From assembly GCA_001563335.1 (NCBI GenBank), contig LRSL01000081.1, positions 1-64,000 on the forward strand: 64,000 nt of DNA, read 5' to 3'. Each line of letters opens with the position of its first letter. Position 1 is the stretch's first letter. The notes under the pieces were generated by a model. The model was not told where the DNA came from, did not search any database, and was given only the letters and a program-made list of their open reading frames with translations. Position numbers and translations under genes: made by a program. This document shows positions 1-64,000 of the stretch, piece by piece. The DNA is from Candidatus Thorarchaeota archaeon SMTZ1-45. GTDB lineage: Archaea; Asgardarchaeota; Thorarchaeia; Thorarchaeales; Thorarchaeaceae.

Positions 1-127
1 CAAAGAGGACTGTAACAACGATTGGTGCAATAATCATAAGTCCCAGCGTTCTTTGGTCTCTGCGAATCTGCTTGAAGATCCTTCTTACAATTGTGTTAAT
101 GCGGCGGGAGTCTACACGTTTATTCAT
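1..127 (-). CDS. ABC-2 type transporter permease (5' part only; runs off the window)
   Basis: Manual translation MNKRVDSRRINTIVRRIFKQIRRDQRTLGLMIIAPIVVTVLF; RD-R-L motif typical of ABC-2 permease N-termini; ATGA overlap with the ATPase stop. Confidence 0.85.
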   Translation of the reverse strand, partial: MNKRVDSRRINTIVRRIFKQIRRDQRTLGLMIIAPIVVTVLF

Positions 128-1041
128 TGTTGGCTCCTCCTTACCAAGTGCGTGAACGCCTCTTCGAGACCCGCTTGACGTACAACTATGTTGCTCACCG
201 CTATCTTTGACGTGACTATTGTTTCGAATGTTTTGAGGAGATCATCGTCACTAGCTGCTGTCACTGTGAACCGTTTGCCCTTTACTTCGGTTGGAGCAAT
301 ACTTCTCAAAACATTCGTAAGCTGTAGGGACTCATCAGGTTCTATAATGCCTGAAATAGTGCTCTCAAGTGGCAGTGAGCTGATAATCTCTTCTGGCGTA
401 CCATGCGCTAGAATTTTGCCCTGAAAAATCATTGCAATGGCATCACACCTCGACGCTTCATCAAGATAGTGCGTCGTCATGATGATAGTCTTTCCCTCAC
501 GGGATAGTTTGTGAAAGTAATCCCAGAACTCCACTCGCAGTTCTGGGCTGACGCCTACAGTAGGTTCATCGAGGAAGATTATGTCTGGATTGTGTACAAT
601 TGCACAAGCAAGACTCAGTCGCTGAATTGTTCCCCCACTCAAAACCTCAACAGGACGATTAAGGGAGTCAACAATCTGAGTCAGCTTTGCAGCGTGTGCT
701 ATTAGCTCTTCCTGAACTCGAGGATCATTGATACCATAGCTCTGCGCAAAGAACTCGAGATTCTCTCTTGCTGTGAGATCAGGGTAAAGCGCTTTCTGCT
801 GAGTCATATAACCCATATGTGAACGCTCCTCAGGTGTAAGGAGGTATGATGGCTTTTCCTCAACAAAACAGGTTCCACTCGTTGGCAAGAGAATGCCCAC
901 CATCATACGCACCAGTGTGGTCTTCCCTGCACCATTAGGACCTATCATACCAAGAATTGTGCCTTTTGGAACTTCAAGTGTGACATGGTCTACAGCTATG
1001 ACCTCACCAAATTCTTTGTACACGTCTTCTACCCGAATCAT
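124..1041 (-). CDS. ABC transporter ATP-binding protein (DrrA/multidrug type)
   Basis: Walker A GPNGAGKT, signature LSGG, Walker B IFLDEP, TTH; likely start MIRVED at 1041 (ORF extends to 1071). Confidence 0.92.
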   Translation of the reverse strand: MIRVEDVYKEFGEVIAVDHVTLEVPKGTILGMIGPNGAGKTTLVRMMVGILLPTSGTCFVEEKPSYLLTPEERSHMGYMTQQKALYPDLTARENLEFFAQSYGINDPRVQEELIAHAAKLTQIVDSLNRPVEVLSGGTIQRLSLACAIVHNPDIIFLDEPTVGVSPELRVEFWDYFHKLSREGKTIIMTTHYLDEASRCDAIAMIFQGKILAHGTPEEIISSLPLESTISGIIEPDESLQLTNVLRSIAPTEVKGKRFTVTAASDDDLLKTFETIVTSKIAVSNIVVRQAGLEEAFTHLVRRSQQ

Positions 1042-1181
1042 GTCTTCAATCTCCTTGTGGCCTCTCAGCACTGATAATTCAAAGGCTTGCTCATATGCAT
1101 TACGACAATTAGATATTGGAGGTGGTCCATCCTAGCAAGAAAATTCAGATATGTTTCTTTGGTGGCTATCAGTTAGTTAAA

Positions 1182-2303
1182 CTATACAGTTTGTAACAGA
1201 ATTGGTGGTGCAAAATTCCGAAGTCGTTTCAAAGCCAAGACCTTATCTTGTCTTCCCAATTTCGAATCACATAGGGTTTGTTCCATAAACTGAATGGCTT
1301 TATCATACTCCTTTCGTGGCACCGGAAATGGTACTCCATCCTTCCCGCCAAAGGCAAAACACATTCTCACAGGATCCGCCCAAGAAGCTGGTGTACCAAA
1401 TATCATCTCTGATATCAATGAAAGACCCTTTATGGTGGCTGGACCTATTCCATTCATGAACAAAAGGTCTTCATAGTCAGAGGGTTGAGTTTCATAGGCA
1501 CTTCGCACTGCATCCCAGTCCATTCTTGTTGGCACGACCTTATACGATGGTAACTCTTGAGGCGGATCATCCCCCTCTATCCAAGGGATGAGTGTGGATT
1601 GCCCATATGATTTGACATTCTCGAAATATCTCCTGACGCGTGCAGGGTCCTCCTTTATTATATCCACACTGACTTTTCTACAACTTACAGAGTTTTTTGA
1701 AGTCATATCAAGAGCTTCATCTCTAACTTGACCTGAAATCAATCCTGAGTGAGGTTCATCTATCAAACTTTCAGCTGTAAAAGAAGACCAGTGATATCGT
1801 CTTGCATCAGTGCTCTCATAGTCCATTCCCTGTTGAACTACAGTCCAGTTCTCTTCAGAGTCTACAAAAAACACATGCTGATAGAGATGGTATCCGTCTT
1901 GAACAGCTGCATTATCTACTTTTGCTACTGACCTGCTAATATCAACTAGTCCTGCACCGTCGAGACCATAATCCTCTAGTGCTCTGAGCTGAAGAGGAAC
2001 CTTTCTGGAAGCTATTCCTTTTCCTCCAACTCCCAACATTCCATGTCTTTCAAAGTCAAGTGCAGTCTTAAGCACTCCACAAGTGACTGTTGTAGATCCA
2101 GAGCTATCCCAGTCATAACCAAGAACATTGGAGAGTGCTTGGAACCACACGGGGTCAGCGAGTCGTTGCAATAGTTCAGCTGTTCCGAACTCCTCTACAA
2201 TGAACTGGCATAGTGCACGAGCCATTGGTATCATCCGCTTCACTAGCCAATGCGGTGCTTTGCCAGGATGCAGCTTCAGGTCTGCAACGCCACCTCTCTT
2301 CAT
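1182..2303 (-). CDS. DUF763 domain protein
   Basis: LHPGKAPHWL, DWDSSGSTT, WTVVQQGM, FAFGGKDGVPFPV motifs; HhH-like GIGPATI; probable start MKRGG. Confidence 0.9.
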   Translation of the reverse strand: MKRGGVADLKLHPGKAPHWLVKRMIPMARALCQFIVEEFGTAELLQRLADPVWFQALSNVLGYDWDSSGSTTVTCGVLKTALDFERHGMLGVGGKGIASRKVPLQLRALEDYGLDGAGLVDISRSVAKVDNAAVQDGYHLYQHVFFVDSEENWTVVQQGMDYESTDARRYHWSSFTAESLIDEPHSGLISGQVRDEALDMTSKNSVSCRKVSVDIIKEDPARVRRYFENVKSYGQSTLIPWIEGDDPPQELPSYKVVPTRMDWDAVRSAYETQPSDYEDLLFMNGIGPATIKGLSLISEMIFGTPASWADPVRMCFAFGGKDGVPFPVPRKEYDKAIQFMEQTLCDSKLGRQDKVLALKRLRNFAPPILLQTV

Positions 2304-2358
2304 TGCGACAACTCCAATGTAGAGTTCCCTTCTAGCATAGATAAGGACCACAGATTTT

Positions 2359-2706
2359 CTACAATCCTGCTCGTATCTTCTCTAGCAATTCTCTTGGTTT
2401 ATCTCCAGCATGAGCAAGCCAGCTCTCCAGGATGTCGCAACCATATTCCTCGCAGTGAGCACATGTTTTTACGCCACGTTCACTAGCACATGATCTGACA
2501 CCGCAAGCATCACAGAATTTGAATTTTGGTTCACCCTCAACCTTACATCCAACACAATTGATGTCCTTCGCAGTCAACGGATAATCTGGACTTCCCCACT
2601 CTACAGCTTGTTTCTTTCGTAGCTCATTATCATCTGTCATCCATGCGATATGAGCTGGACATGTTGAACACTCAAGCCCACAATATGCAATCATGCTCTC
2701 GGCCAT
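2359..2706 (-). CDS. DUF3795 Cys-rich protein
   Basis: AYCGLECSTCPA, CVGC, C..C.VRSC, CAHCEEYGC. Confidence 0.88.
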   Translation of the reverse strand: MAESMIAYCGLECSTCPAHIAWMTDDNELRKKQAVEWGSPDYPLTAKDINCVGCKVEGEPKFKFCDACGVRSCASERGVKTCAHCEEYGCDILESWLAHAGDKPRELLEKIRAGL

Positions 2707-2872
2707 ATTGAATTAAAGATACATCATTAAATAAAAGCTCAATAGATGACCGAAACTAATAGATAAATTTGCTTGTGAAAGTGGTTTTTCCTCAATCCTT
2801 TTATTCATTGTACACTAATCGTTACTGTTGGTTAGGTCCAACGAATTCTTTCGTATCAAAGAGCTGGTACGT

Positions 2873-3412
2873 ATGACTGAGAATACAGAATGGAATAATG
2901 CAATTGAGTACCCGAAATTTCTGAAGAGTGCTAGAGAGAATGTTGAGCTAATGAAAGCGAGGTATAATGATCTTCAGATAACTGAACAAGATCTAGAAAA
3001 CCTTCGTAGTCTTCAGAATGAACTTCGAATTCTAGTCATTGGCAATGACAGATGCATTGACACAGCTGGTAATTTACCAATTCTTGCAAAGATGACTGAC
3101 ATCTCGTCTAAATTGAAACTCCGAGTTCTTGATAGTGATGCGTATGCAAAATACCACCAACAATTCAAGGTCAATGGAAAAAGGAAGACTCCAGTCGTTC
3201 TCATTCTCAGTTCCGAAGACAAAGAGTTGTGTCGTTGGGTTGAACGACCCAATGCTGCGTACAAACTCATTAATGAAGCGACAAATCCCTCTTTGGAAGG
3301 TCGGAGAACCGAGTTGAAAAAGCTCTATAGTGATACCGAAATCCAACGGCAGAGCGTGAAAGAGTTCATGAACCTGATACTGCGTTCTGATTATATTCTA
3401 GGAAGACGCTGA
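2873..3412 (+). CDS. Thioredoxin-like protein (Thioredoxin_9 type, single Cys)
   Basis: RCIDT aligns to WCGD-type motif, NLPIL, NGKRKTP, WVERP. Confidence 0.75.
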   Translation: MTENTEWNNAIEYPKFLKSARENVELMKARYNDLQITEQDLENLRSLQNELRILVIGNDRCIDTAGNLPILAKMTDISSKLKLRVLDSDAYAKYHQQFKVNGKRKTPVVLILSSEDKELCRWVERPNAAYKLINEATNPSLEGRRTELKKLYSDTEIQRQSVKEFMNLILRSDYILGRR

Positions 3413-3414
3413 AC

Positions 3415-4071
3415 ATGGCACATAACCATGGGAAGGCTGACTGGACTGACGATGAACGCGTTCAACGAATGGCTAATTCATACAAAGTGAGATATGATGA
3501 CAGGTTCTGGAAAGCATTTTCAAGTCTCACAAATCGAGATTCACAACCTGTTGTTGCAGATTTTGGATGCGGTCCGGGGCTACTACTTGCTGATATAGCA
3601 AACCGATTCAAAGCTCACACAGCAATAGCTCTTGATGAAAGTGAGCAAATGCTTGCATTGGCTGAAAAGAACCTCAGAGAACTTACCAAACTAGAATCCA
3701 TAGATATTCAACATGTGAATTTTGATACTGATGAGATACAAATGGAGAAAAACAGTATTGATTTTGCTTTTTCCGGATTCATGTTGCATGAAGTAGCAAA
3801 TCCATTGGATTTTGTAACCAATGTAAAAAGAGTGATTAAATCGAATGGGATTTTTGTGGTCTATGATTTTGTATCCGGAAATGAAGAGATGTTCGTAAAG
3901 ACCGTTGCTAGGCAAGGCATGAGCGAAGAAGACGCACGAAAGCGATATCCACATATGTGTAAGCATTCAGCTGACGATATTGTAGAGAAACTAGAAACCT
4001 CAGGGTTCTCAGACTGTCGTTTAATCACAATTGATGCGGTTCGCGCAGTTGTAGTAGGACTAAAGAGGTAA
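3415..4071 (+). CDS. Class I SAM-dependent methyltransferase
   Basis: VADFGCGPG motif I; SIDFAFSGFMLHEV. Confidence 0.9.
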   Translation: MAHNHGKADWTDDERVQRMANSYKVRYDDRFWKAFSSLTNRDSQPVVADFGCGPGLLLADIANRFKAHTAIALDESEQMLALAEKNLRELTKLESIDIQHVNFDTDEIQMEKNSIDFAFSGFMLHEVANPLDFVTNVKRVIKSNGIFVVYDFVSGNEEMFVKTVARQGMSEEDARKRYPHMCKHSADDIVEKLETSGFSDCRLITIDAVRAVVVGLKR

Positions 4072-4110
4072 GCAGACATACAATCGTCTGAGTTTAGAGA
4101 GTCGAAAATC

Positions 4111-4314
4111 ATGGTTTCCCCTCATCGAAAATCATCCCCTTGGGCGTATGATAGTTCAGAATTAATCTGTCCAAAGTGTGGGAGTAATCGTATAGTGCGA
4201 ATACTTGACTCTTGGTCACGTTCCAGCGGAGTCGAGATGTTCAAGTGCACAATATGTGGAAAGAAATTCTATGACCGGGGATACGATGATTATGGTCCAA
4301 CATTTATAAAATAG
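4111..4314 (+). CDS. Small zinc-ribbon protein
   Basis: CPKC...CTIC; lies directly upstream of priL on the same strand. Confidence 0.65.
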   Translation: MVSPHRKSSPWAYDSSELICPKCGSNRIVRILDSWSRSSGVEMFKCTICGKKFYDRGYDDYGPTFIK

Positions 4315-4335
4315 GCAAAGCATGGAGCGAGGAAA

Positions 4336-5472
4336 GTGTCTGTACGATTACAGCAATCGAAATACCCTTTCTCAGCTCAAGCCAGGCAAGCCTCGCAAAA
4401 ACTTGCTCGAGATTTGGGAGTCCTTGTTGATCTGCTTGAAGAGCCAGATAACTACTATATTGTTGAAGAAGCTGAGAAACGAGTCTATGCTGCTCTAACA
4501 CAAACTCAAATCAGATATCCCACTATGGAAAATGAAAAAGATGTTCTAATTTACCCCACTGCGCGATTGATTGTTGAAGAACTTGGTCTTCCTCAACTAC
4601 GTGCACTACAAGCTGAGGCTGAGTCAAAAGAGGCTAATAGACAACTGGGCAAAGAAGAAAGTGCCCTTGTCGTAGACCTTGGGGAATCATCCTTCAATTG
4701 GAGAATCGAGTCAATGGGCGACATAAATGAACGGTCCAAGCTCCCTCTGATGCTTCGTACCTTCGAGCTCAAGATGCGCTTTGAGAATTACCTCGAAGTA
4801 GCTCCAAGTTTTCATAGTGATGAATGGAATCTCATTAATCGTTACATGGACAAGGGATGGATTCCGATTAGACGGTCTGAATTGGACCGGCTCATTTCTG
4901 GGAAGTTCAAGCAACTCATAATGGACGGTCGTTTTGATATACCAAAAATGTCCCGTAGATTGATTGAAGCAGTTCAACGTATTGAGGATAAGACAAAGGG
5001 AAGAATACGAAAACGTGAACCTGTAAAAATAACAGAAACCCTCACATCAGCATTCCCCCCTTGCATCCAGAAAATGTATGATGACTCCATAAGAGGAGAT
5101 GTCAACCTTTCACATGATGCACGATTTGCTCTTGCTGCATTCCTTCTCAGGATAGGGATGGAAAAGAACGAGGTACAAAAAGTGTTCAGCAGCTCCCCTG
5201 ATAAGAACATAAGTCTCATTGAGTATCAAGTTCGACACATTGCATCCAAGAGGTCCTCGGGCGTTGATGTTGAAGGTTATATTCCCCCTGGATGCAAGAA
5301 GCTTCAGGTGAACAATCTTTGTCCAGTCTATCTCGGAGCAGTTTTTGACCCATTATGTGAGTACATCCTAAACCCTCTTGTTTTCTACCAAACACGCGCT
5401 TGGGAGATATCAAAGGATATTCAGGACCATTCCTGGTATGAAAGAAAAAGAAACAAAAAGCAGAACTTCTAA
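4336..5472 (+). CDS. priL: DNA primase large subunit
   Basis: KYPF, W.LINR.MDKGW, FPPCI, LSHDARF, YQVRHI, Y.PPGC and further Cys forming the Fe-S domain. Confidence 0.92.
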   Translation: MSVRLQQSKYPFSAQARQASQKLARDLGVLVDLLEEPDNYYIVEEAEKRVYAALTQTQIRYPTMENEKDVLIYPTARLIVEELGLPQLRALQAEAESKEANRQLGKEESALVVDLGESSFNWRIESMGDINERSKLPLMLRTFELKMRFENYLEVAPSFHSDEWNLINRYMDKGWIPIRRSELDRLISGKFKQLIMDGRFDIPKMSRRLIEAVQRIEDKTKGRIRKREPVKITETLTSAFPPCIQKMYDDSIRGDVNLSHDARFALAAFLLRIGMEKNEVQKVFSSSPDKNISLIEYQVRHIASKRSSGVDVEGYIPPGCKKLQVNNLCPVYLGAVFDPLCEYILNPLVFYQTRAWEISKDIQDHSWYERKRNKKQNF

Positions 5473-6308
5473 ACTGAGCATCTCATGTAATGATAGAGGT
5501 GCTGCTGTGCATATCCTGCATATTTTCCAAAGTATTTTCTTGCCGCTTCAGACTTCTTCGAATAAGAATTTCCAGTGTCTTTGAAGATTCCATAGTGTTC
5601 CTGAATCACTCTTTCAATCCAGACATCAATTGGAAAGGCCTCAAGAAACCCGAGTGAGAAAAGTGCAACACAATCTGCAACCTTATCCCCAACGCCATGT
5701 AGATTCTTTAGATGTTTTCGAGCTTCGAGATACTCCATTGATCTGAGTTCCATCTCGGTCACTTCACCAGATACAATAGCTTGGGTTGACTTGACAATGA
5801 ACTCAGACCTCCATGCTAGTCCTAATGACCTTAATTCATCCACTGATGCCTTAGACAACTGTGCTGGGGTTGGCATTCCGTAGTAGATCTTTCCCATGAA
5901 CTCATATGTTGGACCCCATCTCTTCCTGATAGCATTGGTCATGCTCCTGATTGCAGGAACATTCTTCCACACTGAACAGAGAAATGAAACAAGACAGGGA
6001 AAGAAAGGATCATTGATTATACGTAATCCTGGTGCTAAGTCTATACTTTTCTTCATGACTCCATCTCTAGTAATTTCTTCATGAATTTGTTCCAAAGGGT
6101 CATCCAGTCTGAGCAATTTTGAGAGATTCACCGCGCTCTCTGATGAGTCATAGAGAAGCATGTCCCCCTGCTGTTCCACATATACTACCTGCCCAATGTC
6201 AGCATTAATGTATCCATTGTCCTCTTTGAGCCAACAGAACGTCTGTCCACATTCCAGTGTGTCTACAAGAGTGAAGTTTTTGATCTTTAGACTTCTCATC
6301 AGGACCAC
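5469..6308 (-). CDS. ogg: 8-oxoguanine DNA glycosylase (OGG1-like, HhH-GPD)
   Basis: TLECGQTF, HhH GVGDKVADC with catalytic Lys, AFPIDVW with Asp, YAGYAQQ. Confidence 0.9.
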   Translation of the reverse strand: MVLMRSLKIKNFTLVDTLECGQTFCWLKEDNGYINADIGQVVYVEQQGDMLLYDSSESAVNLSKLLRLDDPLEQIHEEITRDGVMKKSIDLAPGLRIINDPFFPCLVSFLCSVWKNVPAIRSMTNAIRKRWGPTYEFMGKIYYGMPTPAQLSKASVDELRSLGLAWRSEFIVKSTQAIVSGEVTEMELRSMEYLEARKHLKNLHGVGDKVADCVALFSLGFLEAFPIDVWIERVIQEHYGIFKDTGNSYSKKSEAARKYFGKYAGYAQQHLYHYMRCSV

Positions 6309-6394
6309 CCACGCCAGAGTCGAAATGAGTATTGTGTTTGGACAATAATTGTCAAATGAGCAATACTAAAATGAAACTTCCAAGATTGTTCTAA

Positions 6395-6463
6395 TGCGGC
6401 AGTGATGAACCTCCAATGTGAGATTATGAACATATGATCGACCTAAGGGGTATCTGAGCCGCA
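6395..6463 (+). ncRNA. Box C/D guide sRNA (candidate)
   Basis: 6-bp terminal stem TGCGGC/GCCGCA; C box GTGATGA 6402-6408; putative D' ATGA 6426-6429; degenerate C' ATGATCG 6434-6440; D box CTGA 6454-6457; intergenic. Confidence 0.8.
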
Positions 6464-6467
6464 ACTG

Positions 6468-6962
6468 CTATTCAATATCCATCAGATTCACTGACTTGTT
6501 CTTCACGATATCGACTAGTTCATGTATATTATCTGCACTAATAATTCGAATACCCCCATTAACATCGGACCTTCTAACCGACCAGCTCACTATGGCTTGA
6601 GTATTTACAGGAATATCATTAGGATCTATCTCACTATCCCCAACACACCAGAACTTAGGAATGTCAACCGACTTCATTCCCTCCACAATTAGAAAGTCAT
6701 ACTTTGTCAGTCTCGACAACTCTTCAGAACCAATCCTTTCTCTGAATCTGGTTGTTTTCTTGCTTGGTCCTAGAAACACAACTTCTGAAGCCCCTGCCTG
6801 CATATGTTTCCAGGTATCTGTTCCTCGATTCGGTCCCGCTTTATGCAACGAGCTCTTTATTGTAGCCACTGAGTGTCCACTCATTACCAATGATCTGACG
6901 ATTGCTTCCACTAAGGATGTCTTTCCAGCGCCTGAATATCCCGAAACTGCAAATACTCGCAT
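6468..6962 (-). CDS. mobB: Molybdopterin-guanine dinucleotide biosynthesis protein MobB
   Basis: GYSGAGKT, VATIKSS.H, GTDTWKH..AGA, LIVEGMK. Confidence 0.85.
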   Translation of the reverse strand: MRVFAVSGYSGAGKTSLVEAIVRSLVMSGHSVATIKSSLHKAGPNRGTDTWKHMQAGASEVVFLGPSKKTTRFRERIGSEELSRLTKYDFLIVEGMKSVDIPKFWCVGDSEIDPNDIPVNTQAIVSWSVRRSDVNGGIRIISADNIHELVDIVKNKSVNLMDIE

Positions 6963-7072
6963 CTCTCTTCATTTTAACTACTTCACATAAGGTATTTTCG
7001 TTTTGTTTTTTAGTATCCTGAAATGGCTCAAAAAAGCTGCTCGAAGGATGAGCCTTAAAACGGGGTCGTGTT

Positions 7073-7870
7073 TTGTTCGAGTTGGTGAAATCACCTTTGG
7101 CTAGCGAGAAGCATGTTGCGGTTGAATGTATAGATGTATGGCGCGAGTTCCAGGATGGCCCACGAGTCATCAAGGTCCTACAAGGAACCAATCTTAAAGT
7201 CGATCGAGGCGAATTTGTAGCCGTAGTCGGCGCATCTGGATCTGGAAAGACCACTCTTCTCAATCTAATAGGCGGCCTAGACCAACCGACTTCAGGCACC
7301 ATACTTGTTGATGGTCTTGACATCACCGACCTTGATGATGAAAAGATGTCAGAGGTTAGACGTCACAAGATTGGCGTCTTGTTTCAAGACCAGCATTTGC
7401 TCCCCATTTTTACGGCACTTGAGAATGTTGAGGTGCCAATGCTTCTCGATGATATTCCTGAAAAAGATCGCAGAGACCGAGCTATAAAGCTGCTAGAGAT
7501 GGTTTCAGTTGATCACAGGTCACAGCACATGCCTCACGAACTCTCTGGTGGTATGCGGTCACGAGTCGCTCTTGCGAGAGCTCTTGCGAATGACCCTGCC
7601 ATCCTTCTTTGCGATGAGCCTACTGGTGACTTAGACCACAAGACTGGTGGAGAGGTCATCCAACTAATGAGAGACCTTGCCAAGAAAAAGAATCTTGCAG
7701 TGCTTGCAGCAACTCATGATCCTGAAACCGCTAGAATGGCTGACAAAATTCTCCTCCTGAGAGATGGTGTCTTGGTGGATGAGCTAATTGGTGACTTCTT
7801 CAAGCATAGCAAGGTCGATGTGACCACAAGAAAACACAATCAAGGGACTGGTGATAGAGCCTCTACCTAG
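7073..7870 (+). CDS. ABC transporter ATP-binding protein (LolD/MacB type)
   Basis: GASGSGKT, LSGG, ILLCDEPTGDLD, ATHD. Confidence 0.93.
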   Translation: MFELVKSPLASEKHVAVECIDVWREFQDGPRVIKVLQGTNLKVDRGEFVAVVGASGSGKTTLLNLIGGLDQPTSGTILVDGLDITDLDDEKMSEVRRHKIGVLFQDQHLLPIFTALENVEVPMLLDDIPEKDRRDRAIKLLEMVSVDHRSQHMPHELSGGMRSRVALARALANDPAILLCDEPTGDLDHKTGGEVIQLMRDLAKKKNLAVLAATHDPETARMADKILLLRDGVLVDELIGDFFKHSKVDVTTRKHNQGTGDRAST

Positions 7871-7872
7871 GA

Positions 7873-10779
7873 GTGAGCCTAGTGGACGTGTCAAAGACTC
7901 CTAAAAGTGTTAGGACAAAGGGTAACAGAGCGTACGGCCTCTCTTATGCTCTTAGTGCACTCAAGGCACATCCTTTCAGAGCTATAAGCCTAGCTATTAC
8001 ACTCAGTCTTGGCATCAGTCTTTTCGCATCAACAATGGTTTGGGGTGATACTGGAATCTACGTGAGCATCTTCGAGTATCTTGAAGACAACTCATTCCAA
8101 ATTGCAGTTGACTACGAACCAGGACATCCTGATGCTCTTAATATGGCTGAAACCTATATGAAACAGAGTCAATTTGTGCAGGATACCTACCGTGTAAACT
8201 CCACAGTGGGACTAGTGTGGAGTAATAACTTGTCTGACAGTTATGAGTATGACATAGAGGACACAATATATAGCCAAGGATTAAAGGACTGTAGAGTTCT
8301 TTTTGTGGACAATGAGTTTCTAAACAAGACCTCTAATGAGTTCATTATTGAGGGATTTTTCCACCTTAATGAAGGTGAAATCATTGTATCTAGAATGTTC
8401 ATTGAATATGTACGTCAGGTCTTTGAAATCACACTTCAAATTAATGATACAGTAGATATCGATCTTCTACTTGGAGATGCTACTTCTTTGCCTTCATCTC
8501 TAAGTACACTTGGTCGTATGAGTAAGACCGATCTCAAGATCGTTGGTATCTTCAATCTTCGATTTTATGGATCAATCTTCGAACGCGCCTTTCCTTCATT
8601 CGAGGATGGGCGAGCGAATTGGAATAACACTAATTTGAGATATGAAGTGATGGGGCTCCGAGACAGCGTCTTTATGCACATTGATTCGATACCTTCTGGC
8701 TCGCTCTCTGAGAACGGATTCTTCAGTGAGACACTGCTTGTCAGAGCTTCAGCTGATGCATTAGCTGCAAGCGGCCCACAGAACGTTGCAACGAATCTGT
8801 TTGAGTTAACTGTCCGAACTGAGGAGCTATTCGATATAACATGGATTGGTTATGAGAAGGTATGGGAACTCCAGGGTGTTGTCAATACCTATGTTGCTAC
8901 ACTAGACCTTTCGGTACTTGCTCTCCCTGTTATTCTACTAGCCTTGTTCTTCTCAATATTTGCGGCAGACACATTCATGGCCCCACGTAATGTCGAAGTA
9001 GGAATCATTCGTTCCAAGGGCGCTAGCTACTCTCAAGTATCAGGAGTTTTCTTATGGGAATCTGCGATAGTAGCTGCTCTCTCAGTAGCGCTTGGACTTC
9101 TATTTAGCGTGCTCTTTGCACCATTAATCCCTTCAACAATCACCTTCATGACTTTTGACTGGGAGATTTATCTATTCTATTTGTCCAACACAGTAATCAG
9201 CTTGAACACAGTGGCTCGTGCAATCGGCCTTACGGTCCTTCCTAGCCTCTTATTCCTCCTATATCTTGCTCGAAAATCAGCTTCGACCGAAATCAGTCTC
9301 ACTCTAGCTGAGGCAACAGAAGAATCAACAGAACAGTCTGAAGCACATGGATTCACAATTGGAGCTTCCATTTTCCTTCTAATACTGGTTGTTGTAATGA
9401 TTTTCATTCTTCCTAGGCACCCTGTCCTATTCCTGCTTGAACTTGGATTGGGCACTGCTGCTTGGTTCTTCATAGCATTCAATGGTTCTCGCATCTCTAG
9501 AGTAGGTCTTGCCAAAATCTCAGAGAAGTTGTCATTTGCACTCGGTCAGAAGAATCTGATTTCAGCTGGTTATCTGAAGATGCGAAAAGGTCGAATCATA
9601 CCTCTTATGGTTGTTCTAGCACTAACCATGTCTTCAACCATAACATTTGCTGTTCAATCTGAAAGCCTGAGAGTCGATCTTGGTCGTGAAGTTACCTATG
9701 CTTTAGGTTCTGATCTTCGTATCGATTGTACTATTCGCGAGTTGAATTTCAGTCAAGATCTAGAATCATATGATGGTCTCATTGATGTAATGCCTGTACT
9801 AAGGACTTGGGCTCGAATAGGTCCTGATCTTATAAATATCGAAGCTCTTAATCCAAATGAGTACCTCTCGATAGGGAAATTCGACCAATCAAGTTTCTTT
9901 GGTGAATCGTCGGAGAGTGTCTTATCTGCCCTAGCAGCTGTACCCAATGGTATCATCATAAGTGCTTCTCATGCTGAAAGATGGAACAAAACTATTGGTT
10001 CTACCTTGAATCTTGAGATGAGTGCTGTTGGTACGACTCAGATAGTAGAATTCAATGTCACTGGATTGGTTTATAGTGCACCTGGATTTGGATATGCTTC
10101 AGGTGATTATGTTCCCCCCTCACCTTTAGGAGCTGGTTTTGGATTCAGTTCTGGGTACAATGGGTTTGCATTAACCAACCTTGAGTTTATTGAGGATGTA
10201 ATTGATAAACATGAAGCCACACTCTTCATGGCCAGTCTCGATGAAACTGCCAATCATACATTGCTTCTTAATGAACTCAGAATGCTATCGGGAGTCACTC
10301 CAAACACCCCTGAGGAATTTGATCTGAAATCGCACTCACTCCAAACAGCACTGTTCTTGAACACAATCGAGGGTCTGTTCTCAATTGGTTTTGTTATGTC
10401 CCTTACTCTTAGTCTGTTTGCCCTCTCAATCTCCCTGGGATCTGTTGTGAGAGAACGTCGCAAAGAATATGCTATCATGCGTGCGATAGGCGGGTCACAA
10501 CGGCAGGTAGTGAGTATGGTCTTCTCGGAATTTACTGGTGTGGTGATAGCATCATTAGCACTAAGTCTCATCCTCGGTGCTGTCTTTGCCTTTATCATGG
10601 GTTTGCTGTTGAATGCAATGAGTCCCTTCTCCAGAATATTGACAGCCACTATTGCATTCCCATTTGATTTTCTTACAATAGTCCTTTTGATTGAGATTTT
10701 AGCTATGATTATTGGAGCATATCTTCCTGCAAGGGAAGCATCGAAAACCAATCCCGCAGTTGTACTTCGAAATATGTGA
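7873..10779 (+). CDS. FtsX/MacB-like ABC permease (large, duplicated)
   Basis: Multiple TM segments, RSKGAS and RAIGGS FtsX motifs, C-terminal PAREASKTNP, two large extracellular domains. Confidence 0.88.
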   Translation: MSLVDVSKTPKSVRTKGNRAYGLSYALSALKAHPFRAISLAITLSLGISLFASTMVWGDTGIYVSIFEYLEDNSFQIAVDYEPGHPDALNMAETYMKQSQFVQDTYRVNSTVGLVWSNNLSDSYEYDIEDTIYSQGLKDCRVLFVDNEFLNKTSNEFIIEGFFHLNEGEIIVSRMFIEYVRQVFEITLQINDTVDIDLLLGDATSLPSSLSTLGRMSKTDLKIVGIFNLRFYGSIFERAFPSFEDGRANWNNTNLRYEVMGLRDSVFMHIDSIPSGSLSENGFFSETLLVRASADALAASGPQNVATNLFELTVRTEELFDITWIGYEKVWELQGVVNTYVATLDLSVLALPVILLALFFSIFAADTFMAPRNVEVGIIRSKGASYSQVSGVFLWESAIVAALSVALGLLFSVLFAPLIPSTITFMTFDWEIYLFYLSNTVISLNTVARAIGLTVLPSLLFLLYLARKSASTEISLTLAEATEESTEQSEAHGFTIGASIFLLILVVVMIFILPRHPVLFLLELGLGTAAWFFIAFNGSRISRVGLAKISEKLSFALGQKNLISAGYLKMRKGRIIPLMVVLALTMSSTITFAVQSESLRVDLGREVTYALGSDLRIDCTIRELNFSQDLESYDGLIDVMPVLRTWARIGPDLINIEALNPNEYLSIGKFDQSSFFGESSESVLSALAAVPNGIIISASHAERWNKTIGSTLNLEMSAVGTTQIVEFNVTGLVYSAPGFGYASGDYVPPSPLGAGFGFSSGYNGFALTNLEFIEDVIDKHEATLFMASLDETANHTLLLNELRMLSGVTPNTPEEFDLKSHSLQTALFLNTIEGLFSIGFVMSLTLSLFALSISLGSVVRERRKEYAIMRAIGGSQRQVVSMVFSEFTGVVIASLALSLILGAVFAFIMGLLLNAMSPFSRILTATIAFPFDFLTIVLLIEILAMIIGAYLPAREASKTNPAVVLRNM

Positions 10780-10788
10780 GGTGATAAT

Positions 10789-13710
10789 GTGACCAAGAAA
10801 AAAGAAAAGAAAATCCTCAAGGGCAATCCGCTCTGGTCAATTGGTTACGCGATTACCTCAATCAAGACCTACAAGGCTCGTAATATGGGCATCGCACTTG
10901 TCCTAGCAATCAGTGTGGCAATCCCTACAACTGTGTTTGCTTGGACAAACACTGGTTCACGTCTAGCTGTTGAATCTTATTTTGATGAGAATGCATACCA
11001 GTTTAGTGTTCAGAATGCTCCAGGAGAGTATGACTACTCACATCTATTCGATGCTCAACAGCTTATAATGTCCAGTCCATATGCTGAATATGCGCATATA
11101 ACGCCTAGCACCGTGGGAATACTGAGAATGGATGGTGTCACACCTGAGTGGGACGCTTACGGTGTAAATTGGCCCAACTATGAATATGGTGTCAAGGACT
11201 GTCGTGTCATTGTGGTCAATAATGAGATACTTGATGTCTGGTCCAATGAATTGGCCATCAGAGGAAATTCAACACTACAACTTGGTGAAATAATGGTATC
11301 TCAACGATTCATTGATCTAGCCGAAGAAATGATGAGTAGAACTCTTAATGTTAGTGTTGATTTCGACATCGGATCTGAGATAAGCATCGATATTCTTCGC
11401 ACATTTTATTATCCTGCAGAAGGAATGCCATTTGATCCACTCCTTCTCAATCGCTTAATTGTTCGAAATCTCACAATTGCAGGAGTCTACGAATTCACAC
11501 GTCCCTCTGTAATTGTTGGGTCCTTTGCGTCTATAAATAGAGGAAACTACATTGTAAGCAGTGCAACCAGTGTTTTGGGAATTACTGATTCGATATTAAT
11601 CTTAGAAGACGAGATTGGGGCGGAATCTGTTCAAACCATCACAAACCAGGGCTTCTTCTCACCAGTTGAATTTGTTCGTGGTTCAGTTACTGGTCTTGTC
11701 CAAAGTGGTGTGACTTTAGCTGCTCAAAACCTACATAATCTGAAGGTACAGATACAAGAAAGTGATGCTCTTCTCTCTGTCTATGGCTTGGAGAATATTG
11801 AGAGTCTCCAGATTCATATTTCCACATATTTGGCTAGTCAGGTACTAATCATTCTAGCAATACCCATAATCATAATGAGCCTATTGTTGACCATCTTTAC
11901 ATCAGAAACTTCTGTAGCTCAAAGAAAAGGTGAAATTAGCGCACTCAGAGCAAAAGGTGCCTCCTTCAACCAGATATTTTCTGCAATTATTTGGGAGTCT
12001 TTAATCCTATCACTTCTGGGTTTCTTAGTTGGAATTGGCTCATCCATTATAGCAGCTCCATTAATGGGATCTTCAACTGGCTTATTATCATTCAATCCGA
12101 TCTTATACAACATTTTCCTGACAAAATTGATCATTCCTCCCCAAGCTCTTGCTCTGGCTGCTACAATTGCATTGTTTCTCCCTGCAGCATACTTACTTCA
12201 TGTTGCTAGAAGAATTGATGTGGCCGAGATTGGACAACCAACCACGCGGTTGGCATATGAGATTCCAGAGGAGGTTAATATCTGGTACTATGTTCTAGGG
12301 CTTGGTGGTGCACTATCTGTTCTTCTCGTAGTCCCTGTTCTCTTCAATCCAGTTGGGCAGACTGCATTTATTGAGATTCTCATTGCTACCGCGTTACTCT
12401 TCATTGCATCATATCTCGGATCCAGAGCTATGAGACTGGTCACAGCTAGAGTTTCTGAAAGAATGCATTGGTTGTTGGGAGAGAAGAAATTGTATCTCAC
12501 ACAGAGCCTACGAAGAAGGAAAGGTCAGTTCATTCCTCTATTGGTAATATTGACATTGACATTAACAAGCACAACAATGATGCTTATCCAAACAGCTAGT
12601 TTCGAGGATACACTTCAGAATGAAGCAGTCTATGCTTTGGGATGTGATGTTCGTATAGAACTTCCTGATCAGGTCTTGAATTGGACCGACACGATTGAGG
12701 GATATAGCGGAGTTGTTTCATCAACTCCTGTTCTAGAATCGCTGTCATATGTGGGAACTGATGCATTCTATCTTGAGGGATTAGATATAGACGCATATAG
12801 CGAGATGGGATCATTCACACCATCTAGTTTCGTAGGTAGTTCTCCAGAAGCTGTTTTGGGTGCACTAAGCACTACAACGAATGGCATCATTATTAGTACG
12901 TACCACCAGGACCTCTGGAATGTTTCTGTTGGTGATCTATTGACAGTCAGCGTCAATTCAGTAAGTGGTAGGAATGAGTCAGAGTTTGTAATAATTGGAG
13001 CAATGAAGAGTGCTCCTGGTTTTGGAATGGCTTCAACCCGGGATCTTCAAGGTGTCCCATTTGGAGCATATTTTGAGTTCCAACCTGGCCGTGGAGGATT
13101 TGCGCTAGTTAACATCGATTACCTCAAGTCGGTTACTGGATATACCACATCAGAAGTTTTCTTTGTTGAAACAACCTCGTTATCTGATGCAGCTGAACTA
13201 ATCGAGTATGCTACAACGATTCCTTACTCAACAGTCTACACAATAGACACCTTGGAGCTTGGTTCAAACACAGTCACAGGACTTTTCTTAGCTGGTATTG
13301 AGGGGCTTACTATGATTAACTTCATCATGTGTGCAAGTATGGCAATCGCATCAATTGCACTTTTCTTAGGCTCCGCAGTAATCGAAAGAGAACCTGAATA
13401 TGCATTGTTCCGTGCAATCGGAGGTACCAAGAAACAGGTGGTCTCATTGGTGTTTGGTGAGTTCGCAGGAAGTGTGCTTGCTGCTGTACTCACAAGCCTT
13501 GGTCTTGGAATATTGTTTGGCTACACGATGACTTTGCTAACCTTTGGAATATCATCTGTATGGCCAATATTACCAAAGATCCTAACATATCCACTCTTTG
13601 TCATGTTTGCTACAGTGGCATTGGAGTGCGTTGTGATGATCGTGACATGTTACTTTCCAGCTAGAAGGGCTGGCAACACAAATCCAGCTGATGTATTGAG
13701 AAATATGTGA
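10789..13710 (+). CDS. FtsX/MacB-like ABC permease (paralogue of the preceding gene)
   Basis: LRAKGAS, RAIGGT, PARRAGNTNP; shares KDCRV, SAPGFG and VLRNM with the upstream permease. Confidence 0.88.
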   Translation: MTKKKEKKILKGNPLWSIGYAITSIKTYKARNMGIALVLAISVAIPTTVFAWTNTGSRLAVESYFDENAYQFSVQNAPGEYDYSHLFDAQQLIMSSPYAEYAHITPSTVGILRMDGVTPEWDAYGVNWPNYEYGVKDCRVIVVNNEILDVWSNELAIRGNSTLQLGEIMVSQRFIDLAEEMMSRTLNVSVDFDIGSEISIDILRTFYYPAEGMPFDPLLLNRLIVRNLTIAGVYEFTRPSVIVGSFASINRGNYIVSSATSVLGITDSILILEDEIGAESVQTITNQGFFSPVEFVRGSVTGLVQSGVTLAAQNLHNLKVQIQESDALLSVYGLENIESLQIHISTYLASQVLIILAIPIIIMSLLLTIFTSETSVAQRKGEISALRAKGASFNQIFSAIIWESLILSLLGFLVGIGSSIIAAPLMGSSTGLLSFNPILYNIFLTKLIIPPQALALAATIALFLPAAYLLHVARRIDVAEIGQPTTRLAYEIPEEVNIWYYVLGLGGALSVLLVVPVLFNPVGQTAFIEILIATALLFIASYLGSRAMRLVTARVSERMHWLLGEKKLYLTQSLRRRKGQFIPLLVILTLTLTSTTMMLIQTASFEDTLQNEAVYALGCDVRIELPDQVLNWTDTIEGYSGVVSSTPVLESLSYVGTDAFYLEGLDIDAYSEMGSFTPSSFVGSSPEAVLGALSTTTNGIIISTYHQDLWNVSVGDLLTVSVNSVSGRNESEFVIIGAMKSAPGFGMASTRDLQGVPFGAYFEFQPGRGGFALVNIDYLKSVTGYTTSEVFFVETTSLSDAAELIEYATTIPYSTVYTIDTLELGSNTVTGLFLAGIEGLTMINFIMCASMAIASIALFLGSAVIEREPEYALFRAIGGTKKQVVSLVFGEFAGSVLAAVLTSLGLGILFGYTMTLLTFGISSVWPILPKILTYPLFVMFATVALECVVMIVTCYFPARRAGNTNPADVLRNM

Positions 13711-13720
13711 GGTAGAAAAA

Positions 13721-14752
13721 ATGCAAACAACGATTGAAACCGAGGAAAAACTTGACATTTACAGTGACCTACCAGATGATGTAGTTGTCAGTGTCAATGA
13801 CTGCTATAAGATATACAAGGCACAAGAATTGGAGGTCGTGGCACTCAGTGGTGTTTCTCTTCAAATTCTTGAGGGTAAAATAATGGCTGTTGTGGGTCCC
13901 AGTGGATCTGGCAAGACCACCCTCATCAACGTTATAGGCGGCATCACAAAGGCTACAGTTGGCAAAGTCTATTGGGCGAATCTAAAGACTGACATTACAA
14001 AACTGAGTGAAAAGGTGCTTACTGAAGCGAGGCGTAATTTTATTGGATTCCATTTTCAATTGAACAACCTACTACCTCATCTCAACGCTTGGCAAAACAT
14101 AGAGCTTGCTGCTAGGATTGCTGGAGTACCTCGACAAGTTCGAAAGGATCGAGTTGATAGACTCATCAAACTTGTTGGTCTTGAAGAACGTAGGCGTAAC
14201 AAAGCCACAACCCTAAGTGGAGGTGAGAAATCACGAGTAGCAATTGCCAGTGCTCTTGTGAACCTCATTGACACTGAAGGAAAGGGACTAGTCTTATGCG
14301 ATGAGCCTACTGGCGACCTGGATCCCGAGACCGGTGAACGAATACTTGACCTGTTTCAGGAGTTGAACGAGACCATTGGTACATCATTCTTTATCGTCAC
14401 ACATAGCCAACAAGTAGCGTCCAAGGCAGATGTGACTGTTGAGCTCCGTGATGGAGTTATCTCTGGGTTCCACCAAACAGGCATCGATCTTGACATGTTA
14501 GACACAACAAGAATCGTGCGTTTAGATGACAAGCACAGGTTGCCTATGCCCACTGATTTGCTGGACCTTGCAGGTAGTCCAAAGGAATTCAAGCTTAGCT
14601 ACACTGACAATAGGTTCGTTCTTGAACCTCAGACTGGTGAAGTAGTAGATCAGATGAGAGAGAAGAGAGCAAGGATCTGTAGAGTCTGTGGCTCGGAGAT
14701 TCCTGGCGGCAAGTTCATCTGCCCGAACTGTGGAAGTCAAGTCACAGTATAG
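13721..14752 (+). CDS. ABC ATPase (LolD type) with C-terminal AbrB/MraZ-like domain and Zn ribbon
   Basis: GPSGSGKT, LSGGE, LCDEPTGDLD; tail RLDDKHRLPMP and CRVC..CPNC. Confidence 0.88.
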   Translation: MQTTIETEEKLDIYSDLPDDVVVSVNDCYKIYKAQELEVVALSGVSLQILEGKIMAVVGPSGSGKTTLINVIGGITKATVGKVYWANLKTDITKLSEKVLTEARRNFIGFHFQLNNLLPHLNAWQNIELAARIAGVPRQVRKDRVDRLIKLVGLEERRRNKATTLSGGEKSRVAIASALVNLIDTEGKGLVLCDEPTGDLDPETGERILDLFQELNETIGTSFFIVTHSQQVASKADVTVELRDGVISGFHQTGIDLDMLDTTRIVRLDDKHRLPMPTDLLDLAGSPKEFKLSYTDNRFVLEPQTGEVVDQMREKRARICRVCGSEIPGGKFICPNCGSQVTV

Positions 14753-14760
14753 ACTAGAAT

Positions 14761-15285
14761 CTAGTGACGGCTCGCTTCTGGCGAGTCCCGTTTCTTGAAC
14801 AAAGAAACTAGCTGTTCAATACATATCCAATTGTCCATATATTTACGAATCATTCGGCGCTCTCGCTTCAGGCTCTTGACACCACTTATCTCAAGCTCCT
14901 TCTGGATGAACCTGTGGATCTCCTTCCCTTTTTTATCAAAATCAGTAAGAATAAGGACCTGTCCATCTTTTCCTACCATAGCCTCTATCTTCTCAATCAA
15001 TCTGTGTCTAGGCAGTCTTGTCTGAGTCTTGATTATTGGTGCTTGGAGACCCAGATTTCTGAGAACAGTGGCATCGTGCTTTCCTTCCACGATGACGATT
15101 AAATTCGGATACTTTGAATCAAGAGTCTGGATGGTTTCAATTAGCATCCTCTCATTTTCAGTAAGTCTTCTAGTTTGTCTATATTCGATAGCTGCGATTC
15201 TTGCAATGTCCGCTTTTCCACGTAATGTATCATCATTCTCTTCGTTCAAAAAGTGCACCAGACTTAGTTTATGGTGATATTGCAA
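14761..15285 (-). CDS. Small TOPRIM domain protein
   Basis: IVEGKHD and ILTDFDKKG TOPRIM motifs; true start probably downstream (about 15147). Confidence 0.85.
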   Translation of the reverse strand: MQYHHKLSLVHFLNEENDDTLRGKADIARIAAIEYRQTRRLTENERMLIETIQTLDSKYPNLIVIVEGKHDATVLRNLGLQAPIIKTQTRLPRHRLIEKIEAMVGKDGQVLILTDFDKKGKEIHRFIQKELEISGVKSLKRERRMIRKYMDNWICIEQLVSLFKKRDSPEASRH

Positions 15286-16312
15286 CCTTCATGGTTTTTC
15301 CTTCACTCATCAGTTCCAATGCTTCATTGATCTTTTCTAGTGGCATCTCATGTGATATCAGAAGGTCAGGATTGATATCTCCTGCAATGATGAGTTTTAG
15401 TGCTTGTTCAACATGTCTTGGCTTCAAGTGAAATACTCCTTTTACCGTCAATTGACCATAATGAAATCTCTCGGTGTCTAGCTCAAACTTTGTGCCAGCG
15501 GCTGCACCACCAAAGAGAACTGTAGTTCCTGCATCTCGTGTCATATCTACTGCTTGCTCCCATGTCTTTGGTATTCCTACTGCTTCAATTACGACATCAG
15601 CACCGAAACCAGCGGTTTCTTCTCTAACACGTTCCACTGGATTCTCCTTCGACGGGTCAATAACGATGTCTGCACCAGCCTTCTTTGCTATATCTCTCCT
15701 TAGTTCTGCAAGGTCTGTGGCTATTACTTTTGAAGCACCATTCTTCTGCGCCAACATAATCAACATTTGTCCGATGGGTCCTGCTCCAATTACTACCACT
15801 GTGTCTCCAAGTCGTATATTTGACTCCTCAACACCATGGACAACACATGCCAATGGTTCTGTGAGCGCTGCATTTCTGAAAGGAATCGATTCTGGAATCT
15901 GATGTGTGTTCCACTTAACAACTGGAGCAGGCACACGAATATACTCTGCAAAAGCGCCGTTCACCAGACTGTCTTTTAGTTTTGCACATAGGTTAGGCAT
16001 GTGCCTTTTGCAAAAGAAGCAATCGCCGCAGGGAGCTGAATTTGTTGCAACTACTCTCATTCCTTCTTCAAAATCCTTCACTCCCACTCCTACTTCCTCT
16101 ATGGTTCCAGCATATTCGTGACCGAAGAGTGCCGGAGTCTGCTTAATCAGGATTGGATGCCCTCTTTTGTAAGTCTTGACATCAGTCCCGCATGTTAAGG
16201 CGGTGCCAACCTTTACTAGGAGTTCTCCTGGACCAATCTCAGGAATATCGGTTTCCTCGTATCGAACATCACCGATACCATAGTACATTGCAGCTTTCAT
16301 CTTTCGAGGCAT
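15269..16312 (-). CDS. Zn-dependent alcohol dehydrogenase (threonine/sorbitol dehydrogenase-like)
   Basis: CGTD, GHE, CGDCFFC...C structural Zn site, GAGPIG. Confidence 0.92.
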   Translation of the reverse strand: MPRKMKAAMYYGIGDVRYEETDIPEIGPGELLVKVGTALTCGTDVKTYKRGHPILIKQTPALFGHEYAGTIEEVGVGVKDFEEGMRVVATNSAPCGDCFFCKRHMPNLCAKLKDSLVNGAFAEYIRVPAPVVKWNTHQIPESIPFRNAALTEPLACVVHGVEESNIRLGDTVVVIGAGPIGQMLIMLAQKNGASKVIATDLAELRRDIAKKAGADIVIDPSKENPVERVREETAGFGADVVIEAVGIPKTWEQAVDMTRDAGTTVLFGGAAAGTKFELDTERFHYGQLTVKGVFHLKPRHVEQALKLIIAGDINPDLLISHEMPLEKINEALELMSEGKTMKVAISP

Positions 16313-16450
16313 GAGCAAATTCCCTGAGCACTCACTCTCTGCCTGTTTAAATCACTTCCTGACTGTCAAACCGTAATGCTTAATCACACTTCACCTCAGC
16401 GAGAGAGTGAGTGGATTCTCGTGCCTATTAAGTCAAAATATCCTGATCTT

Positions 16451-16873
16451 ATGGAGTATCATGCTGAAAGCGTCTGGGATGGAAGGACAGGAGGTACCAT
16501 CACAGCGAGCGATGAATATCAGATTGTTTACGACACTCCAAAGACTTATGCTGGACACAGCGAGGGAATTTGTCCAGATGAGATTTTTGTGGCTTCTATA
16601 CTTGGCTGCTTGAATAATACATTCCTTGATTTTCAACGTCGATTCGAGATGGAGTTGGTTTCCTTCAGACTAAAAGGGAAAGCAACTGCGAAGTTTGATG
16701 GGGAAGGCTACAGAATTATTGGATTTCGTGTTTCGGGGGAAATCATTGTTGGCGAGAATGAGCTCGAAACTGGCCAACGTTGCATGGAACTGATGGAGAA
16801 GTATTGTCACCTCACGAGAACAATTAAAGACTGCATTCCATTCGAATATGATATATCGGTCCGGGAAGAATAA
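16451..16873 (+). CDS. OsmC/Ohr family protein
   Basis: PDEIFVASILGC and EKYC: two conserved Cys; start uncertain (16376-16451). Confidence 0.85.
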   Translation: MEYHAESVWDGRTGGTITASDEYQIVYDTPKTYAGHSEGICPDEIFVASILGCLNNTFLDFQRRFEMELVSFRLKGKATAKFDGEGYRIIGFRVSGEIIVGENELETGQRCMELMEKYCHLTRTIKDCIPFEYDISVREE

Positions 16874-16874
16874 A

Positions 16875-17366
16875 CTAGGACTCCAATTCTTTCATCAACT
16901 GCCTAATTCTATGCATATATGCCTCTATGTTTGTCCACTGCCCTCCCTGAAAGAAAACACTCTTACAATATTCACAAATCCAAAACTCAGTGTAGTGATT
17001 GAATGTCTGACTTCGAACAAGACCTTCGACACGAGATTTCTCACCATTTCTGATATGAGTCAGTTCTCCGTTGCATTTAGTGCATCGTGACTTGGAGGGG
17101 TCTGCTTCAGGACTGATTCCAAATTCTAAGAATACACTTGCCACTTCTTCATCAACAGTTCCTCGAACAAGCATTACCTCGACATCTGCATCCTCTGCAC
17201 GTCGTGAAAGGATTGCATCAGATGTTAGCAAAACTCTGTTCTGCTCGAGTGCAATTCTTAGCAAATCATCATCATGGAGTTTTGAAGAATAAAATGTGTC
17301 ATGCCCAGTGAGTCGAAGCCATGTAGCAAGTTTCCCCAGCATTGCATCCACAATGAATGTCTTCAT
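16875..17366 (-). CDS. Mut7-C RNase domain protein (DUF82)
   Basis: FIVDAMLGKLA.WLR..G.DT, SRCTKCNG, FWICEYC. Confidence 0.92.
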   Translation of the reverse strand: MKTFIVDAMLGKLATWLRLTGHDTFYSSKLHDDDLLRIALEQNRVLLTSDAILSRRAEDADVEVMLVRGTVDEEVASVFLEFGISPEADPSKSRCTKCNGELTHIRNGEKSRVEGLVRSQTFNHYTEFWICEYCKSVFFQGGQWTNIEAYMHRIRQLMKELES

Positions 17367-18268
17367 TAAGTTTCACCAAAGATAATACGAGCGGCATTTT
17401 TCCACATAACTCTCTCAATCTCATCCTCTCGCACTTGTTTGTAACCCTGCTCTAATAACTCAGAAGGAAGTTGGAGTCTGCTAAAGAACTCCACCCATTT
17501 CTTGAGCGTCATTGCATACTCGAAGAGAGGGAAATCGCTCCCAAACATCATCCGGTTTGGGAACACCTTCAAAGTTTTGGCATCTCCAATCATCAGGTAG
17601 ACCTTCAGGGGAACAGTTGATGCAAACACTTGCCATCCTGAAATATCAACTGAAACATTCGGGTTTTTCGATGCAATCATCAAGGTTTCGTCTTGCCATG
17701 GATAGCCTACATGAGCGAGCACTATCTTCAGATCTGGAAAGTCTGCTGCAACTCTATCAACATAAACCGGTCTTGCATATTTCACATGCTTGTGTCTTGG
17801 TGTAAATCCTTGGTGGATAGTGATTGGGATGTCCAAGTCGACACAAAGTTTGTAGTACGGGTCAAACTCCTTTTCATCTGGATAGAACCCATTTGGAGGG
17901 TACATTTTCCACCCTCTACATCCTTTCTCTTTTACTGCACGTTCTAGCTCCTTTAGACCTGCTTCTCCTCGTCTTGGATCAAGTCCTACAAACGAAATTA
18001 TGTTTGCATCATCTCGCACTTCATTAGCATGCCAATCCGTCTTCTCTGTGAGTGAAAGTGGCATCTTCTGATCAAATCCACTATCGACAGGAAGTACAAC
18101 AGCACTCTCCACTCCACTAGTGGTCATTGCTTGGCGTAGAGTGTCAATTGGTGAATCAAGAACTGGTTCAACTCCTAATCTCTCTGCTGCAATACGACGC
18201 GACTCCAAATCTCTCTCACTAATAATATCCCTAGACCATGTGTGAGTATGTGCATCAATGACTTTCAT
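17366..18268 (-). CDS. Amidohydrolase_2 family protein
   Basis: IDAHTH, KMYP, IHQG, LAHVG.PW, FGSDFP. Confidence 0.9.
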   Translation of the reverse strand: MKVIDAHTHTWSRDIISERDLESRRIAAERLGVEPVLDSPIDTLRQAMTTSGVESAVVLPVDSGFDQKMPLSLTEKTDWHANEVRDDANIISFVGLDPRRGEAGLKELERAVKEKGCRGWKMYPPNGFYPDEKEFDPYYKLCVDLDIPITIHQGFTPRHKHVKYARPVYVDRVAADFPDLKIVLAHVGYPWQDETLMIASKNPNVSVDISGWQVFASTVPLKVYLMIGDAKTLKVFPNRMMFGSDFPLFEYAMTLKKWVEFFSRLQLPSELLEQGYKQVREDEIERVMWKNAARIIFGET

Positions 18269-18279
18269 TCTAACACCTC

Positions 18280-19122
18280 CTATAACTCAGCATGCAATCT
18301 CTGTAAGCTATCAATAACCTCTATTGGTACAGTGACACTTCCAAGGTCTGTGTAATGAACTGTACCATGGTAGTCACTTCCTCCTGTGTGTAGGATATCT
18401 AACCCCTTAATGATCTCTCTCACCTCATCTGATGATCGATGTATTCCCATGGATGTATAATCATAATCCACTTCTATGCCCAAAAGCCCTCCGTTCATCA
18501 GGGTTTCTATTAAAGAGCGAAGGTCTTGAACTTTTACAGTAAGTGGGTGAGCTAGGACAGGAACAGCCCCTGCTGACCTGAGTAAATCAATCGCCTCAAG
18601 TGCCTGCAATCGCTCTTTCCTAACGTATGCAGGTTTGTCATAAGCCAAGTACTTCTGAAATGCCTCATGTGTTGTCTTTACGAATCCTTTCTTGATTAGT
18701 AGTTGCGCAACATGTGGGCGACCAGGGCTTGATACTCCTTCTAGGCTCTCAGAGAGCTCACCCATTGAAACATCAAGTCCTAGCTCATTCAGTTTATGAA
18801 TCATCTTTGGAAGCCTATTGTGTCGTGCTACTCTTAGATACTCCAAACGATCATTGAGTGTCTTAAAGTCAGAAGGCACGAAATAACCCAATATGTGGAC
18901 TTCTTTAGCATCATATTCGGAGCTTATCTCAAGTCCCGGAACTCGAATTAGCTCATCGGATGCATCAGCATCCATGAACTCTTTTACGCCATCAAGCGAA
19001 TCGTGATCTGTAAGTGCGATGCCTCCTAGTTTTATCTCTTCTGCCTTTCTTACTAGTTCTGTGGGCGAATCACTTCCATCAGAAGCTGATGAATGAGTAT
19101 GCAAGTCAGCACGGGCTCTCAC
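18280..19122 (-). CDS. PHP domain phosphoesterase (TrpH/YciV-like)
   Basis: DLHTHSSASDG, LTDHD, GRPH, LAHP, GGSDYHG. Confidence 0.92.
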   Translation of the reverse strand: MRARADLHTHSSASDGSDSPTELVRKAEEIKLGGIALTDHDSLDGVKEFMDADASDELIRVPGLEISSEYDAKEVHILGYFVPSDFKTLNDRLEYLRVARHNRLPKMIHKLNELGLDVSMGELSESLEGVSSPGRPHVAQLLIKKGFVKTTHEAFQKYLAYDKPAYVRKERLQALEAIDLLRSAGAVPVLAHPLTVKVQDLRSLIETLMNGGLLGIEVDYDYTSMGIHRSSDEVREIIKGLDILHTGGSDYHGTVHYTDLGSVTVPIEVIDSLQRLHAEL

Positions 19123-19522
19123 TATGCTCCGCCTCCTGCCTTAGTGTTTCCACAAGCTTTCGGACTTTGTGGCATACTTTTCGTATCTCCTCTCGTGTCA
19201 CAGTAACTCCTGATGGACAGTCCTTATCGATAATGCATTTCCTCCTTCGTGCATCGTATATGATTGGATAATATCTACATCCTTCAGGTCGGTCCTCATA
19301 GATGCGACAAACCTGTGTTTTTGTGTCATAGAAGAAGCAGTTTCCATTGAGATTCCTAAGTTCGCAGAAACCAGCCATCACTCTGACAACGAAATCTTTT
19401 CTATCATAACCCAAGGCTTCAATTCTCTCGACATCTTTTCGAGTCAAGGTCATCTCCGTTTCAGTGCAGCACAGACGAATCTCTTCACAGGATCCATCAT
19501 GATTGCAGACAAAGGGGGTCAA
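19106..19522 (-). CDS. YkgJ family Cys-cluster protein (CxxCxxCC-like)
   Basis: LCC, CFFYD, CRIYEDRPEGCRYYP; TTG start with AGGAG upstream. Confidence 0.88.
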   Translation of the reverse strand: MTPFVCNHDGSCEEIRLCCTETEMTLTRKDVERIEALGYDRKDFVVRVMAGFCELRNLNGNCFFYDTKTQVCRIYEDRPEGCRYYPIIYDARRRKCIIDKDCPSGVTVTREEIRKVCHKVRKLVETLRQEAEHSESPC

Positions 19523-19544
19523 TATGTTTAGTACTCCTAGTGAC

Positions 19545-19619
19545 TCGGTCAGATTGCGGTTTAGTGGGTCATCACGCTGATGAGTTCGTTCACCATCCCT
19601 ACTTCTTCATCATCCCGAC
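19545..19619 (-). ncRNA. Box C/D guide sRNA (candidate)
   Basis: Minus strand reads GUCGGG-AUGAUGA(C)-AGAAGUAGGGAUG-GUGA(D')-spacer-GUGAUGA(C')-CCCACUAAACCGCAAU-CUGA(D)-CCGA; terminal stem UCGG/CCGA; TATA-like element about 25 nt upstream. Confidence 0.82.
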
Positions 19620-19644
19620 AATGAAGAATTAGAGACCTCTAGGC

Positions 19645-19658
19645 TAAATATACTTTCC
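19645..19658 (-). promoter_or_regulatory. BRE/TATA promoter candidate for the sRNA and the ykgJ-like operon
   Basis: Minus strand GGAAAGTATATTTA, about 25 nt upstream of the sRNA 5' end. Confidence 0.55.
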
Positions 19659-19841
19659 AAGAGTGCCATCATCTGGTCCATGATAGACGATGTGAAATAA
19701 GCTGTCCTATGGCTGCTGAATATTGATAGTGCACAATAGGAAAAGATCAATGACTACTCCCAATGTTCTGTTTGAAATCTCTTTTCACTGAAAAGCTTCT
19801 CATGATGGACTATAGATGTGATGAGAAAAAAAGAGGAAGGG

Positions 19842-20075
19842 CTATAGGCCTCTTCGTGCAAGCCGCCGAGATGGTGAGAGTTTCTTTGTTATATCCTCCG
19901 CACTCTCTCCAATAGGGAGTTGCTGAACTGGAAGTTTCTTTCCAGTAATTCGATAATAGGCATGAGCACGAGCTGCATATATGTATGCCATTAGATCATT
20001 TGGTTGAGTAGCTGCACCAAGGAGGAGTGCGCGTCTTTTTCCAAACACATCAAGAAGTCTTTCAATTATCTTCAT
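19842..20075 (-). CDS. Hypothetical small protein (about 77 aa)
   Basis: MKIIERLLDVFG...; fills the gap divergent from ABCE1 and is followed by a T-tract. Confidence 0.45.
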   Translation of the reverse strand: MKIIERLLDVFGKRRALLLGAATQPNDLMAYIYAARAHAYYRITGKKLPVQQLPIGESAEDITKKLSPSRRLARRGL

Positions 20076-20209
20076 AGCAGTTCGTTCCTTAGATACACTC
20101 TCAGAACTACAGAAAAGGATTGTTATCGAGTCATACGCACTCAGCCAAAGTGCTAAATACTCACCAAAAGCATCCTCGGTCAGCTCCTCTACAGAGGTTG
20201 ACACTTTCA

Positions 20210-22030
20210 ATGCGTATTGCAATAGTTGACAAGTTTAGATGTAGACCAAAGGACTGCACTCATGAGTGCCAGAGATTCTGTCCAAGGGTTAGAACTGGTG
20301 ATGAAACAGTTATCTTTCCTGATGGGCAGGACAAACCACCTGTCATAGTGGAATCTCTATGTTCTGGAGAGGCTATCTGTGTCAAGAAGTGTCCATATGA
20401 TGTCATTCGAATAGTAAACCTGCCCGAGGAGTTGGAAACCGATACAAGCCATCGGTATAGTGTCAACGGATTCAAGCTTTTCAGACTTCCAGTACCCAAA
20501 GATAGCCAAGTGTTAGGACTTATTGGACCAAACGGTGTTGGAAAGACAACAGCGATTAGGATACTTGCTGGTGAGATGGTTCCTAATCTAGGAAGGTTTG
20601 ACAATCCCCCAAGTTGGGATGAGATCATTCCAGAATTTCGTGGTTCTGAGCTGCAACCATTCTTTGAGAAGATTCAGGCTGGTACGCTTGTTCCCGTTCT
20701 GAAGCCTCAGAACATCACAGACCTACCTAAGGTAAAAGATCTAGCTGACAGACCCATCAGTGAATTACTAGAGTCCTCCGATTCATCAGGTCGATTGAAA
20801 GAGCTCAAGAATGACATGAGTCTCAATGAGATTTGGGACCGCCCCATAAAGTATCTTAGTGGTGGAGAGCTTCAACGAGTTGCTGTCACAGCAGCTATTG
20901 TCCGTGATGGAAACATCTACTTCTTTGACGAACCAACCGCTTATTTAGACGTTAGAGAGCGTCTTCGGATGGCTCGTGCAATTCGCAAGCTGTCATCTCT
21001 GGGAAAAACAGTAGTTGTTGTTGAGCATGATCTTTCGATCTTAGATTATGTGTCAGATTTGGTCTGCATGTTCTACGGAAATCCTGGTGTCTATGGTATT
21101 GTTTCACATCCACATGGAACCCGTGTTGGTGTAAACATCTTCCTGGACGGGTTCATTCCAGATGAAAATATGCGTTTTCGTGATACAGCAATCTCATTCA
21201 AGGGAATGACTGCTGACGATGAGGAGTACCTCTCACGTGAAGCCATGGTTGAATATGGAAACATGAAGAAGAGCTTCGAGGACTTCACACTTGAGATAAA
21301 GGGCAGTCGTGTTTCAAAGGGTCAGATTGTTGGTATCCTGGGTCCAAATGGAATTGGAAAGACAACGTTTGTAAGAATGCTAGCAGGAGAGTTGGAGCCT
21401 GATGAGGGCGAAGCTCCCAAGAAGACAGTCACCGGTCTTGACTTAAAGATTAGTTACAAACCTCAGTACATTCCAGCTGACTTTGATGGCAGTTTGAGAA
21501 TGTATCTACGAAAAGCTGGAGGCACTACGGTCGACTCTGCAGATTTCAAGACCTCTGTTATTAAGAAACTTGAACTTGAGCATCTCATGGAACATCAGAT
21601 ACCTGACCTTAGTGGAGGAGAGATGCAAAGAGCAGCTATTGCTGCATGTCTAGCTCGTGAGGCTGACATTTACCTCTTTGACGAACCATCTGCCTTTCTT
21701 GACATAGAGCAGAGACTTGCAAGCTCCCGTGCAATTCGTCGAATGGTTAGAACCAGTATGAAGACTGCTTTCATAGTCGAACACTCGATTCTGATGGCGG
21801 ACTATCTTAGTGATAGTCTCGTCGTGTTTGGAGGAGTTCCTGGAAAATCGGGTGTGGCATCCTCTGTCAGAACTCTCAGAAATGGAATGAACATGTTTCT
21901 GAAAGAGATGGGTGTGACATTTAGGAGAGATCCTCAAACTGGACGACCAAGAGTAAACAAAGACGGGTCGAAATTAGACTCGCAGCAGAAAGCATCTGGC
22001 GAGTATTACTACGTTGGAAAGGGCGATTAG
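20210..22030 (+). CDS. rli1: Ribosome recycling ATPase ABCE1/Rli1
   Basis: N-terminal Fe-S Cys pattern (CRPKDC..ECQRFCP), two ABC domains with GPNG.GKT and LSGGE, TFRRDP..GRPRVNK; start MRIAIVD. Confidence 0.96.
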   Translation: MRIAIVDKFRCRPKDCTHECQRFCPRVRTGDETVIFPDGQDKPPVIVESLCSGEAICVKKCPYDVIRIVNLPEELETDTSHRYSVNGFKLFRLPVPKDSQVLGLIGPNGVGKTTAIRILAGEMVPNLGRFDNPPSWDEIIPEFRGSELQPFFEKIQAGTLVPVLKPQNITDLPKVKDLADRPISELLESSDSSGRLKELKNDMSLNEIWDRPIKYLSGGELQRVAVTAAIVRDGNIYFFDEPTAYLDVRERLRMARAIRKLSSLGKTVVVVEHDLSILDYVSDLVCMFYGNPGVYGIVSHPHGTRVGVNIFLDGFIPDENMRFRDTAISFKGMTADDEEYLSREAMVEYGNMKKSFEDFTLEIKGSRVSKGQIVGILGPNGIGKTTFVRMLAGELEPDEGEAPKKTVTGLDLKISYKPQYIPADFDGSLRMYLRKAGGTTVDSADFKTSVIKKLELEHLMEHQIPDLSGGEMQRAAIAACLAREADIYLFDEPSAFLDIEQRLASSRAIRRMVRTSMKTAFIVEHSILMADYLSDSLVVFGGVPGKSGVASSVRTLRNGMNMFLKEMGVTFRRDPQTGRPRVNKDGSKLDSQQKASGEYYYVGKGD

Positions 22031-22038
22031 CAGTATGG

Positions 22039-22257
22039 TTACCCGTCATGTTTCACAATTTTGATTTTACAGTTTCCACACCGATTGGTATCAAGAATTG
22101 CCCACCCTTTATAGCTTCGAGCAAGTTGGATATTTCCACCCCGATTGGTTATTGCAAATCTTGGAGTCTTTTTAGTCCATCAAAGTGCTATATTTCCAGC
22201 AATGAATCCTTTCTCCATCTTGGTATTGCAATAGGGACATGAATCATTTTCTAGCAT
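22039..22257 (-). pseudogene. DUF6487/PF20097-like Zn-finger ORF interrupted by an in-frame TGA
   Basis: MLENDSCPYCNTKMEKGFIAGNIAL*WTKK...NRCGNCKIKIVKHDG; TGA at codon 26 (22180-22182). Confidence 0.65.
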
Positions 22258-23075
22258 AGTTTTCTGCTCCAATATTTCTTCCCTGATTTCTGTTCGTCCA
22301 TTTCAGCCAAGATTTTCACTGCCTCATTTCCGCATTTGATTACATCTGATTCCCCTTTCACTGCAAACTCATCGCGCACCCTGTTTGCGTATACTGCACA
22401 TACTGCACCGGTTCTGAATCCGTAGATGTTGCCTAATGTGAAGAGTGTCGCGGCTTCCATCTCAAAATTGACCACATTGGCTCTTGTGAGATCTTTGATG
22501 AGGGTTTCACTCATGCTTTGTGTATAACCCCCGAAACCAGGACGTGATTGTCCAAGATAGAAGGAGTCCGTTGAAGCGGAGATTCCAAGATGATATTTTA
22601 CTCCGACGGTTTCTGCTGCTTCTACAAATGCCAGTATGACTTCATATGATGCTGAAGCAGGATACTCTGGAGTCACATACTGCTTGCTTGTTCCGTCTAG
22701 CCGAACTGCCGCAGTGGAGATGATGATATCCCCAATGTCAATTTCATTCTTCAATGTGGCACATGATCCTACGCGAAGAAAGGTTTCTGCTCCGACATTT
22801 GCTAACTCTTCTATGACTATGGCTGTTCCCGGTCCGCCTATACCCGTCGAACATGCAGAGATGTCTGCACCTTTGTATTTTCCAGTGTGTGTGACAAACT
22901 GCCTGTGCATAGCTACTTCTCTTGATTCATCCCAGAGCGAGCTGATTCTTTCAACTCTCTGAGGATCACCAGGAATAAGTACAGTTTTTGCCACATCACC
23001 TTCCTTTACCTCAAGATGATATTGTTCCCTATCTTTCGTGATTGGTCGGGTGGCAGAGATCTTCTTGTCTGTCAT
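22251..23075 (-). CDS. udp: Uridine phosphorylase
   Basis: QYHL, PGDPQR, STGIGGP, RVGSC, DSFYLGQ.R, NFEMEAA. Confidence 0.92.
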   Translation of the reverse strand: MTDKKISATRPITKDREQYHLEVKEGDVAKTVLIPGDPQRVERISSLWDESREVAMHRQFVTHTGKYKGADISACSTGIGGPGTAIVIEELANVGAETFLRVGSCATLKNEIDIGDIIISTAAVRLDGTSKQYVTPEYPASASYEVILAFVEAAETVGVKYHLGISASTDSFYLGQSRPGFGGYTQSMSETLIKDLTRANVVNFEMEAATLFTLGNIYGFRTGAVCAVYANRVRDEFAVKGESDVIKCGNEAVKILAEMDEQKSGKKYWSRKLC

Positions 23076-23186
23076 ATGAAACCACTGTCTATTGGCATGA
23101 ACACAACGATTTGTTACTTTCGCATCACTCGCTAAGCATATAGGGGGATAACATCTTCTATTGAAAACTGTCTGAGGTCAATTGAC

Positions 23187-24074
23187 ATGGTAAATCTTGA
23201 TGATCTACAACATTTGAACTTGGGAAAGCGTACGCGCCTTCATCGTATGATGTATGAATATGGTCCTGGCAATGGGACGCTATTGATACTCCCTATTGAT
23301 CAAGGAATGGAGCATGGTCCTGTTGATTTCTTCACAGATCATGACTGTCTGAATCCAGAGTATCAGTTTAGACTTGCTGTGGAAGGTGGATACTCTGGAA
23401 TAGCACTGCATCTAGGTCTTGCTGAAAAATATGGTCCCAAATTTGCAGGCAAAATCCCCATTGTGCTGAAGATTAATGGAAAGACTCGTATTCCTTCTTC
23501 AAATGAACCTGTATCGCCTATGACTGGATCAGTAGAGGATGCAGTCCGAATTGGTGCAGACGCAGTTGGATACACACTCTATGTTGGAAGTCCAAAACAG
23601 CATACTGACTTCACACAATTTCGGAAAGTCAAGGAGGATGCAGAACGTTATGGAATTCCAATCATTGTCTGGGCGTATCCAAGAGGTGATGCTGTTGATT
23701 CGAAAGGTGGTCGTGACTCTCTGTATGCTATAGATTATGCAGCAAGAGTTTCCGACGAACTTGGAGCTGATGTTGTCAAATTGAATGTACCAGTTACAAG
23801 TGCAAAGAGCAGGTCGATGCAACCACCACCCTATGATACACTCAATCTCAGTACTGAGGACATGGTGGCAAAGGTTGTAAAGTCTGCAGGCAAAACATTG
23901 GTCATATTTTCTGGCGGTGGGATGGCCACCGATGAAGAGGTCATTGAACGCGCCAAGATTTGCATGGAGCAAGGGGCTACTGGATTGATTTTCGGCCGAA
24001 ACCTCTGGCAAAGAAACTGGGATGATGCCCTCAAAATGACAAAATTGCTCAAGGATATCATGTTAAAGGTCTGA
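23187..24074 (+). CDS. Class I fructose-bisphosphate aldolase (DhnA family)
   Basis: LPIDQGMEHGP, VWAYPRG, GADVVK Schiff-base Lys, IFGRN.WQ. Confidence 0.9.
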   Translation: MVNLDDLQHLNLGKRTRLHRMMYEYGPGNGTLLILPIDQGMEHGPVDFFTDHDCLNPEYQFRLAVEGGYSGIALHLGLAEKYGPKFAGKIPIVLKINGKTRIPSSNEPVSPMTGSVEDAVRIGADAVGYTLYVGSPKQHTDFTQFRKVKEDAERYGIPIIVWAYPRGDAVDSKGGRDSLYAIDYAARVSDELGADVVKLNVPVTSAKSRSMQPPPYDTLNLSTEDMVAKVVKSAGKTLVIFSGGGMATDEEVIERAKICMEQGATGLIFGRNLWQRNWDDALKMTKLLKDIMLKV

Positions 24075-24155
24075 GAATCAAGTTTCGAAATTCCAATTAC
24101 TGTATTAACCCGATGAGAACTATTATATGGGTAAAGAATAGCCGAAGGACATGAC

Positions 24156-24175
24156 GAGCCTCAATTTTGAGGCTC
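24156..24175. promoter_or_regulatory. 9-bp inverted repeat upstream of fbp
   Basis: GAGCCTCAA-TT-TTGAGGCTC between a TATA-like TATTATAT (24121) and the ATG (24204). Confidence 0.45.
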
Positions 24176-24203
24176 ATTAACAAAGATTTGGAGCGAGTTA
24201 CCA

Positions 24204-25352
24204 ATGGTTGAAACCACCATTAGTGTGATTAAAGCAGATATTGGCTCACTGGCAGGGCATATCGTTGTACCTGATTTCCTTTTCGAAGCAGCGCGGAAAT
24301 CATTGAAGGAAGGAGTGAATCAGAAAATCATCAATGATTTCTATGTCACTAACGCTGGTGATGACCTTGAACTAATCATGACCCACAATAAAGGTGAAGG
24401 CGCTGAGGATGTTCACAAACTTGCATGGGATACGTTCATGAAGGGCACAGAACTTGCTCGTGAGAAGAAAATCTACGCCGCTGGTCAGGATATCCTTGCA
24501 GATACATTCAGTGGTAACGTGAAGGGTATGGGCCCAGGCTCCGCAGAGATGGTGATTGAAGAACGCAGGTCTGAACCGATTGCTATATTCATGGCGGACA
24601 AGACAGAACCTGGTGCATTCAATCTCCCACTTTACAAGATGTTCGCTGATCCCTTTAACACAGCAGGTCTCGTTATTGACCCTAACCTACATGATGGCTT
24701 TAGGTTCATCATTCAAGATATCATGAAGGACATTCCTTGCTTTATTGAAATGAAGACTCCTGAAGAGTCATACGATGTTTTAGCACTTCTTGGAAGTACA
24801 GGTCGCTATACAATAAAGAAAGTCTATCGCGCAGATGGAATGATAACAGCATCAGTCAGCACCGACAAACTTCACGCTGTTGCTGGCAAATATGTTGGAA
24901 AAGATGATCCAGTAGCAATTATCAGGGCTCATTCAGGGCTTCCAGCTATGGGTGAGGTCCTTGAAGCATTTACTATGCCCCATCTAGTTTCTGGTTGGAT
25001 GCGTGGTTCTCATGCAGGACCTCTTCTTCCCGTGGGACTGAAGGACTCACGATGTACTCGATTTGATGGTCCTCCACGAGTTGTTGGACTTGGATTCCAA
25101 GTTTCAAATGGAGTGCTTATTGGTCCTGTTGACCTGTTCGATGACGTTGCTTTTGACATCACACGTCAAAGAGGCATGGAAATCGCTGACTATCTTCGAC
25201 GTATCGGACCATTTCAACCCCATCGTCTTGCTGAGCATGAGATGGAGTATACAACTTTGCCTAAAGTTCTCGCCAGCTGTGAGAATCGATTCGTTGAAGA
25301 AGAAATTGTACCAAAGACTAAAGCCAAGGATACATCTGAGTCTGCGGAGTAA
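24204..25352 (+). CDS. fbp: Fructose-1,6-bisphosphate aldolase/phosphatase (class V)
   Basis: IKADIG, GDDL, AGQD, GNVKGMGP, DKTEPGAFN, YVGKDDP, GWMRGSH, FDGPP, EMEYTT. Confidence 0.96.
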   Translation: MVETTISVIKADIGSLAGHIVVPDFLFEAARKSLKEGVNQKIINDFYVTNAGDDLELIMTHNKGEGAEDVHKLAWDTFMKGTELAREKKIYAAGQDILADTFSGNVKGMGPGSAEMVIEERRSEPIAIFMADKTEPGAFNLPLYKMFADPFNTAGLVIDPNLHDGFRFIIQDIMKDIPCFIEMKTPEESYDVLALLGSTGRYTIKKVYRADGMITASVSTDKLHAVAGKYVGKDDPVAIIRAHSGLPAMGEVLEAFTMPHLVSGWMRGSHAGPLLPVGLKDSRCTRFDGPPRVVGLGFQVSNGVLIGPVDLFDDVAFDITRQRGMEIADYLRRIGPFQPHRLAEHEMEYTTLPKVLASCENRFVEEEIVPKTKAKDTSESAE

Positions 25353-25409
25353 ATGAGAAGGGACCATCAGTCTCTTTACTCTTCATTTAAAATGCACATA
25401 CTTGCCCAT

Positions 25410-25700
25410 CTATCCAGTTCTTTTAATGATATGATAACCGAACTGAGTCTTTACAGGGTCTCTGGTCATTGCACCAACACTAAGGGCAAACGCAGCTCTT
25501 TCAAATTCAGGGACCATTTGACCCTTAGTGAACCATCCAAGGTCTCCACCCCTCTTCTTAGAAGAACATGAGCTATACTGTTTTGCTATGTGTCCGAAGT
25601 CCTCACCCTCAGCAATTCTACTTATCATGGCGAGGGCTTGACTATGTTTATCTACCAGAATATGGCTCGCCCTGATCTTTCCAGCTTTTCCTTTCGCCAT
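25410..25700 (-). CDS. Parvulin-type peptidyl-prolyl isomerase
   Basis: ASHILV, GGDLGWF..GQMVPEFE, VKTQFGYHII. Confidence 0.95.
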   Translation of the reverse strand: MAKGKAGKIRASHILVDKHSQALAMISRIAEGEDFGHIAKQYSSCSSKKRGGDLGWFTKGQMVPEFERAAFALSVGAMTRDPVKTQFGYHIIKRTG

Positions 25701-25823
25701 TGAAATCACCCAGATTGTGTGATAGCCACCAGTGATGTAGTCTTAAACTTGTCCTAGGTTTCCCCTATCAGAGTTTTTATTTCGAACTATGCGTTAACCT
25801 CGACACTTGTAGGTTGATGCCAC

Positions 25824-26864
25824 ATGAAAGCAGCAGTATTCCACGAATATGGTTCCCCGGAGGTTCTCAAGTATGAAGACTTTCCAATTCCTGAAATTGG
25901 GTCAAATCAAGTGCTTGTGGAGGTGAAAGCTGTCGCTCTCAACCATTTGGATCTGCTTGTGCGTAAAGGGATTCCAGGGTTAAAATTAGAGCTGCCCCAC
26001 ATTCTTGGGAGTGATATTTCTGGAATAATCAAGGAAACAGGTAGTGCTGTTGCAGAAGGTCTTTACGCGAGTCAAAAAGTGATTATTGATCCTAATCTTT
26101 CATGTGGGGTCTGTGAATTTTGCATTCGTGGAGAGGAATCACTCTGCGTTGATTATGGAATACTCGGCGAACATTCTCGTGGAGGATATGCTGACTTTAT
26201 CTCAGTGGATGAGAAGAATATCATACCTATTCCAGAATACAGTGAACTCGATTTTAGTCAAGCCGCTGCAGTTCCACTCACATTTATGACAGCTTGGCGC
26301 ATGTTAGTTACTAAAGCCAGAGTAAGACCTGGTGATGATGTTCTGATTCTTGGAATCGGTGGTGGAGTGGCTTTAGCTGCATTACAGATTGCAAAGACTG
26401 CAGGTGCTCGAGTTCTCGTTACAAGCTCGACTGATGAGAAGTTAGAGAAAGCAATCGAATTAGGGGCATCTGTTGGCATTAATTACAAAACGAATCCTGA
26501 CTTCCACAAAGAGGTTTGGAATTTCACTAATCGGAGAGGTGTTGACATTGTTGTTGACTCGGTTGGTGAAGCAACTTGGGAGAAAAGTCTTCGAAGCCTA
26601 TCCAAAGGAGGGAAGCTTGTGACTTGTGGTGCAACTACTGGACCCAATGCAACAACAAATCTCAATTTGCTGTTCTGGAAGCAACTCGAAATCCTTGGGT
26701 CGACTATGGGAAGTCGTTCTGAACTTCGTGATGTCCTAAAACTTGTATGGAATGGACAGCTCAACCCCGTCGTTGATCGTATTCTTCCGTTGTCAAAAGC
26801 CCAGAAAGCTCATGAGATTCTTGAAAAGAGTGAGCAGTTTGGCAAACTTGTTCTAAAACCATAA
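25824..26864 (+). CDS. Zn-binding dehydrogenase / quinone oxidoreductase (MDR)
   Basis: ALNHLD, CGVCEFC..G.ESLC, TAWRML, GIGGGV, FGKLVL. Confidence 0.9.
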   Translation: MKAAVFHEYGSPEVLKYEDFPIPEIGSNQVLVEVKAVALNHLDLLVRKGIPGLKLELPHILGSDISGIIKETGSAVAEGLYASQKVIIDPNLSCGVCEFCIRGEESLCVDYGILGEHSRGGYADFISVDEKNIIPIPEYSELDFSQAAAVPLTFMTAWRMLVTKARVRPGDDVLILGIGGGVALAALQIAKTAGARVLVTSSTDEKLEKAIELGASVGINYKTNPDFHKEVWNFTNRRGVDIVVDSVGEATWEKSLRSLSKGGKLVTCGATTGPNATTNLNLLFWKQLEILGSTMGSRSELRDVLKLVWNGQLNPVVDRILPLSKAQKAHEILEKSEQFGKLVLKP

Positions 26865-26945
26865 CCAACCTAGTAATACCCTGATACGCACTACAATCAG
26901 ACACCCTTTCATTATGTACTTTGTATTGAAGTGTCTTGGTGTAGA

Positions 26946-27170
26946 ATGAGAGTCGTCACTATATGTCTCCCAGAATCTTATGTTGAAGGAGTAGATGAGC
27001 TGATAATCCAAAACAAATATCCCAATCGCTCAGAAGTCATCAGAATTGCTATACGAGATCTACTTGTTGACGAGCTCTGGGGGGACCGTAAGCCCTCTAG
27101 CAGCCTGCCGCTCGTTGCGCAACTTCAGAAACTTGCTCTCATGCAGGATCCACCTCAAAAACCAACATAA
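26946..27170 (+). CDS. CopG/ribbon-helix-helix regulator
   Basis: MRVVTICLP...YPNRSEVIRIAIRDLL. Confidence 0.9.
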   Translation: MRVVTICLPESYVEGVDELIIQNKYPNRSEVIRIAIRDLLVDELWGDRKPSSSLPLVAQLQKLALMQDPPQKPT

Positions 27171-27274
27171 AGATAGATACAACTGAGCTATCTTTTTCTA
27201 TAACTACACGCAACAAAAACGTGAGCAAGACGGGGACAAGTATTGCTCTTTCTCGATTAGGAGCGAACTCGAAT

Positions 27275-27850
27275 ATGTCACGATTCTTCCGACGAAAAAA
27301 GAAAGACGATAAAGAAGTAGAACAAAAGCCTGATGATATAGTCGCAGTTGAGGTTGAAGGACAACCTGAAACTGAACTTGAGGTCGAAGCTGTAGGAGAA
27401 GAACCAGCTGAAGCTGAGGTTTCAAAACCGATGCCAGAAGGTAGAGAGGATACAATACCCTACCATGATTCAATTCAGGACCGTTTGGTTTACATGTTAA
27501 AAGATCCTGTCATGGCTGATGGTCTAGAGGGAACACACGAGTTCATGCTTGAGTTCATGGCTATGGGTGAACGATTCTGGATTGCTAAAGCACCCCTTGG
27601 TGAGATAGAAACAAAGATTGGAAAAGCGGCTGATGAGGACGCTCATATTAGAATCTCCAATGACGCTGTAAGTGAATTGCTCAATGCATCTACATTCTCA
27701 CAGTTCTCAAAGATTTACCTAAAATACTACAAGACATCTGATGCTGGAAAGTTCATCAAGATAGAAGCTCGAAAGCCAATCATTGACTTAAACCGTAGAG
27801 GTTATGCTAGGGTTCCCGTGTTGAAGTTACTTATAGGTGCTGCGAGATAG
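27275..27850 (+). CDS. Hypothetical protein (basic N-terminus, acidic linker, possible SCP2-like domain)
   Basis: MSRFFRRKKK, Glu-rich linker, G...DAHIRIS pattern. Confidence 0.65.
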   Translation: MSRFFRRKKKDDKEVEQKPDDIVAVEVEGQPETELEVEAVGEEPAEAEVSKPMPEGREDTIPYHDSIQDRLVYMLKDPVMADGLEGTHEFMLEFMAMGERFWIAKAPLGEIETKIGKAADEDAHIRISNDAVSELLNASTFSQFSKIYLKYYKTSDAGKFIKIEARKPIIDLNRRGYARVPVLKLLIGAAR

Positions 27851-27934
27851 AGCTGCTCCTTAGGAAATAGAACACTCTAGCAATAGTTTAAAATCCGGCG
27901 TAATGACCATCTGATGTATTCAGGTGGTTGTATC

Positions 27935-28618
27935 TTGTCACGTATCAGAACTCCAGTGGTCATAATCAATTTCAAGACATATCCTCAAGCCACAGGTGAA
28001 AATGCTGTAGTGCTTGCTAAGACATGCGAAGCTGTATCGAAAGAATTCAATGTACCTATCGTTGTTGCTCCGCAGATATCTGATCTGTATCGAGTTTCTC
28101 AGGTTGTTGATATTCCTGTATTCTCTCAACATATGGACCCTGGAGAGCAAGGACGGTTCACCGGTCATGTTTTGGGAGAGGCTCTTGTGGAGGCTGGGTG
28201 TTCTGGAACTCTTCTGAATCACTCTGAGAATAGAATGCAGCTCGCAGATGTTGAAATGGCTGTGACAAAAGCAAGAAAGCTGAACCTTTACACTGTTGTG
28301 TGTACAAACAATCCTAATGTGAGTGTTGCAGCTTCCACCATGAAACCAGACTCTGTGGCTGTAGAGCCTCCTGAGCTAATTGGCACTGGAATTTCAGTTT
28401 CTCAAGCCCAACCTGAAGTAATCCGCGGAACTGTTGAGTTGATTCGTGATGTGAACAAGGATGTCGTAATACTTTGTGGGGCGGGCATAAGTAATGGGGA
28501 TGATGTATCAGCAGCAATGAAGCTGGGGTCTCAAGGGGTTCTGTTAGCCTCAGCTGTGGCAAAGTCAGACAAACCTGGAGCTGTCCTCAGGAGTCTTACA
28601 CATCCATTGAGAAAATAG
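27935..28618 (+). CDS. tpiA: Triosephosphate isomerase (archaeal type)
   Basis: INFKTY, LLNHSE, AVEPPELIGTG, LCGAGI, GVLLAS. Confidence 0.96.
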   Translation: MSRIRTPVVIINFKTYPQATGENAVVLAKTCEAVSKEFNVPIVVAPQISDLYRVSQVVDIPVFSQHMDPGEQGRFTGHVLGEALVEAGCSGTLLNHSENRMQLADVEMAVTKARKLNLYTVVCTNNPNVSVAASTMKPDSVAVEPPELIGTGISVSQAQPEVIRGTVELIRDVNKDVVILCGAGISNGDDVSAAMKLGSQGVLLASAVAKSDKPGAVLRSLTHPLRK

Positions 28619-28673
28619 TACATTCCGCATGATTTTTCACATGACATAGAGCGCATCGAACAGGCGAGTTAAA

Positions 28674-29567
28674 TTGAAAGTGACTTTGGAGTGTGCTCAC
28701 TGTTTACTCGAAAGAGCAATCAATCAAGTGAAGCTAGCTACCGATGATCCCGCTCTTAGAATGAGAATAGTCGAAGCCATGACTCAATTCCTTAGCGAGA
28801 ACTTCAATGGTGATGCTGTTCCAAGTCATATTGGTACAGACAGAGATCTACTAGTCCAAAAGATGACTGGCAATGATCCATACAGAAACCTCAAACATCA
28901 GTCCAATGAGATGGCACTAAACATTCTTCCTGAACTTCAGAAACTTGTAGATGAGCATAATGACCCTAAAACACGATTTCGTATTGCCACTTTGATAACT
29001 GCTGCTGCTAATGCTATCGAGTTCGATGTTTCCGGTCGCGACTTCAGTCTGGATGAACTACGTTTGATTCTTGATAACGTTGAAACCGATCTTGTTATTG
29101 ATCAAGTAGATGAATTTAGGCGTCTAGTTGCTAATGTGAATGAGGTTCTTTATCTGATGGACAACGCTGGTGAGATTGCTTTGGATATGATACTTCTCAG
29201 GGAAATCAAACGCATTGGTCCCAAAGTCATCGCAGTTGTTAAAGGTGGACCTGTCCTCAACGATGCCACTATGATTGATGCTGATGAAGTAGGTCTATCA
29301 GAATGCGCTGATGAGGTCCGCGATACCGGTGCAGCAGCTATTGGTGTTAATCTCGAACGAAACTCTGAAGATTTCAAAAAGATATTCTCTGCTGCTGAAC
29401 TCATCATAGCAAAGGGTATGGGTAATTTTGAATCACTGACCGAGTTCGAACCTTCTTGTCCAATAGTTCATATTTTGAGGACAAAATGCAATCCTGTGGC
29501 TGAACACGTTGGTGTGCCTAAAAACAAGAACGTTGTCTTGATACGAACTCCACCACAAGTAGACTAG
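28674..29567 (+). CDS. DUF89/ARMT1-like damage-control phosphatase
   Basis: ECAHC, DPY..LK..SN, DNAGEI, P.LNDAT, AKGMGNFE, KC.PVA. Confidence 0.92.
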   Translation: MKVTLECAHCLLERAINQVKLATDDPALRMRIVEAMTQFLSENFNGDAVPSHIGTDRDLLVQKMTGNDPYRNLKHQSNEMALNILPELQKLVDEHNDPKTRFRIATLITAAANAIEFDVSGRDFSLDELRLILDNVETDLVIDQVDEFRRLVANVNEVLYLMDNAGEIALDMILLREIKRIGPKVIAVVKGGPVLNDATMIDADEVGLSECADEVRDTGAAAIGVNLERNSEDFKKIFSAAELIIAKGMGNFESLTEFEPSCPIVHILRTKCNPVAEHVGVPKNKNVVLIRTPPQVD

Positions 29568-29572
29568 CTGGT

Positions 29573-30403
29573 TTATGCCATATCGTCCTTGTAAGGCCTT
29601 AAAGCTCTTGCAACAGGTCCTGATTCTGTGAACTCAACCCTCATCTCTGGAAAATCAAGACTGATAACATCTCTGAGTCGTTTCATACCCGGTTCTTCTG
29701 TTGCAAATGCACCAAGTTCTAGGGTGTTTATTCCCTCTTCACTAGCAAGTAATCTAATCTCGGGTGAGAGTTCTCCTGTGATTAGTGTATCTAGATCTTG
29801 ATTCTTTGCGTTTAATATTTCAGGCATGTCCACACTGCTTCCTGCGATAACAAGCAAATCCCTAACCTCATCATCGAGGTCTCCTGAAAACAATACTGAG
29901 TCTAATCCTATCTTTCCCGCAATGTAATTTACAAAACCTGATTGATTCTTAACTCCAGGAGGTTTGCAGACTCTTCCAATGGCTGTGGGTTCTCCAAAAT
30001 CACTCTCAGTCATAAAATCTGAAGACTTTTTGAGTCCAAGAGTTTCCACAAGTGCGTCATTCAACCCGTCTCTCATGCAGAGCCACCCACTACCAACAAC
30101 ATAAGTTGAGATGTAGTTCTTTGTCAACAGTCTCACTCTTACAAGGTCTAGTCCTGATAATCTGTCTATAGCAAAAGGAAACAATGGACGATATGTTATC
30201 AGAAGATTGACCTTGTCTTGTGTAGCCTTGGTAACTACTCGTGCTGAAGGATATGTGGCTACTAGAATCCTATTGATTGTGGTATTCGCCTGTTCTTTTT
30301 CAGTCTGTGGCCCTATCTCAACTCGACTCTCAAGACCACGAATCGAAAATTCCTTTGGAGATAACTTACTAAGGCGTTTAATAAGTTCAAGAAGGCTGGT
30401 CAT
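29573..30403 (-). CDS. NIF3/YbgI-like protein lacking metal-binding histidines
   Basis: NIF3 layout (LLITYRPLF, GLNDAL...LGL, IGRV, ITGE, G.FATE..GMK.L) with HH changed to YR. Confidence 0.75.
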   Translation of the reverse strand: MTSLLELIKRLSKLSPKEFSIRGLESRVEIGPQTEKEQANTTINRILVATYPSARVVTKATQDKVNLLITYRPLFPFAIDRLSGLDLVRVRLLTKNYISTYVVGSGWLCMRDGLNDALVETLGLKKSSDFMTESDFGEPTAIGRVCKPPGVKNQSGFVNYIAGKIGLDSVLFSGDLDDEVRDLLVIAGSSVDMPEILNAKNQDLDTLITGELSPEIRLLASEEGINTLELGAFATEEPGMKRLRDVISLDFPEMRVEFTESGPVARALRPYKDDMA

Positions 30404-30492
30404 GACATCACCTCAAGCCACGGTGGATAGGGACTCCAAATTGTACTCCTAGTCTTATTCTTTTGCATGAGTTTGTAATTGAGGAATCTGAA

Positions 30493-30888
30493 CTACTCTA
30501 AGTCTTCTTCTTCGAAGTCTTCCTCATCAATATCCTCATCGTATGAGTACAAATCTTCGAGATCTTCACTGATCTCTTCTAATTCAGGCTCTTCCTCAAT
30601 CTCTTCCAGCTCCAAGTCCTCATCAAGGACTTCAAGTTCTAGTTCATCTTCTAATATCTCAAGTTCTGGTTCTTTTTTCTTGGGTTTCTTAGCTGGTTTG
30701 ACTTTCTTTTTCTTCTTCTCTGTAAGAGATACTTTTGCTGGAGCGACGGTATGTTTCCGCTTGAGTTTCCAAAGACTCGTTTTAGCTGCGCGGAGTTTTC
30801 GCATCCTCCTAAAATCAATCTGTTCTGGGTTCTGGGTCTTTCTGAGACGAGTCAATTCACGTTTAATGGCTTTCTCCTTGTTTACCAT
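30493..30888 (-). CDS. Hypothetical protein with basic N-terminus and acidic C-terminus
   Basis: ATG preceded by GGTGA; K/R-rich first half, D/E-rich tail. Confidence 0.75.
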   Translation of the reverse strand: MVNKEKAIKRELTRLRKTQNPEQIDFRRMRKLRAAKTSLWKLKRKHTVAPAKVSLTEKKKKKVKPAKKPKKKEPELEILEDELELEVLDEDLELEEIEEEPELEEISEDLEDLYSYDEDIDEEDFEEEDLE

Positions 30889-31022
30889 TTCATATCACCG
30901 TCGCCTTTACAGCGTCACTTTGTGTTTGTTTTATAACTGTGTCGGGCCTTCAATAAGACAAGCCTTTTCTCCTTCATTGTCCCTGCAAATGTAAGTGACA
31001 AAAACCTGTGAGTTGTTTTGCT

Positions 31023-31544
31023 ATGAGTAAGAAGAAACAGCATGAGTTTGTTAGCATTCGTTTTAGAATTGATAAGGAATTACTGGAACGAATTGATCAG
31101 ATTGCAGGTGAGCGAGGGCGTCAAAAATACATCCATGATGCAATCTTGTGGAGACTGGATGAAGAGCTACCACCAATTGTTTATGATTTAATTAAAGATG
31201 TAGATGAATTGAAGAACCGAGTAAAGCATCTCGAAAGCATAGGCTCGACTAGTTTTCAGTTGGGTGAATTAAATGATATTGCTCGTAACGAGCTGTGTAA
31301 TGATGAACTTGACCGAAAACTATTGGCATATTTCATAAGAAATGAAGGTGCAACAACTCCAGAACTAGCCAAATACCTTCTCGGATCTGCGGACAAACGA
31401 AGAACCATTCTTGACAGGATAGATCGATTGAACGGTCGAGCCCAATCACTCTTCGGAACACCCATTCTGGACTACAAGAAAGGCTTTGTCAAGCACAAAC
31501 GAGGTGCCTGGTGGATCACAGGTCTAGAGCATATAATCATCTGA
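31023..31544 (+). CDS. Putative transcription regulator (RHH, coiled coil, winged HTH)
   Basis: VSIRFRIDKELLERIDQIA...KYIHDAI; LDRKLLAYF...ATTPELAKYL. Confidence 0.7.
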   Translation: MSKKKQHEFVSIRFRIDKELLERIDQIAGERGRQKYIHDAILWRLDEELPPIVYDLIKDVDELKNRVKHLESIGSTSFQLGELNDIARNELCNDELDRKLLAYFIRNEGATTPELAKYLLGSADKRRTILDRIDRLNGRAQSLFGTPILDYKKGFVKHKRGAWWITGLEHIII

Positions 31545-31584
31545 TTTAGCAAATCTTTATAGAACGCTACTCTGACAAGGTTCT

Positions 31585-31662
31585 GGGGCCGTAGTCTAGC
31601 CTGGATAAGGCACCAGCCTCCGGAGTTGGTCATCCCCGGTTCAAATCCGGGCGGTCCCGCCA
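31585..31662 (+). tRNA. tRNA-Arg(CCG)
   Basis: Acceptor GGGGCCG/CGGTCCC, anticodon stem CCAGC/GTTGG with loop CT-CCG-GA, T-loop TTCAAAT, encoded CCA. Confidence 0.97.
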
Positions 31663-31741
31663 CTAAAGATGACTTTTCTTTGTCCTGTCGGAGTTTAAAA
31701 GACATCAATTTGCAGTGTATTGTGAAAGTGAGGTCTACGAT

Positions 31742-31948
31742 ATGAGTTTCCTGCATGACCGGGATTCAACACATGATCGTGTTGTTAATAGATTTTCAAG
31801 ATATCTCAACGGTCCTATGGGCAAAACAGTACTTGAGAACTTGGAGGAGGGCGAACATTTCATTCTACAGACTTCAGAGCATACCTTTCGTGTCACAAAA
31901 AAGAAAGGTCGTGCAGTTGTTGAGCTTCTTCAAATACAGTGTACTTGA
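31742..31948 (+). CDS. Hypothetical protein (68 aa) between the two tRNAs
   Basis: GAGGT upstream of ATG; globular-looking sequence MSFLHDRDST... Confidence 0.65.
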   Translation: MSFLHDRDSTHDRVVNRFSRYLNGPMGKTVLENLEEGEHFILQTSEHTFRVTKKKGRAVVELLQIQCT

Positions 31949-32019
31949 TTCCTCACACCTAAAAACAGTCTATTTTCACAACGAAGACTCTATAAGTCAA
32001 ACTAGGTCCCCCGATGAAT

Positions 32020-32097
32020 GGGGCCGTAGTCTAGCCTGGATAAGGCACCAGCCTGCGGAGTTGGTCATCCCCGGTTCGAATCCGGGCGGTCCCGCCA
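32020..32097 (+). tRNA. tRNA-Arg(GCG)
   Basis: Same body as the first tRNA; loop CT-GCG-GA, T-loop TTCGAAT, encoded CCA; TATAAG at 31991. Confidence 0.97.
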
Positions 32098-32211
32098 CGT
32101 ATTTTTTACATTGCCACAATTTCGAAGTCGACAAGAAGCTTAAATGCACTGTAAAAATCGGCTATGTATAAGTGGAGGAATAATCTGCCACAATTTCGAG
32201 AGAATTTGGCT

Positions 32212-33339
32212 ATGCAATTCACACCTCAGAGATTAGACAAAGTACATCGTGCTATGCGGAGAGAGGAAGTTGCTGCATTACTAGTCACACGTAGGCAAGA
32301 TGTACAATATCTGACAGGTTTTCAATATCGTGGCATGAATGTGCCAATTGGATGTCTAATTATTGAGAAACATCAACCACAATTGATCCTTCCTGACAGA
32401 CATGAACTTGTTTCTTCTCGTGAATCAGTGATTGGTAAGGTACGAACATTCAACGAAACAAACTATGAAGGATGGTCTCGAAGTCATGGTCCAGCTTTTT
32501 GGGAGAAGGTCACTAGCATTTTGAAAGAACTTGGGCTCGCAGGCAGTATGATTGGATTGCAGCATGATTGGCTCTCAGTGCAAGAGTTTGAGAAGTTAAA
32601 ACAATCACTACCTGAGGCCGGATTCAAGGACTTCTCACCAAGCTTATGGAAATTGAAACTCATCAAAGATGCTGCTGAGATAGATGCAATACGTAAAGCT
32701 GTGACCATATGTGAGATTGGTGTTCGAACTGCTCTTGAGGTTGTTACTACTGGTAAGTCAGAAGAGGATGCCTCACTTGAGATTGAGTCAGCAATGAGAG
32801 TTGCTGGTGGTCAACAACGAGGAATTCGTGCTGCAGTTTTGTCAGGAACATATTCACATCTTCCTCTTGCAGAACCTAGCACTTCAAGAATTATTAGTGA
32901 TCAGTTTATTGTTCTTGATATAACAGTAAGTCACACAGGATATTTTGGAGAGATTGCTAGGACTATACATCTTGGTAGACCGTCGAGTAAACAGAAGAAA
33001 TTCTTCCAGTATGTGGTCAACATAGTAAGAATGCTAGAGAAGAGACTCAGACCTGAAGCACAGATAAAGGATGTAGCTGAGAAGACCCTTAAGAAAATGA
33101 AACGACGAATTCCATCTGACAATATACTGCAGCCTTTAGGGAACTCAATTGGTCTTGATCTCCATGAACCCCCATTCATCGCTCCTGATGCCCAGCACAC
33201 TCTGAGACCAGGAATGGTATTCTCACTGCATCCAACTGGCTTTGCAACTGGTGTTGGTACAGTCAAAATCGCTGATGTAGTCCTGATAACTGATAGCGGC
33301 TGTGAGAATCTCACATCGCTGGCTCGTGAAACAATATAA
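32212..33339 (+). CDS. M24/Xaa-Pro peptidase-fold protein, probably inactive
   Basis: Creatinase_N (YLTGF) plus M24 domain (IKDAAEI, GLDLHEPP, LRPGMVFS); metal ligands substituted. Confidence 0.85.
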   Translation: MQFTPQRLDKVHRAMRREEVAALLVTRRQDVQYLTGFQYRGMNVPIGCLIIEKHQPQLILPDRHELVSSRESVIGKVRTFNETNYEGWSRSHGPAFWEKVTSILKELGLAGSMIGLQHDWLSVQEFEKLKQSLPEAGFKDFSPSLWKLKLIKDAAEIDAIRKAVTICEIGVRTALEVVTTGKSEEDASLEIESAMRVAGGQQRGIRAAVLSGTYSHLPLAEPSTSRIISDQFIVLDITVSHTGYFGEIARTIHLGRPSSKQKKFFQYVVNIVRMLEKRLRPEAQIKDVAEKTLKKMKRRIPSDNILQPLGNSIGLDLHEPPFIAPDAQHTLRPGMVFSLHPTGFATGVGTVKIADVVLITDSGCENLTSLARETI

Positions 33340-33867
33340 TCAGGTAGCCTGCTGCCATCTCCGTAACTTCATGAATACTTGAGTAATCGTATCAGCTCTA
33401 AGTGTATGTTTCTCAACCTCTTCCCTTGTTATTTCTCTAATTTGAGCAGCTGGGGCTCCTGAGTTAAGAGTTCTGGGTGGAATTACAATATTTGGGGGGA
33501 TAATACTTCCAGGAGCTAAAGACACCCCCTCTCCAAGGGTAGCGCCATCGAAGACAACGCAACCATCTCCAATGTTCGAGTTGTCTCCAACATAGACACC
33601 ATGAATTGCGGAAGCAGTAGAAATAATGACATTATTTCCGATAATTGCTGGGTTGTCTGCATTGTGAGCATGGATGACCACACTATCTTGAATACATGTG
33701 TTCTCACCAATGCGGACTGAAGCTTGATCGCCTCTTATGACTGCTCCTGGCCAAACGTTCGATCCCGGACCAATCTCAACATCTCCCATAATGGTCGCTT
33801 GTGGACTAACATAGGCTTGTGAATCAATCTTCGGACTCTTATCACCAAAGGGTAGTACTGGCATCAT
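33340..33867 (-). CDS. Gamma-carbonic anhydrase family (hexapeptide repeat) protein
   Basis: GDVEIG..SNVWPGAVIRGD, IQD..VIH, AIHG, SGAPA. Confidence 0.88.
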   Translation of the reverse strand: MMPVLPFGDKSPKIDSQAYVSPQATIMGDVEIGPGSNVWPGAVIRGDQASVRIGENTCIQDSVVIHAHNADNPAIIGNNVIISTASAIHGVYVGDNSNIGDGCVVFDGATLGEGVSLAPGSIIPPNIVIPPRTLNSGAPAAQIREITREEVEKHTLRADTITQVFMKLRRWQQAT

Positions 33868-33939
33868 CGCACCTCAATTCTATCTAGAATACCTCCAGTC
33901 TCGCATTCATATAAAATATCATGCGATTTGTAGGCATGT

Positions 33940-34314
33940 TCACTTCTGACCAAAGAAGAACTCAATCACATCTTCATAATGCTCAAGCGGCCGTAATCCA
34001 ATCAATCTGTTCAGTTTCTTCTTCTCCCCAGTCCTTTGGTCTGTGGTTTCATATTTAGCAGGTGCTCCGTCAAAATAGAGCAAAACACAGGGAATCGCAT
34101 GAATCATATTATCAATGGCAAATTTCCGGTATTCTTCTGTGTTGACCTTCAAGAATCTGATATCGGGATTATCAGCATATTTTGCATCTAGCTCTTCAAG
34201 GATGGGTGTCAATGCTCTACAGGGCTGACACCAAGGCGCCCAAGCATCTACAAAAAGGAGTCTGGTCTCGCGAATTATTCTCTCAACAATATCTGGTGAT
34301 ACATCCGAAACCAT
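33940..34314 (-). CDS. Thioredoxin
   Basis: WAPWCQPC, cis-Pro motif AIP. Confidence 0.9.
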   Translation of the reverse strand: MVSDVSPDIVERIIRETRLLFVDAWAPWCQPCRALTPILEELDAKYADNPDIRFLKVNTEEYRKFAIDNMIHAIPCVLLYFDGAPAKYETTDQRTGEKKKLNRLIGLRPLEHYEDVIEFFFGQK

Positions 34315-34496
34315 GACTCTTTGATTACATGATAGGCTATGAATCTTACTTCAGATGACGAACAACTTGTTTAAATCTGTCTGCTGATTTGTAAGATAGT
34401 TTCTTAGTGGAATCCACAACATAATCAATGTTCCATCTCGAAGTGGGAGAAGAAAAGATGAAGGGGAATAATCCCCAAGAGAATAGTGAAAGCTTT

Positions 34497-34859
34497 CTAT
34501 GCAGCTTCTTGTGCAAGAAGATTATCTGCAATCTGTTCGTACACCTCTGGCGGCATTACACCAACCAGCTTGTCCATCTTTCTACCTGATCCGTCGTCAA
34601 AAACAACTCTCTTGCCTTCGGAATAGACTAGTACGCTTGGAACGCCAGTTATCTGATTTTCCATTGAGAACTCGCGGTTTTGATCCACATCGATTTTTAC
34701 AACCTTAAGACCTCTATCCTTGAATTTCTCCTGTACTTCTTCAAGAATCGGACTAAGTGTCCGGCACGGTCCACACCAAGTAGCCCACGCATCAACAAAC
34801 ACTACTTTATGACCCTCGATAATCTTCGGCAAATCATCGGAATTTATGTCATCAACCAT
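34497..34859 (-). CDS. trxA: Thioredoxin
   Basis: WATWCGPC, GVP; start MVDDIN. Confidence 0.9.
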   Translation of the reverse strand: MVDDINSDDLPKIIEGHKVVFVDAWATWCGPCRTLSPILEEVQEKFKDRGLKVVKIDVDQNREFSMENQITGVPSVLVYSEGKRVVFDDGSGRKMDKLVGVMPPEVYEQIADNLLAQEAA

Positions 34860-35013
34860 TATGTCTACGCTCCCGTCTCCGGCACGAGTCGGTTGTGCAT
34901 GTTGGGTGCACAATCGGTTATAAGGATTGTGATATCACCTTGTTGTTCTTCAATGCATGTCAGGCCAAAGTTTGATAAGCGGCAGTCGATGGAATTGATT
35001 TCTAGAAACCTCG

Positions 35014-37662
35014 GTGATTATTGTGCCTGTTCTACACTGTTCAAAATGTGGCTCTCGTCTTGACTTCAATAGAGCTGGAGATATTTGGACTGTGACTTGT
35101 TCTTCTTGCAATTTGGAGGTTTCAATTGGTGGAAGAAAGACTGACCTCTTTGATGCATATGAAGCATATACAACTCAAGTTCAGGCAGGTACAGCACTAG
35201 CAATGACCAATCAGCGAAAAAAGAAGTATCTTGGGTCAGGTGCTGACACACCGAGAAAGCGACGTCGGTCTGCTGATCCTGGCTCACGAGTTCAGTCCAA
35301 GGAAATAATCACAAAACTAGTGAAATCAGGTGGGGCGGATCTTAATGAACTCTTAGAGCCTCTTAGGAAACTCCTCACGAGCGGACGTGACTATCTGGTA
35401 AAATATCAGCTTATGCCTGCTTCTGATGCAGAGTATGGCATTGAAACTGATAGACTAAATATACCAACAAAGCTGAAAGAATACCTTCAAAACCGAGGTA
35501 TCACAACTCTCTACAAATTCCAAGAGGACTCATTCAATGCCATCGAGCATGGAGAGGATTTAGTAATTGCAGCACCGACTGGTCAAGGTAAGACTGAGGC
35601 ATTCATACTTCCCATAATTAGAAGGCTGCTAATCTCAGTTCGAGAATCATTTGATAATCCTGGAGTTCGAGCCTTGTTAGTGTATCCCACGAAGGCTTTG
35701 GCTCGAGACCAGTATGATAAGATCAAGCGGATGTGTGTAACCTCGAATCTCACTGTTTCAATATTTGATGGCGACGTTTCACAGAATACTCGACAGAGGA
35801 TATACGATTCTCCTCCCGATATCCTGCTAACAAATCCAGATGTTCTTCACTATCATCTTGGTTGGGCAGAATCTAGACTTGTGCCATTACTGAGAACAGT
35901 ACAATTTGTAGTCCTTGATGAGATTCACCTCTACACAGGGTCTATGGGAACAAATGTCTATTACATTCTCAAACGATTGGAACTTGAATCCGGTCGTTTT
36001 CAGAAAATCGGTGCATCAGCCACTGTTTCTAATCCAAAAGAGTTTGCAGATATCCTCTTTGACACTGACGTCAGACTTGTAGAGTCTGTGACTGCCAAAC
36101 GTGGACCAGTACACTTCATGATGTACTATCCGGGGATGAGAAGTAAGTATAGTATGATAGTTGACCTTGTCAATCAACTCCGACAGGGTGATTTCAAGAC
36201 ACTTGTTTTTGGCAACACGCATTCTGAAGCTGAAGTATTGAATATGCTCATTGGTGATACTGGTATCAAATCAATGGTTCACAGAGCTGGGTTGCCAAAG
36301 AAATATAGGAGTGAAGTTGAAGATCAATTTAGATCTGGAGACCTCCCTGTCATCGTTTCCACACCAACCCTTGAGCTTGGGATTGATATTGGTGACCTAG
36401 ATAGTGTGGTCAGTATGATTGTGTCAATAACGCGATTGACTCAACGAGTAGGCCGGGCTGGAAGGAAGGGACAAGAGAGTGTAGCTATCTTAGCCCTAAG
36501 AGAGAATGATCCCATATCTTCCTTCTATCGACATGAGCCTGAGAAATACTTCTCAGACATAGACGCAGCATATATGGAGCCAGACAATGAAGTCGTTGGT
36601 TACTACCAACTTATTGCAGCAGCTATGAGTGGAAAATTAAGCATCTCTAATTTTTCAAGACACAGAGAATTAATTGACAAGCTTGAGAATGAAGGCTTCA
36701 TTCGAATTCAAGATGGTGGAAAGGTACAGATTGTTGATTTTGACAAAGCAAGGAAAGAATGGCGTGGATACAGCATTAGAGGTATCGGAGATACTGTTCA
36801 GATTAAGACTGGGAATAAGGGACTTGGTGAACGATCAATGCCAATGGCAGCTCAAGAGCTTCATCCAGGTGCTATCTATCTCCATGGGGGGAAGAACTAC
36901 CTATCTGTAGATTTCAAGTATACTCCTGGTTTGGGACGTGCCACAGTCGTTCCACACACCAACAGGAGTGAACATACTAAGCCCCTCTACTCGACGATGC
37001 CTAGGATTATAGACATAATAGAACGAAGTAAGATTCTTGGTCTCAATGCTGTCTATTGTACACTTGAGATGACACAGACTGTTGATGGCTATGTGACAAA
37101 GGAAACCAGGACCGCTCGAGTGCTGAACAGAACAAGTCTTTCAAAGCCTCTCATCTACAAGTATCGAACTCGTGGTTTTGCTTTCACAGCTCCTGAACCA
37201 GTCAAGGCAGTCAACAACCAGACTTCTGGAGAGTTGCGTGCATTGAAGGGTCCTCGAATGGGTCCAGCTGAATTGTATGGTGGCGCTTTTCATGCACTTG
37301 AACATGTACTAATTGAGTCTAGTGACATGCTTACTGGTGGTGGCACACGTGAGATAGGAGGCGTTTCCATGGGTGACTCAGGGATTATTTTCGTTTATGA
37401 TGGAAGCCCTGGGGGAAATGGTGCCTCTAAACTATTGTTCACAAAGCTTGATGAAGCATTCCGAAGGGCAAAGACAATTCTTGAGAAGTGCGACTGTGAT
37501 ACCATAGACGGGTGTCCTCTGTGCACGTATTCATACCATTGCGGTAATAATAACAGTCCCCTATTCAAATTAGGAGCGCTTGAAAGCATCCACAAAATCC
37601 TCGAAAAAGTTGAAACAACAGTTGATATCGAGGGATACATTGGCTACCAACCCCTTGTCTAA
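35014..37662 (+). CDS. DEAH-box helicase, Hrq1/MrfA family (DUF1998), with N-terminal Zn ribbon
   Basis: PTGQGKT, PTKALA.DQ, TNPD, DEIH, SAT, LELGIDIG, QRVGRAGR, VYDG.PGGNG, CDC...GCPLC....C. Confidence 0.92.
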   Translation: MIIVPVLHCSKCGSRLDFNRAGDIWTVTCSSCNLEVSIGGRKTDLFDAYEAYTTQVQAGTALAMTNQRKKKYLGSGADTPRKRRRSADPGSRVQSKEIITKLVKSGGADLNELLEPLRKLLTSGRDYLVKYQLMPASDAEYGIETDRLNIPTKLKEYLQNRGITTLYKFQEDSFNAIEHGEDLVIAAPTGQGKTEAFILPIIRRLLISVRESFDNPGVRALLVYPTKALARDQYDKIKRMCVTSNLTVSIFDGDVSQNTRQRIYDSPPDILLTNPDVLHYHLGWAESRLVPLLRTVQFVVLDEIHLYTGSMGTNVYYILKRLELESGRFQKIGASATVSNPKEFADILFDTDVRLVESVTAKRGPVHFMMYYPGMRSKYSMIVDLVNQLRQGDFKTLVFGNTHSEAEVLNMLIGDTGIKSMVHRAGLPKKYRSEVEDQFRSGDLPVIVSTPTLELGIDIGDLDSVVSMIVSITRLTQRVGRAGRKGQESVAILALRENDPISSFYRHEPEKYFSDIDAAYMEPDNEVVGYYQLIAAAMSGKLSISNFSRHRELIDKLENEGFIRIQDGGKVQIVDFDKARKEWRGYSIRGIGDTVQIKTGNKGLGERSMPMAAQELHPGAIYLHGGKNYLSVDFKYTPGLGRATVVPHTNRSEHTKPLYSTMPRIIDIIERSKILGLNAVYCTLEMTQTVDGYVTKETRTARVLNRTSLSKPLIYKYRTRGFAFTAPEPVKAVNNQTSGELRALKGPRMGPAELYGGAFHALEHVLIESSDMLTGGGTREIGGVSMGDSGIIFVYDGSPGGNGASKLLFTKLDEAFRRAKTILEKCDCDTIDGCPLCTYSYHCGNNNSPLFKLGALESIHKILEKVETTVDIEGYIGYQPLV

Positions 37663-37677
37663 TGAGGTGAATAGTAA

Positions 37678-39600
37678 ATGGCTGAGTTTCGTGTAGGTCG
37701 TGGTCATGATGGTCCCGCCCGCGTGGGTGAGTATATTCTAGGACCTACAACATATGCAACACCTCTCTTGACCTCATCATTCACCTCCAGTGATTCCATC
37801 ATTTCATATGGGACCCAAGGTCGTGACGAACCTTTTTCAAAGAAACCAATGTTGATCGCACTTCCTTTCACCAGTCATTTCAATGATTTTCCTCTATCAA
37901 ATGTCCGAGAATCTGACGCAATTATCCTGCCATCTTTGATCTCACTTGCAGCCATAAGTCATGAATCCCCTGGCTTAGTCCTTGACCTTCAACATGACGT
38001 TCTTTCAAGACTCACAAAAGATATTGATCCATCTAGGACCATTATTCGTATCCCCTCTGAGTTGAACCCTGAATCAATTACAAACTCACACAACTTTGGT
38101 TCTCATGGTGCCGCATTTTCTTTCAATGGCCTACTAGGTTCTAATGACTTTGGTGCCATTCACCTTCGAACTCGTCTGCCTCTCTTCATGCTTGCACTTG
38201 CCCTAGGCCGAATTGAACCAGGACTCATTCCACTCCTTTTCTACGTCGGGTTTGACATCATTGACATCGGTCACGCAGAGGAAGCTGCTGCAAAAAAGCT
38301 CAGGTTGTGGAAAAACGGTTCTGAGAGGATAGAGCTTGGAAAAGAACGTCGCTATTGTTCATGCCCCGCCTGTGAGAAGCTTGACAATGCTACGCCAGAA
38401 GCCCTACAGGGTATTATTCTAGAACATAATCTTGGAATCTACAAATCTATTCTTTCTGAGTCAAAGGATGCAATGAGATCCGGTCGTTTACGATGGCTAG
38501 TGGAGAGTTCTACTCACAACTCTCCCGCACAAGCCTCTCTCATACGGCTGGTCAATAGAGAACTCTACCCCTTTATTGAAGAATTCTCTCCCACAACAGG
38601 ACCAGATGCCTTACCAGTGATTGGGTCCGAATCTTACAATGCTCCAGTAGTACAAAGGTTTAGAGATTATGTAGCAAATAGATATGCTGCTCCTGATAAC
38701 AAACCAATCATTCTCCTGCTACCTTGCTCTGCGAAGAAACCCTATTCTGACTCAAAGTCTCACAGAAAATTCTCTGCTGTAATTGAATCAGCAATGAGTG
38801 GAATGGAATCTAGAGTGGCTCAAGTTATACTTACCTCACCACTTGGACTAGTCCCTCGAGAACTTGAAAGAATCTATCCTGCTGGCCAATATGACATACC
38901 TGTGACTGGCGATTGGGATACAGAAGAAATCGCAATTGGTGCCAACGCCCTCATTACCCACCTAAACAAATTCCCTATTTCTTCAGTTGTCATAGCACAT
39001 GTGTCTGGAGGTTATCTGGACATAGTCCGAGCTGCGGAACCAAGAATTGCACAAAGTCTGATCTATACGACACATGAGAATCGAGCAACAAGTCGTGAGT
39101 CACTAAATGCATTACAGGAAACGCTAATCGAACTCAAAGAGATTCTCTCTATATCTGGTGGACCTAGAACTGAATTGGAAGAGATTGTTACCGCTACAGC
39201 AGATTATCAGTTCGGAGCTAGGGCTGGTAAAGTATTAGTCCCTGAACATGCAAAACTCAGGGGAAAGCCATACAAGCAAATCATCTGTAGTTTAAATGAG
39301 GATCAAATCTGTTCCTATGTGGCTGAGAGTGGCACACTATCACTGACACTTGCTGGAGGAAAACTTCTTGCTCCACTAAATCGTTATTGGGTCCGTCTTG
39401 AGGCTCCAAAAGTCAAGGGTGGATCCGTCTTTGCGGTGGGTATACAAAAGGCTGATTTTACCATTCGTCCTGGTGATGAAGTCGTTGTCATTAACGAATC
39501 CAATGATGTTATTGCTGTAGGTCGAAGTGAGATGTCTGGCCGTGAGATGTGCGAGTTACCACGAGGTAGAGCTGTAACTGTTCGTCATAAAAAGGAGTGA
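37678..39600 (+). CDS. arcS: Archaeosine synthase alpha subunit
   Basis: DGPARVG, CSCPAC, LPCSAKKPYSDSKSH, TSPLGLVPRELE..YP...YDIPVTG.W, C-terminal PUA domain. Confidence 0.93.
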   Translation: MAEFRVGRGHDGPARVGEYILGPTTYATPLLTSSFTSSDSIISYGTQGRDEPFSKKPMLIALPFTSHFNDFPLSNVRESDAIILPSLISLAAISHESPGLVLDLQHDVLSRLTKDIDPSRTIIRIPSELNPESITNSHNFGSHGAAFSFNGLLGSNDFGAIHLRTRLPLFMLALALGRIEPGLIPLLFYVGFDIIDIGHAEEAAAKKLRLWKNGSERIELGKERRYCSCPACEKLDNATPEALQGIILEHNLGIYKSILSESKDAMRSGRLRWLVESSTHNSPAQASLIRLVNRELYPFIEEFSPTTGPDALPVIGSESYNAPVVQRFRDYVANRYAAPDNKPIILLLPCSAKKPYSDSKSHRKFSAVIESAMSGMESRVAQVILTSPLGLVPRELERIYPAGQYDIPVTGDWDTEEIAIGANALITHLNKFPISSVVIAHVSGGYLDIVRAAEPRIAQSLIYTTHENRATSRESLNALQETLIELKEILSISGGPRTELEEIVTATADYQFGARAGKVLVPEHAKLRGKPYKQIICSLNEDQICSYVAESGTLSLTLAGGKLLAPLNRYWVRLEAPKVKGGSVFAVGIQKADFTIRPGDEVVVINESNDVIAVGRSEMSGREMCELPRGRAVTVRHKKE

Positions 39601-39609
39601 AAGAGAGGT

Positions 39610-40692
39610 ATGGAAGTAACTCTTAGACAAATCAATGAAGTTGTTCAACAAGCCACTCTACAGGCTCGAGGAAGTTCACTCAGAAAGAGAAAGAAAAGAA
39701 ATCCAATACAACCCTCTGCGAAGTGGACAGCACCCGCCAGAGTTGGTAGAGAACAAGGAACTGCACTTGCAGTTGTCTTGTCAACCATAGGATGTGCGCA
39801 TGCACGGAGTGATGCAGGAGGTTGCACAATGTGTAGCTATCTCCTAGATGGTACACAAGAAAAGCCAACTTCCGAAGAGATAGTTGCCCAATTCAAATTT
39901 GCAATTTTGGAGCTAGACATGAAAGAAGCTCCATTATCAGTCAAAATCTACACTAGTGGTAGTTTTTTGGATGATGAAGAAGTCCCATCAGAGGCAAGAT
40001 TCAAGATTCTGAATTTAATATCAAAAGATGAGAGGATACGTGAAGTAGTGCTTGAATCTCGACCAGAATATGTCAATGATATGAATCTATCAGATATTCG
40101 AGAGGCACTTGGTGATAGAACTATTGAGATTGGGATGGGGCTCGAAAGTGCAAGTGATGCAGTTCGTTCAGTTTGCGTAAACAAAAATTTCGACTTGAAA
40201 ATATTCAGCAATGCTCTGAAGACCGCTAAGAAATTCAATATTGGCACTCGTGCTTATGTGTTACTCAAGCCACCTTTTCTTACAGAACGTGATGCACTTC
40301 TTGATGCTATCTCAACAATACAAGAAGCACAAACATTGGGGGTCACAACTGTTTCTCTTAATCCAGTCAATGTACAGAGGGATACACTAGTTGAGAAGCT
40401 CTGGACACGAGGCAATTACAGACCACCTTGGTTATGGAGTGTTCTTGAAGTACTTCGTGAAGCTACAAGTATCTCTGATCGGTGGATGAAGATTGTCTGT
40501 GATCCTGTAGGGGGAGGAAAGAGAAGAGGTGCACACAATTGTGGTAAGTGTGATAGTGAAATACTAGATGCAATTCGAGAATTCTCATTGAGTCAAAACT
40601 CTTCTTTGCTGGATAATCTGAGTTGTGACTGTATCAATCAGTGGAAACATGTCCTGACACACGAAGACTTCTCTCTAGTGGCTCATAGATGA
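39610..40692 (+). CDS. Archaeosine biosynthesis radical SAM protein RaSEA
   Basis: GC...GGCTMC, KIYTSGSFLD..EVP, ESRPEYV, LLKPPFL, YRPPWLWS, RGAHNCGKCD; adjacent to arcS. Confidence 0.93.
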   Translation: MEVTLRQINEVVQQATLQARGSSLRKRKKRNPIQPSAKWTAPARVGREQGTALAVVLSTIGCAHARSDAGGCTMCSYLLDGTQEKPTSEEIVAQFKFAILELDMKEAPLSVKIYTSGSFLDDEEVPSEARFKILNLISKDERIREVVLESRPEYVNDMNLSDIREALGDRTIEIGMGLESASDAVRSVCVNKNFDLKIFSNALKTAKKFNIGTRAYVLLKPPFLTERDALLDAISTIQEAQTLGVTTVSLNPVNVQRDTLVEKLWTRGNYRPPWLWSVLEVLREATSISDRWMKIVCDPVGGGKRRGAHNCGKCDSEILDAIREFSLSQNSSLLDNLSCDCINQWKHVLTHEDFSLVAHR

Positions 40693-40770
40693 AATATGTG
40701 TCTTATGAAAAAGGTCATAAAGAATATCAAGTGGCGGTGCCATGTTTTGAATAATCTGGAGTGATTGATA

Positions 40771-41118
40771 ATGGCTCGATATGTAACCCGAGTGTCTGTT
40801 TGGTTCTATAGTGAAGGAGCCTCACCTTCTCAGGTGATGAGCAAGCTCCTTGATCTTGGCTTTAAACCTGTCAGAGGGGCATATGATTTCGTATATGAAC
40901 ACAATAATGAAAACATGACTGAAGCGGACCTTGGAAGTGCTATTATTGAGATTTCAAATGCATTACATAAAACACTCTCAGGGTTCAAGGTTTTTTACAA
41001 TCTAGATACGAGTCTTTCCAATGGGGAGGATGATTATGCCCCACTCGAAGATATCGATGCTGAGTTAGAAGAAACTCGAAAAGCACTTGAGGAGATTGAG
41101 AACGAAACTAAATTGTGA
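40771..41118 (+). CDS. Conserved archaeal hypothetical protein
   Basis: SEGASPS.V...L...GF....G.YDFVY motif recalled from other archaeal hypotheticals. Confidence 0.75.
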   Translation: MARYVTRVSVWFYSEGASPSQVMSKLLDLGFKPVRGAYDFVYEHNNENMTEADLGSAIIEISNALHKTLSGFKVFYNLDTSLSNGEDDYAPLEDIDAELEETRKALEEIENETKL

Positions 41119-41127
41119 TTTTTCGGA

Positions 41128-41153
41128 ATGGGTGAGTTGTTTTTCTCACCCAT
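41128..41153. terminator. Hairpin between convergent genes
   Basis: ATGGGTGAG/CTCACCCAT 9-bp stem with a T-rich loop. Confidence 0.55.
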
Positions 41154-41172
41154 CCTTTATAATCCGATTCTA

Positions 41173-42954
41173 CTAGATTGATGTAACTTCAGGTTCGCGG
41201 CGTTCGTACTCACCCTCCCCTTGTACTATGACCCTAAGTTTTTTCTTGTCTCCAGGATTCATTCGAGTCCAAGTCCATACCATTTTTGAACCATCAGAAA
41301 CAGCTGAAACCTCAGGAGCATCCTCCTCTGGATCTGTGGATACATAATCGAATCCCGAAGGAATCCAGTCGGAAACCTGAATGTTTTCAGCGGTCACCTC
41401 ACCACTATTAGTAACTACAAGCACTACGATATACTCTCCAGCGCCTACTCCTTTGTTTATAGCTTTCTTTGTTGAGATCGCCCGTTTCTTGTAGATTACT
41501 CCAAGCTTATGTCCATCCTCTGGACTTCCTACGATTGCTGGTACCCCTGCAGGCTCTGTATTCGCTGTACAGGTGACTGGTGAAGGATATTCCTTCTCAG
41601 GTCGACTTCGCCACGCCATTATAGCATAGTTGATTTTGATGCTTTCACCAGGCTCTAATTCTCCAACTGTATTTCTGAGGTCTTCTAATCTGAACGATAT
41701 TTTATGAGGTTTCTCTGGATCTTGGTCTTCAGGATCTATTACAAACTCGAAGGGTCCCGTGTACTCTTCGTTTCTAATCCAAACAGTGACATGCTCACTA
41801 GTTGGAGGCATGACATCATCTGGTAGATTATCCTCAATAGTGATCTCATTTATTTTTGCAGATCCATTGTTAGTCACTTCAATTGTGACCTCAACTGGTG
41901 TCTTGTCAAAGCTACTTACCGAAGGTGGGTCGAATGTCTTTTCATAATCAATACTATAAACTGGAATCTCTTGAGGTACTTTCTTAATTGTTCCAAGTAC
42001 TCTCTTTTTGATCTCTCTAGCAGGTGTGTATATGATGTCTTGTGTGCATTTTGGAGTTGACTTGCTTTCGACCTCAAAGCTTGAAGTCCACTCTTGATTT
42101 GGTTCCAATTCAATGCCAGGAGTTTCCTCTATCATCTTCTGTTTCTCGCTACCGTCCTCGGGAGTGAGATAGACCTCTGCTTTGTCCAACCTGACAATTA
42201 AGTCGCTTTCATTTGAACATTCCAGTGTGCATTGCCATTGATTTGGTTCTGTTTCAGCAGTTTCGATTCCAGTCAGAAATTCAGTAAGTGCTGTCAGGTC
42301 AGGATTTAGATTGGATCTTTGTTGGTCTTCGCCTCTATAAGTGATGACAACATCTCCAGCTCCCTTGGGTTCCGTATCGTCGACATATCCTCTTGCTCGT
42401 AGAACAAGTGATGAGGATTCGTGTGGATAGACTACAAAGTCCTTCCAGACTACTTGTTTAGTTCCTTCATCATATTCTGCGTTACCTGACTTTACAGACA
42501 TAATTTCAATATTGGAGAGTTCTGGAGGAATTGTCTTATTGAGAATGATATTGTCAATTTCTCCATCTGTTTCATTGGTGATAGTTAATGTAATCTTAAC
42601 AGGATTTTCCTTATCTTTAACATATGCCCAGTGAGGTTCATCTGTTTCAATTGTACCACATGTATCAAACACTTCTTTGAAGGTCAATATTGGTGATTCT
42701 ACATTAAGACCATAGTTGGCCTCCCACTTTCCACCGACATCTATCTCACCAGCGACAAGTTTTTCGTCACCAATATCTGTTGCACCACGCGTTTCACCAA
42801 GGTGGACTTTTACATTCCAGATACGGCTCCTCTCTGACACATTATTAACGCTTAGAACACCCGAAGCATCAATACTATTCAGCTCAGATCGTTCTCCAAG
42901 CTTAACCTTCTCTGACTCTTCGAGGTCAATTACGATTTTTTTTCTTTCACTCAT
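41173..42954 (-). CDS. Acidic all-beta protein: mu-homology-like N-terminus plus Ig/DUF11-like repeats
   Basis: No signal peptide; repeated (V/I)TN.G/T..I.I.D..P units; GNAEYDEGTKQVVWK. Confidence 0.75.
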   Translation of the reverse strand: MSERKKIVIDLEESEKVKLGERSELNSIDASGVLSVNNVSERSRIWNVKVHLGETRGATDIGDEKLVAGEIDVGGKWEANYGLNVESPILTFKEVFDTCGTIETDEPHWAYVKDKENPVKITLTITNETDGEIDNIILNKTIPPELSNIEIMSVKSGNAEYDEGTKQVVWKDFVVYPHESSSLVLRARGYVDDTEPKGAGDVVITYRGEDQQRSNLNPDLTALTEFLTGIETAETEPNQWQCTLECSNESDLIVRLDKAEVYLTPEDGSEKQKMIEETPGIELEPNQEWTSSFEVESKSTPKCTQDIIYTPAREIKKRVLGTIKKVPQEIPVYSIDYEKTFDPPSVSSFDKTPVEVTIEVTNNGSAKINEITIEDNLPDDVMPPTSEHVTVWIRNEEYTGPFEFVIDPEDQDPEKPHKISFRLEDLRNTVGELEPGESIKINYAIMAWRSRPEKEYPSPVTCTANTEPAGVPAIVGSPEDGHKLGVIYKKRAISTKKAINKGVGAGEYIVVLVVTNSGEVTAENIQVSDWIPSGFDYVSTDPEEDAPEVSAVSDGSKMVWTWTRMNPGDKKKLRVIVQGEGEYERREPEVTSI

Positions 42955-43026
42955 TCAATGCACACTCATTGTTTTACACTTGTTTTTAGGATCTTCTGGT
43001 TCTAGTGCCAACCTTGCAGGAAGACA

Positions 43027-43740
43027 TTAGTCTAGCTCGTATCTAAACTCGTTTCCTGCCGCCCAGAAAACTTTCAGGACTTGGCCCGGTTCTAAAATCA
43101 CTGGAGAAATTCCTTGACCAAACTGCTGAATATATTTGGAGAATTTCTTCGGATCCTCCTCTGATGACCATCTCATAGGTACTCCAACGCGTGGTTTAGC
43201 ATCAATGCATAGACTAACTGCGTCTTTTACCTGAAAGACACCATCACCACCAACTGGAACTATAAGTACATCCATATCGAATTGCTCGAATGGACCACGT
43301 ATCACTGCATCACCAAGATATCCTACTTTCATGTCTCCAATCTCAATATACAATCCGAGATTTTCAATTCGTCCACCTTCTCCCTCATCGATTCTTGAAA
43401 GAGCATAGGGTGTAATCTTCAAATCTGGTATCTCGTAGGGGACTTCAGATTCGAGAATATGAACTAACCACGGTTTGACTCCTTTTTCAGAAGCTTTGTC
43501 AGCGGCTCCCTGATTGCCTAAGAACCATGCTTTTGAATTGACTGCGATTGTTGCTGCGTTTCCGACCGCATCTTCAGATTGATTCGTAGCAATAACTATT
43601 CTCGCACCAAAATCATCAGGAACGACTGGTTCTTCATTCCAAATTCCTGGATTTAGGAGAACAGTCATTTCATTATACTCGAGTGCGAATGAAGTCTTTC
43701 CAAAGTACACTATTTTGAGCAACGAATCACATCCCGTCAA
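43027..43740 (-). CDS. MBL-fold protein (UPF0173-like), degenerate metal site
   Basis: KIVYFGKTSF, GYLGD, DVLIVPVGG, PMRW; HxHxDH replaced by NQSEDA. Confidence 0.78.
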   Translation of the reverse strand: MTGCDSLLKIVYFGKTSFALEYNEMTVLLNPGIWNEEPVVPDDFGARIVIATNQSEDAVGNAATIAVNSKAWFLGNQGAADKASEKGVKPWLVHILESEVPYEIPDLKITPYALSRIDEGEGGRIENLGLYIEIGDMKVGYLGDAVIRGPFEQFDMDVLIVPVGGDGVFQVKDAVSLCIDAKPRVGVPMRWSSEEDPKKFSKYIQQFGQGISPVILEPGQVLKVFWAAGNEFRYELD

Positions 43741-43969
43741 ATTACACTGGCACGGTCAAACCAGAATGACTGCTGCACTACTATCGTTGAGCTTGTCATT
43801 AATAAGCTAATTTCTAACCTATGCGGAGTTCTTTGTCGAACTATAAATTCAGAGCATATTTCCGCTGCTTCTTAAGAGGGCTCTGATCCGCCGAGTGCTA
43901 TCTTTTTATGACTCTGACAGGACAGTGATTTAGAGGTCCTGCAAATCCTGAGGAATTATAGAGAGTGAG

Positions 43970-45271
43970 TTGGATTCTATGTTAGATAAGATTCTCACTG
44001 AAAATTTCAGAAGAACACTAAAGCTCGTCTTTACTGACATTCAAAATCAGCAGGACCGACGCGATGAACAGGAGTTTGCTAAGGATGAAGTCCGCATCAA
44101 AGATCGTCTTTTGGACACATTCATATCATACAGTCCTGATGTGATTTTAAATAACGATTTCCGCATCGCTGCAATTGATGGGTCCGGTTCTGACAGTCTT
44201 ATGACCCTTGATGACATTCGTATCCATTTCATTAGTACTTCAACCGTAGTGGTGGACACAAACACACGATCTGAAAACCTGTTTTCACCAATAGACCGAG
44301 ATAGACTGGAACACGAACTGGGTGAACAACCACATATAGACCTTCATTGGCATTCTGGAGTCCGTAATGATGCCCGTGACAAGCTGGCTGAAACTCTCGC
44401 AAATATTTATCCATTGAAAGATGTCACAAGTCTTACTCTGCCATTTTTCCAAGATTACACAAAGGGAAAGATCTCCTCGTTTTCGGATTTTAGTGAAACG
44501 GAATATGAGAAGCATATTCCACGTCTACGAGAGATGGAATCATTGATCTCAAGAGAGCAATTATTGACAAATCCGACTGTTCATGAAGAGATAAGAAAAA
44601 CTAGTGAATATGCAGCAGCACGTAAAGTATTGATGAGCGATATAAATCCAAAGTATCTCCTCTTGGATGGAGCAATGTCTGTATTCATGCATTTTGTACG
44701 ACACTTTCCATCAATGCCCAGTGGATTCATGCTTAGAGACTTATGTGCACTCGCACGACAGAAGGAAGTTGTATTGTGTGCTGTAAGCAAGAACCATACA
44801 ATCCCTTTTGCTCATCGAATTGCGAATTTGGCAAGAGATGCTTTTGGAGGTAGTGCAAAGTGGTTCTGTCACCTTCCCAGCAGTGAAGACCCCGAGGGAG
44901 GTCTCCATATTTATGATGATCGAACCTATATCCCTCCAATATTGGCAGTGCCTTACCTATACAGCTTCTCTCGCGATAATAGACCTTCAAGAATTGATTT
45001 TGATAGAATTTGGTGGCTTGAGAACATATTTGTTCCAGGTGACCCTGAGGCCACCCGTACTAATGAAAAGGCACTCTTTGCTGAACTCGAGTTCATGTCA
45101 AGAGATGCTCGGTGGTACGGATACCCCGTACCTCTTGCCTTGGCTCACGAGTCATGCAAATTAAGTTATGAAGATTTACGACTAGCAAAAGAAGTGTGCA
45201 TGGATGTTAGAGCTGAAATGAATTTGGAACGACGAGATGCACAACCACTCCGTGCAGATTATGACTTATAA
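43970..45271 (+). CDS. nurA: DNA double-strand break repair nuclease NurA
   Basis: AAIDGS, LLLDG, AVSK, GYPVPLALAH. Confidence 0.9.
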   Translation: MDSMLDKILTENFRRTLKLVFTDIQNQQDRRDEQEFAKDEVRIKDRLLDTFISYSPDVILNNDFRIAAIDGSGSDSLMTLDDIRIHFISTSTVVVDTNTRSENLFSPIDRDRLEHELGEQPHIDLHWHSGVRNDARDKLAETLANIYPLKDVTSLTLPFFQDYTKGKISSFSDFSETEYEKHIPRLREMESLISREQLLTNPTVHEEIRKTSEYAAARKVLMSDINPKYLLLDGAMSVFMHFVRHFPSMPSGFMLRDLCALARQKEVVLCAVSKNHTIPFAHRIANLARDAFGGSAKWFCHLPSSEDPEGGLHIYDDRTYIPPILAVPYLYSFSRDNRPSRIDFDRIWWLENIFVPGDPEATRTNEKALFAELEFMSRDARWYGYPVPLALAHESCKLSYEDLRLAKEVCMDVRAEMNLERRDAQPLRADYDL

Positions 45272-45285
45272 CCGAGGAAAACACA

Positions 45286-47046
45286 ATGAGTTTAGATAAA
45301 GACAAACTTGGAGAACTTTATGGAAAAGTTGGGGCGGGTAACCAAACCTCACTTGGGATAATGGGAAGTAACCGTGATATTAGCGTGGGGGAGATCTTTT
45401 TGATATATTCCCATCGTGATGGCCATGAGAGAGTGTTCTTCTTCAGAGTCCTAGGTCTAGAAAATTATCTACGACAAGTCGATGATTTAGCTCGTGTGGC
45501 TGGCACGCTCATGGTTGAAGGCGATGCCTATCTGTCAGGAATTGAACGGAACATGCTGCTTTCTGTTGGTGGCAGAATGCTTGGTTACGCGGAGGATAAG
45601 GATGGAAAATGGGATTTTCACTCACCAAGGCGGCTACCAGACCATTTGGCTTCGGTTTATCGTCCTATCCCTGGCACGTCTGATGAGAATGTTAGGAACA
45701 TGCTCGAGGGTCAGATTGACGGTGAGGTCTATGTTGGAGACCTACAAGTTGGAGAAACTACACTTGATGTTCCAATCAGGATTCCATCAAAATATCTACC
45801 AATGCATGTAGGTATCTTTGGTTCTACGGGGGCTGGAAAAAGCAATTTAATGATGGTACTGATTAAATCAATCATTGATAATAATCTCAATGCCTTCAGA
45901 AGACCTAATCAGGCTTTGCCACGAATATCTGCATTCTGTATTGACCCCCACGACGAGTTTGCTAAGGGCGTTGACAAATATGGTATTCAACATGTGGTTG
46001 AAGATATGAGCCCATCAACCAGGTCTGAAGTTCTTGGTGATTTTTATTACCTGACAACCCACAAGAGAGCCACGACTAGGGAGATTAGGAAGTACGCTCG
46101 TGAGATCAGAATCTTGTGGTCTGAAATTCAACCTAGAGACCTATACTCTATACGAGAGTTCACACCTGAGATGTCCTCCTTCATAGACGCACAATATTCA
46201 GTAGCAAAAGAGGATTGGATAAGTTCGATTGTTAATATGGCAGAGGATGATGCAGGAGTGCCTGTTGGAACATTGAGGGCAGTCAAACGCAGGCTTAGTT
46301 TCCTTGAGAGATCTCCGATTTTCATTGAAAAAGGGACTTCCATTCTTAGTGACATTTTCTATGCAATGGAAACCGGGAGAATTCTCGTTGTCAATACTAG
46401 CCTAATGAGCGATATGGAGCAGTTCCTCTTGACAACGATAGTAACACGAACATTATCTGATATGAGGCGTGCTTTGAAGAGTAGTGGAAATCTAAGCGAT
46501 TTTGAGAATCAGGGTCAGATGCGTCTTCCTAAACCATTCTTTGAAAATGTTAAGAAGCAAGCTCGGGCATTTTACGGTCTGGGAGGTGTAGGAGATGACA
46601 CTCCTGTTCAAGACCCACGAAAACTTCCAGTTATTCAAGTGACAGTCGAGGAGGCGCCATCTATACTCAATCCTGAGCTGATGAGAGGTCAATCAGTCTT
46701 TAAGGACATATCACGTCAAGGTAGGAAATTCAATATTGGATTGCTCGTTGTAAGCCAACAGGTCAGTGTGCTTGATAATGTCATATTAAGTCAGATGAAC
46801 ACTGAGATTAATCTAAGACTTGGTAATGAACGTGAGATACGTGCTTGTGTAGAAAATGCAAGTGTGAACATATCCGGATTTGAGGACGAGTTTCGGGTAA
46901 TGTCCCGAGGCGAGGCAATTGTGACTCAGTCGTACAGAGAGCTTCCTTTACCTGCCAAGATACCCCTGTTTGATGATATTTATGAAAAGGATAGACATAG
47001 ATACAAAGACAAAGAGTCAAAGAAAAAACAAGAACATATACTATGA
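45286..47046 (+). CDS. herA: HerA helicase/translocase
   Basis: HVGIFGSTGAGKSN, IDPHDE, VEEA, RQGRKF, VVSQ, SQMNT. Confidence 0.92.
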   Translation: MSLDKDKLGELYGKVGAGNQTSLGIMGSNRDISVGEIFLIYSHRDGHERVFFFRVLGLENYLRQVDDLARVAGTLMVEGDAYLSGIERNMLLSVGGRMLGYAEDKDGKWDFHSPRRLPDHLASVYRPIPGTSDENVRNMLEGQIDGEVYVGDLQVGETTLDVPIRIPSKYLPMHVGIFGSTGAGKSNLMMVLIKSIIDNNLNAFRRPNQALPRISAFCIDPHDEFAKGVDKYGIQHVVEDMSPSTRSEVLGDFYYLTTHKRATTREIRKYAREIRILWSEIQPRDLYSIREFTPEMSSFIDAQYSVAKEDWISSIVNMAEDDAGVPVGTLRAVKRRLSFLERSPIFIEKGTSILSDIFYAMETGRILVVNTSLMSDMEQFLLTTIVTRTLSDMRRALKSSGNLSDFENQGQMRLPKPFFENVKKQARAFYGLGGVGDDTPVQDPRKLPVIQVTVEEAPSILNPELMRGQSVFKDISRQGRKFNIGLLVVSQQVSVLDNVILSQMNTEINLRLGNEREIRACVENASVNISGFEDEFRVMSRGEAIVTQSYRELPLPAKIPLFDDIYEKDRHRYKDKESKKKQEHIL

Positions 47047-47056
47047 GGCTGACTAG

Positions 47057-48367
47057 ATGAAGGCAAGAATTGCTCACATCTCAGATACCCACCTTGGAAC
47101 CCGTCCAAGAGATGGTGTTCGTCCCAATGTATGGGGCGAAGAGATGCGTTCTCAGTTACTTGAGAATGATTTCTATGAGCGGTTCCGAGAACTCTTTGAT
47201 AAGATATCAAGACTTGACCCTCCTGTTGATCTAGTTGTCCATTCTGGTGATTTATACAACTCACCTTGGGAGGGTAATCCCTCTCAACCTCCTGTTGTTG
47301 CTCAAGAAACCGCTATTACAGTCCTTCAAAACTTCATAACAACGACTAAGATTCCAGTTCTAATTATTGAAGGAAACCATGGACTCTACAGGCTGTTAGA
47401 GGTCTCTCTTCTTGACAGTCTGAAACTAGCTGTTCCAGGATTGGATGTTGCAACGCAACAAGATCTGAAAAGAGCAGTGAGGGAAGGAGAACCTCTTGTT
47501 TTCTCTTATGACAAATTAGACGCCTACTGCTTTCCATTCATGGATTACGCAGTTCTCAAGTCTGCTGACATGATCTCGGGATTTGATGATTGGATTACAA
47601 CTCACCAAACTCGTGTTAGATTAAGACCCTCGATTGCCGTAGCTCATGGAATGGAGATTGACCAGACATTATTCAAGAGTATATTCTCAATGGATTATGA
47701 TTACATTGCGCTGGGACACGACCACCATCAACATCAGCAATCAACAGGAGCATGGTATGCCGGTTCACCTGAACGCTGGAGGTTTGATGAAGCCCGTCAT
47801 GAAAAAGGATTCCTAGTCGTGGACATCCAAGCAGGCACTGCACCAATAGTGACACCGTACATGCTTGAATACAAAAGGCAAATCATCAATGAGAAAATCA
47901 AGATAGACACCGATGACTCTGTCGAATCTATTTCAGACAAGGTCTATGCTCTATTTGACAAGAAAGGTGTAAAGGCTCCATGGAACCCTGAAACAGCAGC
48001 TCGAATTCGTCTTGTGTTTGAAGGAAAAGCGACTCGTGTGAGTTCATTTGAACTTGGGATGACTCTTGAATCTTTAAGAATGAAAATCCACTCGAAAGAC
48101 TCCGAATATAATGTAGCGCAGTTGTTTTGGACTGTTCGTCAATCCATCGATGAAGAGTTCACAGCTGCATCATATCCTGAAATTGAATCTGAATATCTCA
48201 TACAGGACCCTGAGGAGGATTTCCGTGCATATCTTGAAACATTAGAGATCGATAAGACCATGGATCCGAGTATGCTCACAAAGATTGCAGTACGTTCGCT
48301 TGAACACGCAGTGGGAAAGAAGGAAGGTCGATTGAATACTGAATCAATCATGGAGGATGAAAAATGA
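47057..48367 (+). CDS. mre11: Mre11 nuclease
   Basis: HISDTHLG, HSGDL, GNH, AHG, YIALGH.H, YAGSPE. Confidence 0.92.
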   Translation: MKARIAHISDTHLGTRPRDGVRPNVWGEEMRSQLLENDFYERFRELFDKISRLDPPVDLVVHSGDLYNSPWEGNPSQPPVVAQETAITVLQNFITTTKIPVLIIEGNHGLYRLLEVSLLDSLKLAVPGLDVATQQDLKRAVREGEPLVFSYDKLDAYCFPFMDYAVLKSADMISGFDDWITTHQTRVRLRPSIAVAHGMEIDQTLFKSIFSMDYDYIALGHDHHQHQQSTGAWYAGSPERWRFDEARHEKGFLVVDIQAGTAPIVTPYMLEYKRQIINEKIKIDTDDSVESISDKVYALFDKKGVKAPWNPETAARIRLVFEGKATRVSSFELGMTLESLRMKIHSKDSEYNVAQLFWTVRQSIDEEFTAASYPEIESEYLIQDPEEDFRAYLETLEIDKTMDPSMLTKIAVRSLEHAVGKKEGRLNTESIMEDEK

Positions 48368-50442
48368 AGCTCCTCCAATTAAAGGTTCGAAACTTCAAGC
48401 CTTTCAGTGCTCTCATGTTGCCTGAGGGAGATGCTGAGCTTCCTGAAGGACTTATTCTCATAAGAGGTCAGAATTCTACAGGAAAATCCTCTCTCTTCGA
48501 AGCTATCCTCTGGGGCTTCTGGGGTGCAGATGCAGTTGACTTAACGAATGATGAGCTCATAAACTTCAGATCAACAAACTGCCAAGTGGTTCTCACTTTC
48601 CAGATTGCTGATACTCAATACAAGATTGATCGTTCCTATGATCCAGCGAATGGAATGGCTGTTGTCCTATTCATAAATCGAGAAGGTGCTTGGAAACGTA
48701 TTGCTGACAAAAGTAAGTCTGTCAATTCTAAGCTCGATGAGATTCTGTGCCTTGAGCTTAGGCAAGCCTTGAATACCCTTCTTGTCAGACAAGGAGAGGT
48801 TGCAGTCATTGCGAATGCTACTCCTTCAGTCCTGAGAGACCTTCTCGTAAAAGTATATGATATTGACTTACTTAATCAGATGTCAAGTCATTTAGAAAGT
48901 CTTGAGAAAGATGTGGACTCAAAAATCAACTCTCTGAAGTCAGACTATATTCATCCTGAGCGAATTCAAGAAATGGTTGCAGAGCGCCAAGATGAAATCC
49001 GTCGTTTAGAATCTATTCTAATTACTAAAAAGAAAGAGATCGAATCTACGGAAAAGATACTCGAAGAGATGCCAAATGCTGAACTCTTAAAGAAGGTTCA
49101 AGAACTCAGTAAGAATATTGAGTTTCTTCAGCAAGAGGTTGAAGTTAAGAGTGAAGGTCTTAAGGAAGACATTGCACTAGCTGGTGTTGTTGACGCAAGT
49201 CCCAAAGTTCTGAACGCGCGATTGGATGCTCTTGAGCAGGGAAGAAAACGGATTGAGAAAGAACAAAAGGTACTCAAGAGCAAGATTCAGCGTCTGGATC
49301 AAGATATCGGGATGAGTTTAGGCACAAATCGTGACCTTGAAGAGAAGATCCAGATACTTACCGCTGCTGGTACTGATGATATCATCGAATGTCCGACCTG
49401 TGCAAAACCACTCTCTGCAGCTGAAAGAAACAAACTCGTGACTGAATACAAGATAACAATCAAAGATAGCGAAACGAAAAGAAAGCGATTAGAGATCACC
49501 AAACAGGAACTCATAACATCCTCCGAGGACTTCGAAGATCAACTTAGTAGAATGTCCAAAAGCGAAGATGCTGTAAAAAGAGCTAACCAGGGGCAGAAAA
49601 GAGTTGACCAATCAAAAGAGAAATTATCCAAAGTTGAGCAGGAGTTTTCAATGCTCTTGGAAGAATATAACATTAAGAGCGTAGATAAGCTGCTCAAGAA
49701 ATACAATATGCCTACTATTATCGAACTTCATGAGAAAGTTATCTCTCTCACATCAGCTTTGAAAGCGCTTCGTAAAGAAACAATGGAAAGTGAGGACAAC
49801 ATTCAAAGAGAAAAGGACAAGATTATCGAACTTCAAGGAAAGCAATCACAGATGGAACAGATTGGATCTGAAATTGTTGAACTTGAGAATATGAACGAAC
49901 ACGCAAAATATGTTCGGAGAAGACTTGTGAGTGGATTTGTCACTGACTATGTGTTTCAAAAACGACTTCTTGGTATCATCAGAGGGGCGACCAATCCATA
50001 TGTTCGGTCATTCACCAATGGTCAATATACAGCAATTGATTTAGAGCCTACACCCGCCAAGGGTCGAGCAGGTCCAGGGTTAATCCTTCGAATTTGGGAT
50101 GAAAGAGATCAAGCCTGGAAAAAAACATCTCAGCTGAGTTATGGCGACAGGACAGCAATCAGTCTAGCGCTACGAATGGGAATTAGTCGTACCATGAGCA
50201 GCATTCGACCACTTAGGGACAGCCCTATTGTGACCCCACGTGTTCGTTCTGTTCTTCTCGATGAACCTTTGGGTGGTCTTGATAAGAATAGAAGAGAGGC
50301 TGTTGTGCGGAACCTCATTAATGATCGGAGTTTTGAACAGATACTCTTAATCACTCACACTGACGTTCAAGGCTGGCTGGGAGTCCCAGTCATAGAAGTT
50401 ACGAAGGATGGTGCTTTTAGTAACGCAACTCTTGAGATGTAA
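48364..50442 (+). CDS. rad50: Rad50 ATPase
   Basis: GQNSTGKSS, Q-loop RQGE, coiled coils with CPTC hook, LSYGD signature, LLDEP, ITH. Confidence 0.92.
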   Translation: MKLLQLKVRNFKPFSALMLPEGDAELPEGLILIRGQNSTGKSSLFEAILWGFWGADAVDLTNDELINFRSTNCQVVLTFQIADTQYKIDRSYDPANGMAVVLFINREGAWKRIADKSKSVNSKLDEILCLELRQALNTLLVRQGEVAVIANATPSVLRDLLVKVYDIDLLNQMSSHLESLEKDVDSKINSLKSDYIHPERIQEMVAERQDEIRRLESILITKKKEIESTEKILEEMPNAELLKKVQELSKNIEFLQQEVEVKSEGLKEDIALAGVVDASPKVLNARLDALEQGRKRIEKEQKVLKSKIQRLDQDIGMSLGTNRDLEEKIQILTAAGTDDIIECPTCAKPLSAAERNKLVTEYKITIKDSETKRKRLEITKQELITSSEDFEDQLSRMSKSEDAVKRANQGQKRVDQSKEKLSKVEQEFSMLLEEYNIKSVDKLLKKYNMPTIIELHEKVISLTSALKALRKETMESEDNIQREKDKIIELQGKQSQMEQIGSEIVELENMNEHAKYVRRRLVSGFVTDYVFQKRLLGIIRGATNPYVRSFTNGQYTAIDLEPTPAKGRAGPGLILRIWDERDQAWKKTSQLSYGDRTAISLALRMGISRTMSSIRPLRDSPIVTPRVRSVLLDEPLGGLDKNRREAVVRNLINDRSFEQILLITHTDVQGWLGVPVIEVTKDGAFSNATLEM

Positions 50443-50496
50443 AGGATAGCCTTCCTTGGAACATATATTAATCAGGGAACAGACATCGAAGTTACC

Positions 50497-52758
50497 ATGC
50501 ACCAACTTAAAACCAGCCAAAGAATTCGACGAATTTCAAGTATAGTCGACAGCTGGTTTCTTCGAGTTGGAGACAAGATTGCAAGATTTCTGATCGAATA
50601 TCGCTACCTCATAGCAGTGCTGTTCATCGGGTTCATTGTTTGGGCAATTGTCTTTAATGTCGCTGTCATTGATTATATTGATACTAACAATTGGAGAACA
50701 CGAACTGCTTGGTTGGGACCTATTCCTGGACCCGGCACGATTCAGCTCTTCGGGTTCACAATCGAATATCAACTTGAAGGATATAGTGACTACTCTTTCT
50801 ACTATGTTCACTGGGGATACAATTCACTATATGGAGTGATGCCCTACTCTCCGGAGTATGGAATTCTAGAGCTGAATGGTATCACAAATGAGAATGGTGC
50901 ACATATGTTTCCTCCTTTTACGTCATATCTCTATGCTTTAGGGATTGCACTGGGAAATACGCTGGGCTGGACTAATTGGGGAATCGGACTCCTAATTGCT
51001 GCATTTGGTTACTTGACAGCACTCCCCATTTATGGTATTGCAAGTGAGTTGTCTTCAAATAAGCGAGTTGGAGAAGCAGCTGCTCTAACTTATCTACTAA
51101 ATCCTTTGATGATATACCACACTGATTACTTATGGTTCAATCCTGCCCCATTTGTGTTCTTATTCTTTGCTGGATTCTACATGCTGGTGCGAGGGAAACG
51201 TCTCACCGGGACCCTTCTCATAGTGTCTGCTGCATTGTTCAAACAGACCGCTTGGTTTCTGGGAATTCCGCTCGTTGTATATCTACTAGTACGTCCTAGA
51301 GAACGAAAGACAGTAGATGCTGAACCCTCACAAGTTGATGAAATACAAACCAAGAATGATGAAAAAACTGGCGATTCCATCGAAAAAGTTCGATCTACAC
51401 TACAACCCTTCATCGATTATTTCGATCTTCCGAATTTCATGGTCAGTGTTGTACTTGTGTTAGTCTTTGTAGGTGCGGTTATGTTTCCATTCATAATTAC
51501 CCAACCGCATTTCTTGGACTACTGGAAACTTGCCTTAGGGTCGTTTTCTTTTGAGGGCAACTTTACTGAACCTCCTGCGTATAATATGCCAATGAGAATA
51601 CAAGTTCTAGCAATTCTGGCTGGGAATGCTGAATTTGCTGAATTACTCGATACTATCCTGATATCTGGTGGTCCCCTTGGTTTTGGAGTCATATTATGTG
51701 CTGGATTAATGGTGCTTAAAGATCGGTATATTGGCGAAGAAATAACCTACCTGCGTCGTATTCTATTCATCACCTTGATTATGATGCTAATTGTAACCTT
51801 GTTTGGTCCCAGAGGCGTCTTCAAGTATTATTTCGTCATGCTAATGCCATTCTTCTCAATCTTCTCTTCTGCAAGAATGATCCGTGGGACTGGTGAACAT
51901 GTTCCATTCTCAGCTTCAATGATTTGGGTACCAATCACACTGACACTGTTGATTCTAATACCTGATCGCAATATCTATCTCGGGTTTGTATTACTAATCT
52001 TCCTAGGTTATCTCCTAGCTCCAGCAATAGATCGGTTGTATCATTACACAAAATCTCCATTCAGATTCATCAAGCGGATTATCCAACGGATTACGGAGAT
52101 TTCATTCAAGTTTCTAACTCTCGTAGAATTGCCATTTGATGTTACAAGGAAACGTTACATTTCGAATATTATCACACAGAGTCTACTATTGGGTTTTGGA
52201 ATCTTCTTTATCGCTTTTGGTTGGTTAACCACTCAGATGGCAGTTGGGGTTGACATCGTCACAGGTTTAGAGGTTGTTTTGGTCTTTAGTGCTTCAATCG
52301 TTGTGGGATTCCAGCTTCTATCTCTTGCCATTAGCCTAGCTCTCAATACTGAGATAAGATTAATGTATCTGAATAAATGCATACGTGAACTCTCAATCAT
52401 AATCGCAGCTATAATTTGGATCTTCGGAGTTCGGACTTATTTTCTAAGCTGGCTGATTGATTTTGCACTCGAGAGGCAGCTGCTTGTATTCTCTAGTGTG
52501 TTCACATCTATTTGGTCTATATCACTCTTTATGGATCAAAGCAATAGAGTCAGGATTTTGACAGATATCATGCTTCTCGCAGGCTTGGCAATTGGTTTCC
52601 TTGTTTGGTCTTCTCTAGCTAATTTTACGCTCTTCCTTCTAGGGAGCATAGCTATCTGCACAGTGTTTATCCACCTCATACTCATTTTAGTTCACTATTT
52701 TGACAAAACCGCTGCGACCCATTCAGGTACGATCAACCCCCCTGAGCTCACGATATAG
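50497..52758 (+). CDS. GT-C type membrane glycosyltransferase (GT87/mannosyltransferase-like) with extra TM domain
   Basis: YSDY after TM1, FPP, YLLNP, LFKQ, many TM helices. Confidence 0.7.
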   Translation: MHQLKTSQRIRRISSIVDSWFLRVGDKIARFLIEYRYLIAVLFIGFIVWAIVFNVAVIDYIDTNNWRTRTAWLGPIPGPGTIQLFGFTIEYQLEGYSDYSFYYVHWGYNSLYGVMPYSPEYGILELNGITNENGAHMFPPFTSYLYALGIALGNTLGWTNWGIGLLIAAFGYLTALPIYGIASELSSNKRVGEAAALTYLLNPLMIYHTDYLWFNPAPFVFLFFAGFYMLVRGKRLTGTLLIVSAALFKQTAWFLGIPLVVYLLVRPRERKTVDAEPSQVDEIQTKNDEKTGDSIEKVRSTLQPFIDYFDLPNFMVSVVLVLVFVGAVMFPFIITQPHFLDYWKLALGSFSFEGNFTEPPAYNMPMRIQVLAILAGNAEFAELLDTILISGGPLGFGVILCAGLMVLKDRYIGEEITYLRRILFITLIMMLIVTLFGPRGVFKYYFVMLMPFFSIFSSARMIRGTGEHVPFSASMIWVPITLTLLILIPDRNIYLGFVLLIFLGYLLAPAIDRLYHYTKSPFRFIKRIIQRITEISFKFLTLVELPFDVTRKRYISNIITQSLLLGFGIFFIAFGWLTTQMAVGVDIVTGLEVVLVFSASIVVGFQLLSLAISLALNTEIRLMYLNKCIRELSIIIAAIIWIFGVRTYFLSWLIDFALERQLLVFSSVFTSIWSISLFMDQSNRVRILTDIMLLAGLAIGFLVWSSLANFTLFLLGSIAICTVFIHLILILVHYFDKTAATHSGTINPPELTI

Positions 52759-52817
52759 AATGAAAAGCTATCCCTATTTCCTGCTTGTAGAATCTGAAAA
52801 CAGAGGACTCTGTATTA

Positions 52818-54002
52818 TCATTGTTCACTAAGAGCAGCTAGGTCTGTTTCCTTTGCATCGATCTTCTTCTTTAGGTTTTTAATCTGAGCATCCAATTTTA
52901 CAACCTGTTCTGCGTAGGCGTCCTCAGGCATTGCTCCTGAAGTATGTCTTTTCTCTATATGTTTCCTAAGGTCCTCGACGGATTTCATTTCTTTTCTTAG
53001 TGCTTTTAGATCCGCCTCTATTGAAGCACTCTTGTTTTCTTCTGGAGTCTTAAACTGCTTCGATGGAATCATTATTCCAAGTTGCTGCTGTGTCTTCTCT
53101 GCAAAGTCTTGGAACTGGTTTCTCAACATCTCAATATTATTATCAACATTGGACACCTGCTCCTTCACTTTGGAAATGTCCTTTTGCAAATCAAATACTG
53201 CATTAACAAGACGCTTCATTGTTTTTTCAAACTCTATGCTAGCAGATGAGTCTCCAGTAGTTTCTTCCTGTGGTTTCTTTTTCTCCTCTCTCTCTTGCTC
53301 TTTGACCACTGTACTTGGTTTTGCCATTTGAACATCCCCACTTAACCATCTGAATGAATTGACTGCAAATGTTGCATTTCCCTTGTGTTTGAGACCTCCT
53401 CCTTTTCTAAAGACCTCATAGCTTCCAATGCACATCACTCTCCCTTTTCCCACCTCTGCAATAGCTATGACCGGTGCATTTCCTGGTTCAGCGGTCTCTG
53501 AAGTGATTGCTATTGGTGCAGCCTTTCCTGAAACCTTGAGGCTACATGCTGACGGGATTAGAAGGTCTAAAACATCCTCTGTCACTGGATGAGTAGCTAT
53601 GTGCTTAATGATTGGCATTGTTGGGAGACCTGCATTATTTCTGTCGTCCTTTACTGCAGTGTTCTCAAATGTGATTCCAAACTCCCCAGATATTTTAGAC
53701 ATATTATTCATTAGTCCACGGTCGCCACCAGAAAGAGAGAGCAGCATCAATCCCCCTCCATTCTTCACATATTTCTGCAAGACATCTATCTCCGCAGGTC
53801 TCACCTTTGAGCTATTTGGACAACCAAAAATCATCACATCTGCATCTTTGAGGTTCTTTGCTAGAATCATGAACTCAGTATATGCCTCAACATCAAAGTC
53901 ATTGTCCCGAAGCAACTGTCCAAGTTCAGAGTATGTGCTCTCTAATCTACCTCGTTCATTTTGGGTCTGATCAAAAAGGATTCTCTTTCTCCTTCCGCTC
54001 AA
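52818..54002 (-). CDS. GIFT (GldG/IFT52-like) domain plus coiled-coil protein
   Basis: ILFD...E, AEIDVLQKYVKNGGGL, GG...NM..I..EFGI, HPVT, GKGRV..IGS, N......WL. Confidence 0.8.
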   Translation of the reverse strand: MSGRRKRILFDQTQNERGRLESTYSELGQLLRDNDFDVEAYTEFMILAKNLKDADVMIFGCPNSSKVRPAEIDVLQKYVKNGGGLMLLSLSGGDRGLMNNMSKISGEFGITFENTAVKDDRNNAGLPTMPIIKHIATHPVTEDVLDLLIPSACSLKVSGKAAPIAITSETAEPGNAPVIAIAEVGKGRVMCIGSYEVFRKGGGLKHKGNATFAVNSFRWLSGDVQMAKPSTVVKEQEREEKKKPQEETTGDSSASIEFEKTMKRLVNAVFDLQKDISKVKEQVSNVDNNIEMLRNQFQDFAEKTQQQLGIMIPSKQFKTPEENKSASIEADLKALRKEMKSVEDLRKHIEKRHTSGAMPEDAYAEQVVKLDAQIKNLKKKIDAKETDLAALSEQ

Positions 54003-54120
54003 ATGGATACACCTGCGACAACCGTTTTGTTATCAAGCATGACGGATGCGTTAATAGTACTTCCGTAGATGGGCTAACTGATTCGAATGTTTTATTTCAA
54101 TATGATGTATCAAGACCGGT

Positions 54121-54549
54121 ATGAGCGAGGAGAACTGCATTTTCTGCAAAATCATCCGTAGGGATATGCCTTCTTCAATAATTTTCGAGGATGAACACAG
54201 CATAGCATTCATGGATGTATTTCCAGTAGCCGAAGGTCATTGTCTATTGATCCCAAAGAAACACTATGAGAACATGTTTGATGTTGACCTTGATGTTGTT
54301 GCACATCTAGCCAAGACCCTTGTAGACCTTACAAAGAGAGTACGGAAGGCCACGGGCGCAGAAGGAGTGCTCAATATTGCTGCAAATGGTGAAGGTGCTG
54401 GTCAGGATGTTCCTCATCTACACTTCCATGCAATACCGAGGAACAAGAATTCGCCATTTGGTTTCAAGTTTCCCCCTGGCTATCGAAATTCCATGGCTCC
54501 AAGGGATAGACTTGACCATATGGCTGAGAAGATAAGGTCCTCTGTCTAA
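54121..54549 (+). CDS. HIT family nucleotide hydrolase
   Basis: CIFCKI, GH.L.IPK.H, AGQ.V.HLHFH.IPR. Confidence 0.95.
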   Translation: MSEENCIFCKIIRRDMPSSIIFEDEHSIAFMDVFPVAEGHCLLIPKKHYENMFDVDLDVVAHLAKTLVDLTKRVRKATGAEGVLNIAANGEGAGQDVPHLHFHAIPRNKNSPFGFKFPPGYRNSMAPRDRLDHMAEKIRSSV

Positions 54550-54980
54550 TGGATGTTGAGCAGATTCAGTCCGGTCAGGTCATCATACTTCCTGGTCAGA
54601 TTAATCTCTGTTTCAATAACCACTAGCTCGATAGTAACAGAAACCTCGCAACCAATCATCAGATGACCTCCGTAGCATTTTCCGGATTCATCTGCTACAA
54701 TCATGTGTGCATGAACAACAATGTTGCCCTCGTGGGATGAGATATCCCCCATACATGATACAACCTCAACATCCTCATTTACCATGAAATGCTTATACTC
54801 AGCTGATTCTCGATGATAGTATCCTAACTTCGCCTTTGAAACAGCTCCAATCAGGGAGATTTGGCCTGACTTGATTCCATACTCCTTTGCAACTGCTTCT
54901 ATAGATTCAAGTACATCTTCTCCAGGGTCCATTCGGGCGAAAATCACTCGTTTAATCTTGGTCTGAATTGAGCGCACCAT
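54546..54980 (-). CDS. PPC domain (DUF296) protein
   Basis: RMDPGED, IGAV, EVVS..G.I, VHAH, GGHL. Confidence 0.92.
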   Translation of the reverse strand: MVRSIQTKIKRVIFARMDPGEDVLESIEAVAKEYGIKSGQISLIGAVSKAKLGYYHRESAEYKHFMVNEDVEVVSCMGDISSHEGNIVVHAHMIVADESGKCYGGHLMIGCEVSVTIELVVIETEINLTRKYDDLTGLNLLNIH

Positions 54981-55081
54981 ATTTGCTTTAGTGCACAACA
55001 TACTAATGAAGGACTCGCATAGATGACCATAATAGGAAGTGCTTATCAGGAGTGGACCATCAAAATAAACTGTGAAATGTA

Positions 55082-57883
55082 TTGACCAAGGACGAGCAAC
55101 CTGCAGATGAAAATCAATCCTCTCTTGAGGACTACTTCACACATTCTGACATAGAGTCAGATGACTCAATGAATGAGGGTTCATCGTCCGATTTTACACA
55201 CAACAAATCGAATAGGAATAATCCTACATCTACGAATGAAAATGATAGTTTTGATGACTCCACAATTGATGAAGATGAAGAAGACTCTATTGTCGATGTT
55301 TCAGTTGGAGAGCGTGACACCCCTGCAAACCTAGCACCCTCCTTCCTCCTATCAATTGATTACTCAGGTCCTTTAAACAAAGCTGTTGCAAGGCTTTACA
55401 ATCCTGACAACAAACAAGTGTATTTTTGGCTCGACAACACTGGTCACAAACCCTATTGTTACACTGATTGGCCTATACAAGCTGTTGAATCCGTTGCAAG
55501 AAAGAATCCTGGGTTTGTAAGAGCTGAAGCAGTTGAGCTGCATGACCTTCTTAAGGACGAACCAGTGAAGATGACTAAAGTCATTGGTGATAATCCACTG
55601 GCGATAGGAGGCTCAGCTAGCTCTATTAGAAATTCACTTGTGGATAATAATAATGTTAGTCATGCTTGGGAAGCTGCTATCCGTTATCAGTTGTGCTTCA
55701 CCTATGATAGTAAGCTCGTCCCTGGGCTTATGTATAAGATAGAAAATGGAAACCTTCTCGCATATCCACCAAATGTTAATCCCCAAATTCTCGAGGAATT
55801 TAAGAAGACAGTTCAAGATGATGAGAGCCTCGAGTCGATAATCAAAGAATACTCACCCATGTTCTTCACCGAAGTTCCAGACATCAGGCGTTTGGCAGTA
55901 GATATCGAAGTTTACAGTCCTGTAGTAAACAGAATCCCTGATGCTCGAACAACAGAATATCAGGTGACTGCAATAGGTCTGTCAGACAATGAGGGATACA
56001 ACAAGTGTTTCGTCTTGAAGCGTGAAGGTCATCCGGAAGGAAAGAAAGGTACAGATTTTCCAAAAGAGTTGGATATTATATACTTCAAGGATGAAGCGGA
56101 AATGCTTGTTGAGGCATTTAGAATCATCGATCAATATCCGATAGTCCTCACTTTCGTGGGTGATACATTTGACTTGAAGTATCTCCATAATCGTGCGAAA
56201 CGATTGAGGATTGACATGGATAAATACTGTCCAATCAAACTCAGAGGCAACCAAGACCCACGAAGAGAGCGTGCTAATTTAAATCGCGGAGTTCATGTTG
56301 ACTTCTACAAATTCTTCACAAACCCCTCAATCAAAATCTATGCTCTCTCTGGTGCATACCAGCGAGAGAATCTCGAAACAATAGCACAAGGCTTGCTTGG
56401 GATTGGGAAATTGGAACTGAGTAGCGACATATCTAAGTTGCCATACTATGAGCTTGCACACTATTGCTGGAAAGATGCAAATATTGTCCTGAAATTTACA
56501 CAATTCGAGAATAACCTCTTGCTACGTCTCATCGTTCTCCTGATGCGTATCTCAAGAATGTCAATGGATGATGTCACAAGGTTCTACATCTCTTCATGGA
56601 TTCAATCAGTTTTCAGACAGGAACATAGGTCACGTAATTTTCTGATACCCCGGCGAGTTGACATTGATAGCATGAAACAAGCCGACGCGCAGACTGAGGC
56701 GGTCATAGGTGGCAAGGCTTTCAAGGGTGCCATTGTGATTCCGCCAGTTGCAGGAGTTCATTTCAATGCAACAGTTCTAGACTTTGCAAGCCTATACCCC
56801 ACCATCATGAAGACACATAACATAAGCTATGAAACAGTAGACTGTCCGCATGAGGAGTGTAGGACCGGAACTGACAATCAAGTCCCAGAAACTGAGCATT
56901 GGACCTGTACACTGAAAAGAGGGATGATTAGCGAAACTATAGGGTTCTTTAGAGACACTCGAGTTAAATGGTTCAAACCTAAAAGCAAGGACAAATCTCT
57001 CGATAAAAAAACACAGAATTGGTACTCTGTAGTTGAAAAAGCGCTAAAGGTTTTTGTCAATGCATCCTATGGAGTCACTGGTGCTCAGCACTTTGAACTA
57101 TTTTGTATGCCAGCTGCAGAGAGTGTTACAGCGTATGGTCGAGATGCCATAATCCGGACTAAAACGAAGGCTGAGTCGATGGGGATACGTGTTCTTTATG
57201 GAGATACTGACTCTGTTTTTCTAGACAACCCATCAGATGAACAACAGAAAGAGCTGGTACGTTGGTCCAGAAAAGAGCTGGGAATCGACCTAGAGGTGGA
57301 GAAGACCTACAAGTATGTTGCTCTCTCTGAGCGGAAAAAGAATTACATTGGTGTATACAAAGATGGACAGGTTGAAGTCAAGGGGCTAACTGGAAAGAAA
57401 CGCAATACGCCTGACTTTGCACAAGATGCTTTTCGAAAGATGCTTGATGTTCTCAGTAGAGTTGACAATCCTGAAGGGTTTGAGGTGGCAAAGGAAGAGA
57501 TTCGAGAGATTGTGAATTGCGTCATTGACAGGTTGGAAGGAAAGGCTGAACCTTACGATCCGGAAGATTTGGCTTTTAGAATTCAGTTGACAAAGCCACT
57601 CCATTCTTATGATACAGATATTCCTCATGTAAGAGCAGCAAAGATGCTTGTAGAAAAGACTCAGGATCCCACAAAGGCGGCCCCTGGTACAATTGTATCG
57701 TATGTTAAAACCAAGGGCCAAGATACAGTAATACCAGTTGAGCTAGCAAAAGGCGCAAGCTATTGGATTGATAAGGATGCGTACATTGATATTTTGAAGA
57801 GTGTATTTGAACAGGTTCTCGATTCAGTCGGTCTTGACTTTAACGAATTTCTTGGATTCACAACTCTTGACCAGTTCTTCTAA
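55082..57883 (+). CDS. polB: Family B DNA polymerase (PolB1-like)
   Basis: DNTGHKPY, ExoI DIE, ExoII FD..YL, ExoIII YC.KDA, DFASLYP, K...NASYG, YGDTDS, KKNY. Confidence 0.96.
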   Translation: MTKDEQPADENQSSLEDYFTHSDIESDDSMNEGSSSDFTHNKSNRNNPTSTNENDSFDDSTIDEDEEDSIVDVSVGERDTPANLAPSFLLSIDYSGPLNKAVARLYNPDNKQVYFWLDNTGHKPYCYTDWPIQAVESVARKNPGFVRAEAVELHDLLKDEPVKMTKVIGDNPLAIGGSASSIRNSLVDNNNVSHAWEAAIRYQLCFTYDSKLVPGLMYKIENGNLLAYPPNVNPQILEEFKKTVQDDESLESIIKEYSPMFFTEVPDIRRLAVDIEVYSPVVNRIPDARTTEYQVTAIGLSDNEGYNKCFVLKREGHPEGKKGTDFPKELDIIYFKDEAEMLVEAFRIIDQYPIVLTFVGDTFDLKYLHNRAKRLRIDMDKYCPIKLRGNQDPRRERANLNRGVHVDFYKFFTNPSIKIYALSGAYQRENLETIAQGLLGIGKLELSSDISKLPYYELAHYCWKDANIVLKFTQFENNLLLRLIVLLMRISRMSMDDVTRFYISSWIQSVFRQEHRSRNFLIPRRVDIDSMKQADAQTEAVIGGKAFKGAIVIPPVAGVHFNATVLDFASLYPTIMKTHNISYETVDCPHEECRTGTDNQVPETEHWTCTLKRGMISETIGFFRDTRVKWFKPKSKDKSLDKKTQNWYSVVEKALKVFVNASYGVTGAQHFELFCMPAAESVTAYGRDAIIRTKTKAESMGIRVLYGDTDSVFLDNPSDEQQKELVRWSRKELGIDLEVEKTYKYVALSERKKNYIGVYKDGQVEVKGLTGKKRNTPDFAQDAFRKMLDVLSRVDNPEGFEVAKEEIREIVNCVIDRLEGKAEPYDPEDLAFRIQLTKPLHSYDTDIPHVRAAKMLVEKTQDPTKAAPGTIVSYVKTKGQDTVIPVELAKGASYWIDKDAYIDILKSVFEQVLDSVGLDFNEFLGFTTLDQFF

Positions 57884-58019
57884 TATTAGAATTGGGGAAG
57901 GGTCTGAATAAGAAATTCTTATAGCACCGACTTGATACACGCAAGCAGACCAAAAGCCAGATGCATACCGATTTCGACGGGGTACAAAGATAATGAAGGT
58001 GAATTATCGCGAGTTCTTC

Positions 58020-59027
58020 ATGCAGAAGCTACTAATTATGTTCAAACCCGAAGACATAGAGTCGTCTGCAAAAGACTTCATTTCTACTTATGCTTCTTAT
58101 ATGGAAGATGTTGGAATTGTTGGTAAGGGTCCAGATGGTTATGCTTTGTATCCCAGTAAGACTGCACCGGTTAGAGAGGAGCACACTGAATTTTTTGCTG
58201 AATGGGTCCAACTGAATGATGCCCTTGGCATACACGGAGTAGTAGGCATGGACTTCTATACGGATGGCTGGTTTGCCCGTGATCCGAAGTATCAGACAAT
58301 GAATGACAAAGCCGTCAAGATGGAACATCAAATTTGCCCCAATCGCAAAGAATTCTGGCAATATGGCGCTGAGATTGTAAAGGAGATTGGTTCATATCCG
58401 ATTAACGAAATCCTTCTTTTTGGCACTGGCTTTATCCGTGACCACTTTTGCTTCTGCGATCGTTGTCGAGCAGAATTTGCTCCAATGATTGACAATGAAC
58501 CAAATCGTCTTAGCTATGCCCTGCTCGTTGAGAACGAGGAATATCACGAGAAGTGGCATCAATTTCGTAGTAACAAAGTCCATGAAGGGCTGCAACATCT
58601 AAAAGATGCCGCCACTGAGTCTGATGAAGCAACAGGTCGAGAACATCCTTTGAAACTCTCTGTTGAAGTTCTACTTGACCCAGAAACTGGACTTGCAGAT
58701 GGAGCTCGAAATGAATATGGTTATGATTACGCTAGAATTGGCGAGATCACAAAGAATGTGCTGATTAACCTGTTTCCATGGTCTCCAATACTACCATCTA
58801 AGGGAAGTTCGGAGTACAGCGAACTTGTGGAATCCCTCTATTTTGTCAATGAATTCACAAGACGCGGTGGCAGAGCTTCTCTATTCCGCTGGGGTGTCAC
58901 AACAATTGAACAACTGCAGGAATTGAAAGCACTGGGAAAGGATGTAGGAATTGATCGAATTGTGAGTACATTCCATTATCCTTCTGACTATTCTCGTCGA
59001 CGTGAAAGTGCTATTGGAAACTACTAG
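58020..59027 (+). CDS. Hypothetical protein, possibly glycoside-hydrolase-like TIM barrel
   Basis: ALYPSK, ICPN...F, FCFCDRCRAEF, W..FR, G.DY patterns reminiscent of GHL10/GH42-like proteins. Confidence 0.6.
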   Translation: MQKLLIMFKPEDIESSAKDFISTYASYMEDVGIVGKGPDGYALYPSKTAPVREEHTEFFAEWVQLNDALGIHGVVGMDFYTDGWFARDPKYQTMNDKAVKMEHQICPNRKEFWQYGAEIVKEIGSYPINEILLFGTGFIRDHFCFCDRCRAEFAPMIDNEPNRLSYALLVENEEYHEKWHQFRSNKVHEGLQHLKDAATESDEATGREHPLKLSVEVLLDPETGLADGARNEYGYDYARIGEITKNVLINLFPWSPILPSKGSSEYSELVESLYFVNEFTRRGGRASLFRWGVTTIEQLQELKALGKDVGIDRIVSTFHYPSDYSRRRESAIGNY

Positions 59028-59030
59028 AAC

Positions 59031-59855
59031 TCATTGTCTTGCGCTGCAGTATGGACATACTCTATTATCTGCTCTGATGCTTCGCCCGCATGAAAAGCAA
59101 AAGCTATAGTCATCCTTGTGTCCTCGGGAATCATCTATAAATGGACTGAGTTCCCCCTGAGAGAATAATGCGCCTATTCCTTCAATCGACTCATCAGGTT
59201 GATTGTTACACGTTTTGCAATCTTCCTCATCAGAGAATATCCTGCTATCTCCCTGATAGCGATAGGTTTCTGCTGATTGCCCTGATTCATCCCGCCATGA
59301 TCCAGAACGATCTCCATACTCAGCAGCCAATGACTTCATAGTCCTATCCAAGCATTCGAAGTCCTCTCTATAATCATCAGTCCCATAACCTGGATCAGAA
59401 ACTGGACGATTTGCTAATCTCTCTCTCGGAACCTGCTGTTGCCAGCTTGGATCAAGATTTGATAATCCTCTAGCTGTTTCAACAAACTTGACGTGAGAAT
59501 CCCCTTTCAATTGCTCATACTCATCTAATGTGAGTCCGAGAATCTCCAGAGCTCTATCTCTCTCAGCACATCTCTTTGACAATGGACAACAGTATGCAAG
59601 ACTTCCATGACACAGAGATGCCATTGCTCTATCTTGACGTGATTTGAAAATTGGTGAGATCCGCCTATTTCCGAGTACAAGTGAATCACCAACAGCTCTC
59701 AGTTCAGTATATCCACTCTGTGCAAGAGCTTCAACTATCTCTCGAGCTGGGTATGACCGCCCCTCTATGATAATGTGTCCTTCGGTCTTGTCAAGTCGTA
59801 CTAACCGTTCAGTGCTCTTATTTCCATCATAGCTGGAGTACCTCGTATGTGCCAC
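59031..59855 (-). CDS. Protein with methanogenesis-marker-9-like Cys domain and C-terminal Zn ribbon
   Basis: CHGSLAYCCPLSKRCAERDRAL..LGLT.DEY..LK; CFSC...CPYC. Confidence 0.72.
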   Translation of the reverse strand: MAHTRYSSYDGNKSTERLVRLDKTEGHIIIEGRSYPAREIVEALAQSGYTELRAVGDSLVLGNRRISPIFKSRQDRAMASLCHGSLAYCCPLSKRCAERDRALEILGLTLDEYEQLKGDSHVKFVETARGLSNLDPSWQQQVPRERLANRPVSDPGYGTDDYREDFECLDRTMKSLAAEYGDRSGSWRDESGQSAETYRYQGDSRIFSDEEDCKTCNNQPDESIEGIGALFSQGELSPFIDDSRGHKDDYSFCFSCGRSIRADNRVCPYCSARQ

Positions 59856-59994
59856 CTCTAATAATTTTGATAAGATGTCATGCGGTCATGCCATCAGAGC
59901 AATACAGGTGTATGTATTATCTGGGTCTGACGCGGGATAGTTATATACTGGACTTACAACAAACATTAGAAGTTCTCTAGGAGGACAATTAGAA

Positions 59995-60366
59995 ATGGGT
60001 TGCAAAGCTGAAGGTGCTGCTCAAGGCTATACCATTCTAGGTGGTCTTGTTCTTCTCATTTATGCAATTCTTAGAATATATAATGCAATGAACAGCCCAG
60101 GTCCTGGTACTTTTGAAGGACTGATTGAGATTTTTCTGGGAATCATACTCATTGTTATAGTTGCTCTGGCATTTGATGCCTGTGGCTTTATATCTTGGAA
60201 GGTTCAGAAATCTGGACTTCTCCTTACAGTGTTTGGATTCATTGCGATTGTGATAGTATCATATCCTGGAATCACATTAGACCCAATTGCATGGATGATG
60301 AGTCTGGACACACTTGCAGGCTTCATGATTCTGTTAGCTGGATTGCTTCTCATAATCAGAAGCTGA
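59995..60366 (+). CDS. Small 4-TM membrane protein
   Basis: Four hydrophobic segments; GGAGG upstream. Confidence 0.8.
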   Translation: MGCKAEGAAQGYTILGGLVLLIYAILRIYNAMNSPGPGTFEGLIEIFLGIILIVIVALAFDACGFISWKVQKSGLLLTVFGFIAIVIVSYPGITLDPIAWMMSLDTLAGFMILLAGLLLIIRS

Positions 60367-60453
60367 CATGGGTAGTGTATTCGCCTGCATCGGAAATTAG
60401 ATAATGGGGACCAATTCCTCAAACGACTACTCAATCTATAGAAGGTTGATGAT

Positions 60454-61800
60454 ATGGACGACAAACACATTCAGATTCTGAAAGATCTTGGATTTGATAT
60501 CGATAAAAAAATGATGACCAACGAGTATTGGAAAAGAAGAGGTGCTGAGGCTCTCGCGCTGACAACTCAGGATCGTGACGTTTATGGTTGTCTTGACCAT
60601 ACTGTGGGGGAAGGAGTTCGAATATTCGATATTGAAGGAACAGAATATCTGGATGTTACTGGTGGAGTAGCAGTAAGAGCACTTGGTCTTCGGTACAAAC
60701 CCTATATTGATTTTGAGGCAAGTATCATTGATGTTGTTAAGGAACTACCTGGAATGGACTTTGATGGGATACCGCAGACGCTTCTTGCTGAGCGAGTTGC
60801 TGGACTAACTCCAGGTAGTCACAAGAAACGCGTTGTATTCACAACTTCTGGTGGTCGAGCTGTCGAAGGATGCTTGAAATCTGCAATTGATCTCTCAGGG
60901 AAAAGAAGAGTCATTGGCTTCAGACCTGCATTCCATGGTCGCACAGGATATGCTCTTGCAGTGACTGCATCAAACTCAAAACACAAGTCTGGTTTTCCTC
61001 AGGGTCTGGATGTCATTCGTGTTTCCTATCCATATTGCTACCGTTGTCCATATGGGGCAACTGAAGAAACCTGCAGTCTTGAGTGTGTTGAAGCTCTTAG
61101 ATACGCGCTTCAGGTGGAAGGCAGTGACATTGCAGTTACTGTGATGGAACCACTTTGTGGTGAGGGAGGTCTCATCGTACCTCCAGCAAAAGCCATTCAA
61201 GGTATGTATGAAGTTACGCGTGAAATCGGTGCATATTTCATGTCTGATGAGGTTCAGGCTGGAATGGGTCGGACTGGAAAATGGTGTGCGATTGAAAACC
61301 ATGGAGTGGTACCTGATTATATTTCAATGGGCAAAGCAATTGGAGGTGGTTATCCTATGGGTGCGTCAATAGGTCCTGCCCCAATGTTCACAGGTGGTGC
61401 TCGTCATTCGGAAACATTCTCAGCTGAACCAAAGATGTCTCTTCTATCTCTATGGATTATCAAAACGCTTGAAGATGGTGATTATCTCAAAAAGAATGCT
61501 GAGAATGGAGCGTATCTTTTGAAACGACTTAATGAGTTGAAAGACAAATATGATGTCGTTGGAGATGTCCGAGGAATAGGATTAATGGTCGGTATTGAGT
61601 TTGTCAAAGACAAAAAGACCAAAGAAAAAGCACCAAAGCTTCGGGATAGTGTGGTAAAGAATGCCGTTCAGCAACAGAAGTTATGGATCCTTGGTGCTGG
61701 ACAGAATGTGATTAGATTTACTCCAAGCTATGTCATCACCAAGGAACACTTAGATGACGCTGTTGACAGACTTGACAAGGCAATCGTTGTGGTAAAATAA
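60454..61800 (+). CDS. Class III aminotransferase (GABA/ornithine type)
   Basis: YLD..GG, FHGRT, EP..GEGG, DEVQAGMGRTG, PD...MGKAIGGG, VRG.GLM.G.E. Confidence 0.93.
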   Translation: MDDKHIQILKDLGFDIDKKMMTNEYWKRRGAEALALTTQDRDVYGCLDHTVGEGVRIFDIEGTEYLDVTGGVAVRALGLRYKPYIDFEASIIDVVKELPGMDFDGIPQTLLAERVAGLTPGSHKKRVVFTTSGGRAVEGCLKSAIDLSGKRRVIGFRPAFHGRTGYALAVTASNSKHKSGFPQGLDVIRVSYPYCYRCPYGATEETCSLECVEALRYALQVEGSDIAVTVMEPLCGEGGLIVPPAKAIQGMYEVTREIGAYFMSDEVQAGMGRTGKWCAIENHGVVPDYISMGKAIGGGYPMGASIGPAPMFTGGARHSETFSAEPKMSLLSLWIIKTLEDGDYLKKNAENGAYLLKRLNELKDKYDVVGDVRGIGLMVGIEFVKDKKTKEKAPKLRDSVVKNAVQQQKLWILGAGQNVIRFTPSYVITKEHLDDAVDRLDKAIVVVK

Positions 61801-61868
61801 TTGAGTTAAAGATAATAAAAAGGAATGCTCGCACCAATTCATGAAATCTGGTGCAGAGCAGACTCCAA

Positions 61869-62222
61869 TTAAAGCAGCAATAGTATTGCACCAATGATGA
61901 CTAGTGCACCGCCAAGACCACTTGCAAACAGGTACATTAGAATACCCATTATCAATACTACAAGCCATTTATTGCTGAACTCTAATGCTTTGATTTTCAG
62001 GTTACCACTGTTGACTAGCGCTATCAGTGAAAACACTATTCCTAAGATTCCTGTTATTAAGGGATCAAGTAATGTCACATATGGTAGAAACCGTAGCAAA
62101 GGATTATTCAAGATGGTTAGAATGCCTTCAATAAGGCCCAAAATTCCACCAAGGAGAATTAAAAGATCCCCAATCTTCTTCAAATCACTCATTTCGGATT
62201 TTTTCTCTCCTTCTACGTACAT
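61869..62222 (-). CDS. Small 4-TM membrane protein
   Basis: Four hydrophobic segments, GGALVIIGAIL end; start may be 62192. Confidence 0.78.
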   Translation of the reverse strand: MYVEGEKKSEMSDLKKIGDLLILLGGILGLIEGILTILNNPLLRFLPYVTLLDPLITGILGIVFSLIALVNSGNLKIKALEFSNKWLVVLIMGILMYLFASGLGGALVIIGAILLLL

Positions 62223-62334
62223 AACCCTCAGGAAGGGTTACTCGCTGCAAGAATCACTAGTATATAAGATATAAGGGTTGAAGTTATTTTCTATAATTTA
62301 GCTGGATTCAAAAATTTAAAGGTGGTCTAGAAGA

Positions 62335-63669
62335 GTGGACTTGTCGACATCAACTCATGCAGCAGCAGCTCGCGAAGACACGAGTGAGTTGATTGAGGTT
62401 GAGGGCGACATCGATCCAAGTTTTGATGTTCCAAATCAGGGCAAGATACTCGTTATCAGTAATGACCAATCATATCTAACACATGGAATCCATAGGTTTC
62501 CTGCAAAGTTCTTTCCTGAACTGCCACGGTATTTGATACGAAAGTATTCCAATAAATATGAGGTAGTCTTAGACCCGATGTGTGGCAGTGGCACGTCCAT
62601 TTTAGAAGCAATGTTAAACAATCGGATTGCCATTGGAATTGATATAGATCCAATCGCTCACTTGATTACAAAAGTAAAGACAACACCCATCGATTCAATT
62701 AGTCTATCAGTTGCTAGGCGCATACTAATAAAGAAAATTCAAGAACTGGAGTCAAAGTCTGATTTCCATCCCAATATTCCTGGGTTTCATTATCGAGATA
62801 ACTGGTTCCGTCCTTTCGTTATACGAGAGCTGGCTATCATCCATGATTGCATTGAGAATATTCTCTCTACTAATATGCATCAAGATGAGTGGAGAAGCAT
62901 TGGTGACTTCTTCCGAGTGATTCTCTCATCTATTATTCGGGATGTTTCAAATGCAGACCCACACTGCACACGAACAGTCCTTCGGAAAAAGGTTGTCAAA
63001 AACATCTCGCCCGGTGACGCATACTCAAAATTTACAGAACGGTTAATTCAACAGTGTGTTTCAATGTCTGACCTGTATCAAATCTCTAAGACACTAGAGA
63101 TATGTGATGTTCGATTACCAATTGGAAATGCTATTGAAACAGGTCTTGATGATGATTCCGTAGATCTTGGATTAACCTCGCCGCCCTACATTAACGCTGT
63201 AGATTATCCGCGCACTCATCAGTTAGAAATGTATTGGCTTGGTCTTCTTGGAACTGGACCTTTATCGCATGTGAAACGGAAATATATTGGTACAGAAACA
63301 GTCTACAAGAATGAGTATAACACTCTAAAGACCTCAGGTTATGAAACCTTAGATCCCGTTCTTGAAGAGATCTTTAATTCTGATCCAAGACGGTCCTTTA
63401 TTGTCTTCAAATTCTTTAAAGATATGCAACAACAACTTGCTGAGATGTATAGGGTTCTAAAACCTGGGAGTATGTACTGTATCGCAATTGGTAACAATCT
63501 CATTCGCGGGGTAGAAGTACGGTCTAATAAGATTCTATCAGAAATTGCAACTTCTGCCATAGGTTTTAGGCTAGAAAGGACTTTCTTCTCAAAGCTGATT
63601 AGACATTTCATCAGGATTCCCCGACCTGAGCGAATGATGGGTGAATGGATTCTTATTTTAAAGAAATAA
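62335..63669 (+). CDS. DNA amino-methyltransferase (probably m4C), orphan
   Basis: HGIHRFPAKF, VLDPMCGSGT (motif I), TSPPY (motif IV), RVLKPG. Confidence 0.88.
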   Translation: MDLSTSTHAAAAREDTSELIEVEGDIDPSFDVPNQGKILVISNDQSYLTHGIHRFPAKFFPELPRYLIRKYSNKYEVVLDPMCGSGTSILEAMLNNRIAIGIDIDPIAHLITKVKTTPIDSISLSVARRILIKKIQELESKSDFHPNIPGFHYRDNWFRPFVIRELAIIHDCIENILSTNMHQDEWRSIGDFFRVILSSIIRDVSNADPHCTRTVLRKKVVKNISPGDAYSKFTERLIQQCVSMSDLYQISKTLEICDVRLPIGNAIETGLDDDSVDLGLTSPPYINAVDYPRTHQLEMYWLGLLGTGPLSHVKRKYIGTETVYKNEYNTLKTSGYETLDPVLEEIFNSDPRRSFIVFKFFKDMQQQLAEMYRVLKPGSMYCIAIGNNLIRGVEVRSNKILSEIATSAIGFRLERTFFSKLIRHFIRIPRPERMMGEWILILKK

Positions 63670-63712
63670 TCAACCCAATATTTTGGAACCTTCTAGTATA
63701 ATAATCATCATT

Positions 63713-64000
63713 TTACTCCTTTTCCAAATCTGCATCAATGCTCTTCAAGAGATCCTCGATTAATGCACTGGGAAGACCTTTTGCTTGCTTTACGATTGAA
63801 TCAATTTCCTCCTCTGGCAACCCTCGCTGCTCAAGTTGCATTCGTAACTCTTCCACCTCTAATTCAGTTAATCTATCTTCAAACTCAATTTCCTCAGGTT
63901 CTTCTCTTGGTACCAGACCTTCAATTGTCTTCAGAAAATCTTCAATTTTATCCCTTTCAACTGTTTTAGCTTGCTTCATAATTGATTCAATCTCTTTCTT
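63713..64000 (-). CDS. Hypothetical protein, C-terminal part, with helical repeat
   Basis: Frame open to the window edge; repeat KEIESIMKQAK / EEIDSIVKQAK. Confidence 0.7.
   Translation of the reverse strand, partial: KKEIESIMKQAKTVERDKIEDFLKTIEGLVPREEPEEIEFEDRLTELEVEELRMQLEQRGLPEEEIDSIVKQAKGLPSALIEDLLKSIDADLEKE

Follow-up and report, generated by a model that had tools for sequence, protein, structure and literature searches.

A very probable dual-guide box C/D sRNA with two predicted 16S rRNA targets, encoded upstream of a ykgJ-PHP gene cluster in Thorarchaeota

The window analysed here comprises 64,000 nucleotides of a Thorarchaeota assembly (119 contigs, 87.7% complete; the window is contig C81). 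On its minus strand it carries a cluster of four protein genes, and directly ahead of the first of them lies a unit of about 75 nt (19619-19545) with the boxes of a C/D guide RNA. Further upstream follow a 126-aa ORF (19842-20222, minus strand) and, divergent from it, the gene for ABCE1/RLI. The 126-aa ORF, lying between ABCE1 and the RNA, has no Pfam or NCBIfam match; most relatives have kept it, and in several genera the TATA-like element ~30 nt before the RNA contains its stop codon. The features of the unit and its surroundings are as follows.

19658-19645, minus strand: BRE-like GGAAAG and TATA-like TATATTTA, ~30 nt upstream of the RNA; predicted promoter
19618-19615, minus strand: 5' arm of the terminal stem, UCGG, pairing with 19548-19545 and covarying
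19614, minus strand: bulge nucleotide G
19613-19607, minus strand: C box AUGAUGA, with GATGA invariant in 30 of 30 sequences; counting from G19614, the 3-nt k-turn bulge GAU comes first and GA next
19606-19594, minus strand: D' guide (13-nt spacer) AGAAGUAGGGAUG, forming 13 bp with 16S CGUCCCUGCUUCU
19593-19590, minus strand: D' box variant GUGA; GUGA, GCGA, GAGA or GUUA in relatives
19589-19574, minus strand: internal hairpin of ACG (19589-19587), a 10-nt loop and CGU (19576-19574), with a covarying closing pair
19589-19573, minus strand: D'-C' connector of 17 nt
19575-19569, minus strand: nominal C' box GUGAUGA
19573-19566, minus strand: C' motif in the corrected register, bulge GAU, then GA (19570-19569) and CCC
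19565-19553, minus strand: D guide ACUAAACCGCAAU, which holds UAAACCGCA; AAACCGCA is invariant
19552-19549, minus strand: D box CUGA, invariant in 30 of 30 sequences
19548-19545, minus strand: 3' arm of the terminal stem, CCGA
from 19544, minus strand: 22-nt linker with a Shine-Dalgarno-like GGAG at 19537-19534, 8 nt after the stem
19106-19522, minus strand: CxxCxxCC/YkgJ-type ORF of 138 aa with a TTG start at 19522 (Pfam PF03692), first gene of the cluster
18280-19122, minus strand: PHP protein (Pfam)
17366-18268, minus strand: Amidohydro_2 protein (Pfam)
16875-17366, minus strand: Mut7-C RNase-domain protein (Pfam)

The first-pass annotation, made from the sequence without searches, had proposed a box C/D sRNA here, and this identity stands, with boxes, stem and spacing that can be read directly in a unit which is conserved, covaries and pairs with same-genus 16S rRNA. 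The canonical C and D boxes, the GUGA variant of D' and the terminal stem all lie within 19619-19545 in the order it gave. The C box fits RUGAUGA near the 5' end, and the D box is CUGA near the 3' end. The terminal motif UCGG / GAU / GA ... CUGA / CCGA has the geometry of a C/D k-turn, with a 4-bp stem and with G.A pairs that lie beyond sequence proof. Both internal boxes are non-canonical, D' being GUGA and C' AUGACCC where the consensus is RUGAUGA, and each spacer has 13 nt instead of 12.

In a MAFFT alignment of 30 sequences, 88.9% of the cells of the proposed pairs are paired, as against 16-38% after a shift of the partners by 1-3 columns. Of the four core pairs of the terminal stem, the outermost appears there as UA in 25, GC in 2 and AU in 1, and the internal hairpin pair adjoining D' as AU in 11, GC in 10 and GU in 7. 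With 50 sequences, in an alignment fitted to a covariance model and thus leaning towards the structure of that model, 8 of 11 pairs change on both sides (44 cells), values that 0 of 500 column shuffles reach. In this larger set the outermost pair of the terminal stem is UA in 25, GC in 8, UG in 4 and AU in 2, the second-outermost is CG in 40 and UA in 7, and the internal pair next to D' is AU in 17, GC in 17 and GU in 13. Of the two stems, RNAalifold returns the terminal one and misses the internal one of 3 bp; in stability the predicted fold does not exceed shuffles (z 0.66), as is usual for the box C/D class. The predicted minimum-energy fold of the naked RNA is dominated by another hairpin, which pairs UCAUC of the loop with GAUGA of C' and was rejected: 71 of 500 shuffles pair as well, and it shows no convincing covariation. 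The loop of the internal hairpin (19577-19586, minus strand) has a fairly conserved CUCAUCA core, complementary to the GAUGA of the C and C' boxes, and this gives the alternative hairpin.

The register of the C' box is the part of the original description that had to be changed. The nominal box at 19575-19569 is present, but the letters that precede its AUGA vary among relatives (GUGAUGA, GCGAUGA, GCUAUGA, GCAAUGA, GUCGUGA); 7 of 30 copies lack the first GA, whereas 28 of 30 retain the second, the two exceptions showing GA to GG and D' to GUUA. The working GA is therefore the second one, 3 nt downstream of the register that had been claimed. Read in this way, the internal motif (D' GUGA, ACG, a 10-nt loop, CGU, bulge GAU, GA and CCC) mirrors the terminal motif, both guide spacers are 13 nt, and the first D' nucleotide, G, pairs with the sixth nucleotide of C', C19567, as GC in 37 of 38 scorable sequences. 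This geometry fits a putative second k-turn, closed by the covarying 3-bp hairpin. Among the 30 sequences the D' spacer is 12, 13 or 14 nt long (8, 17 and 5 copies, respectively), and in six of the eight copies with the 12-nt spacer the C'-to-D distance is also 1 nt shorter.

A 111-nt blastn query matched the unit in 29 of 60 relatives, namely 23 of 27 from the same genus, 6 of 9 from other genera of the family and 0 of 24 from outside the family; in distant relatives the match is confined to the RNA itself (query positions 21-96). Searched with a covariance model built from 30 sequences, 59 of the 86 family genomes, covering 11 of 16 genera, have one copy each and no more. The class sample consisted of these 86 genomes of one family plus a single other genome, in which no copy was found. 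Among 124 non-family Asgard genomes the model gave only two weak matches (E 0.05 and 0.07), both of which were rejected as homologues, being without the layout of guides and boxes. At gathering scores, a search of the whole window with Rfam left the sRNA unmatched and found only two tRNA genes (31585-31659 and 32020-32094, plus strand), and at permissive E-values in 19300-19900 the best C/D models reached 10.6-14.3 bits against thresholds of 37-41. The sRNA is a new family, absent from Rfam, of a well-known class. It has also been lost naturally: in two near-complete genomes of the same genus, G001 and G012, the operon is kept and the sRNA is reduced to a decayed D guide and a D box, with no C box, which indicates that the sRNA is dispensable. 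The remnants (locus L065 in G001 and L064 in G012) sit ~60-90 nt upstream of ykgJ.

Since neither 16S nor 23S rRNA was found in the source assembly, the targets were read on the 16S of same-genus relatives. The search covered the 16S and 23S of one of these (G017) and the 26 tRNAs of the source genome itself, with shuffled guides as controls. The best duplex of the D guide has 10 contiguous Watson-Crick pairs, at positions 2-11 from the D box, with 16S CUUGCGGUUUAAU, the 10-bp partner being 5'-UUGCGGUUUA-3', and places C919 at position 5; 20 of 1000 shuffled guides (2%) score as well. This agrees with what had been proposed, a 16S target in which the D+5 rule selects the C of UUG[C]GG, and the complementary stretch around D+5 that had been named as the thing to look for in the host 16S is present in the relatives. 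The match of the D' guide is better than that of the D guide. All 13 of its positions pair (11 Watson-Crick, 2 G.U) with 16S CGUCCCUGCUUCU, with C1354 at position 5, and 0 of 1000 shuffled guides score as well. The D' target (~E. coli 1382) is new here, the first-pass annotation having named none; its predicted methylation site would be the CC[C] of CGUCCCUG.

Both 16S targets are well supported, and both pairings persist among relatives, the first more strictly than the second. Against the 16S of G017, the D duplex forms in 50 of 50 copies, with 9 bp in 2, 10 bp in 40 and 12 bp in 8, and it always starts at position 2 and selects C919. For D', 42 of 50 copies form a duplex of at least 8 bp; position 5 falls on C1354 in 31 of them and on C1355 in the other 11, which are copies with the 12-nt D' spacer, in which the predicted site moves by one nucleotide. 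In the other 8 copies the D' guide is degenerate or different. In several relatives a U that lies opposite a target G in the window is replaced by C, so that G.U becomes G-C. The guide A opposite the U in GCUUC matches the Thorarchaeal 16S letter, which is C in the seven archaea of the alignment of Dennis et al. 2015 (PMC4644070). All 14 sRNA-bearing genomes with a pattern-retrieved 16S site have the D target sequence, and 10 of 12 with such a site have the exact D' target. The D site varies in 2 of 13 genomes without the RNA and in 0 of 14 genomes with it, a comparison of too few and not independent genomes, in some of which the patterns did not retrieve the 16S site. In the 16S of G012, a U within the D target is replaced by C.

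On the basis of the E. coli sequence in a 16S alignment and of E. coli landmarks, we take the E. coli equivalents to be ~U952 for the D site and ~C1382 for the D' site, within one nucleotide; the site proposed in the first-pass annotation is thus right. In the pan-archaeal numbering of Dennis et al. 2015 (PMC4644070), counted along the same alignment (their Additional file 4), the D target is C935 and the D' target C1369; the count falls correctly on A915, G924, G925, G930, U1367 and U1371, all of them sites given in that paper. The D site is on the 5' strand of helix 30 and the D' site beside the 3' strand of helix 28, and the two, 435 nt apart, yet flank the base of the 16S head domain. Two side observations concern the rRNA loci of relatives. 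The 16S sequences in G014, G035, G083 and G099 are among these loci, and several 16S matches are 2.1-2.4 kb long, a span suggestive of insertions or introns. On contig C205 of G017, the 16S and 23S are ~70 kb apart and hence unlinked.

The TATA on the minus strand that had been noted upstream is present as TATATTTA within 19658-19645, and the BRE/TATA block is conserved in the alignment of relatives. Of the 30 loci, 26 have an A/T octamer (at least 7 of 8) centred at -25 to -33 from the stem, compared with 112 of 600 random positions (19%) in the same loci. The usual distance from TATA to start would presumably put the transcription start 1-4 nt before the RNA. The claim that the sRNA heads the YkgJ-PHP-amidohydrolase-Mut7-C genes, ending about 20 nt before them, also proved right: 22 nt separate the stem from the TTG codon, Pfam confirmed the genes, and the order is kept in 30 of 30 loci. 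In these loci (the window and 29 relatives, from 7 genera) ykgJ and PHP lie directly downstream of the RNA; the cluster reads ykgJ-PHP(-amidohydrolase)-Mut7-C. ABCE1 is upstream in 24 of the 30, the rest being mostly cut by contig ends, and the distance from the RNA to ykgJ varies from ~10 to ~130 nt. As neither a T-run nor a second promoter-like element occurs between the RNA and ykgJ in the window, co-transcription is the simplest reading, and the RNA is probably co-transcribed with ykgJ-PHP-amidohydrolase-Mut7-C. The PHP protein resembles the NCBIfam models for RNase RNM and for 3',5'-nucleoside bisphosphate phosphatase, scoring well below their cut-offs; RNase RNM is a 5'-3' exoribonuclease that acts on rRNA, and the PHP protein and the Mut7-C RNase domain give the cluster an RNA-processing flavour.

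The genome encodes the proteins of a C/D particle. Genes for fibrillarin (PF01269, 290.7 bits) and Nop5 (PF01798, 219.7 bits) adjoin each other on contig C26, and two L7Ae-family genes (PF01248) are on contig C24. A strict box and stem scan of the whole genome gave three candidates, 19619-19545 among them, versus none in the reversed genome. In the search for further C/D sRNAs in the genome, two candidates were rejected: one on contig C69 falls within an open frame of 466 aa, and one on contig C58 proved to be the 5' flank of a conserved coding gene, with "guides" that are not conserved. A looser scan of the genome (37 versus 13 reversed) yielded nothing else convincing, and a scan for half-mers combined with rRNA targets was noise (12 matches versus 11 reversed). 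The Rfam model RF00095, searched against the genome, had a best E-value of 0.07 and did not pick up 19619-19545.

No known organisms are more closely related to eukaryotes than the Asgard archaea, and the box C/D guide RNAs of archaea correspond to the snoRNAs of eukaryotes. Eukaryotic box C/D snoRNAs include a type with an internal D'-C' hairpin, which brings degenerate internal boxes together. The Thorarchaeal RNA likewise has degenerate internal boxes joined by a hairpin; unlike such snoRNAs it is much shorter, has an archaeal-type promoter and symmetric guide spacing, and is not intronic. With archaeal dual-guide C/D sRNAs (Rfam snoPyro_CD RF00095 and the sR families) it shares the order C, D', C', D, the terminal k-turn on a short stem, near-equal guides, the fifth-nucleotide rule, rRNA targets and the L7Ae, Nop5 and fibrillarin genes. 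It differs from them in its 13-nt spacers, in its non-canonical D' and C', in a D'-C' connector of 16-17 nt that forms a covarying hairpin rather than a short k-loop, and in matching no Rfam model at threshold.

Long-range pairs of guides on helices 28 and 30 have been described by Dennis et al. 2015 (PMC4644070), where the D' guide of Nanoarchaeum equitans sR15 targets G930 on the helix 30 strand, 5 nt from Thorarchaeal C935, and the D guide of N. equitans sR17 targets U1371 and Sulfolobus acidocaldarius sR118 targets U1367, two sites that flank Thorarchaeal C1369. Like the Thorarchaeal RNA, sR15 and sR17 join sites far apart in sequence (PMC4644070), but according to that account each of them bridges two strands of one helix, whereas the Thorarchaeal RNA joins a strand of helix 30 with the side of helix 28. 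The methylated nucleotides differ from those of these guides, and there is no sequence homology beyond the constraint of a shared target. In the supplementary files of Dennis et al. 2015 (489 sRNAs; PMC4644070), neither the 8-mer AAACCGCA nor the target label C935 occurs. In the full-text literature, a scope that leaves subscription journals and bioRxiv supplements outside, we found no description of an Asgard C/D sRNA.

With respect to gene context, Breuer et al. 2021 (PMC7994747), quoting Tripp et al. 2017, give archaeal C/D genes at the 5' end of a protein gene as rare (7%) and their contexts as variable. The Thorarchaeal sRNA resembles these 5'-end genes in lying upstream of an ORF with which it is probably co-transcribed, but, unlike the variable contexts reported there, it is tied to one and the same operon in all 30 loci, which come from several genera. 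By that account of archaeal C/D genes, this fixed operon linkage is the least ordinary feature of the finding. The maturation of such 5'-end C/D sRNAs is thought to need the box motifs alone (PMC7994747).

Taken as a whole, these data are best explained by a dual-guide archaeal box C/D sRNA of ~75 nt that guides on 16S rRNA, an explanation we regard as very probable. That the motifs might be a chance cluster or part of a coding region has already been refuted by conservation and covariation and deserves practically no credence. UGAUGA and CUGA are indeed frequent, and C...D pairs joined by a stem of 4 bp or more number 20 in the genome versus 5 in the reversed genome, but chance does not account for a single copy conserved in 59 of 86 genomes with compensatory changes in both stems. 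Coding is ruled out by the 1-nt indels tolerated among relatives; moreover, the in-frame upstream stop of the ykgJ ORF falls in the C box. L7Ae-mediated regulation of mRNA occurs in archaea, and this counts in favour of a leader acting chiefly in cis, in which L7Ae or the particle would bind the k-turns and control translation or stability of the ykgJ operon mRNA, guiding being secondary or absent. That the RNA immediately precedes ykgJ-PHP in all 30 loci, across genera, and that the GGAG comes only 8 nt after the stem would fit such a leader, as would the otherwise variable contexts of archaeal C/D genes and the lower expression of downstream genes upon 5' overlap reported by Breuer et al. 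2021 (PMC7994747). However, a leader leaves unexplained why two guides complementary to universal 16S segments stay fixed while linker and flanks vary, and the distance to ykgJ ranges from ~10 to ~130 nt; we consider it very unlikely.

Quite unlikely, too, is an RNA that works by pairing only, as an assembly chaperone bridging the strands of helix 30 and helix 28 of nascent 16S, with no productive methylation at one or both sites. Its two sites are 435 nt apart and near each other in the secondary structure, the boxes are non-canonical with 13-nt spacers, and the D' site slips by 1 nt among relatives. Against this, the pair at position 5 is Watson-Crick in both duplexes, which start at position 1-2 like those of catalytic guides, and a fibrillarin gene is present.

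For the preferred reading, a dual-guide sRNA directing methylation of 16S rRNA, the following course may be proposed. Transcription would start a few nucleotides before 19619, from the BRE/TATA element. L7Ae would bind two k-turns, the terminal one formed by the C and D boxes with the UCGG/CCGA stem and the internal one formed by D' GUGA and the GA of C', the latter closed by the 3-bp hairpin rather than by an open k-loop, and a Nop5 dimer with two fibrillarins would complete the particle. The D guide would set the C of UUG[C]GG (nt 919; C935; ~E. coli 952) at the fifth pair for 2'-O-methylation, and the D' guide would do the same for the C at ~E. coli 1382 (nt 1354; C1369). Because the two sites flank the base of the head domain despite the 435 nt between them, the particle may also hold them together during assembly, as has been proposed for Nanoarchaeum sR15 and sR17. 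The transcript would then run on into ykgJ-PHP-amidohydrolase-Mut7-C, and the sRNA may be freed by trimming down to the protein-protected body.

A bolder version of this scheme can be put forward, although we hold it to be rather unlikely. The sRNA would be the obligate 5' leader of a conserved RNA-processing module next to ABCE1, whose members are a YkgJ-type metal protein, a PHP protein like RNase AM/pAp phosphatase, a Mut7-C PIN-like RNase and an amidohydrolase. As the methylation particle assembles on the nascent leader, it would release a guide that also chaperones the 16S head domain and would gate expression of the nucleases, coupling it to ribosome assembly. With its hairpin closure, the C'/D' motif would represent an Asgard architecture that stands between the k-loop of archaea and the snoRNAs of eukaryotes.

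The class and the mechanism are textbook, and the gain is an annotation and a model case rather than a new principle. The family is a concrete and testable example, with two predicted 16S methylation sites, natural loss variants in G001 and G012 for comparison, a putative hairpin-closed internal k-turn and an unusually stable link to an operon of nuclease-like genes. The observation and the interpretation of the first-pass annotation both stand, refined in three respects: the register of C', the target of the D' guide and how widely the synteny extends.

The window also contains a second C/D-like RNA, at 6396-6462 on the plus strand, with a 5-bp stem GCGGC/GCCGC, a C box GUGAUGA and a D box CUGA. 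No target for it was found in the 16S or 23S of G017 or in its own genome. As a unit of its own it is conserved in 37 of the 86 family genomes, where it often shares a contig with the first RNA at a distance of ~13 kb. Its D' side varies in length and sequence, and its D guide, CGACCU(A/U)AGGGGUAU, is nearly invariant.
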